Positions 1-64,000 of a DNA stretch of 64,000 nt are shown here, piece by piece. The first letter of the stretch is position 1, and each line of letters starts with the position of its first letter. This stretch comes from Azolla caroliniana (lineage: Eukaryota; Plantae; Polypodiophyta), in contig JBHGNT010000004.1 in the NCBI GenBank assembly GCA_043228905.1, positions 3,906,001-3,970,000 of the forward strand, read 5' to 3'. Position numbers and translations under genes: made by a program. The notes beneath the pieces are model-generated. The model did no database searches. It saw only the letters and a list, made by a program, of their open reading frames with translations, and had not been told where the DNA came from.

Positions 1-100
1 TATTCTACTTTGCAAGCAACCTTACAATGCATTCATTGATATCTCACATTCGTGTTCACATGAACCATTGATATTGTGATTCCTTCTTAATATAGAATAC

Positions 101-145
101 ACACATACATACACACATACACACATACACACATACATACATACA

Positions 146-175
<30 letters not shown>
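101..175. repeat. (CATA)n/(CA)n microsatellite
   Basis: Directly visible tandem acacat/acat units. Confidence 0.95.
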
Positions 176-176
<1 letters not shown>

Positions 177-1957
177 TAGCGTGATTTACATATTCATGAT
201 CTCAAATCATTCTTGAACAACTAGTGATTATCTTATACATTGGCATTACATTTAACAAATATTTTCAACTTCAAAAGAGTAAACAAATAGCCCCCAAAGA
301 GTTGTTCTTAGTTTCAAATACGTATAGAACCTAGAGACAATCACTCTTTAGATATCAACATCGACACACAACCCAAGTAGGTGGGGAGAAAGTGAAGATC
401 GCTTTTGGTCCGACAAAATATTTTATAGTTTTGAAGGGCATTGACTTGGTAGGGAAGGTCTCATTATAAAGATACCTATATATTTTGGTGCATGTATTTC
501 ATTTCATTGCACAATAGATGCATGTTGTCGTTTGATAGAGACCTAGGGCTCAACTTGAACCATAAGATCAAGGTTGAGGAAACATCCGCGAAATAGGTTC
601 TCTTGTGGGGCGGAACTTATTTGGGCTTCAAAGAATTGTGAAATATTGCGGGCATTGTAGATCGCTGAACAACAACTTGGGTTAGTGATGATGAAATTGG
701 TACGGTATGCAATATAAGAGGTGAAGACGGAAGCAAAAAGGTGAACGGACAAGTTTTGAAGAGAATATCCCAACCCTTTTTACAAGCATGGTGAAGTACA
801 GACATGACCAAAGCACACATAAAGTGAAATATGCACACTTGGTGAGATGAAACTTTTGACGAATTGAGCACAAATTGATAGAACAAGAGAAGAGTGAGCT
901 TTTATGTCTTCCCTTAACATTGACAAACGGACAGAACTAGAGAAGACTGAGCTTTTATTTCTTCATTGAATGTGGACAAATGGATAAAGCTAGAGAAGAG
1001 AGCTTTTATTTCTTCGCATAATGTGGACAAAATAAATGGATTGAACCCAAAGAAGGGTATTGATGCACTACTCACTTTGTTTGCTATACAGAAGTAATTG
1101 TTAACTAACAATGGATATAGATAGATAAATTTTTTGTGTCCACAAGATCAATGTACAATATATAGGATAGGAAGGAACCAAGTGTATGGGAAAAAAACCA
1201 TCGGATTGTATCACAAGAAGTTAAAACCCAATCATCAATATCATACAATTATGGGATGGAAAGTTAGCAAAGGTTTAATAACTAGGGTATATATATTACA
1301 TCTAACATAGATAAATTATTACAACTTATTAAAGCTAGATCGTCAATATTGGTAGCAAAGGTCTAACAACTAAGATATATATCATATCTTTTTATCGATG
1401 TATATCACCTCGCATATAAACACATGTCATAGACAAAAGCATGGACACATGTCTCTTTCAATAACCCAATGCCTCATTAAGATACTTATTATTATCTTTG
1501 GAACAATGTATTCCACCTCACACATACACAATACATGTACACGTACGCTTTCACATGCCTATATGGGGTATATTTCTTTCGAAGGGGCCTAGGGCCCAAC
1601 TTGGGCACTAAAGTTGAAGCCGAAAACATCGAAGGTGAGATTAGCTGGGGTATTACTAGGAAGGAACGTGATAGATTGGGGATAGGCACTGTGGATGAGC
1701 TAAGGACAACTTGGTCACCGATGATGATGATGATGATGATGATGATGAAAGTGGCACTGTAATGAGTGTAAGGGGGTGGTGTGAGACACATGAAAGGGGG
1801 CCGGGGTGGGAGACGTGGAACCTTTTTAAAACTAAATAAATATCTCGACCTTTTCACTTAAGGAAAAAAACAAAAGAAGGGGAAAAGTTGAAAGGAAGGG
1901 AGGGAAGGAACGAAAAACTTAAGGGAAGGAAAGAAAGGGAGAGAGCCACATGAGTTC

Positions 1958-1970
1958 ACTATATAAATAT
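1958..1970 (+). promoter_or_regulatory. TATA box of the EXORDIUM-like gene
   Basis: ctatataaata lies about 175 bp upstream of ATG 2141 and is followed by a GA-rich 5' leader. Confidence 0.5.
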
Positions 1971-2140
1971 GGCCCCCAAGGAAATGTGGGTAGGAAGAGT
2001 GAGAGTGAGAGAGAGAGAGAGAGGTACACACATAACTCAACATAGAGAGAATTGTTTAGACTAGCTTAGTTCATCAACAACTCATAGGTTGTTGTGGTTG
2101 TGGTTTTGTGTCTTGTGTGAGAGAGCGGTTTAACCAAGAG

Positions 2141-3172
2141 ATGAATCTCGGAACCTTAGTTTTGGTTTGTGCCTTAATGGTGCTAGACTTGGCATTCAGC
2201 TCGAGCATCGCCCCGTTGCACATCGTGGAGTACTCGAGTAGCCATTCGTACAACGAAGAGTTGTCTCTCGTCCCGACCCCGACCATCGAATTGTCCTACC
2301 ACATGGGGCCCCTCCTCACCTCCCCGGAGAAATCCCCCCTCAACTTCCATTTCCTTTGGGTCGGCTCCTTCTCGCCCGCCCAAAAGCAAATCCTCATCGA
2401 CTTCGCGTCCTCCTTCGAGCCCATCAACACCCACAATGAAGCACAAATCCCTTCGGTTTCATCGTGGTGGTCTACCGCCACATTGTACACGGATCGGACC
2501 AATGCACATGTCTCCTCCTCCCTCTCATTCTCTTCCCAATCCTCCCTTCAGCTCACACTTGGCACACCCCCCTCTAATCTCCTCACCAAAGACCACCTCC
2601 TCTCTCTCCTCACCTCCTCACTCTCATCCCGTGCACTTCCGGTCGACACCTCGGGCCTCTACTTCATATTCACCGACCCGAGCATCCCGGTCGAGGACTT
2701 CTGCCTTAGCTCGTGCGGGTTCCACGATTTTACACCCGCCTCCCCGGCCACAGGGAACCAAAAGCTGCCCTACGCATGGGTCGGCAACCCGAGCACCCAA
2801 TGCCCAGGTGTGTGCGCGTGGCCGTTCGCGGCCCCGCAGTTCGGGCCCCAAGGCTTCGTGCCTTTGGGCCCGCCCAATGGGGACGTGGGCATGGACGGCA
2901 TGGTCATCAATATGGCCACCCTCCTCGCGGGTATGGCCACGAATCCGTTTCACACTGGGTACTTCGAGGGCGAGTCCGGGTTGCCATCGGAGGCGGTTTC
3001 AGTTTGCACGGGTATTTTCGGAGAAGGGGCGTATCCCGGGAACCCGGGATCTCTTTTGAAGCAACAAGACACCGGGGCTTCCTTCAATGCACAAGGTGTG
3101 AATGGACGCCATTACCTTCTCCCTGCCATATGGAGCCCTTCCACTAACACTTGTTTGCCTCCTAACCCCTAG
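2141..3172 (+). CDS. EXL: EXORDIUM/PHI-1 (phosphate-induced protein 1) family secreted protein, intronless, about 343 aa
   Basis: Signal peptide (MNLGTLVLVCALMV...) and Phi_1 motifs LSYHMGPLL, PSVSSWW, FCLSSCGFH, YAWVGNPSTQCPGVCAWPF, PPNGDVGMDGM, ATNPF, GAYPG, GASFNAQGVNGRHYLLPAIW. Confidence 0.95.
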   Translation: MNLGTLVLVCALMVLDLAFSSSIAPLHIVEYSSSHSYNEELSLVPTPTIELSYHMGPLLTSPEKSPLNFHFLWVGSFSPAQKQILIDFASSFEPINTHNEAQIPSVSSWWSTATLYTDRTNAHVSSSLSFSSQSSLQLTLGTPPSNLLTKDHLLSLLTSSLSSRALPVDTSGLYFIFTDPSIPVEDFCLSSCGFHDFTPASPATGNQKLPYAWVGNPSTQCPGVCAWPFAAPQFGPQGFVPLGPPNGDVGMDGMVINMATLLAGMATNPFHTGYFEGESGLPSEAVSVCTGIFGEGAYPGNPGSLLKQQDTGASFNAQGVNGRHYLLPAIWSPSTNTCLPPNP

Positions 3173-3379
3173 GTTTGGGTCTTGGGTCCAGGTCTAGGGC
3201 TAGGTCTCTCTCTAGAGTCTATAGAATGTATTGCTATGTAGGTCCAACATACCCAACAACATTAATGTAATCCGCATGTACATTATTATTACACCACTTA
3301 TCATCAACCTCCATCTACACCATTCCAGCTGGTACAAAAATCTAGTCATTGTGTGAGAGAGAAAGAGAGTTTCTTTTGT

Positions 3380-3900
3380 TTTCGAAACATACCATTTACC
3401 TCGAACCTACAAGTGTTGGCCCTCCTTGCATTTCGTGCCAATGAGCTTTCTTGATCATGCATACATCTATGGACAATTACGATAGAGATCTCGGCCACAC
3501 GTTTTAATATCTCTGGAACATTAGCGAGGTTTCCTTGAAGTTTGAAAATGCTTCCTCATACGTCTCACATACAACATTGTTAGCCCGGCGATGTACTCAT
3601 AAACTTTCTTTAGAGAACGTTTGCTTTGATTTGGCTCTTCCATTGTGTGCGAATGGGTTTCATTATAATATACGTTCTTTGAAACTGTTCCTTGAGGATA
3701 TGGATTGCCTACTCTCTGTCTAACCATCGAATATATAACCATCTCTTCATGCCTTAACTATATTTCTATTGTTCATATGTGGGGGATTCCTATGCATTGG
3801 AAGAGAGGCTTTGTATTGACGTGTAACCTCCCCGGACGGATAGATGCACAATGTGCCATGGTCAGATAATTTGATTATCTTAGAACTCACACGTCACTTC
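3380..3900 (-). mobile_element. Degraded Ty3/gypsy RT/RT-RNaseH linker fragment
   Basis: Frameshifted minus-strand remnants resemble 'CEEAFQTLKE.L..VP' and 'YY....FA....EP'. Confidence 0.45.
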
Positions 3901-6009
3901 ACCTAGTTCTAGAATCATCTCCAACGTTTACCTTATGTCTACTTATAGTGGCCATGTCTCGTGTGTTGGTTTGTGCTTGAATGTAGAAAGGATCTATGTA
4001 GCCTTCTTTATTGTTGTGACTCATGAGGTAATGCTTATGATAAATCAATGCATTTAGTATATTTTTTGTGTAATAGGACAAGTTGCTTCTTTCAAACTAT
4101 AGAAAGGCGTGCACCTTTATGAAAAAGTTATGACCAAGGGATAAAGTTCACAAAGCCAATTCAATAACTGATTTTAGCACTTCTACAATAATAGAGAACT
4201 AGAGAGCTTACAAAATAAGCTCCCCTCTAAAATGTTTATTTCGTTTACATGTATCCGCAATAGTCTACCACTTACTCTTCTGACATTCTATTTCAATAAA
4301 ACTCCACACAAAATCACTTTGAAAGTTAGCAAGTCATGCAACCAAATTTGATTCATTTTCAGAGCAAATGCACAAATTTATCTTGTTCTCATGGAGTATG
4401 CACAATTATAGGTTATGAACTTACATGATGATACATAATTTGCATTTTCTTTTTAAGGAAATGGATACAAGCATCTTATATGACAATGTCTTTATTATAT
4501 ACATGCTAAATTTCCCATTAGCATTTTTAAAATATATCAAACTAATAGCATACAAAACATTATATCCTTTAGTCTTTGTAGTAGTCAAAAGTGAGTATAA
4601 TCTAGTATGCACATGGGATATATATATGCATGTGCTACATACATATATGCATAGAATTCCATTTATGAGCAAATAGCCTTGTAGTATTGTGTACTTAAAG
4701 CAATAAAATGGCACACATAGGTTGGCAAAGAGGACCCACAATAAGTTGGTCTATATAGCTATAGGGTATCAATATAGCGGTTTGAGTGACTTGAAATAGG
4801 TTATTTGTTCAATAGGTAAGGTATTTGTTAAATGGTATTCAAACATCAATGTTTTTACTAGATTACAGTTGTTTGCCATTGTGTTACATATGTACATGTA
4901 ATGCTCACAATGCAAGGCTAACATTCTTGATCTACTATATGTTATCCAAGGGACACCTTGAAGTCATGTCAAAGGTTTACATATTGTTCAATTTGCTAGT
5001 TGAAAAACTGTTTTTTTACGATTCTTGAAAATGTAGCTAGCTATTTGGTGTGCCTTTGTTTGTATCACAACATTGAGTCATAAACAAATTTTCATACCCA
5101 TTTGTTGCCACACTCAACAAATATTTGTCAATGGTGATGTATTCTTTATCAAAATTGAGGGTCATGTTAAAGAAAATGAATGTCAAGAAATCATGAACTA
5201 AAGTCAAAACACAACATATACGAAGCATTCTAGAGGCCAATGATTGACGATGTCGATAACATTGAAGTGTCTTAAAGTTAAGATTCATTTGAATTTGGAT
5301 AGCATACAGTAAATTTATTTGTCTACCTTCATCTAGATAACCCTTAGTCTATAAAAAATGAATTTGTGTGTTGTACCATGACCTTTAAAGGAACCTTTTC
5401 AACCCTCAGACAAAAACTTTATAAAGGAAAACGAGAGAATTATTGACACAAAGGAAGAAGTAGAATCTATGTTGTATGTACAAAATCATTGCTTCATAAC
5501 TAAGATTTCTCAAATTCCCAATTGGAATTGATGAAGAATCCTATCTTATCCAAATTTCCCTATGTTGTTTAACTATTTTCACACTCTTTCTCTTATTGTT
5601 GACAATGGAGAATTTTTTAGTGCTTTCTTGGATGTAGAACTAATCCATCTAGCATTTGTACCTTATGCTTTTCTGTTGCAATTATCTACACATGTGAAAT
5701 AATGAACCTTGGTTTCCAGTAGTGGACATCAACATCAACATTCGACATCTACAATAATATACTCTAGTGTTGTTTATACCGTCATCCCCACTGTATACAA
5801 AATCATTTCTACCATATACCATAGTTTTTGAGTCTAACTATCTCTACAATATCCTTGGACCCTACAAACCTTTGGCAAATAATGTTACCCATGATCCATA
5901 TTTACCAATTAAAATTGTTGTTGAAATGTGAGACATTGGTATTATAAGCTTTATAAATAATAGAAATTTAGCACAAGGAATGCTAGCTACGCAAATCCCA
6001 TTTTTTCAG

Positions 6010-6908
6010 TACTCGGTAAAAATGGGTAGAGAATTGCTTAGGCGTATGGTTGTTACGCTAGCAACTTCTTGGTTGAATGCTTATTGAAAATGGCTATGGG
6101 CAATGCAAATTCCTAGAAAAGTTGCCTTGTTTAGATGGTTGCTGGTACATTATGGCATTCCTATGAAGTCATGGATGAGAGGGCATTGTCGTGATTTAAA
6201 ATGTGACAGTTGTGGTTTTCCCAGAGAACGGTTCACCATGTTTTATGAGTATATCCTATTGCTAAAGCGATATGGAGAATATTGAGAATTTTGTATCCTA
6301 TTTATGGTAAACAGGTGTACACGTGGGGTTTTGTGAGATGGAGAAAGTTTGCTAAAGACATGTATTATGAAAGGGACTATGTTGATTTTTTGCTCTTCTC
6401 TGATGGAAGACATATATTGGAGGTCTCGTATACTACACCAATCCATTGTTTGAAAGAGGATAAGGTTTGTTCTACAATATTTTCTTTAGTAGTTTGGGTA
6501 TTCTGGAAGGCAAGATGTAAGTGTGTATTTCAAAAAGTCAAACCGAATGTGATTGAGTTAGTCAAGGAGATATGGTTGATGCTCTATCATACTCTAAGAG
6601 GTCAATATGAGGCAAACCCAGGTGAGCCTGATGGGAAGCAACAACAATTTCGAGAAATTTGAAAAAAGGCAAAGGTTTTACTTTTTGGGGGAAGAGAATA
6701 AAGTAGAAATATGCTCCACCAAGATGGCTTTTTACACCCCCCGTCATGGAAGGACATTGCATGAGGGCTCCCGCTTCTATACATGTTGATTGAAGTGGGT
6801 AGGAGGGTTATATTTTATTGTATGGATTCTTTGTAGCCTTTGGGCATCTTTTCATTAATACCAAGGTGAATCTTGACTTGAAAACAATAAATAAATAAAT
6901 AAATAAAA
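6010..6908 (+). mobile_element. 3' fragment of an L1-like LINE (zf-RVT-like C-terminus) with (TAAA)n tail
   Basis: WAMQIPRKVALFRWLLVHYGIP..CDSCG and WVFWKARCKCVF motifs, frameshifts, and an A-rich (aata)n tail at about 6886-6908. Confidence 0.75.
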
Positions 6909-7949
6909 TTTAGAACAAGCAATAAGTCCAAGGCCTAACCTAGTGTTGAATTGGCATCATGATTTTGATTAATATCCCCTATTCATCCATTAATACCATT
7001 AATTAAAATCTCAATAGAAATAAATGTATGCGACCAATATATATGTTCTTCCAAAACATATGTTCGTCAACCTTAGACATCAACCACAAAATAATAATAT
7101 CTAAAATATTATAGCTAGCTTGAAAAATGCTTCAAGAGTAGATAAATTTAGTCAAAAAAGGCAAACTTTCAATGTTCATGACAAGCACAAGACTAATATC
7201 TTAATGCATCATTAGGCATCATTGCACAATCAAAATAAGAAGCTAGAAATAGAATGCAACGTCATATAATATATTATGATCTACATATAATATATTTCTT
7301 GTTCTAAAGGGTCCACCTTTAACCAATGCAAGCTAGTGATCATGATGACATCTTGTTGCAACCTTATCATTTCAAGACTACAAAGGGGACGAGTTTTTCC
7401 TAGAAGGTGTTAAGTTATTTACCATAGGTTATGCCTCTCCATATAATTAAGTTTGTGGCTTAAACATGTATTTTTGAACCTCATCTTAGATATTTGGTTT
7501 CCTTGCCACGCGATCCTATTCAAATTAGAACCTTTAATAACCAATATATAAAACGTGACATTAAAGATATTTCTTCTTGCTCATTGATACCATAAGTTCA
7601 AGTTCGTATTGCACCTAACGTGTTTCAACATACTCAAAGTGATCATCATGATCATTGCGATATTTGATGATCGCTACCATAAACAGTTATCAATACCATA
7701 ACGATTATAGGTTTTTTTTCCCTAAATAGTAGCAAATCTTATGAGTCAAAATGCATGGTGTCAATTTACACTTTCTTTTAAAAGTTTCAAGTTTTCGTTC
7801 CACTTAAAATCATGAATCTATGAACATCTCAAATTCTAACTAAGTTGAATGTAGGAATTATCAAATTGTAAGGATGCATAGAATACGAAGCGATGAACTT
7901 GCAAATTAGGCTATAAGTATGACATCTAGGATAGAGAGTAAGTGTATTA

Positions 7950-9350
7950 GAAATTCCGATTAGGAAGGTATTCATCAAAATATATATGAGGAATCATTGC
8001 CATTAAACCATATGGACACCAAGTGAATGCAACACAAGATTCAAGTGAAGACTCTATGTATTGATGACAATAATAACGCATGTACCAAAGGTATTGGACT
8101 CCCATTGGACTTCAACTGGAGAAAGTTCTACTTGATCAAATAGAGGCATGTCGGAGCAATACTATACAAAAAACATTCGATGAATATAATAATTGTGATC
8201 ATCATCACATATCTTCGAGAGGAGGTCAAATGTTTGTGTGCATGCCCTAAATGTGGATTGGAGGCAAGAGTTCAATTCTTAGTGTTGAACACCAATAGAT
8301 GTTGAATGTGACCATTAATCTTCAAGTTGATACACATCTTCGATGCCATTAATGAGTGGCGAAAGTTATGATTATATTGCAAGAGATCCAACTATATGTC
8401 TATTGCATCAACATAGAGTCCATCGAACCACATGTGTGAGTAAAGCCTCAAATATGGAACATCTAATACATAACAATACCATCTTCTAACATGTTCTTAT
8501 TGAATATGTCATAGGCAGAGTTAACGGTCAATGCACTTAATGCATCTAAAGCTTCCTCAATCTAATATTTCCCAAACTCACGAGTCATCCACATAATAAC
8601 AAAAACTCGGTGTTCCACCCTAACATTTATATGTTGGCCTCATATTTTGATATTAAAAGCATTGTTTTACTCCTTAAGAGTTTATGGTTGCCATAAGGCA
8701 TAGTCTGCCAATTTTACGAGTTAGGTATCATAATACTAGACTTAACGAATTGGTGCAAGTCCTTACGCCAAGTGATTGTGTGTCTAGAGATTTTGAAACT
8801 CTTCGAGCATGATGTTAGCCATCATACTCTAGATCGATTGATTCATATGTGTTGGTGGAGATGATATCTAGGCATGGTTTTCATGTAACATGCATGCATA
8901 GGACCTTAATTATACATAATGACTCCATTCACTTTTTTTAAATAGCACTATCACACAACTAGATTAAGAGATTGTCCTTCCACCCGATGCACTAATGGTG
9001 GACACAAAGGTGTAGGGAGTGTTGATTGCCCTTCGAAACATGTTAATGGTCCGACATTGGGTAGTGAATTTATACAATTTCCTTATATAATATCAACAAG
9101 CATGCACTACTGGTATTAAAACTGAGGGGGGGTTTTCTACTTGCACAAAAAGAGTTTGTCTCATTTTGTATCATGGATTAACATTGTCTTTTTCCAATCT
9201 CATGATTGCAAGAGCATAGGTAGGAGTGTTAAATATCTAATATATTACCAATGCTCATGGATACTTTGAGATGGCCCAACAGTTTTTGACAAGATAATAT
9301 TTTTGGCATCTTTTGTTTTATTGCAAGATGCATGGTATCCCTAATTTTAA
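7950..9350 (-). mobile_element. Highly decayed gypsy-like integrase remnant
   Basis: Only weak minus-strand echoes of 'GLLQPLP', 'PFE' and 'HPVFHVS' motifs; no intact ORF. Confidence 0.3.
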
Positions 9351-11249
9351 CATTGCTATTAAATGTCATTTAAATAATTGCTTGAGCTCATAACTTCTTT
9401 GTTACTTCAGTTTCACATGTAACTACGCACAACATAACTGGAGATGCAACCATTTCTTGTAGAATGCATTGGTGATGCATAAAAATAACATGCAAATACA
9501 CATGGGCTATGATGGATAATGATGGTATGCCATTTGCGCATTTAATTTTTAGTGAAGTTGCCCTCGCAAAGCATTCACATCTCAAGGACTAAGCATGCGT
9601 ACCACACTCATCTTCACCCTCATATTAAATAAACATCAAAACAAAACTAATGAAGATATGATGTGTCAGTCATTGATGACCAACTAACTATTTCTCACGT
9701 ATGGTTGATAATGTACCATCACATGAACTTTATTTATTTGTACCCTCAATTACATTGTATATAAATGGTTTGATCATAGAAACATAAGAGAAACCCAGGT
9801 TTGATGCCTCACTTTTCTTCGCCTTACTTATTGAGCAATCATTTAAACAAAATGGAAGAACATGTGTTAGTCTAGTCACTTGCTTCATGAGGTGGCCACT
9901 TGTTTCTCATGTGCTTGTGGATAATGTGTCACATTAACTATGTCAAGCTCTTTGTTACATAGCATTGCATTACATATGAAAGTTTTGATTGTACCAAGAA
10001 ATGTGAGGGATGTTAAATATCCACAATAATGGTTTTATATATTCTCTCGAGATCTATTAGGCACGACAAAGTAACTCTATAAGTTACCTAGATGATTGGC
10101 TTTCAAATGAACTTCTTTTGGCATAAAATTTATTGGTCCTTGCTAAAGCCAAAGTTCAATCTCACACAATACTAAAGACACAACTTGTGCACACAACAAG
10201 AGAAGGAAAATAAGGCATCGGGGTTAGTGTAAGACCATGTGATCTTATGCTTCTGCAGTTACATGTCACACACAACGAATGCAACCCAACCTTCCTCTAC
10301 ACAACTTCCCAATATGATTTGAATGCTTTTTAAGCATTCTGTCATCCAACATTGATTGGATGGTGTTCCTTTGCATATTCATTTTTGAGTTATTCGCCTT
10401 ATAGTGCCTAGTCAATCATGTTATTTCCAAAAAAATTATGGTGGAATCACCAAACTCTCCAAAATATCCTCAAATTTTGGAAATGTCGCAAGAATACCCC
10501 AAATGTAATAGCAATAAACTTACATACTACGTAAGGGTATAATTATTGAAATTTACTAATGCCAAGGTGGATGGATTCAAGGTGTACACTTGTCAAATAG
10601 GTGAAAACCAAGTGGCATTCTTACCATTGTCCTCTTTTTTTAGGACAAGAAAAAAAATGGAAGGAACTACATAGGGCTCAAGCCTTTATGCTTTCTTTCT
10701 CTCTCGCACAACCTCACATCCAATACGTTAAGTGGCAGTCCATTTGAGTTTCTTACTTCTTTAGATTGTTTTGATGCTCGAATCCTCGATATTGTCCTTT
10801 ATTCGTGAATGCCCTTTGCGTCCAACGTATGTATTTGCAACAACGTTTTCTTTGGAACAAAAAACTGATGTCACATCCTTCCAACCTTTTTCTCCATTGT
10901 GTTGCGTGTTCCATGCAGCACATGGCCTGCTCTATCGATCGTGTTTCCCCCACGGACAACGCTCATTGACTGATGTTTCTTTTTACTGTCCCGAAGGGAT
11001 TTACTTGAGATCATTGACTCGGGCATCTGGTTTGTGAGCACTTTGGGTGTACGAGTGAAACAGCCAGTCGGCCAAAGAAGTTTATGATGGAGTGAGAATC
11101 ATTGTGGGTGGACAAAGGCGCACACAACGGTCGTATGTGACATCATAATCTCGATGTTGTGCTTCAAACAATTAAAAAAGCTGATATAATTATGGATATG
11201 TTTGAAAATAAAAGCTTTGCGTTTTTAGGGTTTTTTTCTGTCTTCTCCT

Positions 11250-11278
11250 ATGTGTATATATGTATACATACATTATAC

Positions 11279-11311
<33 letters not shown>

Positions 11312-11405
11312 TGTATATGTGTATGTGTATGTATATGTATACAGTATATGTATGTATGTATATGTGTATGTGTATGTATATGTATACAGTATATGTATGT
11401 ATGTA
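11250..11405. repeat. (GTAT)n/(GTATAT)n compound microsatellite upstream of DREB2
   Basis: Directly visible; it explains the spurious YV/CM-repeat ORFs. Confidence 0.95.
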
Positions 11406-11862
11406 CCTACTATACAATGCTATTTTTGTACATATTGATTTCCTCGACTAGGGTTTCCCCATAGCAGGGATAATAATAATAATAACCTATTTTTTAAATT
11501 TTGATTTGCAGTTTTAGGGTTTGATTTGAAGCTGTCAATCGATCGTAGATGTACATAGAAAAGAAAAGAGAAGAGGAGAAAGATAACAGGTTTTTTGAAA
11601 TCAGGAATATATCTGCAATCTGTACATAGTAGGGTTTTGGACAGTTCCAATCCGCATATATATATATACATAGGTGAAGGATTCTTGAAGAACCAATCAG
11701 GATTATTTGGAAAGTACAAGCGGGATTTTGTTCGCTTCTGTTTCATCTAGATTCTTTGAGAGCAGTATTAACGAGATTTTTGGTATATTGATCAAATTTC
11801 TCGGCCGTAAAGATATTGCCCTGACATTCTATCTAAATATTCGATTAAGGGATAATCAATCG

Positions 11863-13041
11863 ATGATGGCTGCCCAACAGAAGATGTCTGGTGTGCGGAA
11901 GCGATCAAAACGACCTCATGGATGTGAATCGGTGACAGAGATCCTGGCATGGTGGGCTGAGCAAAACCAAATCAAATCAGTAACCAATGAACTCGAACCA
12001 CAAGATCAAGAGCGAGGCCAATGCTCACTAGCAGAGAAGGATACCATCATAACTAGAAGAGTACCTGCCAGAGGATCGAAGAAAGGCTGTATGAAAGGGA
12101 AAGGAGGACCAGAGAATGCACATTGCAAATATAGAGGAGTAAGGCAGAGGGTATGGGGGAAATGGGTATCAGAGATAAGAGAGCCGAATCGAGGCGAGAG
12201 ATTGTGGTTAGGTACATTTGCCACAGCACGAGAAGCCGCATTAGCATATGATCAAGCCGCAAGAATACTGTATGGTTCGTGTGCTCGCCTCAATCTCCCC
12301 GAGGTCACTGATTGCCAAATTCTAAAGATCTGTTCTCGATCATCAAGTATTATGAAAGGATCAATCAATCTGGATGCCAATGTATGTTCTGATGCCGATG
12401 TGAAGAGCCATGATTTGGGTTCTTTTAGCTGTACAAGCCCTCATGAGGTATCGGATAAGTCCTCGCCAGGTGTATCTTGTTTGAGCAGTTGCAAAGATGA
12501 TTCAGATGTTAAGTATGATATGGAATCATTTAACCCCATTAATTCTCCCCAAGGTCTCAGCAACCTTTTCAGTGATTCGGTTAATAATGTGGACAATGTG
12601 CTGGAATTCGTCGACAATTTGCCAGAATTAAGAGGAGAGTTGGCATTCGAGCCAGTTATCGAAGATTTGCAAGAATCTGATTATAATTTAGTTGCCAATG
12701 AAATAGTGAAGCTCTTGGAAGATACAAAAAACCCTTATAACTTTGAGATTGAAGGCTCTACTTGTTTACCCTCTTCCATGCAAACAAAGGGCTCTTATAA
12801 TAGCTTTGACAATAATTTAGAGGCATTTTGGGTCCATTCAGACCATCAAGGGGGCAATAACTTTATCTCATCCTCCCAGTATTTTATAAACCCTAAAGAG
12901 ACGAATATCGTTTCAGGCTCATCTCAATATGATGATTTGAATAGCCCAATCATATCAGGTCAAAAATGTGATCAAGGTTCTATGCAAACTTGTATTGGAG
13001 GAGAGAATTCCATACACAACCTCACCTACAATCATATGTGA
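11863..13041 (+). CDS. DREB2: DREB2-type AP2/ERF transcription factor (subgroup A-2)
   Basis: CMIV-2-like [24 protein letters not shown]-1 [20 protein letters not shown]2 domain [19 protein letters not shown]...WLGTF...[17 protein letters not shown] with V14/E19, and an acidic C-terminus. The start codon is inferred and an upstream exon cannot be excluded. Confidence 0.92.
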
Positions 13042-14477
13042 AGAATATCTCAAACAAGGAACTTGCCAATCGAATATAACGATCGTATTATCTCAAACAA
13101 GAAAGTTGCCGATCGTATTTACCTTGCCAGAGTCCTTTAAATTTGATGAGATATGAATTACATGAATTAGCTCTGAAGAATGGCAGCCTTAAGTCAAATT
13201 CATAGTAAGAATCAGTTAGGACCGCTACTCCCTCTTCTCGAGTTGCACCCAGGTCGTTATTAGTGTGTAAAATTAGCCGATTGTAAGCATTGCTTCATAT
13301 GGTTCTCATCACAGTTTTCACAAGAAAACCGTCAAAAAAGTCTTGATTTAAATTACCACACCTTGTTCATAAATTTTCATAGGAAAACTGAAAAGATATT
13401 TCAGGGTAAATTATCATCCCCTTTTTATATGAGTATGGCAAATCGAAGAAATGTTAAAACAAGGTGCCGATCTTTGTAAATGATGCTTTGACGTGTACAA
13501 TTTACTGTTAGGGTTTTATTTGAACTCCTAGAAAAATATGTGAGTAATCTAGAAGCACAGGTTTGCAACCTTCCACTTGTTTATCTCTAGGACTTTATTT
13601 ATGAGAGACATGGGAAATTATTGCCTACAAACAATGATTTGCATAGCACTGGTCATGATGCATTTTCGATATGCTAGTCATTAAAATGGTGTCACTACAA
13701 GTGCTAGTATCTTTTTCACCTAGCAGTCATCGATATTCAATTGGTTGTCAACATGATGCTTTGTTGAATTTCTTTAGAAAGTAAACTTGCAGATTGGTTT
13801 TGTTTTTGACATGGTGTTTTATGGTTGCTTTACTATTGAATCGAGTGATGTGTCTTGTCACCGGTTGATTCTAACTCATTGGATACATCTGAAACCTATG
13901 GTGCTTGTATAGTGTCTTGTAATTAAAAGACTCTTAGGTGACATCCTTCTTAATGACATGTATCTAGCATTATTGACATTTCATCGAGATTGATGAAATG
14001 TATCTTATTGAATTTGTCCTATTGAGACGTGGTAAAGGATTCTAATTCATTGGCTATATAGCAAGCACGATGGAAATATAGTGCATCACGTAATTGAAAG
14101 TTTGTGGGCACGTCGTTGGTGATAGAAATATAGCATTATTGACATTATTGCATTGAGATTAATGACATGAGAAATTCATGTGCAAGTCCGATTTTGCCTC
14201 GTCATAATAGAAATTATTACATTGAGGCAATAAATTTGGATGTCTTTGTAATCAACAAACTCTTTCGGTTCAAACCCAACAATAGGTAAAACCTTAATAC
14301 ATTTAATGATTGTGAGCACTTTCTAAGTTCTAGGAATGTGTTAAATGTGTTAAATATATGACATGACCATTTGTAATTTTTCTTCACCTTTTTGGATAGG
14401 TACAACGATGACAACGTTTTGAATCAGATGGATACAAGCGTCCAAGGTTGAATTTTGTCTTCCATCATTGAAGCCAT

Positions 14478-14648
14478 GGCATTGGGGTATAGTGTTGCAT
14501 GACAAAGAAATGTTAGCATGTTATTGATGGTTAGATTATGATGACCGACAAATAATCATTGTGGCATTGGGGTATAGTGTCATATGACAAAGAAGTGTTA
14601 GCATGTTATTGATGGTTAGATTATGATGACCGACAAATATTCATTGTG
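14478..14648. repeat. Tandem duplication, about 84-bp unit x2
   Basis: ggcattggggtatagtgt...gaccgacaaat..tcattgtg occurs twice, nearly identical. Confidence 0.9.
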
Positions 14649-15164
14649 CATATTCCTAATTCATTTAATATCTTCAAAATCACGGAATCATTAACTGCTT
14701 TGGTAGATAACTGGATTTTTTGCCAAAATACTTGAAAATATGAAATTTGTCAAAATGGTGTGCAACTGTGCTAGTGTGAGTGACAAAAAGAAATTGTCGT
14801 TACAACATCGTAAGTAGTGAAAACATCAGAATAATCTTTTGTAAAAGAGGTCACATGGATGTAAGTATAGAGCAGAATACATAAAAGAACACTTAATAAA
14901 TGAAAATGTCAAGGAAATTTTTTAGCTTTACATAGAAATCAAACAATTAATTAGACAAAAATTTAAGTAGTGAATTCTCAATTATATGTAGAAATCGCAG
15001 ACTATAATATAATAAAGGTGGATGCAGATGCACGATAGTCTTATTCTTCAACCCAATACTCACCACCTTTTTTTACATGACTCTAGGTGAATGCAGAATG
15101 CATGAGGCACATATGCTTTGCCTCCCACCTCTACCTAGATGTAAAATGTCATGCGGCATCCAGG

Positions 15165-15590
15165 CCTTCTTTTCACCATTGTTTGTCTAAACCCTAATCG
15201 CAAATTATGGTTCACCTCACAAGCCATACACATCTTGGAATTAATCATATTACACAGGTATCTTTCTTTAGGTAAAGTTTGAATCACCATCTCCCATGTC
15301 TTCATGTGCTGATGCTGTTGGTCTTTTTCTTCCTACCATAAAAATTGAGGCTTTATCCATGCATTCTTTTCACCATTCTTGGTCTAAAACCCTAACAGCA
15401 AATTATGGTTCACACACCCCCTCGCAAGCTTTAAACATCTTGGAATTAATCACATTGCACAGGAAACATTCTTTAGGTAAAGTTTGGTTCGGCACATAGA
15501 ACTATCACCATCTCTTTTTAGTCTTTTCATGTGCTTCTGATGCTGTAGGTTTTTTCCTTCCTACCTTAAAAGTTGAGGCTTTCTCTACAC
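15165..15590. repeat. Diverged tandem duplication, about 200-220-bp unit x2, each with a telo-box
   Basis: ttttcaccatt...ctaaaccctaa..gcaaattatggttcac...catcttggaattaatca...ctttaggtaaagtttg...tgatgctgt..cctacc...aaa.ttgaggcttt is repeated. Confidence 0.85.
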
Positions 15591-16317
15591 AACATTGTTG
15601 TGCTCAGCTCTGCTAAAACACACTTCAAAATTGCTGTAAAAGCTGAAGCATGGCCTAAGGCAATGCCAGGTTAACAGATTCACCTTTTGCAACTAAGCAT
15701 ATATCCAAACACCTTTCATTCACTGGGGTGAAGCCATCCAACACAATCAGCATAGCTCAGATACCTAAAAATTCATAAATAAATATAGCAATACGAATTC
15801 CAGGACCAACTAAAGACAGCTCTTCTTTACTGTTGCATAACTTCCAACTCTTTTTTGTGTACATACATCTCTTTACTGGATGTAAACGTTTTGCTAAATC
15901 GTATGTGTTGCCATTTCAATCTTTATCTTCAAGTTCTTTGCAGATACAACACACAAGTGGATAATTTTGTTTTGGGAAAATAATAAATTTAAAATTGGAG
16001 CCCCACTATGTTACAAAGTTGGAAGAGAACTTCCTAGGGACCAAATGAAGTAGTAATGTATACATATAGCTTATAATTACAATATTTATACGCATTACCA
16101 GTTAGGATCCATGGAGGGATTCAGATTTCCTGAGGGATAGATTTTTACTTGCTGATTCGATTAATTATATAGATATAATGTCACGAATCGATAGCTTAAG
16201 AGTATGATTTTTTAAGAGATGAGCACCCCCATCTCTTGAGAATCAGTATACGAACCTCCCAAGGTTATATTTCTCCTTCATTAACTCCGTAGCATCAGTA
16301 TCTACACCTTAACTCTG

Positions 16318-19304
16318 TTATTCTTTGTCACAACCAAAGACTCGTTTCCTAAATAAGTCCTCCACTTTTTGTAGAGTAATAGGCTTCCTACCACCTCGAG
16401 GTCGAGAACAGAACTTCTGATCTGCCTCCAAAAAGTCACCCTAATAACAGAGCAAAAGATTTATAGTATAAATTTCTTTTCAAAAGACACAATTGAAAAC
16501 CACATAATATTATCAATGAAATGTCTTTTGTAGTTACCTCACTGTAACAGTGTTTACAAGACTTTTCATGGTTATCTCTGGTATGCCTATAGCCAAATGC
16601 TTCACAACAATCTTCAACAGTACATCGGTAATCTTTTTTACCCATATGACAAACTCGGATGTGCACTGCCAGATTTGAGCTCTGATTGGAAACAGATTGA
16701 GAACACATTGTTTTAGAGAGATCAATAGTTTGTAATTATGATTATAATGACAGAATAAGAACCTTACATTTGCATAGCTGCGAGTACATCCATCGTAAGG
16801 GCAAAATAGTCTTGGCTTAGTTTCATTGTCATCATGTGACATGAGATGCCGTTTATAACTCTTTCTCGACACAGAAGAGCCACAAATGTTACAGCCAAGA
16901 TTAGCATGGGAAGTCCGGGTATGTTCATAAAGAGCCTCTGCATTGGGAAATTTCATTCCACATCCTTCAATACAACAAAAGATATCTGCATATTGATAGC
17001 CTGGTTCCAAAACATAAAACACTTAGGTAAGTCATGATGCTAAAACAATTTGAGCATTGATATAAAGTACAGTATCTCAGCAAAGGTATAGAAATACAAT
17101 TAGTAACAACTGATCTTACCATGCTTTAACTCAAAGTGGTATTGTAGTCTGCAGGGGTAGTCAAAGGTCTTATCACAACCTTGTTCAGGGCATTTCAAGG
17201 AATTCATTTGTTTCTGCAGGACACTGCGCTGAAGATGATCACCTTTCAAGTCATGACTTCTGAGGTGTCTAAGCAAATTTGCCTTATTGGAGCATATCAT
17301 TATACATCCTGGTCTAGGGCAAAGGTGTCCAGATGATTTTTCGTGACAAAGAAGATGTCGATTGAGATGGTCCTGTCGCTTGTAAGACTTCCCACAGCCA
17401 TCTTTCGGACAATGGAAAGCCCTCTGCAAGCAAGAAAAAACATAGTTCCAACTATTTGTAAATAGTTCTCACTGTTGTTTTGTCCAGTGGGCCATAAAAC
17501 ATAGAAGCTTTCTCCATTGCAATTAGTTTCATCATCATCTGACCTTTTAATATGAATCCAAAACAAAGCCATGTGTGACCAGGACTTCCAGAGAGGTCAC
17601 CCTTCTCAGTACTAATCTGGTGCACCATATGTAACTGCTCAACATGCAAAAGCTTAATATATAGTATTCTAAAGTAATCTGTTTGATTGCAATTCTATAG
17701 CTCCCAAAGAATACCTCATCAGTGTGTGTAGCTAAATGTTGCCTCATATGAGATGCTTTCTTGGTTTCAAATCCACACTGATTACACTCGAGAAGTCCTT
17801 TATGATTTATTGCTCCTAGCTGTGGAGATGATGTTGGATGATTGCCCTCAAAGTTAGATTTACAGTGACGGTGTTCACATTCTTCCTCATTTGCTTGAGG
17901 CGGAGATGAAGAACACGATTCTCCCAGATGTTTAGATTTACATTCTTGCTGTTTGAAGAGAAACACAGATTGTAAATAAAGAATAGTAGAACAAGAAAAA
18001 TGGCATTCCTGCATTAGACCTTATCCCCTGAAGAAACAATATGCTGAAATGAGCCACGAAATACCTCATTTGAGTACATTGTATGCTGAATGTTTATTTT
18101 CTCAGCTTCTGATTGACAGAGTTTCTGTTTCTTATTCTCTTGCTGTGGAGATGATGTAGATTTCAACGAGCATTGAGATGCACATACAAACTGCAAGAAT
18201 AGGCCCGGAACATGGACTCGTGAGCAATCCAAAAGTAAAACCGGAAGAATACATGCACTTTCCCATGTCAAAACAAGGACAGTAACACAACAATCTACTG
18301 AGGGAATTTAAAAAAATACCTCATCTATGAGGTCTTTGTTAATGTGTGAAGCCTTCTGAGACTCAGACGCAGAGTGATTACACTGGATAAGGTCTTCCCA
18401 TTTCCTTGTTTCTTGATCCTGAGATGGCGATGTAGATTCTACCTCGCATGCAATCTGCTGAAAAAACTCGCTCTTTAAAATCAAATTCACACCATCAACA
18501 GACAGACATGCCAAAGATTGAACATTAAATAAAATCAAAAGCACAATCACGAAGAACTCATATTACCACGACATCTTCAGAAAGACTTACAATAAGGATC
18601 TTACTATTTCAATGTCTTTTGTATTACAGTCAAAATAAAGGTGGGGAAAGAGGCACAGGGGACAGTATCACATCCATAATTATAGCAAAAGATCCTGTTC
18701 AAACACACATTCTACATTGCAGTAAGAATATGACCGTGGAAACTGAATATTTGAGAGTCATTTCGAACCATAATAGAGAACGACATTCATAGCAAAACCA
18801 ATGCAGATATACCTATCAGGCAGACTGAGGATGAGATCAGTAAAACGTTAGAAAAGAAGTAAAGTATGCAATGGAAACGATCAGATTATCTTCAATTGGA
18901 GAAAACGAAGAAAGATGAAGCGTAGATTCATTATAAGAATCGAAAACGAATAAACCACGTATTCATTTACGATTTTAGAAAAGACCATAGAAAGCCGGCG
19001 CATTAGCTCATTCAAAATTTCAGGAAAAAAAACAGGAAATTCTGCTAATTTACTCGATTCATTCCTTCATTAATTCACCTGCGAGCTTTCGTGAGATTTC
19101 ATGTGGCTTCGCAGAGTAGAAAGCTTGGATCGGAAGCAACCACAAACTTGACACATGTATCGCCGCTTGTCTTTGCCAACGACGCAGAAGCGCGAGGAAT
19201 CCTGCGGATGGCGAAGCAGCATGTGGGACACAATGAGGGACCTCTTCGAGCGCGTCTCGCCGCATACATTGCAGAGGTATTGCCTTGTCTCGGACACAGA
19301 AGAA

Positions 19305-19345
<41 letters not shown>

Positions 19346-19399
19346 GGAAGAAGATGGTGATGATGATGATGATGGAGAGGACGAAGATGAAGAATCCAT
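16318..19399 (-). CDS. TFIIIA: Transcription factor IIIA (C2H2 zinc finger), 8 constitutive exons, about 539 aa
   Basis: Exons by eye, all GT-AG with the frame kept: 19399-19079, 18454-18320, 18190-18065, 17948-17715, 17423-17120, 17000-16768, 16681-16538, 16440-16318. Plant TFIIIA hallmarks: YLCNVCGETRSK, CGKSYKRQDHLNRHLLCH, SNLAVHIRVCH, FGYRHTRDNHEKS.KH, C-terminal GDFLEAD.KF.SRPRGGRK. Confidence 0.92.
17544..17634 (-). ncRNA. 5S rRNA-derived cassette exon / cis-regulatory RNA (P5SM-type) in a TFIIIA intron
   Basis: Minus strand 17621-17578 reads ACCAGATTAGTACTGAGAAGGGTGACCTCTCTGGAAGTCCTGGT, about 34/44 identical to the 3' half of plant 5S rRNA as I recall it. It is flanked by acceptor gcag|TTAC (17635/17634) and candidate donor AAAG|gtcaga (17544/17543), in the intron where P5SM is known. 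Confidence 0.85.
19297..19392 (-). repeat. Coding (TCT/TCA/TCC)n trinucleotide repeat encoding the N-terminal poly-Ser of TFIIIA
   Basis: gaagaagaa/gatgatgat runs on +; MDSSSS... about 30 Ser on -. Confidence 0.9.
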
Positions 19400-19460
19400 G
19401 GCGAGCTTCGCCTGTGGAACAGATCGAGGAGTGCAGAAAGAAGAAGGCTATGGAGGGAAG

Positions 19461-19885
19461 GCCTTAGGGTTTCTGCCAAATCTCTGTGGACACGTCGTGT
19501 TCACACTTGGGCCAACATCTGCTCTTTCTTGTTGGCCAAAATCGGACAACACATGGAAACCTCGAGACCCATGGAATTGTCGCCAGCAGCAGCCCCCATG
19601 CCATCTGTTCGATCGATCGATCGATCAATCTGTTCGTCGTGAAACCTATCTGTCTTGTCATCATCAAAACATCTCTCGGTTTCTCGTTCGGAACAGAGAA
19701 ATTTGGAAACTCTAAACCCTAAAACCTTTGTTTAGCCTCATGTGTGACTGCCATCTGTTCGATCGATCGATCCGTTCGTTGTGAAACCTATCTATTTGTC
19801 CTCGTCGAAACATCTCTCAATTTCTCGTTTGGAACGGAGAAATTTGGAAACTCTAAACCCCTAAAACCTTCTTTTTGCCTCATGT
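19461..19885 (-). promoter_or_regulatory. TFIIIA proximal promoter/leader with telo-boxes, a site II motif and an ~150-bp tandem duplication
   Basis: ttagggttt (~19464), tgggcc (~19508), taaaccctaa (~19713) and a variant at ~19854. Units ~19599-19745 and ~19749-19885 both start gccatctgttcgatcgatcga. Confidence 0.6.
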
Positions 19886-20329
19886 GTGCCTGCGCGTCCA
19901 AACGTGCCCCCCCCCCCCCCCCCCCCCCTTCAAGAGTCTGCCATGGTTCGTCAGTCGTGTTGATTTGTAAGATGGTACGCCATTTGGGATTTCTTCTTCA
20001 ATGAAGGCTCGTGTCACATTCCCTGAACTTGAGTCGGTCGTTCTGTTGTCGCGTGTTGCATGCCCGATATATGTACATTCGGAATTCACAAATTTGAATT
20101 CTGAGACGACTGACAACCATTAAGTACGCTAGGTTCCTCCCATGGATGATGGATTTTCCCACCATGTAATAAGGCGAAATGGTTTACATGAAACAAAAAA
20201 TATCCATCCCAATGTGACCACATTTTTTCAGTGAATCATCGTCCCAAGGGCGTCATGTTTAACGATGAACTACTATGTTTGTCTTTCAAATACATCTGGT
20301 TGTTTTACTAAAATACAATTATGTTTCGG

Positions 20330-21134
20330 TGTCGTGAAGCATTTGCTTCACGATAAAAAAATAAGCTTGAATATTGGATTGAGTGACATTTGAGAGACTT
20401 GAACCCATAACCTCGCACATCAAGTATGAAGTATATATAGCATTAGGATAAGTAGTTATGTTTTCATCATCATACTTATGCCATCCCTAATGATTTATTC
20501 TTGTTGACCTCAACCCACGGGGATCATTGAATCGACAGAGGTGAGACCTGTTTGGGGGGGTTCGTATATGGAACATTTGGAGATAACTCCAGGAGCGGAT
20601 CTATCTTCATAGATTAGAGCTTAGATAAGCATGATGGTTATCATGTATCACATGCATTACATGCATGCAAATCACCCTCATATCATCATATGCATGAGAG
20701 AACCTATAAAGAGAGGCAAGGAATCAAGGGATGAATCAAGGAAAAGAAGGATAAGAGAGATAGAAAATCAAATAATCAACCAAACAAGCTAGCCCATCTG
20801 GGAAGTTTATTATCTCTCAACACTTAAGTTGATGGTTCAAGCCGGAATTTGGTAGAGAAAAGTTTCATCTTGCAATCAAGCATTGTAAAGTTCGTAAAAT
20901 CTTTTATTCTTAATATAAATCATGTTCATAACTTCATATCGTATACTCTTTCATCTTAAATCATACATTGTCTCTTTCTCTTTATCTATGCTTGTCCCTC
21001 TCTCATACATTACTTTTAACTCTTCTTCTTCATATACTTAATCTTTCTAACATCGCCACAGAAGCCTTATTAAAATTTAGCCAACTCACCTTAGTCCCCG
21101 TGACCTCGCCGCACGAACCACAACTTCCCCGACA
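20330..21134 (+). mobile_element. Diverged TGTCGTGAA-family non-coding element, copy 3
   Basis: Starts TGTCGTGAAG and ends TTCCCCGACA. The internal catgcattacatgcatg..caccctca..catcatatgcat..ctataaag block matches 61850-61915, and a minus-strand B-box (ggttcaagtc) lies at ~20396-20405. The flanks tcgg/cctt do not form a clean TSD. Confidence 0.6.
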
Positions 21135-22449
21135 CCTTTGACTCTTAAGAAATTATAAAAGTCTATAAACATTACGTTTATAACCTATTTACAATGTTTC
21201 TATCACTCTCCACTTTTATCAGGTGTCTTGAGTGTATCTTTTGAGATAGGATGTCTCGTTGATACTTAACAAACTTTTGTCCCGTTGTCAACCAAATATC
21301 AATTGGGGCATTGATCATTAACATAGCCAACCTTATGGCATTGATCAATCAGCCATGGACATTAAAAATCTATCTATCTTATTCGTGTGAAGTCAGTGAT
21401 TAAAGGTAAGTGCTATTTAACCAAACCCTAAACACTCCACCCTGTGTGTGTATTGTGGCGAGTTTTGTAATAGAGGTTTAGTTAACACCATTGTGAGTAA
21501 TCTCTTTTAGTTATATTGGTCTCAAATACTTAAGCCTTTCAAAGGCATTAGTTAATTTATATGCTTAAAAGAGGTGAGTAAGAGCTCGATAGATTAGGAT
21601 AAGTGATGTTAGTGGTACAAGAGTGCTCAACAACCAGTCTCGCCCAACTCACCATCAAAAGGGTGTTTGGCATTCCAAAACCCTTGACATACAATAGAGA
21701 CAAAACTCTACGAACTTGTCGTAAATAGAGTATACAACATTCCAAAAACCTCAACATACAAAGATGTGTGGTCAATGAGTACACCTTGAGTTGACACACT
21801 CTCATGAATGAGCCTTATACATATATGCTACTTTAAGAATGATTGTTTCATGTTCAATGGAGGCTAATTCTATTCATTTCAAAAGAGACCGTGTTATAGG
21901 TTTTACATTTCTAACTTATATTAATGGAGAGTTACAGATATGATATGGACATTGATCAATCCTTTCATTGGGTCTTGCTCATGGAACTAGAGCTTTACCT
22001 TCTCCATTGTCTGTTGTTATGCTCTAGTAAACACGTGTTCCCATGGAGATATTGGCACTACAAAGAGTATAGAGATATATTATCAAAGTCGAGATATATA
22101 CCAAATCATGGATTACCACATATTACGTAGAATGTTGGTGTTAATTTGTCATAGAACCACAAGAGCAAATTCTCTCATATGGTTAGGTAGTTTACATGAA
22201 AAGAAAACTTGACAAGATGTGGCCTAAACGATCTCGTAGAGCTTTCAAGGGAGCTCATATGTGCATAGATTATTAATACATAGATATGCACTTTGTGTTT
22301 TGAAGTACACATGAATATCCGTTCTCACAAAAGAGACACACATCAAGAAACTTGTGTACTTAGGTCCCAGGGGTAAATATTGGCTTTTTCATGGGCACTA
22401 AAAAAAATCCAAATCAAGGTAGTATTTGACTACTATAGTTATTGGAGTC

Positions 22450-22740
22450 TGTTGAGAATCAAGCTCAACTTGGTCTAGTGTGTGAACTCACCTTGAGAGT
22501 GAAGAGACACTCAAACGGTCAAGAGTCACCATTATGTCACCACTTTGTATTCTAGCATTTAGTATGAGTCATAGAATCATATTCTATGACACATAACTTA
22601 TGAGCTTTCATATTCCCCATGCTCCATGAGGCTTGTAGTTAATGAAGAGAGAGGGTGACTACATAAAGCACCCTCCTCCCACCTTGTACAATGTTGAGTC
22701 TTTCTCCTTTGCTAATATACTTTTAACCTTGCGTATACTC

Positions 22741-22781
<41 letters not shown>

Positions 22782-22841
22782 CACACACACACAACTCACA
22801 TCTCTTCCACTTCACAAGAATCCATCTCTTGATTCTTTACA
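22450..22841 (+). repeat. 5' LTR of the copia element
   Basis: tgttgagaatc...gattctttaca, followed by the PBS. Confidence 0.95.
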
Positions 22842-25026
22842 TGGTATCAGAGTGATTTGGTAGCTCGATCTAGCCCATTCGCCTCATCGTGATCGTGTGT
22901 TGTGCTCCATGCCGACGACCAAGAACCGGCTCATCACTATTGTAGCTTCGCTACATAGCTCGCACTTGAAGAGAGAAGAAGAAGAAGAAGAAGAAGAATC
23001 GACATAATGAATACTCAAATGGGGAGCGCTCTCCCTACCGAGAAGTTGGATCGAAACAACTTCGCATCTTGGGAGTACAAGATGCACCAATACCTTGTCG
23101 GACAAGGCTATTAGAGCTACATCAAAGGAGCGCATGAAGACCGACCCGCCGAAGCGGCTCCCGGATACGCGACATGGGAGCAATCCGCAAGCCGCATGAT
23201 GTATTGTTTGGCGACATGTGTTCATGACCACATGCTCGATTACATTCGAGAAGCCAAGACGCCGAAGGAAGCATGGGAAAATCTACGAAAGATTTTCGCC
23301 GCCAACACGACTGTGAGGAAGCTTAAACTCCGCTAAGAGTTGAACAACATTCAACAAAGGGACATGTCCATCACGACATACACCTTGAAGATCAAGGAGC
23401 TTTGCGACTCGCTCGACTCAATAAGCATAAGTATAGATGATGATGAGATGGTGCAAATATGCCTCGGCGGCCTCGCACCACGGTTCGGCGCGATGTGAAC
23501 CGCCGTTCTAGCACGAGAGAAATCTCCCTTCTTCTTCGAGCTCCAATCAATGCTATTGGTCGAAGAAAACCACGTGCGTACAAGGAGCAATGAGTCGGAA
23601 GGCCACATGCTCTACACGCACTCTAATGGAGGAAGAGGACGCGGACGAGCGAGAGGCCGATTCAGCCAAGGACAAGGCGAACGAGGTCCGACCTACGACA
23701 ACAACTCCCAATTTCGGCCGCAAAACGGAGGCCAACAAGGAACCTTCGCAAGAAGGGGGGGCTTCCACTCCGGCCCGAGCCGTCTAAACGCAACCAAATG
23801 CGGATATTGCGGAAAGCTCGGCCACCACGAAGAAGAGTGCCGAAAGAAGATGCGTGAATCGGCTCCCACAAGCCGACAACTCACGAATTACGCACACAAC
23901 TCCGACTACGAAGATCGTGGCAGAATGTATGCGCACAACTCTGACCGTGGTGAAATGTACGGGCACAACTCCGACTACGAAGATCGTGGCGGAATGTATG
24001 GGCACAACTCCGACCGTGGCGGAATGTTCATGATGAAACATAGAGCAAACTCTATGTTGGCCGCTACCTCAACTAGTGCCCTCAATCCGGAGGACGTATG
24101 GTTTGTAGACTCCGGAGCCTCAAACCATATGACATCCCATAAAGAATGGTTTCTCGAACTTCGAGAGCCGTAGCGACCCGGTTATGTCGAAACCGGAGAT
24201 GACACTACGCACCCGATTCGGCACATCGGCAATGTCCCGTTCGGCGAAAGAGGTAAGCAAACATACATTAAAAATGTCTTGCATGTTCCCACCATCACGA
24301 AGAATTTGGTCTCGGTCGGCCAAATGGTTGAGTAAGGGATGCAAGTACGATTCGATCAAGAAGGGTGCATCATCGAAAAAGAAGGCCGAATCATCGCACG
24401 TGGAAGAAGAGAGGGCCAGATGTTCATTCTCGATTCGCACGAGATGAAATCCGCCATGTTCGCGAAAAGCACGAAAGCCGACTCCAACATAGAGCTATGG
24501 CATAAGCGAATCGGGCACATCAATCTCAACAAACTCAAAGCAATGAGATCGAAAGGAGTCGTTATCAGACTCTCGACATTCAAAGAGAAGGAGATTGAAG
24601 GTGTATGTGAAGCGTGCCAATTCGGCAAGCAACACCGACACCCATTCCCGAAGGAGCAGAATGTGAGCAAAGGCGTACTCGACGTAATTCATTCCAATGT
24701 ATGGGGTCCGGCCCAGACGTCGACATTCGGCGGATGCCGATATTACGTGCTCTTCATCGACGACTTTTCTAGGCACACTTGGATCTACCCGATGCGGCAA
24801 AAGAGCGAAGTGTTTGGACACTTCCAAAATTTCAAGAATGAAGTTGAGAAAGCCACGGGCCGACATGTACGATGCATTCGATCGGATGGCGGCAAGGAGT
24901 ACTTCTCGGACGATTTCACGACGTATCTCCGAAAGGAAGGAATTCGGTGAGAATTCACTTGCCGACACACTCCGCAACAAAACGGAGTAGCCAAGTGCAA
25001 AAATCGGCACATCCTCAAAGTAGCGT

Positions 25027-25975
25027 TGTCGTGAAGATCCGTCACTACGCGCGGATCATGAGGCGGAACCGCCGGGGTTCTGGACCAGAAGGATTTAGAG
25101 TCGATACAAGCTTTGGCGAGAAAGTACTTAAGATAGATTGGGAAAGAGAGAAGTTGAGATTACACGATCAATTTGATAACAAATTTCTTCCTCTTAATTT
25201 TCATAAAAAAAAACCGTGTTTTTTCTCCTTCCCCTTCTCTCTTTTATAGATGCTCTCATGCATATGATGCATGTGAGGGTACAAGACATGCATAAATTGC
25301 ATGTTTGCCATTTGGCGCTTATGTATTACATGTGGTGCATGATAACCACGTCACTCATTTTAGTTCTCATGTATGAGAATTTACATGTAAAAGTACAATG
25401 ATAGAAATATAATTTTAATTAAATAACATGGCTTAATGGTAAGCCATTTGACTCTTAACTTGGAGGTGCAAGGTTTGAATCCTTACTTGCCCTCCTTGTA
25501 TATGTAAATATGTATATATATTTTTATATTTATTTATCTAGTCGCCGGACGCCGCCGTCGGATCACCGTCGGATCACCGTCGTCGGTCCGGTTTTGGTTG
25601 GCAAAAACCCTTTACGAGTAGCTAGCCCACGTCCACTCTTAGTTCAAGTTACCTTGAACTCTTTATGCTCCACACATAGACACAAAGATAATATCTTTTG
25701 CTCCACCTTATATATGATGAGAGTTGTATTTGTCGTGCCTATGTGGGATATCTCACAATTTTCTCCTTTCCTTTTACAAACTTTATACCCTCATATCTTG
25801 ACATTTAGTTGTTCGTTTCTCGTGTAATAAAGTGCATTCGAAACCTCCATCATTTTGTACTTAGATATTAAATCTATTAAAAAAATTATCTTCACAATTA
25901 TTGTACTACGTGATTCATACTCGATTTCGTACGTTTTATAGGATTTTCACACTATTGCCGAAAATATTCACGACA
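25027..25975 (-). mobile_element. TGTCGTGAA-family non-coding element, copy 1 (949 bp), inserted in the copia integrase
   Basis: Termini TGTCGTGAA/TTCACGACA and TSD GCGT/GCGC. Removing it restores ...[14 protein letters not shown]. It is homologous in reverse to 60953-62667. Confidence 0.9.
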
Positions 25976-28500
25976 GCGCGGGCCATGATGAACGAGAAGC
26001 ATATGCCCAAGTCATATTGGGCCGAAGCGGCAAATACGACCGTCTACCTAATGAACCGGTGCACAACATCCGGCGTGCACGAGGTCACTCCGCACGAAAG
26101 ATTCTTCGGAAAGAAGCCGAACCTATCACATGTTCGGATATTCAGCTCCATTACGTACGTGCACATCCCCGACGAGAAGCGTCAAAAGCTCGACCCGAAG
26201 TCGGAGAAATGTATCCTCGTAGGATACTCACTGGAGCAAAAGGGGTACAAGTGCTACAACCCCTCAACTCGAAAATCTCGGGTAAGTCGAGACGTCGTCT
26301 TTGACGAGTCTGCATCCTGGTACGCACCAGAGACAACTTCGACTCCGACCCTGCTCGACCCGGAATCCACCGAACAAGAGATAGAGGACGAAGATCACCT
26401 TACGTGCATGTTCGAAGAAAGTCCGATCACGACCCGATTGAGCGGACCACAAGAGCCTTTGAGCGATCAAAGCACATCACGGCCTAGCTCGAAGATGGAC
26501 AAAGGCAAGGCAAAAATGGTGAAATACGAAGACGATCGCTTCACCAACAATGAGTCAACTCACTCACTCGACAGTGAGTTCGGCGGTTTCGAGGTACCAA
26601 TTGGAGCAAAGAAAGCCCTCATCTCTGCAAATGAAAAGCTCCACCGATCCACTCGTAAAAAGAAGCCTGTAAGCCGATTCGGCTACAACGATTATATGGC
26701 GTACCATTACGCCTTTATGATGAAGGTAGCAACAATACGAGAGCCGGAAACCTTTTCGGAAGCCGCGAAGGACCCGCGATGGATCGCAACAATGAACAAG
26801 GAGATGCAGGCAGTACGGAAGAACGAGACGTGGGATCTTGTTCCCACCTCACCACACAAAAAGGCGATCGGATGCAGATGGATCTACAAAGTGAAGTACA
26901 ATGCGGACGGTTCCGTCAACCGCTACAAAGCTCGACTCGTAGCGAAAGGATACGCTCAGACACATGGTGTCGACTACGAAGAAACCTTTGCCCCGGTGGT
27001 AGAGATGACGACGGTGCAGATCGTAATTGCGATTGCCGTGGCGAAAGGGTGGCACCTCCACCAAATGGACGTCAAGAACGCCTTTCTACAAGGCGAATTA
27101 GAAGAGGAGGTCCACCCGGCTTCAACTCGAGCACCCATCCGAAAGTTGTATGCCGAATCAAGAAGCCACTCTACGGCCTCAAGCAAGCACCACGTGCTTG
27201 GCATTCGAAGATAACGCAATATCTTCATCAAATCGGCTTCCGTATGTCAAAATTAGACAACTCCCTCTACATACGTAGTGATTCTGCAAATCCGATCGTC
27301 ATCATTTTATATGTGGATGACCTAGTCATTGGAGGTGAGCATCTCATCGAAATCAATAAAGTCAAATCCCTCCTTTCCGACAAGTTCGAGATGATGGACA
27401 TGAAGGAGCTCCACTACTTCCTCAGCATCGAGGTAATTTGGACTCCGGTCGGATTCATGATCTCTCAATGGCACTACATCCTCAACTTGTTATACAAGTT
27501 CGGGATGGCTGAGTGCAAATCCGTGGCAACCCCGTTCGATCGTAATCTCAAACTAGATGCGAACTCCGGCACCAAAGCGTGTGAGCCGACTCAATATCAG
27601 CAACTCATCGGGAGTCTCATCTACCTCACGATCACACGACCCGATCTGAGTTATCCGGTCGGTCTCCTTAGCCAATTCATGCAAACACCGCGTGATACTC
27701 ACCTGGATTGCGCTAAGCGAGTTCTACGCTACGTGAGCGGCACAATGGATTGCGACATCCTCTACAAGACCGTGATGCCAATACAACTCAATGGGTACAC
27801 AGACGCCGATTGGGCCGACTACAAAGCTGATAGAAGATCAACCTCTGGATTTGTTTTCTCCCTCGGCAGCGGAGCAATATCCTGGAGTAGCAAGAAGCAG
27901 CCTACCGTTGCTCTTTCGAGTACGGAGGCGGAATACAGGGGTGTAGCCGTAACTGCGTGTGAAGCCGTATGGCTCAAGAGGATTTTGAAGGATCTAGGCG
28001 TACCCATCAAGGATCCGACTTCCCTTTACTGCGACAACATGAGCAATATCTATCTGGCTCGGAACCCGGTGTTCCACCTGCGGACAAAGCACATCGAAGT
28101 GCACTATCACTTCATCCGAGAGCATGTTCTGGCTAGCGATGTCAACCTACAACACATTAGCACCAATCTTCAAACAACCGACATCTTCACTAAAGCCTTA
28201 GGAGCCGACAAGCTATGGCAATTCATGACCGATCTCGGATTGACGATCCCTGACCTGCCAAGCTTGAGGGGGAGTACTAAAGACACTACGCAATAATGCA
28301 TGTATTCCACAACCACGCAATGAAGTAGCGAAGAGTCGATCTACCGCGCAAAGCCGCGAAGAAAGACGCAAGCCGAAGCACAGACTTCGCAACTATGCAC
28401 AACGCAAGCCGGAGCACGGATTCCGCAACTCCGCATAAAGCGAGTCGAAGCGGATTTTGGATACCGTATGAAACCGACCCAACTTGAGCTTGAGAGGTCA

Positions 28501-28798
28501 TGTTGAGAATCAAGCTCAACTTGGTCTAGTGTGTGAACTCACCTTGAGAGTGAAGAGACACTCAAACGGTCAAGAGTCACCATTATGTCACCACTTTGTA
28601 TTCTAGCATTTAGTATGAGTCATAGAATCATATTCTATGACACATAACTTATGAGCTTTCACATTCCCCATGCTCCATGAGGCTTGTAGTTAATGAAGAG
28701 AGAGGGTGACTACGTAAAGCACCCTCCTCCCACCTTGTACAATGTTGAGTCTTTCTCCTTTGCTAATATACTTTTAACCTTGCGTATACTCTCTCTCT

Positions 28799-28830
<32 letters not shown>

Positions 28831-28878
28831 ACTCACACCTCTTCCACTTCACAAGAATCCATCTCTTGATTCTTTACA
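28501..28878 (+). repeat. 3' LTR of the copia element
   Basis: Matches the 5' LTR apart from 3-4 substitutions and microsatellite length; followed by TSD gagtc. Confidence 0.95.
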
Positions 28879-30892
28879 GAGTCTATGGTACAAATGGAGT
28901 ACGAGAAATGGGTTCATAGTTGACGGTCACCATGGAGTAGCATAACATGTATTTAGGTTGAAAGAAAAATGAAATTGGCGGGTTCTACAAATGCATTTTT
29001 TTGGTACCCTTCCTTACAAAAGTTGCCTTTATATTAACTAGTTTTATAATTCATTCAAAGGTTCCCCTTGCCATAAGATCATCGTAGATATAGAAGGAAC
29101 CACAAGGGATGATCATGAATTAGTAAGTAATAATTATTTACGAGTTTGTATAGTTCCTTCCACATATGAAATCAAGCAATATTTATAAATTATCATGTAT
29201 GATGCAACATTTCAATATTTGCCAACGTAGAAACGAATTATTATTAAGTTACAAAATTTCCAAACGAAGTTATTGATCGTTGATTCTTCAAGCAAAGAAA
29301 CCAACAAAGGAAATTCACATGTCATGAATCTTACAACTATTTTAAATTCTTGTATATGGGAACATACATATGTACCCATCAAGGTTAACCAAAATCAAGA
29401 TAAATAGTGGAATTCCTCTAAGACTATTCTTAGTTGTATACATCACATAAACAACAAATATATTATCCCTATGATTTAATGAGTATTTATCTTTCAACTT
29501 TTCAAATCCTCTTTTAAAACACACTAAAGCCCAAAAAGTGTGACTTTTCAAAGGTAATAATTCAAAAAAGCTATTATGGTGCGCAATCGATATCCTACCT
29601 ACAAATATGATGAGTGAATGTATGGTCAGGTACCAAGAAAGAGATAGGTGCGCTTGAGCTCAATTGATTTATTATGTCACAAGTTATCTTAATAAAACAT
29701 TAGGTTGTCTCAAATTTTTTTGAAGTTTGAGACCCCTTTACTATATAATCCAAGTATTCACCTAGGGTTCAGATAATAATAAAAAATTATACATGCACGC
29801 ACACATATACTGGCGTTAAGCTAAAGCTTCCTTTCTCACCATAGATGATTGTAGTTTGCATTATTGTTTCATTTTAACAAACAAAAAGTAAAACTTGATT
29901 GAAATGTTGCTCGAAGCTGGCTATTTATTTTATGTAAAGGGAAGACTTTGCATTTATTTTGGAATCGCCAAACTTCCAATGAAATCCTACAAACAAAATG
30001 TACATACATGCAGGAGGGGGGAAGCGAGACAATGAAGATGAAATGACGATTATCATTTATATGATTCAATGAGAGATAAGAGCGAACCGTAGATGTTCAA
30101 CAAGTTCTCGGGGGGTGTATGAATGTGATCGTATGCAATGGTAGAATGGTTTCATCATCTTCGTATCCTTCTTTTGCTTCTTCTTCCGATAAGCACTAAT
30201 GTGAATCACGTGTGCGAATTGTGATCTAGGATGTTGTCTTCGACAATCGTGATATCACTGGAGAACCGAGGTTTCCGTCAGTCCCAACACAACATGAAGA
30301 ATTGTCCATGTTTCATCCATGGCTCCGAACTCTGAGTGTGTATGTACATATATGTGTTGTGACACGTGTGTATGTGTATGTGTGTGTGTTGTGTGTATGT
30401 ATGTGTATGGTCCATGTATGGTGTATGTGTATTGATGTGACATGCCCTGTGCCCAGCTCATAGTGAGGCTTCTATGTATGTGTCATCAGTTGACACAACC
30501 CCTTCACCCAATTGAAGGAGATGGGCAGGAGAAGATGGAAGATTGGCTATGCATGTTTTGCCTGCAGGGAGGAAGCAAAAAGGAAAGGCTGCTAAAAAGG
30601 TGTGCGTAAATTTTAAATAAACCTTGGGGACACAGTTGAAGAAGCACTGTTTAAAGGACCCAAATGTATGGGATGGTCATGTGTCATGAAGTTATGGCAT
30701 CTCTTTGTGAGGTTGCAGCAAAACAAGAAATGCCTTCTCTCTTTTTGTATATGTATGTGCGTATACATTTGTATATACATACATATACATGGCATCTCTT
30801 TATGAGGTTGCAACAAAACAAGAAATGTCTTCTCTCTTTGTGTATATGTATGTGTTTATACGTATACATATATGTATATCGTAAATACATAC

Positions 30893-30960
30893 AAGTATAA
30901 GTATAAGTATAAGTATAAGTATAAGTATAGGTATAGGTATAGGTATAGGTATAGGTATAG

Positions 30961-31044
<84 letters not shown>

Positions 31045-31200
31045 AAGTATAAGTATAAGTATAAGTATAAGTATAAGTATAAGTATAAGTATAAGTATAA
31101 GTATAAGTATAAGTATAGGTATAGGTATAGGTATAGGTATAGGTATAGGTATAGGTATATGTATAGGTATAGGTATATGTATATGTATATGTATATGTAT
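30893..31200. repeat. Compound hexanucleotide microsatellite (AAGTAT)n(AGGTAT)n(ATGTAT)n...
   Basis: Directly visible blocks of about 50 units. Confidence 0.97.
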
Positions 31201-31593
31201 ATACGTATATGAATTCGAGAAACTGAATGAATGATGCTAGTATTATAGGTATAGGTATAGGTATATATATATGTATGTATATACGTATATGAATTCGAGA
31301 ACCTGAATGAATGATGCTAGTATTATATGAAGTCAAGCTGCCACCCCTGAAGGAAAAGCTACGAAATAGACTTAATCTCACAATAGCTGGTGCCACAAAT
31401 ATGCCATTTTCTTTTTATTACTGAAACAATGAGGCATATTAAGAGGAGAACTGAAAAAGCTTATATGGAGAGGGACAAAGAGTGCATTCCTCTCGTTCAT
31501 GAGTGTAGTTTTGAGGTATGGAAGTACATAGTTTTACATTTATCGATTCATGGAGATCTTGATTAGTGTAGTTTCAAGAGTTTTGATAGAGGG

Positions 31594-31830
31594 CATCTAG
31601 TTAAAAAAATCTGAGACAACTTGATGTTTTTGTATGAATAGTTGAAATGATATTTATAGGAAATAATGTGTTAAATATGCAAAGGGTGTTATCCCCATGA
31701 AGCCATTCCTCCATCTAGTTAAAAAAATCTGAGCCAACTTGATGTTTTTGTATGAATAGCTGAAATGATATTTATAGGAAATAATGTGTTTAAATATGCA
31801 AAGGGTGTTATCCCCATGAAGCCATTCCTC
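31594..31830. repeat. Tandem duplication, about 118 bp x2, downstream of CRK
   Basis: catctagttaaaaaaatctgag.caacttgatg...ccccatgaagccattcctcca occurs twice. Confidence 0.9.
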
Positions 31831-32000
31831 CACAACAACTACTGCAGAGGGATGAGGTTTAGCTTTTATCAAGGCTAGCCTAAGTAAGCTTGTTAAGAAA
31901 GAATCCTTTCCAGAAAGCTCAATGCAATAAAATTACAACCATAATCAAAATCGAAGGTATTTATATATGTATACTTTTATCAGTTGGATCCATGAAATAA

Positions 32001-35000
32001 TTATTTAGGGGGCTGTTGATGTTTAGTTCGTGGTGGCATCCCGCGTACCAAGTTTGTGAACCCAAATAAGCTTAGTTTTCCATCATTATGTCTCACCCAA
32101 TCATGCAGAATAACATGAGCAGGAATTGACGACGGGATTCCAAGCTCCTGAACAGAATATAAGAAAATTAAAATGGAAATTGAATCACAATTCACCTCTT
32201 TGCTTCAACCAATAGAACGAGCTATGAAAGAGAGAATGGATAATAGAAAGAGAGATAGATATATTCATCTTCGCAGTAGAGAAAGTACTCACTCGAGCAA
32301 GATCTTCAATCAGCACAACTCGGTTTCCTTCTTTCTCAAAGATCTGGTAAGCTTTTTTCGCTTGCTCTTCCCATGTATCAAGACCTTCGAGTTGTGGAAC
32401 GCTTGTAGCTGCTGCACAAAACTCTTGAAAGTCCATCTTTTTCGATTGAGCTGCATCAATCTGGCCACAGAAACTCATGCCTTAGCTCTGTAATGGAGTT
32501 AGTAATGACAAGAACAACAAGGCTATATTCAACCTTATGAACTATCACATGAAGCACATCTTTCATTTTCTGGATTGATGTTATTGGTGATTGTTATATG
32601 CTGAGATTTCAGTTTAGTTGCAGTGGGATATTGTATGTTCTTTTATTGTATTATGCAATACCATTTATGAAGAGACAAGAGATTACATACAGGAGCAATC
32701 ATGTCAAATATCTTGGAGGCTTTCATTGTCTCGGTTGCATTTTTAGTTAGGACCTGTGAGGGAAGTATACCTTTCTATTAGATGTCAAAAGAAAGGAATG
32801 GAAAATAAACATTTGAAGCTAAATAAAATAAAGGGTTACTCACTGATCTGAAATTCTCCAAAGATATCTTGCCATTTTTTACTGGTCCCAACATTGTGAA
32901 TTGAGCTTGTAGGTAGAATAGCTGATCTTCTGATAATGTCTTTGCTAATGCCTGAAATTAAATTTCCAAAATGTTTTTCATGCAAGTCTTTCTTCGTGGG
33001 AATACTTTTTACTATTACCAGTTTATCATGTGGCCAATGAGGCAGAATTGTCCTAGAAATTATCTGGGAAGAAATCTCTCTTTTTTTATCCTTTTTCCAC
33101 TAATGTGAATGCATCTCACTCTGAAATGGCACAAGATAGAGTTTGATAATCTAGTTTGGAAATTAGGATATTCATCCAATATTCACACAATGATCAAAAC
33201 CTTGGAATTGCCAACCTAATAAATATTCTGTTTTTGCTATCAACCACATTATGGGCAATTGTCTCCCAAGACTATAAAAAACTAGCATAGAGTTCAGAAA
33301 GGAGATGTTAAGTTTGTGCTGCTTTATATGAGTAAAAGTGTATTTTGAGAGAACGCCGTCAGTTTAGATCACTGTCACACATTTGTTTGCATGCGGTTGT
33401 GGTTTGTAATTGGATGTTATTTCTAAGTTCTTACCAAATTTTGTGAAACATAACAATGGATTCTGCCTTCACCACATGAAAATTTTCGCATATGTAAGTT
33501 TTTTCCAATTATTTGAAGTGTAGTACTAATTCTTAATGACTTGTCTGAAATATAGCAGTGAAGTTCCTTTTTTCTTGATCGCATTACATATTGGTCTTGT
33601 TTAGGCTATATTAGAAATTTAAGTTCCAATTCTTGTTGAAATACAGCAAAAGATTTTTCTCTTTTTTTTTCTCCTAATCACATTAAACATTTTTTTGATC
33701 ATGTGTAAAACGTGCTTACCTTCAAAGCTGCACGCCGTATAATGGATGATCTGAGGTAGGACTTCATTAGCCTGAATACTAATATATCAAGAGGAACTTT
33801 GTGCAGTCCACGTAGCCAAGGATGAGCTGACACAATGGTGGAAACAACCTATCTTTACTCCTTGAAACATCAACAAAAACCCAAAATAATCTCTTCCCTT
33901 TTTAAACATGTTCCATCAAAGGAAATAGGAGCACTGTACATACTTAATGCTTGAGCAGCAGATATTCTTCTATGTCGATCCTTTGTTAGAAGCCTCTTAA
34001 CAAAGTCTTTTGCATCGTCAGATATTGATGGCCATGGTGCTACATCAAGAGGTGGATCCGACTTCAATACCGATCTGAATATTCCAGATTCTGTGCGTGC
34101 CCAAAATGGCCGACTTCCACTCAATAGAATGTAAGTTATAACTCCCACACTCCATATATCCGCTTCTAAACTGTATGATCTGTGAAGAACCTCTGGTGCC
34201 ACATAGTATGCACTTCCAACGATGTCGTTTAGTCTTTCATCTGTAATGAATCAAGAGTGTCATATATGATTTCAAGCATTTGCCATCATGATACACAAAC
34301 TTCCAACATTTTTCTTTGTTGATGTTTTCATGTACCTGGTCTGACAAAATCCGATAGTCCAAAATCAATGGCCTTAAGCAGGGCATTATCATCATTACTT
34401 GTGAAGAGAAAATTCTGATACAACACCATATTCATGCTGATTATGAAGTTTCTTTTGAAATTTTAAGGCACTAATGAACGACCCATGCACAAATAAGAAA
34501 TACCTCTGGTTTTAAGTCGCGATGCACGACTCCCTGAAAGTGGCAAAAGGATATCACACTCAGAATTTGCACTACAACAGCCTTTGCTTCCTCCTCTGAG
34601 TACTTTCCACCTCTACAATAATCCATGGCAATTTACATTTGAAAAAAACTAAATCTAGAGATAGTAAAGGAAACTAGTGATGGCAAAAACAGTAATATAT
34701 ACCTTGAAAGCAATCTGTCCAGCAACTCACCACCCTCACACAACCTGTGAAAACTTACAAATCAAATCCAAATCTAGCAACACATACCTCAGTTCCCCAC
34801 TCATCCTATAATTATTGGCTCTTTAGAACTTACATAATGATTATAATGTCAAGAAAATGAACTCACTCCATAACTATATACACATTCGTGGTGTCTTCAC
34901 ATGCATCATGGAACTTCACGAGATTCGGGTGCCCAGAAAGTGCCTTTAGTATTTTAACCTCTCTTTTTACATCTTCAATGGCAATGGCTGTTGTCATCTG

Positions 35001-35841
35001 AAAACAAAATGAGCAACATTGGATTTAGGAGCAGCTTTATACTCAACTTCATCAGAGTCACATAGGATTGTGCAAAGAGATTCAGAGACACTATTCGAGT
35101 TTTAAGCCATGAAAGAGAGATTTGAATGAAGCTCCGAAAACTTTAGGCTGCGTTACACTACGAAGAGAAATATGTCACCTTCTCTTTAGAGATGACCTTG
35201 ACAGCGACAGATTGTCCCTTCAGGTCCCCTTTCTTGACAATGGCTCGACAAGTATGACCGAAATGCCCACGTCCAACTTCTTCAGCAATTTCATATTTGA
35301 TGGTGAAGTTCTTCGCATATCCGAAATACTTCCGAAGGGGTTTCTGTAAAGCATGATCGGAAGAGTCTTGATCACATTGATTATTAATAGAAACAGCTTC
35401 TCCATTAATGGGTTGTTTTGTTGTTCCACGCCGCCGAAGAAGAGCTGATTGTATGTGTTTTGCAGGGGAGGGAGGAGGGAAGGGTCTCTTTTGGAGGCGT
35501 CGGGGTGTGCCATTAGCCGGTGAGCTTTCACTCTGAGGCCGGAAAGGCGATCTGAAAGGAGACCGGAATGGTGATGTCCATGTCCAATAGCCTGGAGATG
35601 CTCTATATTGAGAGTTTGGTTCTCTGTTTGTTATTCCTTCTCGTCTAATTGTAGAGGGCAATTTGGGTTCTCTATTTGTTGTACTTCCTTGTCTTTGTCT
35701 TGAAGCAGACAGATTAGATTCTCTGTTTGTGGCTACATTTGCAGCGTTTCCCGAATCTCCTATTTGTTCTACATAGAATCCAATACTGTTTCGTGTTGAA
35801 TCACCATCAAATTGAGCTCCTTTGCCATAGCATATTCCCAT
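32001..35841 (-). CDS. CRK: CDPK-related kinase (CRK), 11 exons
   Basis: N-terminal MGICYGK (myristoylation/palmitoylation), [32 protein letters not shown]|[61 protein letters not shown], degenerate EF hands, [16 protein letters not shown] introns; exon 1 is 35841-35179 and exon 2 is 34997-34867. Confidence 0.95.
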
Positions 35842-36774
35842 GGCATGCTAATTAATAATGCAAAGGATCCAAAAAAGCAGTGAAATGGCTATATGCTAAT
35901 TTAGATGGATGCAGCCCAATTATACCTCAATGGACAAAAGCATATTTTGGAGGAGAATTATCCTGATTACTAGAGCTCAGTGACAATCTTTCAATAATCA
36001 AAGCCCCTTCAATTTTGCAGAGAATTATGCTTGTTTCTATATGTTGATTTGGATATCTGCAGCCGTATGGTATCTTTGAATGTTAGGCAAAGCCCCATTT
36101 GGTTTGGAAGAGAAGTATGCTTGATTCCATGCTAATTTGGATAAGTGTTGCCCAGCAGTGATAAACTTTCGATAGGGAGAAACCAATAAATTTGGATTCT
36201 GTTAGACAATTATGCTTACTTGCATGCTAATTTCGATTAATACAGCTCAAGGATATCTTCCAATGTATTTAGCTTAATTCCATGCTAAATTTGATCAATT
36301 CAGCCTAATGATAAATTTTAATAAGCAGAAACACATTCAATTTGGAAGAGAATTGTGGATCAATGCAGCTGAATCAGTTTGCCAAAATACCCATTCAATT
36401 GGGATAAGAATTATGGTTTTGATTTTGGACCAATCCGGTTTGACACTGACATCTTCAACTAGAGCTGAAGCAAACCCATTCAATTTGGGAGAGAAATCAT
36501 GCTTAAAAAAACACAATTTCACAACCCCTAAATTGGTATATACAGATTACCCAAAACAGGGGGGGGGGGGGGGGGGGGGCTAAAGCTATGAATTGAGGAC
36601 AAATGTGCGGAACCCTAAAATCATAGCACAGATTTTGGATTGGGGGGGTGGGGGGTGAAGGATTAAAGAACGAGAAACAAAGAGGAAGAGGAAATGATTA
36701 ATGTGCAAAGGAAGGGGAAGCTACTCCTTCATTGTTTTTTTGATGGGGTATGGTGAGCTTTGAACGCATGCAAC

Positions 36775-36812
<38 letters not shown>

Positions 36813-36889
36813 TGTGTGTAGGTGTTTGACATAGATGTTTGGGAGAGAGAGAGAGAGAGAATGTGTGAGTAGGTGTTTGACATAGATGT

Positions 36890-36926
<37 letters not shown>

Positions 36927-39900
36927 TCTAGAGAGAGATGATCTAGGAAAAAATGGCAAGGCTTTGGTGCATCCTTGGAAGATGGACATTTTGGGCTTTT
37001 TATGGCCCATTTGTCCTCTGTCCTCTTGTCTGCATTGCAATTTGCGACCAACCAATCTCCGGAATTTAACCGCCTATAAAGCGGCCATCCATTCTCGCAT
37101 TACATTTTATATAGCGCCCACTTAGAGATTCGATGCGTTCTGCAGGGTCCGGTTCCCGCCTCTTCGCTCGCTCGGGAACTATCGTTTCTCTTTTTTGTCT
37201 GAATCCATAAAGCAGACCCCTCCCCCCTTGTGAATTGTGAGCGTTTATGCCTATTGTATGCGCGTTTATGCACACACCTAACTAGGTGGTCGGGAGTGGA
37301 GACCTTCACTCACTCGGGGGTGGGTCAGTACAACCATTATGCCCACCCACCACACACGGCAACTCAACATCAGAGACTCGCGAAATTTCTCTTTTTTTCC
37401 TCACACTTTGGCGTAGTTTCCCTTTCTCCCATCCATGCAATTTCAAGAAACGATGCTCGAAACTATTTATTTATAAGGCTTGAATACCAAACCCATATAC
37501 ATACTTCTATCGAGTTATGTTCTCTTTACAGGTCTTTCCGAGAAACAAGCTTAAAAAATTAAACGATGATACTTGGGGAACTTAAGCATGGTGGGGTAGG
37601 GGTTGGAGTTGTCGACATCGAGCCAAGTTGCATGCAATAGTTCATCATGTTGAATTCAGGAAAGAAGCATTCTGATGGCTGATAATCTCTTGATATTCAC
37701 GTCCCTTGAAATTTTGTTACATCTCCGTACATGGATGAAGAAAGCTGAAAGCCGAAACATATTTAGCATTTATATTGGTAACATTGTCAATTAATAGAAC
37801 CAAGTATTTTCTCATGGCAAGTTGCCAATTTACATTGATGGCGATTATCTAATTTCTTGGATGGAAAAGGAGCAAAACCATAATAACACAAAATGCTACA
37901 TCAATACGTTGTCGACCCCAAGAAACTAGAATACAAAACATGTTGAACACTTAGAAACCATAATAACGGAACACGTTGAAGACCTCAAGAAAACTATACG
38001 ACAAAATTAGAACACCCTTTTTGAAATACAAAGAAAGCACCTATTAAATGCGACTCCTAATTTACAGATATGCAGGCACATGTTTCGACTTGTTTTATGA
38101 GTGTTTAAGCGATTACATGCATAAACAATTAATGTTAAATGGTTATCATGGTATGGACGATGTGTTTTTCTCACATCACACATGTCTATTGTGCATGGTT
38201 TTGTTCTTTTGTAGTATAAGCATTATTGACCCAAAATAGAAAATAAAAAGAACAAGGTAGCATAATCTTATTTATGGGTGTAGCCCGTAGGTTCATTTTA
38301 TATGTGGCTCTCTTTGACATAGATCTTAGGGTAGAGACCAGTTGGGCTCTACTATTTAGTTATGAAGCGTGGTGCAACACAAGCCATTGGTCACCATTTT
38401 CCAACTCCAAATCTAAAATAAATAGAGATTAAGCATTTTCTTATGTGTGTGTCACTGTAATGCAACAAGGATGGATTCACACGTAAATATTCAATTGTCT
38501 TATATTATCGTAGAGAGGGAAAGCTCAACTTCACAAGTCCAAACTCAAATAGAAATCCATTTTCTTCATCCAACTTTGTCTTATCAAATGACACGGTCAG
38601 AGAAAAGTTGCTTTCTTGAAATGGGGTATAACCACTGAGATATAAATATAAAGACGGGTAAAATGTACATGTGGTACACATCACTAAGTTGGAGGAGATC
38701 TACAAACCCTCTCATCCAATGTCATGCTACCCACGTGTTTTAAAAAAAGGTAAAATAACACATGAAAGAGTAGAAGGCAAGAAACCAAGGGTACATATAT
38801 ACAAGCTTTAAATTGTTTCATACATCGTAAAATTAATGGAAGGCACAATCGACTTGGAGGTTGGATGACATCCACACATGGATTCAACCATATCAAATTG
38901 CCCCCTACCAATACACACACATGGTTTCAGAGCAACATGACTCTAGGGTTGGTACTTCCTACCTCACTCAAGAGCGAAACCGTCTTGAGTTTCACAAGCT
39001 CTTGCATTCCTTTAACATGCCAACATGTCCCCCAATCTTGAGAGCGCCTCTTCAAAAGCAATATTGCCTCCAAGTTTGATACTTCCTACATCACTCAAAA
39101 GCAACCCTATCTTGAATTTCACCGGGTCTTGCATTCTTCTAGTATGCCCCACCCCACCAACACACACTATTGGACATATTTGACGAGTATCTAATTTGGA
39201 AAAATATGACTCTTGGTTGGGTACTCGCTACCTCACATGGGAACAACCCCCTCTCGAGTTTCGCAGTGTTTCGCATTCCTGTTATGTTTTTCCACAAGAG
39301 CCTTTAGGCTTCATGACTATCCCTTTTAGTCATAGGAACATATATTGTAATTTGTGATCCTCTATTTTTTTACCTTTGAACAACTCCACGCAAACGGATG
39401 GTCTTAACCTCAAATTTTGAAAATTGCCGTCGTACCACCACAATTATGTTATCTTTAATTGATTCAACACTTTTTCTTTAAAAAATACGCCTTTGCATTA
39501 ATAATTGTGTATTTTTTCTACATATTATGCATGGGCTCTAGTACCAAGGGAAGCTAAATAAAGTAAATGTTTGATATCTATCACATATCTAACAATGATT
39601 TAAACTTCTTTAAGCTCCTTTCTTGAATCTTATCTACCCTCACCTTTCCCTCGTACACTTATATGGTATGTATCTCCAACCCTCACTTTGAGCCTTCTAT
39701 TCCTTTTGCTTTTCCCAACAGCTATATTGTCCTTACCATGTGACTTCCTTTACTTTGGCTCATAGATTCTTGCCACAGCTTTTTGTTGAGGTAGTTGTTG
39801 CTTACAAAGACCTTATTCTCCTTTATTTTTCTTTCCCCAAAAGTGGTTTTGCATAGATAGACCTCATTCTCCCTTACATTTTCCCCAATAGTGTTGCTAC

Positions 39901-41049
39901 ATCAAGTGACTGCATTGTCCATGGGTTGATATGTAATTACCCTTCAAGAATGTTTTTTTAGTTTGAACATGGTGGTATGAGTATATGTGGGTATACATAC
40001 ATGTATATGTGCACTTGCATTTGTATGTCTGTAATGCTTCAACATTGACTTTATTGGCATTGTGTTTTAAGGGGCGATGCTATTGCTCTCACCTTTGTAT
40101 TATAGAAATATGTCGATTTCAATGTTATAAAGACATTTTAATGTCATATTGTAAAACCATTATAGCGTCAATTTTGTAAAGCCAAAATTTCACTTGTAAA
40201 CCACTACTATGCATGTTCTTAACTAAAACATTAAAGAGTTCCTAAATGCCTGCCAAATCAAATCTCCCCCAAGACTTGAAGTTTGAACCACAGTCTTAAT
40301 GTCGTGATTTACTAGTATGTAGACATCATGCCTATATATTTAAATTTCAAGAGTTTCAAAAGATAGCCATGTGAATCTAAAGTATGACATGCAAAACATA
40401 ATGTATCAATATTTACCTTATATGGACAATTGATTATTTAATTTATGATAATGCTTCTTGTTTTTAAAGAAGATTGGTTTCATGCATCTTAGAATGTAGG
40501 ACAAATGGAGCAACATCTCATGAAAATTTAAGCTTGGAAATGGTGTCCATACAATGTTGTGCTACCACCCTAAAATTTAATGAGGACGAGTTTCTTATGC
40601 CCCATAACATGGGACAAACTGAGTAACACATACAACAATGTTGCACTATCACACTTCGATTTAATGCACACAACTTTTAGAGTACTATATTATACTATGA
40701 TTGTATTTTTCCTTATCATTAAAAAGTCATGTATCCATAATTAATTCAAAATTCTCTCGCATGAGTTTTAAAAATGTCAATGGATATATGCTATCATCCA
40801 TGGTTGCATTCATCAATGACATTAAACTGTGATTTGATTAGCCACGATATATGGAATATCATGAGAATGTTGAAAATTTCATGGGTATTCCACATTGGGG
40901 AAAGGGTGAATGTTACAATGTCATTTAGGGTAGAGTGTTTCATTACTTTCAATCACTTGTTGATTTCCATTACTTTCATTATTATTCATGAGTTTCATTA
41001 CTTTCAATCATTTGTTGATTTCAATCATTTGTTCATTTTAGAGAGATAC

Positions 41050-42180
41050 ACATCAATCACATAGTTCCTCTTTGATAAGTCTAACTCAAGTGAATATGTG
41101 GAAGACTCCACCAAGCTTGTTAGGAATTTTCTCTCCATTCCACTTTTGACACATAACAATTGATTTGTTGTTAAATCCACTTGTTCAATATTTGAAACTT
41201 ATGTTGTTGGGTCATATTATTGTAGAATAGTCACTAAACAATCAAGAAAAAGGGATGAAAGATTCACAAGGATCTAATATATTATTGAGTTAGAACTTAG
41301 AATACAAGATAAATACCTAGAAGGCTCAAGGATGAGGTTAAACCATAACGGTTCAAGCTTCTAAACACAATTCTATATATGAAGATGACATAAGAGATTG
41401 GTAGCTTACTTATTTTGTAACTCAAAAGTTATGAATTCACACTACTTTGTGCAACACGTTTTGTACACATGTGACGAATGTCAGTGTGTATGTGCATAAT
41501 ACCTATATAGTTGTCATACCATCCCACTCTTATGATGACATGATGTTGAGTGTGAGTACTCAGCATAGAATTTTTTGGATAGTGAACATTCTCTATAGGC
41601 TCCCAAGTATGGTTGGAAGCAAAGTAACATCCCCAATTTGCTAAATAAGATGTTATAGGAATTTCAAGCCAAAATTTTCGTGAACTAATTCCTCATGGTA
41701 ATCAATCTTGATTGATGTAGATAGACATAGTCAATCAATCTTGTAATTCAAGATAATAATTGATGAACCATCACAAATATTGTGCAAATGTCTAAATAGT
41801 AGCTTCATTAGGGATGGTATTCTACAAGGAATGATATGTGAGGTCTTGGTGAATCAATCAATGACAAGATGAATGGGCCTTAGGAAAATGAGAGCTTAAC
41901 AATCAAATATACTGAAATGCTCTTCCAGGGATTAGCTAGAACTAGATAATGCTAAACCAAGCTAGGTGGAAGATGATTTGATGCTTTAGATTGTCACAAT
42001 GTGGTAAAGCTTTGGCCAATCATAATCTTGAGCATTGAGTTCTAGAGTCTTGTAAATTCCAAAATGTCCTACAAGAGAAGAATCATGACAGGATTGAGCT
42101 TGATGTTAAGTGACACCACCATGCACATACTAGGTATCATGCCAAAAAGTAGGCCTTGAATGTTGAAGAGTGTCATATCT
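41050..42180 (-). mobile_element. Degraded Ty3/gypsy integrase
   Basis: Minus strand: QSCHDSSLVGHFGIYKTLELNAQDYDWP (integrase Zn finger), TKTSHIIPC, and 'GVFHI'. Confidence 0.7.
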
Positions 42181-42959
42181 CTCCCATTATACTAAACTAA
42201 TCCCAAATTCTATAGGCTATCTAATGCTGATTATCATTAGTTTTACTTCGTTATATAATCAATTAGTTCTTTACCATTGTCTAAGTATTATACCCCATTT
42301 TGTTTAATACATTGTCTTTTTATAGTCTTTTGTATTCTCTCTCTCTTTCTCTCTCTTTTGAGTGAAAACACATAATAATATTAATAAACGTGTATAAGAA
42401 ACATTACCATGGTATCACAAGTGAGCAGTGTCCCTCAAGCAATGGTACATATTGAGTCACCAATAGGCAAGATGAACATTGTACTGAGGAAAGAATTTTG
42501 AATTGTGCCAATAAATAAAATAGCCATGTTAGCACTCCAACTTTTGTAAATATCCTCTAACCCCACGCCTACCATCAAATACAAAAGCATTGTGAATATC
42601 CCAACTATGACACGATCCCCAATATCTCAAAAATAGGAAAACTAACTCCATCTTTGATTTCTATTCGGTCAGTGTGAATTGTGCAAACAATTGTTGTCTT
42701 GGCATCATATAACAATGTGACACAACTTACAAAACCTTAGAGCTATAACCCCAAATTCGACGAGAAATTGGACAATGTATGAAACGATAAGTTACACTAT
42801 CTTCTCCTTGAACAATGGAAAAGAAGCAATTGCCTCTTGTGAGTCCATGTCCCTTTAGAGCTAATCCCAAAGGCAAACCCCTAATGGATATTCTCTAAAT
42901 GAAGACTTATGTCCTAGAATCGAATGGGAAGCACACAAAAAGATCCAAAAGACACATAA

Positions 42960-43650
42960 AAGCAAAATTTTGTGTTCTAGTTGGATGCAAGAGATGAAAA
43001 AGTGATTTGGTAGATGGGATGCAACACATTTGCTTCACGATGCATCACTAGATTCCTTTGTAAATAAGGCATTTTTGCAACGCCAATGTATCATGACATG
43101 GGAAAAATGTGGAGGCTCACGCTTCATACATTATACTACAAATGTTGCACCTAATTACAAAACCATATTCTTCTCGGAACGGGGAAACCGTGCACACCGA
43201 TACATATTAGAGCCCATTCTGTTGGCTTCTATTCGAACCATTGCTTCCATGCGACTTAGCTCACATGCATTGCAATGTGAGACGGGGCGTTGGGGCACAA
43301 GTGATGAGAGTGGTCGACTATGCACACTTTCGAGAGTCTAAATACCACACTTTGATACAATGCTCTGCTTTCCACACATCTTCGACCAAGCCCAATGCTT
43401 GCACGAATTTTTCTCACAACCACAATGTGCACTCTCGATTGCAACATTAATTGGTAAAGTTCTTGGACATGAGTCACTACTACTCACTTTCACACGTGTC
43501 ACGTGAAATGCTTTCCACACATCTTCGACCAAGGCCAATCCTTGTACGAATTTCTCTCACAATCACAATGTGCACTCTCGATGCAACATTCATTGGTAAA
43601 GTTCTTGAACATCGAGAGTCATTACTCACTTTCACATGTATCACGTGAAA
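42960..43650 (+). mobile_element. 3' fragment of a non-L1 (RTEX/RTE-like) LINE with an ~145-bp terminal tandem duplication
   Basis: SWMQEMKK...IRTIASMRLSSHALQCETGRW...RLCTL..ESKYHTLIQC. The segment ~43366-43510 is repeated at ~43510-43650. Confidence 0.65.
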
Positions 43651-44737
43651 TGTAAATTTTTTTGGCCTCATAGGTCATATTTGACCTCCGAAGATGATAA
43701 TATAATCTCTCTCTCTCTCTCTCTCTATGTGTGTGTGTGTGTGTGTGTGTGTTTTGCACCTAACTACAAAACCATATTCTTTGCGGAAAAGGGAAAGAAC
43801 ACATATTTCACACTTCGATGTGAAACAAGATGTTGGATTAGATGTGATGAAATTATGCATGTTTTGTTTGACTAAACAAGTTTGGGAGTCTAAGTATCAC
43901 ACTACCCTCTATTGATGGGTGGGGGGTGGAGCCACGAACAACCCACCCCCCTCCCAAGGGGGGTTCGAACGTGAGGGGAGAGAGGGAGAGAGAGACACAG
44001 AGAACTCTCTCTCACACGCACACGCACACATGCAATCTATTTACCTCCAACTCATATATACTTGATCCTCTATAAAATTACTCTTAGCTCTTCATATGGT
44101 AACAAAGTGTGAAGGTTATTTATTGACATAACCTCTTTGTTGTTTATGTGTTGCTCTTGAAGCTCTCATTGAAGAAACCAACTTATGCATGTCAGTAAGC
44201 CAAACTAACACTTTTTTAGGGAGTACAAAACACTTGTGACTAAAAAAAAGTCGACCACAGTTCATGTGTTGTTATAGCAAAAGGAAGATGAAGAGAAGAA
44301 GTAATGGGCATCAACATCATTTATATGTAAATGCATAGCTCACTCCAGGCTAGAATAAGCTAGGTGACATCAACTTCTTATGATGCAAGATGCAAAAGTT
44401 CTTATGAGAATATGCTTGATGAAGCACATGGGGCTACACCAAACGTGGTTTGGAGAATATGCTTCATGAAGCAAGAAATGAGTCAATGATGTACTATCTA
44501 TCGACATGCACGAACAACCACATGCTCAACTATGTGGGTAGCTGAGGAATTACAAATGAAGATCGTGGTAGAGGAAGAAGATCAACCAATGTGGCCAATG
44601 ATCAAAACAATGACATGGAAGACATAGAAAACCACTATGGAAGTGACAACTCTATAGTAGTTTCTTATGCCACATTAGCATGGATTACCATTAGAAGAAA
44701 AGAGATGTTGGTAATAACCAACAACTCACCAACTATG

Positions 44738-47700
44738 TGTTAATGGGAATAATATTATATTTATTTAGTTGTAACAAACCCTATAAGGCTTTAGTATTTT
44801 CAGTCTCAAGTATTGATCCTAAGCCAAATGTACGCAAGAAACATGGTTATATTGTAATTTGTGGGGAACCCGCCCTTTATTATGTAGGAACAATGGCCAA
44901 TGGGCTTGTAATTTATGAAAGGGACACTTTAGGGTATCCAACTTGTACAAAAGAACAAGAGCTCTAATGCAAAAGATGCCTTTGGGTGACCTAACTTTGG
45001 GCTACCTTTTGGTCCTCATTCTTTCCCATTTACAATCACTAAGAGCCACTTTTCTCCATTTTCTCTTCCCCGTAATTAATGTTGATATACATGTTGTTAT
45101 GAAATCATGCATAACATGAGTCATGCTATACTTATCTTAGTCTTAAACTCTAGTTAACAAGACTTCATAATGTAAATAGTATGCATGCATCCCATCATCT
45201 TGTGGGTCATAAACTCATGTATCTCAATCATTTGATATGATATAGAAAAGAGCATAGCGTATGAGCTCTATCTAGAGATTGTATTGTGATCTTGATTAAT
45301 ATCTAATCACTCTTTGATCTTACTTAATCACTCTATTCTATAACACGTTATCAGCACGATTAGCCTCTATAATTATTCTCTTATATTAATCTACCTTATT
45401 GTTACCATTAGCATGACTTCTCAAGCTCTACAAATAGATAAATGCTTATTCCTGCCAGTTACATTGGATGGGTCCAATTATATGACTTGGATGGTTCATG
45501 TCGAAGGCCATCTCACGACAAAAGATATCCTTCATACGATAAGTGATAATTTTAATGATGTGGAGAACTCAAATGCTAGGAAGAACAAGGCGGAAGCGTT
45601 CATCTTCATCCTTCATCACCTTCAAGCTCTAAGCCTCCAAAAATCTCCATCAAGAATCCATCAACTCTCTAGAAACAACTCAAAGCCCGTTTTCATCATC
45701 AACGAACTGTTCTCGGCCCCAATAATTTGCATGCATGCAATCAAGTTCGCTTTCAAGATTTCAAGACAGTTGTTGAATATAATTCCTCACTATTTGGTAT
45801 CGTTTCTAAACTTAAAATTTGCGGTCATGAAAACCTTGTTCAAGTGGCGAATCTAATCAAAAAAATGTTAAGTACTTTTCATTCCTCAAATTTTAATCTT
45901 GTCATTGAACTTTTATGCAAATTTTAATCTTTTAAAACATATGCTAAACTTTTATTTGTACTTCTTGTCATTGAGTAACACCACCAAGTTCTCCTCAAGA
46001 ATGACAAACTTCATCCAGTTAGTCAACCTGTGGCTCCTTTACAATTCAAGGATTTGTCGCATGTCAAGAGTAGTTATTCTAGACGACAACATCGTCATCA
46101 ACACCCATATGCACAGAATTGAGGAAGAGGAAGAGGAGGAAGAAAGATCAACAAAGGAAACAATATCCTAAAAGTAATCAAGTCAAGCAAATGCATCATC
46201 AATCAAAGTCAAGTCAAGATAAACCTTCATCGAATTCATGTCTTCGATGTGGTTTATGAGGGCATTACTCCAATATCTCCTCGAAGGTCAATAGTGATAT
46301 AATGGATCTTTGGCATGATAGACTAGGTTATCCTAGCCATACAATGATTAGGAGAATTCTCAATAATGTTCAATATCTACCTTTAAAGTTGGAATACTTG
46401 AATCAAGTTAAAACTTGTCTTTGTGTTCCATGTGCACAAGGAAAGTTGGTGATTCGTCCTTTCTTGCACAAGGAACTGTGTGAGTCACCGGAAACTTTTG
46501 GAGCATATACATGGCGATATCCATGGACCAGTACACCCTCCTTTTGGACCATTTTATTAATTCATGGGAGTCAAAGATGCTTCGTTGCGTTTTTCTCACG
46601 TCACACTTCTTTCTACTCGCAACATGGCATTTCCTTGACTCCTCATCCTTATCATCAAGTTGCGTGCTCAATTCCCTGATTTTCCAATTAAGTCGATTCG
46701 GATGGACAATGTTGCCAAGTTTACGTCAACAACCTTTATTCGCTATTGCGAATCTATTAGTATTAATTTTGAAGTTTCAACTCCTCATGTTCACACTCAA
46801 AATGGTATGGCTGAATCTTCGATTAAACAAATCCAAGTAATTGTGCGGTCGATTCTTATCAAATCGAATTTGCCTAGTTCAACATGGGGACATGTAGTAC
46901 TTCATGCAACACAACTTCTCCGACTACGACCGTGATCATATCATATTTACTCTCCCCATCAACCCATGACAAATTTTGTGAATGAATCAGATCCTCAAAC
47001 TATTCAAGAAGCAAAAACATCCCATTTTTGGGATAAGTGGAAAGAAGCTAAATAGTCTTCTCAAACAAGGATTTTTTGGTAAAATTCAAGAAACACCTAT
47101 TGGTACCGGTTATAAGGCAAGGTTTGTTGCTCAAGGTTTTACACAACAATTTGGTATTGATTATAGCGATACATATTCTCAGGTTATAGATGCAACGTAT
47201 TTGTTGGTTTATTCATTTTACTGTTCAACGAAGTCTTCATATGCGTCTCATGGATGTGATTTAGATAAAGATATATACATGAAGATACCTAAAGAACTTT
47301 GCAAATCTATGCAGTTTGGAAAATTTCGCAATCCATCAATCAAGTTATGTAAGTCACTTTATGGACTTAAACAAGTCGGTTGTATGTGGTATCAACATCT
47401 TTCTCAATATCTTCTTCTCATGGATTTAAGAATGATGATATTTGTCCTTGCATATTTATCAAGCATCATCTCAAATAATTTTTCATCCTCGCTATTTATA
47501 TTGATGATCTCAATATTATTGGAACATCCAATGATATTGAAGATGTTGTTGCTATGCTTAGCCGCCAATTTGAAATGAAAGACCTCGATTTAACTATATT
47601 CTGCTTGGGTCTTCAGATCGAGCACCTATCTAATGGAATTCATCTTCATCAGAGCTCTGATATCCATAAAATATTAAAATGGTTTTCTATGTATCAAGCT

Positions 47701-49138
47701 CATTTTATTAGAACCTCTATCCAGTAGTACGTTCTCGGGATCCTTCTCATGACCCATTTCGGCCAAGATCTTCCAACGAGTCAGCATTGGGACCACAAAT
47801 ATCCTGACATGGATGTTGTTGGTGCACTTATGTACTTGGCCAATTGTACGCGTTCGGACATTTCGTTCACTATCAATTTGGTAGCTCGGTATAGTCACGA
47901 TCCTACCAGGCAACACTGGATTGGAATTTAGCAGATTTTCCAATATTTACGAGGCACTAAAGATATCGGTCTTTTCTTTACCAACGATTCTATGCAAGGC
48001 CAATTGACTGGTTATTCTGACGTTGGGTTTTTATCTGACCCTCACATTGGTAGACCACAAACAGGATATGTTTTCCTTGTTGGTGGTACAACAATCTATT
48101 GGCGATCGCCAAAGCAAACATTGGCTACAACATCTTCAAATCGTGTTGAGATATTGGTATTACATTAAGCAAGCTGAGAATGCTTATGGTTACAATGCTT
48201 AATCGGGCATATTGAAAGTTCTTGTGGTTTTATTAGCCCCTCATTACCAACAGTTATCTATGAAGATAATTATGCTTGCATTAATCAAATCAAGAAAGGC
48301 TTCATTAAAGGGGATTGAATCAAACATATTTCTCCCGAGTTTTTCTTTACTCATGAGCTCAATGATAAGTATATCAACATTCAACCTATGCAATGAAGCA
48401 AGAACTTGGCAGATATATTTACCAAAAGCTTACTCGCATCAAAATATTGGCTGAACATTCCTTCTCTTGGACTTAGAAGATTATCAGAGCTAATGAGCTA
48501 AACCAATGATGATGAGATGAGGGGGAGTGTTATGAAATCATGCATAACATGAGTCATGCTATACTTACTTATCTTAGTCTTAAACTCTAGTTACCAAGAC
48601 TTCATAATGTAAATAGTATGCATGCATCCCATCATCTTGTGGGTCATAAACTCATGTATCTCAATCATTTGATATGATATAGAGAAGAGCATAGCGTATG
48701 AGCTCTATCTAGAGATTGTATTGTGATCTTGATTAATATCTAATCACTCTTTGATCTTACTTAATCACTCTATTCTATAACACATGTTTCTTATTTAGTA
48801 ATTATCTATTTAATTGAGACACCTCTTATATTTCTTCTATAGTGATTATCTATTTAATTGAGATTAACATATATTATTAATTAGTGTAGGGATTAAGTGT
48901 GTCTTAATTTAGATTAACTTAAGAAGCCTTCGAGGCTTTTACGATTACATGGAGTGGATAGGTAAGTGTTTTTTGTGTTGATTTGTGACGTGGTCTTTGC
49001 CATTGGGAAGTGACATTGCCCAATCCCTCGGTTAGCCCATCGAGAGGAAGGTGAACCCTTTGGACTCGGTAGCGACCCTTGGAAGTGCAACATTCCAAAG
49101 TATGGGTCGTGTTAATCCAGTCGGAAAAAACTGATTCA
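44738..49138. mobile_element. Solo LTR (about 710 bp net) inserted in the old copia and itself interrupted by the Bianca-like element
   Basis: TG...CA ends with perfect 5-bp TSD CTATG (44733-44737; 49139-49143). Confidence 0.7.
45095..48782 (+). mobile_element. Bianca-like Ty1/copia element, internally deleted and non-autonomous
   Basis: LTRs 45095-45345 and 48528-48782, TSD CATGT, PBS CGTTATCAGCACG, PPT GAGATGAGGGGGAG. Motifs: LDGSNYMTW, LWHDRLG, IKSIRMDN, HVHTQNGMAESSIK, YKARFVAQGF, DVGFLSDPH, IYEDN. Many frameshifts. Confidence 0.92.
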
Positions 49139-50766
49139 CTATGCCACTAACTCTTAACGATGATTACGGCGAAGCTAACTCCATGTTGAATAGTACAAAC
49201 AGGTTCAATGTGTGGTTTATTTGTTCAAGCATATCAAACCACATGCCGAGTGGTTTTGTGATTCTTAGACACCTAACCAACCCCACCTCATAGATATGGG
49301 TGACAAGAATGCTCACTTGATCTACCACACTAGAGATGTCTCGTTTGGCAACATCAACGACCATCAAAGGTGCATGAAGACATTCTCCATGTGCCAACTA
49401 ATCAAAAGGACTCGAAAATAATTAATAATTGGCCCTTTTTCAATAAGTTTGGATTCCAACTACTTTTAAGGCCAAATTAAAAGATTCAATCAAGCTAATG
49501 GTCATTGATTCAACCCAATGTGGATTGAGGTTGAAACTTGAACACATATACATACATATAGATTGGACACTTAACATAATCTTCTATTATTTCCCATAAC
49601 TCTTCAAAAGGGGTTTCATAACCTTCTACTACCTTTCATGATGTTCTACTACATTACCATGTTTCTCTTATGACTTGAAAATCATGGATCGAACCTACCA
49701 AGGCCAAAACATTTTTGTGTACCTTTCCACACCACCATTCTTGAATTCCCAACGAACTCTTATTATGATCATAGTGGACCACCCACTATAAACGGTAACA
49801 ATGGATCACCCACTAATATATAAGTTAAAAGTAGACCACCCATCTTGCTCTCATTCCACAATATTTTAGATGGACCATCTTTCTAAAACACCTACTAACT
49901 CTGATTGAGTTAATCAATATTGGGCCATATCAAGTTATTCATTGAATTCCATGCATGGAAGTGTGAATGGTGGCCAAGATTGGCACATATTTCATCATTT
50001 TTAGGGAATAATTCTAACCAAATTACAAATGTATATATGAAATTCATACTTGTTTAATGTATGCAAATATGTCATAACTATCTTTATATGGTTGGTATGT
50101 GTGTGACAGAGAAAGAGAGAGTGATGTGCACAAGCGTACATAATCTCATGTTTCTCGTATTCATAATCCTTGTTTTTCTTTTGTTGGGTTGGTGTGGCAT
50201 GTTGGCTTTAACTTCTTTTTTCATGCACCTACCTTTTGGCCCCTATCACGTTAGCCCAAACAATAAGATGGTACTTTAAGTGGCTAACACTAGTTAAGAT
50301 TTTCCTTCAATTTAAAACTCAAACATATTATTTTAAGCCAAAATTTTCTTTTAAAAGAAAATTGTTTAGACTTTAACAAAAACTTAGCATTTTAATGTGG
50401 AAATGCCGCTAAATTTTAGTAGAGCATGGCTCTTATTTGTCTCTCTTCCTTGATGTGCGTAATTATTATTTTAAAACAACATCACCACAAAGACATTATT
50501 AACATGACAACAACTAAGGAAAGATCATGAACTTGTATCTTCTCCCACACAATGTAGCAATGCCAACTTTTATTTGAAACTCAACGTGATTAAGCCCAAA
50601 ATTTTACAAAATCGCTATGCTTTAATGAGCATTGACGAGAGAAGACTTTTGTGCCTAGAGTGCAAAAGTTGTGCTCTATCTAATAGCTCTCATAGAAAAT
50701 CAATAGATATTTATCCATTCTCATGTTGCAACATAAATTGTAGGTTCTTTAAAGAATGTATGAAAT

Positions 50767-51160
50767 TAACAATTGGCAACGGTTCGGTTTCGGTTTAGGT
50801 TTTTTAAAATGGTTCGGTTCGGTTTTAACAGTTAGAAACCGCGATTTTAATGGTTTAATGGTTTTTTATTTTTATTTTTATTTTTAAAAATTTATAAATT
50901 TATAAAAAAATTTAAAATTTGTTTTTAAGCAATCTTTTCATTTTTAGACCTTATTCTCACATTTTAGGAACATCTTAAAAATATTAAAAATTAAAATTTT
51001 GACCTATGTTGAAAACCGAAACCGAACCACGAAACTGCGGTATTTACGGTTTAATGGTTTGGTTTAACGGTTTCATGGTTCGGTTTGGTTTGGTTCAAGT
51101 TTCAAAAAAATTTAACGGTTCGGTTTGGACCCTCTCAAACCGAACCGTTGCCGATTGTTA
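50767..51160. mobile_element. hAT-family MITE, copy 1
   Basis: TIRs TAACAATTGGCAACGGTTCGGTTT / AAACCGAACCGTTGCCGATTGTTA, 8-bp TSD TATGAAAT, and subterminal AAACCG/CGGTTT arrays. Confidence 0.93.
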
Positions 51161-51696
51161 TATGAAATTATTCCTTGCCCTTATCATTAACTCTTTTTTT
51201 CTTTGGGTGTTAATTCATATTTAAGAGTTGTGCATAATGCATTTCCAAAAAGAGAGGTAAACTAGCCATTGAATTCCATGAGCTTCACAATCTTCGTTCT
51301 TTTAAAGTTTTATACTGTTGTGATTTTGGTACACCGTGACACCAGCAAAACTATCATATGCAACATATGACTTAGAATGCTATCAAACGTCTATTAAGAA
51401 CAACAATATTAGTGTTTAAAGCTCACAAATAAGATTGCACAAAATGTAGAGTATAAGTGGCACAATAAACCTTCTCCTTCTTGACAATCTTGACTCATTT
51501 TGTGGAGCATAGTCTTGAAGGTGGCTTGCCCAATTAGAATTAGAATTATAGTTTTTATTGTCCATAAAGAGGCCAAATTTGACTTATGGGATGAGAGTAT
51601 ACATGTGTTCTTGATACGTGTCTCCTTCCTAAAATGGGGTATTCATACATTGAAGCACAATGTCTCTATGTGTGAATAAGGCATGCACATATGAGC

Positions 51697-52185
51697 TCAA
51701 CTGGCACTTAAGTTATCACTCCCTCTTAATATGTCATCATATCTTGAACAAATTGCACTATATGTCGAGCATGTGAAGAGCAAGTGACACTCATCCTCTA
51801 CCATGCCTTCATTGCATACTTTACATGCCCTCAAATTCGTTACATTTTGATACCATGATGCAACTTCAACACCTAACTTGTGAGATCTAGTGTGTTGTAG
51901 TGTGAGGGCTCTACAAGCATTACTACTCATATTGGTAATGAGATAAGGTTGGATACGATCAATAGGCATTCTTGCCTTATATTGAGACCAACATTCAAGG
52001 TTGACATTCGCAATGTAATATTCTAGCTTTGTCCTCTTAACATCTTCCCATTTCATCCTTGATGATTCCACCAACCTTTCCTCAATCATTACATAATGCA
52101 TAGCATCACCCAAAAGCTCTAAAAGATCATCCACGCCCCATCTTTTAGAGCTTTCGTGTGTGGATGATATTGAATTAAAAGACAA
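51697..52185 (-). mobile_element. 3' fragment of an RTEX/RTE-like LINE
   Basis: ALTLQHTRSHKLGVEVASW...RACKVCNEGMVEDECHLLFTC, a C-terminal CCHC-type motif like the one in the 43030 fragment. Confidence 0.65.
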
Positions 52186-52371
52186 GTAAAATGCAAGGGA
52201 TGATGTACAAAGTGGTTATCATTTTAATATTCAGTGTGATTTGGATGGAACCCTTACATGCTTTATCCCATGTGTGAAAATTGAATTCATAGTTTGAAGT
52301 CTCACATTAGGCTGGACAAATCTGATCTCCATCAATATCCATAGGGAAAGAGACATAGCAATTTCCAACCC

Positions 52372-55110
52372 CTAATGTGTGTTTCTTGGTTGCATACCAT
52401 ATGCTGTCTTTATATTTGACAGCATAATGCTTGCAGTTATGTCAGTTGATTCAAGCTCGAACACGTGCTTTACTGAATAATGTGCCAGACCTACATGCTC
52501 ATGAAGTTTACATGCCGCTAACAATGTTGACCATACTATAGTAGCAGGTTGAGATGGAATAAAATTTGCTAACTCTACTGTGTAATCTAAACATCCCGCT
52601 CGTCCAAGAAGATCAAAAACACAAGCATAATGCTGGCAGTTCCATGATATACCACATAACTTATTCATTAGGTAAAAGCAATGAAGACCTTCTTGCACCA
52701 AGCCTGCGTTGCTACATGCCGAAAGAGCGCCCACAAGCGTTATTTCATCCCAACTAACATTATTCTTTAGCATTTTTCCTAGAAGTTGAAAGGCCTCCTC
52801 ACCACAACCATGTTGCGCATACCCAGAGAGTATTGTTGTCCAAGTAATTGCATCTGGTCTCATGATGTCATCGAAAGTTCTTTTCGCATGTATTATACTT
52901 CCACATTTCGCATACATGTCCACAAAGATTCCTTTCAAGATGTCATCCCTATCATAACTATCTTCTATCACAAGAATGTGAATCAGCATCCCATGTTCTA
53001 AACCTGCAAGGCCACCGCAAGCCTTAAGCACACATGTGAAACTGATTGTGTCTGCCTTCACACCGTCCATCTCCATTTGCCAAAATGTATGTATTGCTTT
53101 GTCCCAAACTCCATTGTGGACATAACCCGAGATGACCGTGTTGTATGTGACCACATCCTTTTGCTGTATATTGTCAAAAACTTGTGTAACATGATTGAAA
53201 CTTCCACATTTTGAATACATATCAAGAAGACTGTTCCCAACATGTACATCAGAATCCAGACTGAGCTCTATTATTGGTACATGAATTTGCTTTGCATGTT
53301 CCAAATCCAAGGTGTTTCCACATGCTTTTGAAATGGTAGAGAAAGTAACATCACCATGTGCTAGTCCTTCTTGCTTCATTTGATCAAATAGTTGTAATCC
53401 CTCATTTCCTAATTCATTCTGAATATACCCACATATGGCTGATGTCCACACAAACATGGGGCGGTCATGCATTTTGTCAAAGACATGTCTTGCATCAATC
53501 ATGCAGCCACATTTTGCATACATGTCAAGAAGTGTGTTTCCTACTTGTACCTGAGAGAACATGTTAAATTCAATTGCATAAGAATGAATCCACCTACCTT
53601 GCTGTAGGTCACCTAGATTTGTGCAAGCCTTCAATGTGCTTACAAATGTAATTTCATCAGGTGAAACTTCATCCACTTGCATTTTCCAGAATAAATTTAA
53701 AGCTTCTTTATTTTCTCCCATTTCACTGAACCCATCAATTATGGAATTCCATGCAATAACATCCCGCTGAGCCATACTCGTGAAGATATAATTGGCATCC
53801 TCAATCCTGCCACACTTGCAGTACATATCAATAAGTGAACTGCCAAGAAATATATCTGGATCCCAATTGTTCAAAATTATGTCGATATGGATATGATGTC
53901 CCTCTCTCAAAGATGATAATCTTGCACATGCCTTGAGAACACTCATATAAGTGACTTTATTAGGCTTGAAATTGCTAAGTTGCATTTGTTCAAACTGATA
54001 CCAGGCTTCATGTGCTTGGCCATGTAGGACATAAGCAGCAATAATTACCGACCATGAAACAACATCCCGTGCAGACAAATGGTTGAACACATAGATTGCA
54101 TCAGCCAAACTCATGTCTTTAGCATACATATCGATAAGTGTGTTAGCAAGAAAGGTATCTGACTCCATTTTGCTTTGAATAATGATCATATGAACCCTAC
54201 GTCCTTCCTTTGAGGATCCTTGATTGATGCATGCTTTAAGAACATTCAAGCACGTTACTTCATCAGGTTCAACATTCTGAGATTGCATTTGCCAAAAATG
54301 ATAAAAGGCACGATCATGAAGTTCATGTTGTGCATATGCGGCAATCATCGTATTCCATGCCACAATGTGGTGTTTTTGGACTTTGTCAAACAATGCATGA
54401 GCATCATGTATGCTTCCACATTTGCCATACATATCGAGCAGAGCACTTCTAATAAAATCATCGCAATCAAATCCATCATTTACCATTAGAGCATGGATGA
54501 TTTTCACATGGGTCAAACTTGTACATGCCTTAAGAATGCTAAGAAATGTCACATTGTTTGGTTTGACATCATCATGCACCATACGCCAAAACACATTCCA
54601 AGATTGTTTGCTGTGGCCAGATTTAGAATAGGCTCCAATAAGTGATGTCCACGTGAAGACATCTCTGGAATGCATTTTGTGAAACCACCGAGTGGCATTG
54701 GCCAGAGTACCACACTTAACATACATGCTAATGAGCAAGTTTCCAAGTAAAATGCTTGATTCCAATCCATGGTAAACCATGTGAACATTAACTTTCTTTC
54801 CCTTCTCAAGGTCTTTCGTGTTTCCAAACCTCTCCAGAAGACTGCCAATAGCCTCACAGCATGACATGATGCCAAAAGGATGCTCAATATCCTCATATTT
54901 GTAAACCACACTCACTCTATCTTTCTTTCTCTCTCCTGAAGATATTAATATATCTTTCTTTCTTCCTATGACCTCTTCAAGTGCCTGCTGTCCCTCTTGA
55001 GATACAACATTTGACGCCAATTTATTTGATGATAAGGATCCAAATGTCACAAGCTGACTCCCTAATCTCGCAAAGTGGCACAACCAGTTTGTTTCGAAAT
55101 GACCGAGCAT
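52372..55110 (-). CDS. PLS-class pentatricopeptide repeat protein with E domain and no DYW (organellar RNA editing factor type), intronless, about 912 aa
   Basis: About 7 P-L-S triplets (e.g. GNLLISMYVKCG..., RDVFTWTSLIGAY, PNNVTFLSILKAC), then HYACVFDLLGRAG and VWSTLLAACKLH...MLSNI. First ATG at 55110. Confidence 0.95.
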   Translation of the reverse strand: MLGHFETNWLCHFARLGSQLVTFGSLSSNKLASNVVSQEGQQALEEVIGRKKDILISSGERKKDRVSVVYKYEDIEHPFGIMSCCEAIGSLLERFGNTKDLEKGKKVNVHMVYHGLESSILLGNLLISMYVKCGTLANATRWFHKMHSRDVFTWTSLIGAYSKSGHSKQSWNVFWRMVHDDVKPNNVTFLSILKACTSLTHVKIIHALMVNDGFDCDDFIRSALLDMYGKCGSIHDAHALFDKVQKHHIVAWNTMIAAYAQHELHDRAFYHFWQMQSQNVEPDEVTCLNVLKACINQGSSKEGRRVHMIIIQSKMESDTFLANTLIDMYAKDMSLADAIYVFNHLSARDVVSWSVIIAAYVLHGQAHEAWYQFEQMQLSNFKPNKVTYMSVLKACARLSSLREGHHIHIDIILNNWDPDIFLGSSLIDMYCKCGRIEDANYIFTSMAQRDVIAWNSIIDGFSEMGENKEALNLFWKMQVDEVSPDEITFVSTLKACTNLGDLQQGRWIHSYAIEFNMFSQVQVGNTLLDMYAKCGCMIDARHVFDKMHDRPMFVWTSAICGYIQNELGNEGLQLFDQMKQEGLAHGDVTFSTISKACGNTLDLEHAKQIHVPIIELSLDSDVHVGNSLLDMYSKCGSFNHVTQVFDNIQQKDVVTYNTVISGYVHNGVWDKAIHTFWQMEMDGVKADTISFTCVLKACGGLAGLEHGMLIHILVIEDSYDRDDILKGIFVDMYAKCGSIIHAKRTFDDIMRPDAITWTTILSGYAQHGCGEEAFQLLGKMLKNNVSWDEITLVGALSACSNAGLVQEGLHCFYLMNKLCGISWNCQHYACVFDLLGRAGCLDYTVELANFIPSQPATIVWSTLLAACKLHEHVGLAHYSVKHVFELESTDITASIMLSNIKTAYGMQPRNTH

Positions 55111-57670
55111 CCAAATCTTCACAACTCAGACATGATAATAGCTAAAATCACATCTTTTAATTTCGAGGAATACATAACTAGTTTCAGTTGACGACACTCA
55201 CAATGTGATACCCAAATCTTACAACATGGCCATGATAGACCATATCTGTCTTGAATACAGAACATCTGAAGATTCACAATGCCAAACATGGTAGACACTG
55301 AAGTTGGGATAAATCTTTATGTCTCCCCCTTCCCCTTCCATATGTAAATACAATACTTACTTTAGGAAGCTCCCTGTTCATTTCGGGGCAGAACAGACAA
55401 AAGCCCTGTTTTTCCCAGGCATGGATCTCGCCTAGTGACATTGAAACAACTGATTAATATCATCAAAATCCTGATGAAATTAAAAAGACCCATGAGCGAA
55501 TACAAAGAAGAATCAATCCTCAGGATATGAATTGAGAAAACCCCAATGATCAGATTACTCTAAAGCCTTTGGTATGAAGACTTCTGAAACAATAACAATT
55601 GGACTTACTGATGTAAATGATCACATTTGATATGACCTAATGAAATCTTAGGCCTGGCGCTTCATTCATCCCAACACAAGTTCTCTACACGCAACCATGG
55701 AAATGATAGAAAATCATAACTACTCCGCAATGTGATGTGATCGATTGATCGATTGCAACGAGCTCACGATGGTCTCGAAGCAAGGTTTTGTTCCCTATGG
55801 TTATTGGCTTTTCGAACACCTTGCCGAATCGTGTGGTCATAGAAAGCTAAGTTTGCACGCCCTTTGCCATAACTATGGACTTGGGCATGAAAGGGGGGCA
55901 TTTTATTTTCCCACTTCAATTGTCACATGGGATTGGTCAAATGTTGTCACTCGGCAAATTCTATCAACAAAGGAATAAAGGCATGCAAAGTCTACTTACA
56001 GTTTGGAATGATCGACTTGTGGAATCACAACAAATAATTGTGTGAAATCTAAATCAAGGCGTTTCCTCCCAAATAACTTTTCCAAACATAGAACGAAAGA
56101 ATCTTCAGTGTAGAATTGTATAACAACTATGTGATTTTATAGACAAGTCTATTATGGTATGTGATATGGATCACATCTAGATCTTGTAAGGAATTTTCAA
56201 TGACTCGATAAAAAGTACTTGTTTTACACAAATTATGATGAAATTGGTGTCCAACTCTACCTTATAACAAAATGTATGAACGAGTCTCACTTTTGCAAAA
56301 GAGCCGATGCATCTATTTGCAATATTCATTCTAAGGAATTAGTACAATTGCACTTAAAAAGCTCAATCTGCTTAGGAAGAGTTCAAACCTCTTGGCCACA
56401 TATGTGCTAAAAGGAAGCAATCGTGAAAGAGGGGTTGTGTAGAGAGAACTCGATATTTTAAGTGAAGGGAAAGAATCTAAACTTGAGGAAGTGATTACTG
56501 GATCCTACCCACAAAGATCAAAATTGCAAACCAACTCAAACACATATTTCACATTGAACTTGTTGGGCTTTGTCTTATATAATATATGGAGGCTAGATAT
56601 AAAGTTTTGCCAACACAAAATGCATTTGAAGGACAAACAAAGGATGTATCAAATGGATCCAAACCAACAAATTGAGGTAAGAATTTGACAAATCCTTAAA
56701 ATCTAGGTTTAGAAATCAGCCAAACAAGCCATGTGTTCACCCTCATTGTAGTACTTTAGAAAACAAATGATGAATTGTGCATATAGATGGATCATAGAAA
56801 CCTAAAGGTGCCACAATGAGTGTTCTGTTTCCACTAACATATATACACATTGTCGCAAAGACTGTGGTTGTGTGTGCATATTTGTAAAAACCCACTTACA
56901 ATATTAGTTTGCAAAAAGTTATTTGGTAAGACTCAATCGAACTTAGCCGCTCCTTTGTTAGAAGTAAGGCTTATCAAATCAACCACTTCAACTCTTCTTC
57001 TTCTCTATTCATTTAGCTTTCTTTCTCTTTATATTTACAAATTTTATCTTACAAAACTTGTTTACCTAAAGAAATTGTTTTAGGAGGACTCCAACTCATA
57101 ACCTCTACAAAGAGGCATTTGAGATAGATTAATTCAACTTCTTCATTTACTCAATTTACTTTCCTTTCCTTAGTTTTTGTCTTCTTTTCAGCAGGCCATC
57201 ATCTTCTTGAGCGACCTCTGCATCCTTCACCCTTGTGAGCTTCTTCAGTCGCTTTCTGTTTTTCTTCTTTTCTTCCCCCTCTCTACCTTCCTTAGCCACC
57301 ATGGGAATGGCTTTTGTAGGGGGTCAACTGCCTAGCCACTCTCCTTGAGGCGGCCTCATGCATGGGTGGTTGTTTCTTTATTTTTTTATATTTATATTTA
57401 TATTTATAAATTCTATTTTATATTTACATTTGAGAAATTGCAAAATCATCCTCATTTAATTTCGAGCTCCCCTTTTGATATAATTACATTTGTGTCTTGA
57501 GTGATCTTGAAGGTAACATTGATCCTTCCAGAGGTTGTATCTTGGGATTCTGAACTCCGATTCACGGACCGAAAAATCCTACATGCTCCTCGTCACAAGT
57601 TCCAAATGGAAAATTTACTTCTAAAGATTTTTAACATTGTTTCAATATCGTAAAGCCTGATCTCAATTTC

Positions 57671-57890
57671 ATCACTTAAAGAGGTGAAACACTTCTTATG
57701 TATTTTGTCAAATTATAAATTAATTTGACGAAAGTTATAGAGCATATTATTGTGGTAAGGATATTTATTAATGCCAATAGATCACTTAAAGAGGCAGAAC
57801 ACTTCTTATGTATTTTGTCAAATTATAATTTTATTTAACGAAAGTTATAGAGCATATTATTGTGGTAAGGATATTTATTGATGCTAATAG
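57671..57890. repeat. Tandem duplication, about 110 bp x2
   Basis: atcacttaaagagg...gtggtaaggatatttatt.atgc.aatag occurs twice. Confidence 0.9.
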
Positions 57891-58036
57891 ATGAGCAACC
57901 TTGGGTGATTGGTGCATGAATGCTTGAATGGTTAAACACGATTCTTATTGCTCAATAATCTATTGTAACATTTTGTCATCTCTACTTGTAGATTCTCATG
58001 CAAAGTGGTGGAAATTTTTGCAATGTAGTTGGCAGT

Positions 58037-58534
58037 TAACAATCGACAATGGTTCAGTTTGAACCGAACCGAACTGCGAAACCGCGGTTTAACGGTTCGG
58101 TTCGGTTCAAGTTTAGGTTTTTTAAACGGTTCGGTTCAGTTTCGGTTTGGTTTCAACTGTCAAAAACCGTGGTTTAAACGATTTAATGGTTTTTATTTTT
58201 TATTTTTTAAAATTTTTATTAAAAAAATTCTAAAATTTGTTTTTAAACAATCTTTTCATTTTTACACCTTATTCTCACATTTTAGGAACATCTAAAAAAT
58301 TCTAAAAATTCTAAATAATGAAATATTATAAATTTTAAAAAGTACAAAATTTGACCTATGTTGAAAATTGAAACTGAACCACGAAACTGCGGTTTTTACG
58401 GTTTAATGGTTTGAAAAATGTTTAACGGTTTCGCGGTTCGGTTAAGTTAGTTTCAGGTTTTTTAAAATTTAAACAGTTCGGTTCCAAACCGGTTCGGTTT
58501 GAACCCTCTCAAACCGAACCGTTGCCGATTGTTA
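58037..58534. mobile_element. hAT-family MITE, copy 2
   Basis: Same TIRs as copy 1; 8-bp TSD TTGGCAGT. Confidence 0.93.
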
Positions 58535-59019
58535 TTGGCAGTCTTGATTATAATTTCGATCTAAGGCTTTTATTTAGAGAGGGGTCAACCTTCGGTTTCA
58601 ACTCTAGAGAGGCAAAGGATTGGGAACATGCACATGCTTCTTTTGCACAACTCAATGAAAGAGATTGTCCTCACTAGTTTATTCAATGCCATATTGCACT
58701 TACCATTTGGAATTACATATAAGATATTTAATTGATAATGCCTACACAATTGCTCAATATTCACAAAATGGCCCAAACGATGAGATGGAGATAATTGGGA
58801 TATGTATAATGCTTTTATATTTGATTGTATACATGGAGTACAACCTTATCTAAGGAAACTGAAAGGATCTAAGGATATTGGAGCATCTAAGGATTCTTTG
58901 CTTAGGTAAACATTCTTTTTGTTTAGTGACACTTGAGAATGTCCCACTACCTATTGTATTATCATCTTCAAAGGTCAAATATGACCAATGAGACTAGAAA
59001 TATAATATTTTCACATAAT

Positions 59020-59240
59020 ACATGTGAAAGTGAGTAGTGACTCTCAATGTTCAAAAACTTTACTAATGAATGTTGCAATTGAGAGTGCATGTCACTATGA
59101 ATGTGGGGAATTTGTTGAAGGCTTGGGTTAGTCAAAGATGTGTGAAAAGTTTAGCAAAATACACCCAAACGCAGAGCATTGTATTGAAACGTGAAACCAA
59201 AACTCTTGAACTTGTTTATGGAAAAATGTGTGTAGTTGAC
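59020..59240 (-). mobile_element. Short reverse copy of the 43340-43500 LINE 3' end
   Basis: gtgaaagtgagtagtgactc...actttac.aat.aatgttgcaat.gagagtgca is the reverse complement of ~43430-43495. Confidence 0.7.
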
Positions 59241-60240
59241 TAGTTTTATAACATCTTGAATCTATTGATGCATGGAGAAATAAATGTGTTGCTATTGATT
59301 ATCAACTTAGTATGCATGCACAACTCTTTCAATGCCTCATAAACTTTTGCACATATTCTAACGTATTTACAAAAGCACCATGTCATTTGTGTAATACAAA
59401 ACACGCAGACTACATCATTGGACAACATTATTAATGGCTTATTCCTCTAAGTCATCAATGCATAGACCACATAGATTTGTTGAGGGAAAATACATACTAT
59501 TCATAATGGGTTTGTTGAGGGAAGGGACATCCTTCATATTATTTTGAATGTGCAAATGACAATGGATTATGCAAAGGAATCAAAACAACAAATTGAAATG
59601 ATACAACTAGACATCAAGAAAGCTCATGATCATGTAAGTTGGTCTTTTCTTACCAAACTTATTTCTCACATGGGTTTTGGTGAAAGGATGTCTCGACTCT
59701 CTTTGATGTTGGGGTTAGGTGCATTGTCACATGTGATCATAAATGGTGTGGAGTTACGAATGCAATACCATTGGCAATATATCTAAGACAAGAATGCCCA
59801 TTGAGTCCATTATTATTTGCCAGTGTTACACCCTGATTATGGTTAAGATACATGAGTTGGAAATATGTGGGTATATAGTTGGTCTAGCTTTACCGTTTCG
59901 GGAAATAATTGATAGCCCAAGGTTTGGTAGATGATTCATTTTTGTTCTCAAAGTTGTACCTGATAATATAGTTAAAGCCATGGAGTGTGGAATGGATTTG
60001 CATTGGTGTGAAGATTACATATTAATATGCGGAAGTCTATGCTTACTTATTAAATGCACGAAGAGTGATTTGGTTTATCTTGGATGGTGTGGCCAAATAT
60101 TAGGTCAAGGCAATGTATGTTGGCACTTAGGTTGCTTTGTTGGTGTTGATATCTCACCTTCTCAAAGTTTGAATACAATATTTGGCATAGTTTTAGAGAA
60201 CTTTATGTGTGGAGATATCAAGCTCAACTAGATTTGGTTA

Positions 60241-60656
60241 GTTAGTCAACACACATAACTTAGTAGTTACCTAGATAGAATCTAGTTAGTGTGTTGACCT
60301 TAAAGCCTTAAATAGGATTTTGTACTTGAGTGGGATACATTGTAGATCCTCCACTCCCATGTTCATTTAATATAGGACTTACACCTTTGTACCTATATTA
60401 TACTCACACATGTGCACCTTTGCACATGAGATGTATATATATACCTCGTTGTGGGTATTTTTCTATTTGATGATGCTTTTTAATATACACTCTTGTTAAT
60501 CATCCCCCATTTATAATATTGTTCATAAGTGTAACTTCCCCTCTCTCTCTCTTCCTCTCACACACATACGCACACATATCACATAATCTTCTACTTATTA
60601 ACTACTCACATAATTAGACGTTAATTAACCCTTGCTTAATTACCTAATTCTTTACA
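60241..60656 (+). mobile_element. Probable solo LTR inside the LINE
   Basis: It interrupts the LINE coding remnant, has TATA plus CT/CA tracts and ends ...ttctttaca like the 22450 LTR. The 5' junction and TSD are imperfect. Confidence 0.45.
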
Positions 60657-60952
60657 TTATGTATTGAAAGTCTCAAGCTTGGATGTCTGGTACTCGTCTT
60701 AAAGCGGTACAAGCAACAATGATTCAAATGATTTCTTATTCTTTGTCCTTATTGCCATGGACAAAGAAATCACTTGATCATTTGGTTAGTTCATTAAAAT
60801 ATACATGGTGGAAGAAAAGAGTAAAATTGGTATGAGTTGACATTCATGGAGCAATATACATAGTGGTTTTACTAAATTTAGAAGATTGTATGGTGAGTTG
60901 AAGATTTAACCTTTTAAAAGGTATGTGCATAACTTCATAAGTACTCAACTGT

Positions 60953-62667
60953 TGTCGTGAAGATTTTCGGCAACGGTGTGAAAATTGCATGGAATGTACA
61001 AAATCAAGTGTGGTTCTTCACACACAATATGAAATAATAATAGTGAAGATACTATTTTATATTAGTTTAATATTTTGGTACGAAAAGATGGATGTCTTCA
61101 AGAGCTTCCGAATGCACTTTACTACATTTGAAACGGACAACTAAATGTCAAGTTATGTGAGTGCAAAGTTTGAGAAGAAGAAGAGAAAAACAAAATTGTG
61201 AGATATCCCACATAGATAGGACAAATCAGGATCCTACAGTATATGAGCATAGTTAGAACTTATTACTTTTTGTCTATGTGTGGAGCACAGAATGTTCAAG
61301 GTGACTTGGGCTAAACTGTTCGGATGGATGGATGTGGCTTAACCACTTGTAATGGTTTTGGAGAACTGGACCGGACGTACGACGACGGAACCGGGACCGG
61401 GATCGGATTCGGATCGAGCCGGACGGACGGATCTGGATCGAACCGATCGGTACGGACACGACCAGATCGGACTGGTCGGCATCAGACATACAGATCGATT
61501 GGTGGGTCAGATAGGTTGATCGCAACACACGATGTCTTGAAGATTTCGGTGTGAAACGAACAAAAAAAAATTGTCTATAGGTTCCGTCGGCTCATTGGAG
61601 GTCGACTGAAGGTGTAATATGCAGTTAAACATTTGTAAAATACAAGACTAAAGCCGAGTAATATTTTGTGCATTGAAAGGGATGCAAGCAAGGCTTGAAC
61701 CTTGCACCTCCAAGAAAGGCACTAAGCCAAGTCATTTCTTTAAGTTATATTTTTATCATTATACTTCTCATACATGAGAGCTTGAATGAGTGACATGGTT
61801 ATCATGCAACACATGCAATGCATGAGCGCCAAATGGCAAACATGCATCACATGCATTACATGCATGTCTTGCACCCTCACATGCATCATATGCATTGGGG
61901 CATCTATAAAAGAGTGGATGAAAAACAAAAACAGAGCTAGGTATTAATCAAGAAATTAATAAAAATAATAAATCGTTATCCAATTGGTGATGTATTAATC
62001 TTGTTTCTCAAATCTAAAGTCAAGGGGTCAATCTTAATCTCCCTCTCTCTTAACAATCGACAACGGTTCGGTTGGTTTGAACCGAACCGAACCGCGAAAC
62101 CGCGGTTTAACGGCATAACGGTTTCAACAGTAAAAAACCATTGTTTTAACGGTTTAACGGTTTTTATTTTTTATTTAAAAAATTTAAAAAAATTTCTAAA
62201 AATTTCTAAATTTTGTTTTTAAACAATCTTTTCATTTTTACACCTTATTCTCACATTTTAGGAACATCTAAAAAATTCTAAAAATTCTAAATAATGAAAT
62301 ATTATAAATTTTTAAAAATATTATAAATTTGACCTATGTTGAAAACCGAAACCGAACCACGAAACCGTGGTTTTTACGGTTTAATGGTTTAACAGTTTGA
62401 AAAATGTTTAACGGTTCCGTGGTTCGGTTCGGTTAGGTTCAAGTTTCAGAAAATGAAAACGGTTCGGTTTGGACCCTCTCAAACCGAACCGAACCGTCGC
62501 CGATTGTTACTCTCTCTCCATCTCAATCTTTCTCTCGCCATATCAATCTCTCTCAATCTATCTTAAATACTTTCTCGCTAAAGCTAGTACAAACTTCGAA
62601 TCCTTCTGGTCCAGGACCTCGGTAGTTACGCCTCACGATCTGCACATAGTGACGGATTTTCACGACA
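60953..62667 (+). mobile_element. TGTCGTGAA-family non-coding element, copy 2 (about 1.25 kb net of the MITE)
   Basis: Termini TGTCGTGAA/TTCACGACA, TSD CTGT/CCGT, and homology to the reverse complement of 25027-25975. Confidence 0.9.
62051..62509. mobile_element. hAT-family MITE, copy 3, nested in the TGT element
   Basis: Same TIRs as copies 1 and 2; 8-bp TSD CTCTCTCT. Confidence 0.93.
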
Positions 62668-64000
62668 CCGTGGGCATAAATAATTTGCCAATTTGTGGAG
62701 GAAGTGGGTATATACCATGAGCATTTAACTATCCATAATATATTATGTTTTAACAATTATTGCTTTCAAGGCAACAATGTTTGAAATTGTTTAATTAGAG
62801 AGCCCTAGAGTATAGAGAATATAATAATTCTTTGGTAATAGAGGTGATGGCAACTGCAACGATATTACATTGGGATGGAAAAGAAAGTCTCAACTCATAG
62901 TTCAATTGAATGGCAAGGCTTGGCTTGGAAACAGTGGAAGATTTCGTTCTAGAGTCACATAGGAAAATGATGACCTTTCAAATAGTCCGAAGTAAGTTTT
63001 GCATACCACATGGATATGGGTATATTTGGCAATCAATATTGGCATTGCCTAGTCTAGATTTCCCAAATAGTGATTGCTCTCTCTCTCTCAATAAAGGATG
63101 TTAGTTAACAACACACATAAGAAGAATAAAGGAAAATAACAACTTCTTATTATAATAGAGTATTTAGCACATATAAAAAAAGTGGTGTGCTTAGGGTTTT
63201 GAGTAATTACCTCTTAACCCTAAGTATTTTTAACTCAAATGGAAGATTAGAGGGATAGAGTGAGAGCTCTTAACAGTCTAATGAAAGGCGAAAACCCAAG
63301 AATGTTCAATGGAGAAGAGCTACAAAAGTCACAAAAGAGTGGCTTATATAGCATTTTACAAAGGGGTGGGTTAATTTTACACTAACGTGTCCACTGACGA
63401 CAAACCTTTCTATCAAAATTTACTATATCCCCCTTTTCCCTAATGTCTTGTTGACATTGGTGTCTCTTTGTTGGTGCCTTTGTGTCCACAACATGTGCCT
63501 CGAATGGCAGATACTTAACAAATTCAAGCATCATTAACATGCAGTTTTCTGTCACCTTTTAAATGAGGTTTCATTGATGGTACTAGAGCTCTACCCACCC
63601 CCATCATATCAAGAGGTGTTTGACAACCGTAGGTATCGGGGGGGGGGGGGGGGGGGGGATGTGGTATAGTGTATAATTGGAGCATGAGAAATGGGTTCCT
63701 ATTTGATGAACTTCGTGGGATACCACGACAACTCTATAGGTTGAAAGGAAGGCTGATTTGGCAATTTTCGCAACTATGATGTATGGGGAATGAGGTCTCG
63801 AGAAGAGGTAGGTTTACACTATCTAGCATTACAACACTTAGAGAGGGTTTAGCGTGCAGTAGACATTCGGTTAAGTGTGTGCCCACTTAAGTGCACCATT
63901 CTATTAAATGCACTTTTTATAGAGGTCAAAATCCAGATAAAAAAAATTACATTGTTTCATGACGAAATTACATTAAACCAAATTGAAACTATGCTCTAAA

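What the first reader, a model, noticed from the sequence alone, without database searches (positions are those of the whole stretch)
17544..17634. 5S rRNA-derived 'poison' cassette exon in TFIIIA that preserves the helix V/loop E/helix IV arm with compensatory changes
Seen: the intron between ...HLATHTDE and RAFHCPKDGC contains, on the sense strand, ACCAG-ATTAGTA-CTGAGAAGG-GTGA-CCTCTCTG-GAAGTC-CTGGT (17621-17578). Against plant 5S rRNA as I recall it (GCGAGAGTAGTACTAGGATGGGTGACCTCCTGGGAAGTCCTCGT) this is about 34/44 identical. Several differences are compensatory: CGAG/CTCG becomes CCAG/CTGG, and AG/CT becomes GA/TC. The AGUA/GAA loop E motif and the GUGA tetraloop are intact. A cag acceptor at 17635 and an AG|gtcaga donor at 17543 give a 91-nt exon that shifts the frame to a premature stop in the next exon. 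Known: land-plant TFIIIA has an exonised 5S mimic (P5SM) at this position, and its inclusion is controlled by ribosomal protein L5 in angiosperms. Inference: the clearly conserved part here is the loop E arm, which TFIIIA itself contacts in 5S RNA and which overlaps the internal control region in DNA. This may be an ancestral or alternative switch sensing TFIIIA directly rather than only L5.
Basis: partly seen in the sequence, partly recalled or inferred. Interest (0 to 1): 0.85.

Follow-up and report, generated by a model that had tools for sequence, protein, structure and literature searches.

The report
Fern TFIIIA half-5S poison exon
A fern gene for the factor that switches on 5S ribosomal RNA carries a spliced-in, frame-breaking exon copied from 5S RNA, a known plant control switch, but this version lacks the half that the known sensor protein L5 mainly grips, so it is likely read by a different protein, most likely the factor itself.

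Summary
Real and spliced. The 91-nt exon at 17544-17634 (minus strand) lies in a fern TFIIIA gene at the E/R site of the known plant 5S-derived suicide exon. Inclusion joints appear in 7 of 8 runs laid and the skip joint in 3 of 8. Inclusion shifts the frame to a stop at 17316-17314. The exon holds 5S nt 66-109 (helix V, loop E, helix IV; plant-5S model E about 2e-8), with 0 of 67 core differences in two related copies. What is new: helix III/loop C, the main L5 site, is absent here but present in gymnosperm-type, grass-type and moss cassettes. It is therefore a derived truncation, not an ancestral state. Only one double change (81-95) is specific to the element. One gymnosperm-type transcript carries two loop-E arms. 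The sensor is untested: TFIIIA autoregulation about 0.4, L5 through loop E about 0.3. The two founding 2009 papers could not be read and may already show ferns.

The parts
16318..19399 (-). Fern TFIIIA gene; coding exons 19399-19079, 18454-18320, 18190-18065, 17948-17715, 17423-17120, 17000-16768, 16681-16538, 16440-16318; the skip form gives 539 aa with ten C2H2 fingers (three before the cassette, seven after)
   Evidence: joints; translation; groups with Ceratopteris and Adiantum TFIIIA at 100/100
17544..17634 (-). 91-nt cassette (poison) exon between the Glu and Arg codons before the finger-3 exon
   Evidence: inclusion and skip joints; frame shift
17635..17636 (-). Acceptor AG of the cassette, 13 nt before the arm; the seven letters around it match 5S nt 48-54 nearly in register
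   Evidence: the match to nt 47-66 is not significant on its own (385 of 1000 shuffles)
17542..17543 (-). Donor GT of the cassette
17578..17621 (-). 5S gamma arm, 5S nt 66-109: helix V (17621-17615 with 17585-17578, 7 of 7 pairs), loop E (17614-17610 with 17588-17586), helix IV (17609-17605 with 17593-17589, 4 of 5 pairs), apical two pairs and tetraloop (17602-17595)
17570..17631 (-). Predicted exon-internal extension of helix V that closes the arm as a rod rather than a three-way junction
   Evidence: pair probability 0.72-0.80 against 0.02 for the helix-I-like pairing with the intron; prediction only
17314..17316 (-). Premature stop TAG reached when the cassette is included; 194 nt above the next exon joint, three joints downstream
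17689..17705 (-). Possible decayed trace of 5S nt 30-47 (helix III/loop C) in the upstream intron; not intact and not conserved
   Evidence: found after the fact: window 50 of 150 shuffles, L003 10 of 150, L002 1 of 150; a control intron 11 of 150
17424..17543 (-). Downstream intron; covered by contigs in X4, X6, X11 and X15 (partly in X3), so retained or not yet spliced in some molecules
   Evidence: table 8

Best explanation
This is the fern form of the plant 5S-derived suicide exon of TFIIIA, cut down to the helix V/loop E/helix IV arm; it is included in some transcripts and skipped in others, and free TFIIIA likely binds the arm on its own pre-mRNA and would favour inclusion, a predicted negative feedback. 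Shown: the exon, both splice forms, the frame shift and early stop, the intact arm, its conservation, and the absence of helix III/loop C. Inferred from the angiosperm system: the included form is destroyed by nonsense-mediated decay. Inferred and untested: the ligand is TFIIIA, it binds as RNA 13 nt from the acceptor, and binding promotes inclusion. When 5S RNA or 5S genes soak up TFIIIA, the exon would be skipped more often and full-length protein would rise.
For: Both forms exist; stop 194 nt above a joint. Same E/R context as Arabidopsis (PMC3378873). Arm intact, 11 of 12 stem pairs and loop E unchanged. Core 17568-17634 has 0 of 67 differences against 35 of 574 (L002) and 53 of 574 (L003) outside it (Fisher p 0.019 and 0.002; the two comparisons share ancestry). 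A Ceratopteris isoform begins with the same eight-residue read-through of the arm, including the Ser where the two 5S references give Leu or Pro. 5S nt 26-46 has no match in the 291-nt intron (690 of 1000 shuffles) but matches L004 (0 of 1000) and L009 (5 of 1000). L5 binds mainly loop C, and TFIIIA contacts loop A, helix V and loop E (PMC3257258, PMC6164485, PMC4511217). The purine-rich L2 loop on which the angiosperm L5 mechanism depends (PMC3378873) lies in the missing half. Autoregulation of TFIIIA through this exon is reported for Arabidopsis (Fu 2009 as cited in PMC10952736).
Against: No binding or splicing-direction data. Loop A, called the high-affinity TFIIIA site in PMC3257258, is probably not formed: the helix-I-like pairing has probability 0.02. 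L5-controlled cassettes keep loop E as well, so its retention does not name the ligand. L5 binds a viroid through loop E and Rpf2 binds loop E. The loss of helix III/loop C is seen at DNA level only in the window and three close relatives (L001-L003, one of them identical over this intron); the Ceratopteris peptide covers only the 3' half. Conservation extends into the flanking intron (4 of 120 and 2 of 120 differences), so the low rate is not confined to the arm. Contig depths cannot give inclusion levels.
Confidence: 0.42

Rival explanations
1. The switch still senses L5, as in flowering plants, but L5 binds the loop E arm alone; bound 13 nt from the acceptor it would block exon recognition and cause skipping when 5S RNA is short.
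For: Keeps the established logic of the orthologous exon (PMC3355732; PMC3378873). L5 binds a viroid RNA through loop E (PMC6164485). Loop E is kept in every cassette arm compared (5 of 5).
Against: Loop C, the main L5 site, and the L2 enhancer loop are absent. In the viroid, a 5S-type loop E did not replace the native one.
Confidence: 0.28
2. No regulating ligand: the hairpin and splice sites set a fixed share of wasted transcripts, or respond to temperature or general splicing state; the 5S likeness is a slowly decaying relic.
For: Half of the element is gone; the arm is no more stable than shuffles; only one element-specific double change; the flanking intron is conserved too.
Against: The non-canonical loop E letters are kept exactly, which a plain hairpin does not need; the arm's read-through peptide is the same in Ceratopteris, whose TFIIIA is 56% identical in the next exon.
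Confidence: 0.14
3. The reader is another loop E binder of 5S assembly, the Rpf2-Rrs1 complex, so that splicing would follow the state of large-subunit assembly.
For: Rpf2 binds 5S mainly at loop E and helix IV, on a surface that overlaps TFIIIA's (PMC4511217); this is exactly what the exon keeps.
Against: No precedent for splicing control by Rpf2 in the papers seen; nothing here tests it.
Confidence: 0.08
4. The element works as DNA: it keeps part of the 5S internal control region, and TFIIIA bound to the gene would slow transcription and favour inclusion.
For: The kept segment spans 5S nt 48-109, which covers the internal promoter (box positions recalled, not from a call).
Against: The element-specific change at 81-95 is on both sides of an RNA pair, and nt 81 and 84 differ from both 5S references inside the recalled C box; pairing is kept beyond the promoter's end.
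Confidence: 0.08

Closest known systems
Plant 5S rRNA mimic (P5SM) suicide exon of TFIIIA (Hammond et al. 2009; Fu et al. 2009; seen only through PMC3378873, PMC3355732, PMC6164485, PMC8909551, PMC5568362)
   Same: Same gene, same E/R site before finger 3, cassette exon from 5S rRNA, skip form codes full-length TFIIIA, inclusion gives an early stop, loop E/helix IV arm kept.
   Different: No helix III/loop C (P2/L2) and no purine-rich L2 loop; exon 91 nt; the stop comes by frame shift in the next exon, not inside the cassette; no in-frame AUG in the cassette for a seven-finger product, whereas the Ceratopteris isoform P0013 has one; the arm is closer to 5S itself (34-36 of 44).
5S rRNA gamma arm (Rfam RF00001), the part contacted by TFIIIA and Rpf2
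   Same: nt 66-109 in register without indel; loop E and tetraloop identical; 11 of 12 stem pairs.
   Different: 21.8 bits against a gathering score of 38; no beta arm; helix I and loop A probably not formed; lies inside a Pol II transcript.
First arm of the gymnosperm-type cassette L004
   Same: A loop E arm without beta arm, 11 nt after an AG (13 here), same helix V core and U at position 97.
   Different: In L004 a full P5SM follows; the apex is one letter shorter and differs; common origin is not shown.

Membership tests
5S-derived suicide exon of land-plant TFIIIA | Host gene is a TFIIIA ortholog | tested here: met
   tree with named plant TFIIIA proteins, fern clade 100/100; alignment
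5S-derived suicide exon of land-plant TFIIIA | Cassette lies at the E/R site before the finger-3 exon | tested here: met
   Arabidopsis map in PMC3378873 supplement
5S-derived suicide exon of land-plant TFIIIA | Exon is both included and skipped | tested here: met
   upstream joint 7 of 8 runs, downstream 6 of 8, skip 3 of 8
5S-derived suicide exon of land-plant TFIIIA | Inclusion makes a premature stop well above a joint | tested here: met
   stop at 17316-17314, 194 nt above the next joint
5S-derived suicide exon of land-plant TFIIIA | Included form is degraded by nonsense-mediated decay | not testable with these tools
   inferred from the angiosperm case
P5SM in the strict sense | P3c/L3 region homologous to 5S loop E/helix IV | tested here: met
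P5SM in the strict sense | P2/L2 region homologous to 5S helix III/loop C, with the purine-rich L2 loop | tested here: not met
   690 of 1000 shuffles reach the window's score, against 0 and 5 of 1000 for L004 and L009; no match in the whole gene (18 of 200 shuffles); at most a decayed intronic trace
P5SM in the strict sense | Three-way junction closed by a helix-I-like stem | tested here: inconclusive
   covariance models can draw one, but the energy model gives it probability 0.02; no covariation data
P5SM in the strict sense | L5 binding causes skipping | not testable with these tools
   needs binding and reporter assays
P5SM in the strict sense | Match to a curated P5SM model | tested here: inconclusive
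   no family of that name was hit here or in seed-plant loci that hold a P5SM, so the library seems to lack one
Functional 5S rRNA gene | Full length and Rfam gathering score | tested here: not met
   21.8 bits against 38; 47 model positions skipped

The most novel reading that the evidence does not exclude
The vascular-plant TFIIIA cassette is modular: a bare loop E arm beside the acceptor, read by TFIIIA itself and promoting inclusion, and a full P5SM read by L5 and promoting skipping. The gymnosperm-type transcript L004 keeps both, grasses keep only the second, and this fern keeps only the first, so ferns would run a transcription factor that censors its own mRNA through a decoy of its own product, with the ligand of a homologous RNA switch changed between lineages.
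Probability: 0.25. Interest if true: 0.78.

Novelty: new variant of a known kind. Interest (0 to 1): 0.5.

Why it matters
The exon itself is known from moss to flowering plants. A natural version that has lost the L5 half and kept the loop E half is a ready-made deletion mutant. It separates the two explanations reported for this exon, L5 sensing and TFIIIA autoregulation, and makes it testable why the angiosperm element keeps loop E at all. If the ligand differs, it shows a homologous RNA splicing switch changing its sensor in evolution, and gives a 91-nt cassette orthogonal to the L5-driven ones used for transgene control (PMC3378873).

Tried and rejected
No whole genome is held, so paralogs and this species' own 5S gene could not be checked; the window has no 5S gene. 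Fu 2009, Hammond 2009 and Barbazuk 2010 are not held. A homolog search of the finger-3 exon among longer proteins gave nothing; a search with the cassette-derived start of P0013 found only the two Ceratopteris clusters. Viral contigs gave one partial non-plant-type 5S and no fern-type arm. The PDB search hit TFIIIA DNA-binding constructs and other zinc fingers, nothing on RNA contact residues. Folding energy does not set the arm apart (12 of 300 in a looser shuffle, against 9 of 300 for the real 5S arm). The skipped 47 positions in covariance-model alignments are not proof of loss, because grass cassettes that do hold the loop C motif are aligned the same way; the direct motif tests carry the claim. 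The automatic alignment of nine arms was out of register for L004's first arm and was not used; pairs were counted by anchoring on loop E. The first direct identity count (13/44) was off by one position and was redone. snoRNA, miRNA and other Rfam hits over the region are below threshold and treated as chance. Pairing of the acceptor AG in one fold depends on the end of the stretch chosen and on three G-U pairs; not used. Of 41 loci, 23 were scanned for 5S parts; the other 18 were weak or partial matches and were left out. Contig depths were not used as inclusion levels.

Full report
1. The observation. To avoid a recalled reference I fetched 5S genes from genome contigs (39 loci, 38 copies long enough). 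The stretch is 34/44 identical to L047 and 36/44 to L080 (the labels 'angiosperm-type' and 'moss-type' for these two are recalled). The intron scores 53 against their majority sequence; 0 of 2000 shuffles reach that and it is the best of 880 window tiles. A covariance model built from 10 of the copies gives 37.1 bits, E about 2e-8, with the next hit in the window at 14.1 bits. Rfam's general 5S model gives 21.8 bits, under its threshold of 38.

2. The exon is used. Of 16 runs listed, 8 were laid. The joint 17715/17634 is in 7 of 8 (X1, X2, X3, X15, X4, X6, X11; seven study codes), the joint 17544/17423 in 6 of 8, and the skip joint 17715/17423 in 3 of 8 (X1, X15, X11). X12 is flagged as probably DNA and runs unspliced through the region. 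X1 and X15 show nearly the same differences and may be one data set. All are contigs, so levels cannot be read. Skipping gives a 539-aa TFIIIA; inclusion gives 338 aa, ending at TAG 17316-17314, 194 nt above the next joint. The cassette sits between Glu and Arg, the context of the Arabidopsis cassette (PMC3378873). The protein groups with Ceratopteris and Adiantum at 100/100 in a tree of 18 rows, so the window is from a fern; its place among ferns is open.

3. What part of 5S is kept. Anchored on loop E, the exon holds nt 66-109 without indel: helix V 7 of 7 pairs, loop E unchanged, helix IV 4 of 5, tetraloop unchanged. Against L047, pairs 68-107, 80-96 and 81-95 change on both sides; L080 already has the first two in the window's state, and a 5S-like contig in X12 has the same helix V core. 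So one double change, 81-95, is the element's own, and pair 79-97 is lost. The core 17568-17634 has 0 of 67 differences in both L002 and L003, against 35 and 53 of 574 positions outside (p 0.019 and 0.002, not independent; the downstream intron is also low, 4 and 2 of 120). In the four runs the difference table lists no change in the core. Deeper: Ceratopteris P0013 starts with the same eight residues that the window's arm encodes, with Ser where the 5S references give Leu or Pro, and reaches finger 3 after about the same distance.

4. What is missing. 5S nt 26-46 (helix III/loop C) finds no match in the 291-nt intron (690 of 1000 shuffles) or in the gene (18 of 200), but does in L004 (0 of 1000) and L009 (5 of 1000). 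Of 23 loci scanned out of 41 found, 10 show the arm: the 3 fern loci lack the motif and the 7 seed-plant-type loci (L004, L008, L009, L013, L014, L022, L026, the last cut by its contig end) have it. Lineage labels for these loci come from likeness of the next exon to named Taxus, Sorghum and Miscanthus proteins. The Arabidopsis cassette has both parts by eye (supplement of PMC3378873), and the paper names L2/P2 and P3c/L3 as the regions homologous to 5S. Read-through peptides show nt 27-77 in the Physcomitrium cluster (P0160, 0 of 500 shuffles) and nt 30-101 in Taxus (P0081, 2 of 500). With moss and seed plants both keeping the beta arm, its absence here is a loss. Against a clean loss: 17705-17689 in the upstream intron resembles nt 30-47 weakly (window 50 of 150 shuffles, L003 10, L002 1; a control intron 11). 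It was found after the fact and differs among the three copies, so at most it is a decaying trace, but it would favour a decayed ordinary P5SM over the two-module reading. The helix-I-like pairing drawn by the covariance models has probability 0.02; an exon-internal extension of helix V has 0.72-0.80, so loop A is probably absent too.

5. A second clue. L004, a spliced gymnosperm-type transcript, has a bare loop E arm 11 nt after an AG and then a full P5SM. The first arm keeps 11 of 12 pairs and folds better than 300 of 300 shuffles. It shares the helix V core and U97 with the fern arm, while the three P5SM arms compared have C79-G97. No such arm lies upstream of the motif in 5 of 5 grass-type loci checked. 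This is one sequence; an independent duplication is as possible as a shared origin.

6. Mechanism. Shown: alternative splicing, frame shift, intact and conserved gamma arm, missing beta arm. From the literature: in flowering plants L5 binds the element and would displace an exon-defining factor from the purine-rich L2 loop (PMC3378873); L5 binds 5S mainly at loop C, TFIIIA at loop A, helix V and loop E (PMC3257258; PMC6164485; PMC4511217). That mechanism cannot run unchanged without L2. The reading I back (0.42) is that free TFIIIA binds the arm and favours inclusion and decay, which is negative feedback. Rivals: L5 through loop E alone (0.28; L5 binds a viroid through loop E), no ligand (0.14), Rpf2-Rrs1 (0.08), action as DNA (0.08). 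No call tests ligand or direction.

7. Comparison with what is known. The exon is a member of the land-plant 5S-derived suicide exons (4 of 4 testable features met), described from moss to flowering plants (PMC3355732; PMC8909551; PMC5568362; PMC13485355). It is not a P5SM in the strict sense, because P2/L2 was tested and not met. Nine literature searches showed no description of a fern form without the beta arm or of a doubled arm, but the library lacks Fu 2009, Hammond 2009 and Barbazuk 2010, whose figures and supplements may show them. What I saw of papers: PMC3378873 parts 1, 3 and 4 of 5 and part 1 of 6 of its supplement (figures not held); matched passages only of PMC6164485, PMC3355732, PMC10952736, PMC3257258, PMC4511217, PMC8909551, PMC13485355 and PMC5568362; search listings for the rest. 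The scan's own notes had no match by words or sequence; the two fungal TFIIIA intron notes listed did not bear on this reading.

8. Verdict. A real, expressed poison exon and a new variant of a known kind. Interest 0.5.

Noticed in passing
L004:322-547: A gymnosperm-type spliced TFIIIA transcript holds two 5S arms in tandem: a bare loop E arm (about 342-389; 11 of 12 pairs; plant-5S model 18.4 bits, E about 0.003) and then a full P5SM (39.3 bits). It runs into the finger-3 exon through a pyrimidine-rich stretch ending in AG, which looks like an alternative acceptor rather than a cassette. One sequence only.
   Followed up: partly
window 17715-18454: Three in-frame exons are decayed duplicates of the finger-2 exon (0-1 of 500 shuffles); only the last keeps a whole finger. 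Ferns have extra N-terminal fingers: three here and in Ceratopteris, more in Adiantum P0165.
   Followed up: partly
L010, L016, L017, L018: TFIIIA-like loci whose finger-3 region is preceded by an acidic stretch without an intron, an upstream finger or any clear 5S trace: possibly seven-finger genes without the cassette.
   Followed up: no
P0013 (Ceratopteris), P0081 (Taxus), P0160 (Physcomitrium cluster), P0181 (Colocasia): Database proteins whose N-termini are read-throughs of the 5S-derived exon; they record which part of 5S each lineage keeps and are candidate seven-finger forms.
   Followed up: yes
window 17664-17714: The upstream donor can pair over 7 bp with a stretch 44 nt into the intron in the window's predicted fold, but not in the folds of L002 and L003; may be chance.
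   Followed up: partly
window 17576-17611, run X12: A 108-nt contig lays on the arm with 6 differences and continues in 5S-like sequence that has the same helix V core in register: probably a 5S copy of this plant group, which suggests that this core is the local 5S state.
   Followed up: partly
L043-L081: Most of 39 matches in bacterial genome records are plant-type 5S rRNA genes on very short contigs, likely contamination.
   Followed up: no
window 2060-3172, 11689-13041, 23499-28296, 45344-47578, 52372-55125: Neighbours recognised from their open frames (names recalled, not searched): an EXORDIUM-like gene, a DREB2-like AP2 gene, copia-type retroelement remains and a PLS-class PPR gene.
   Followed up: no
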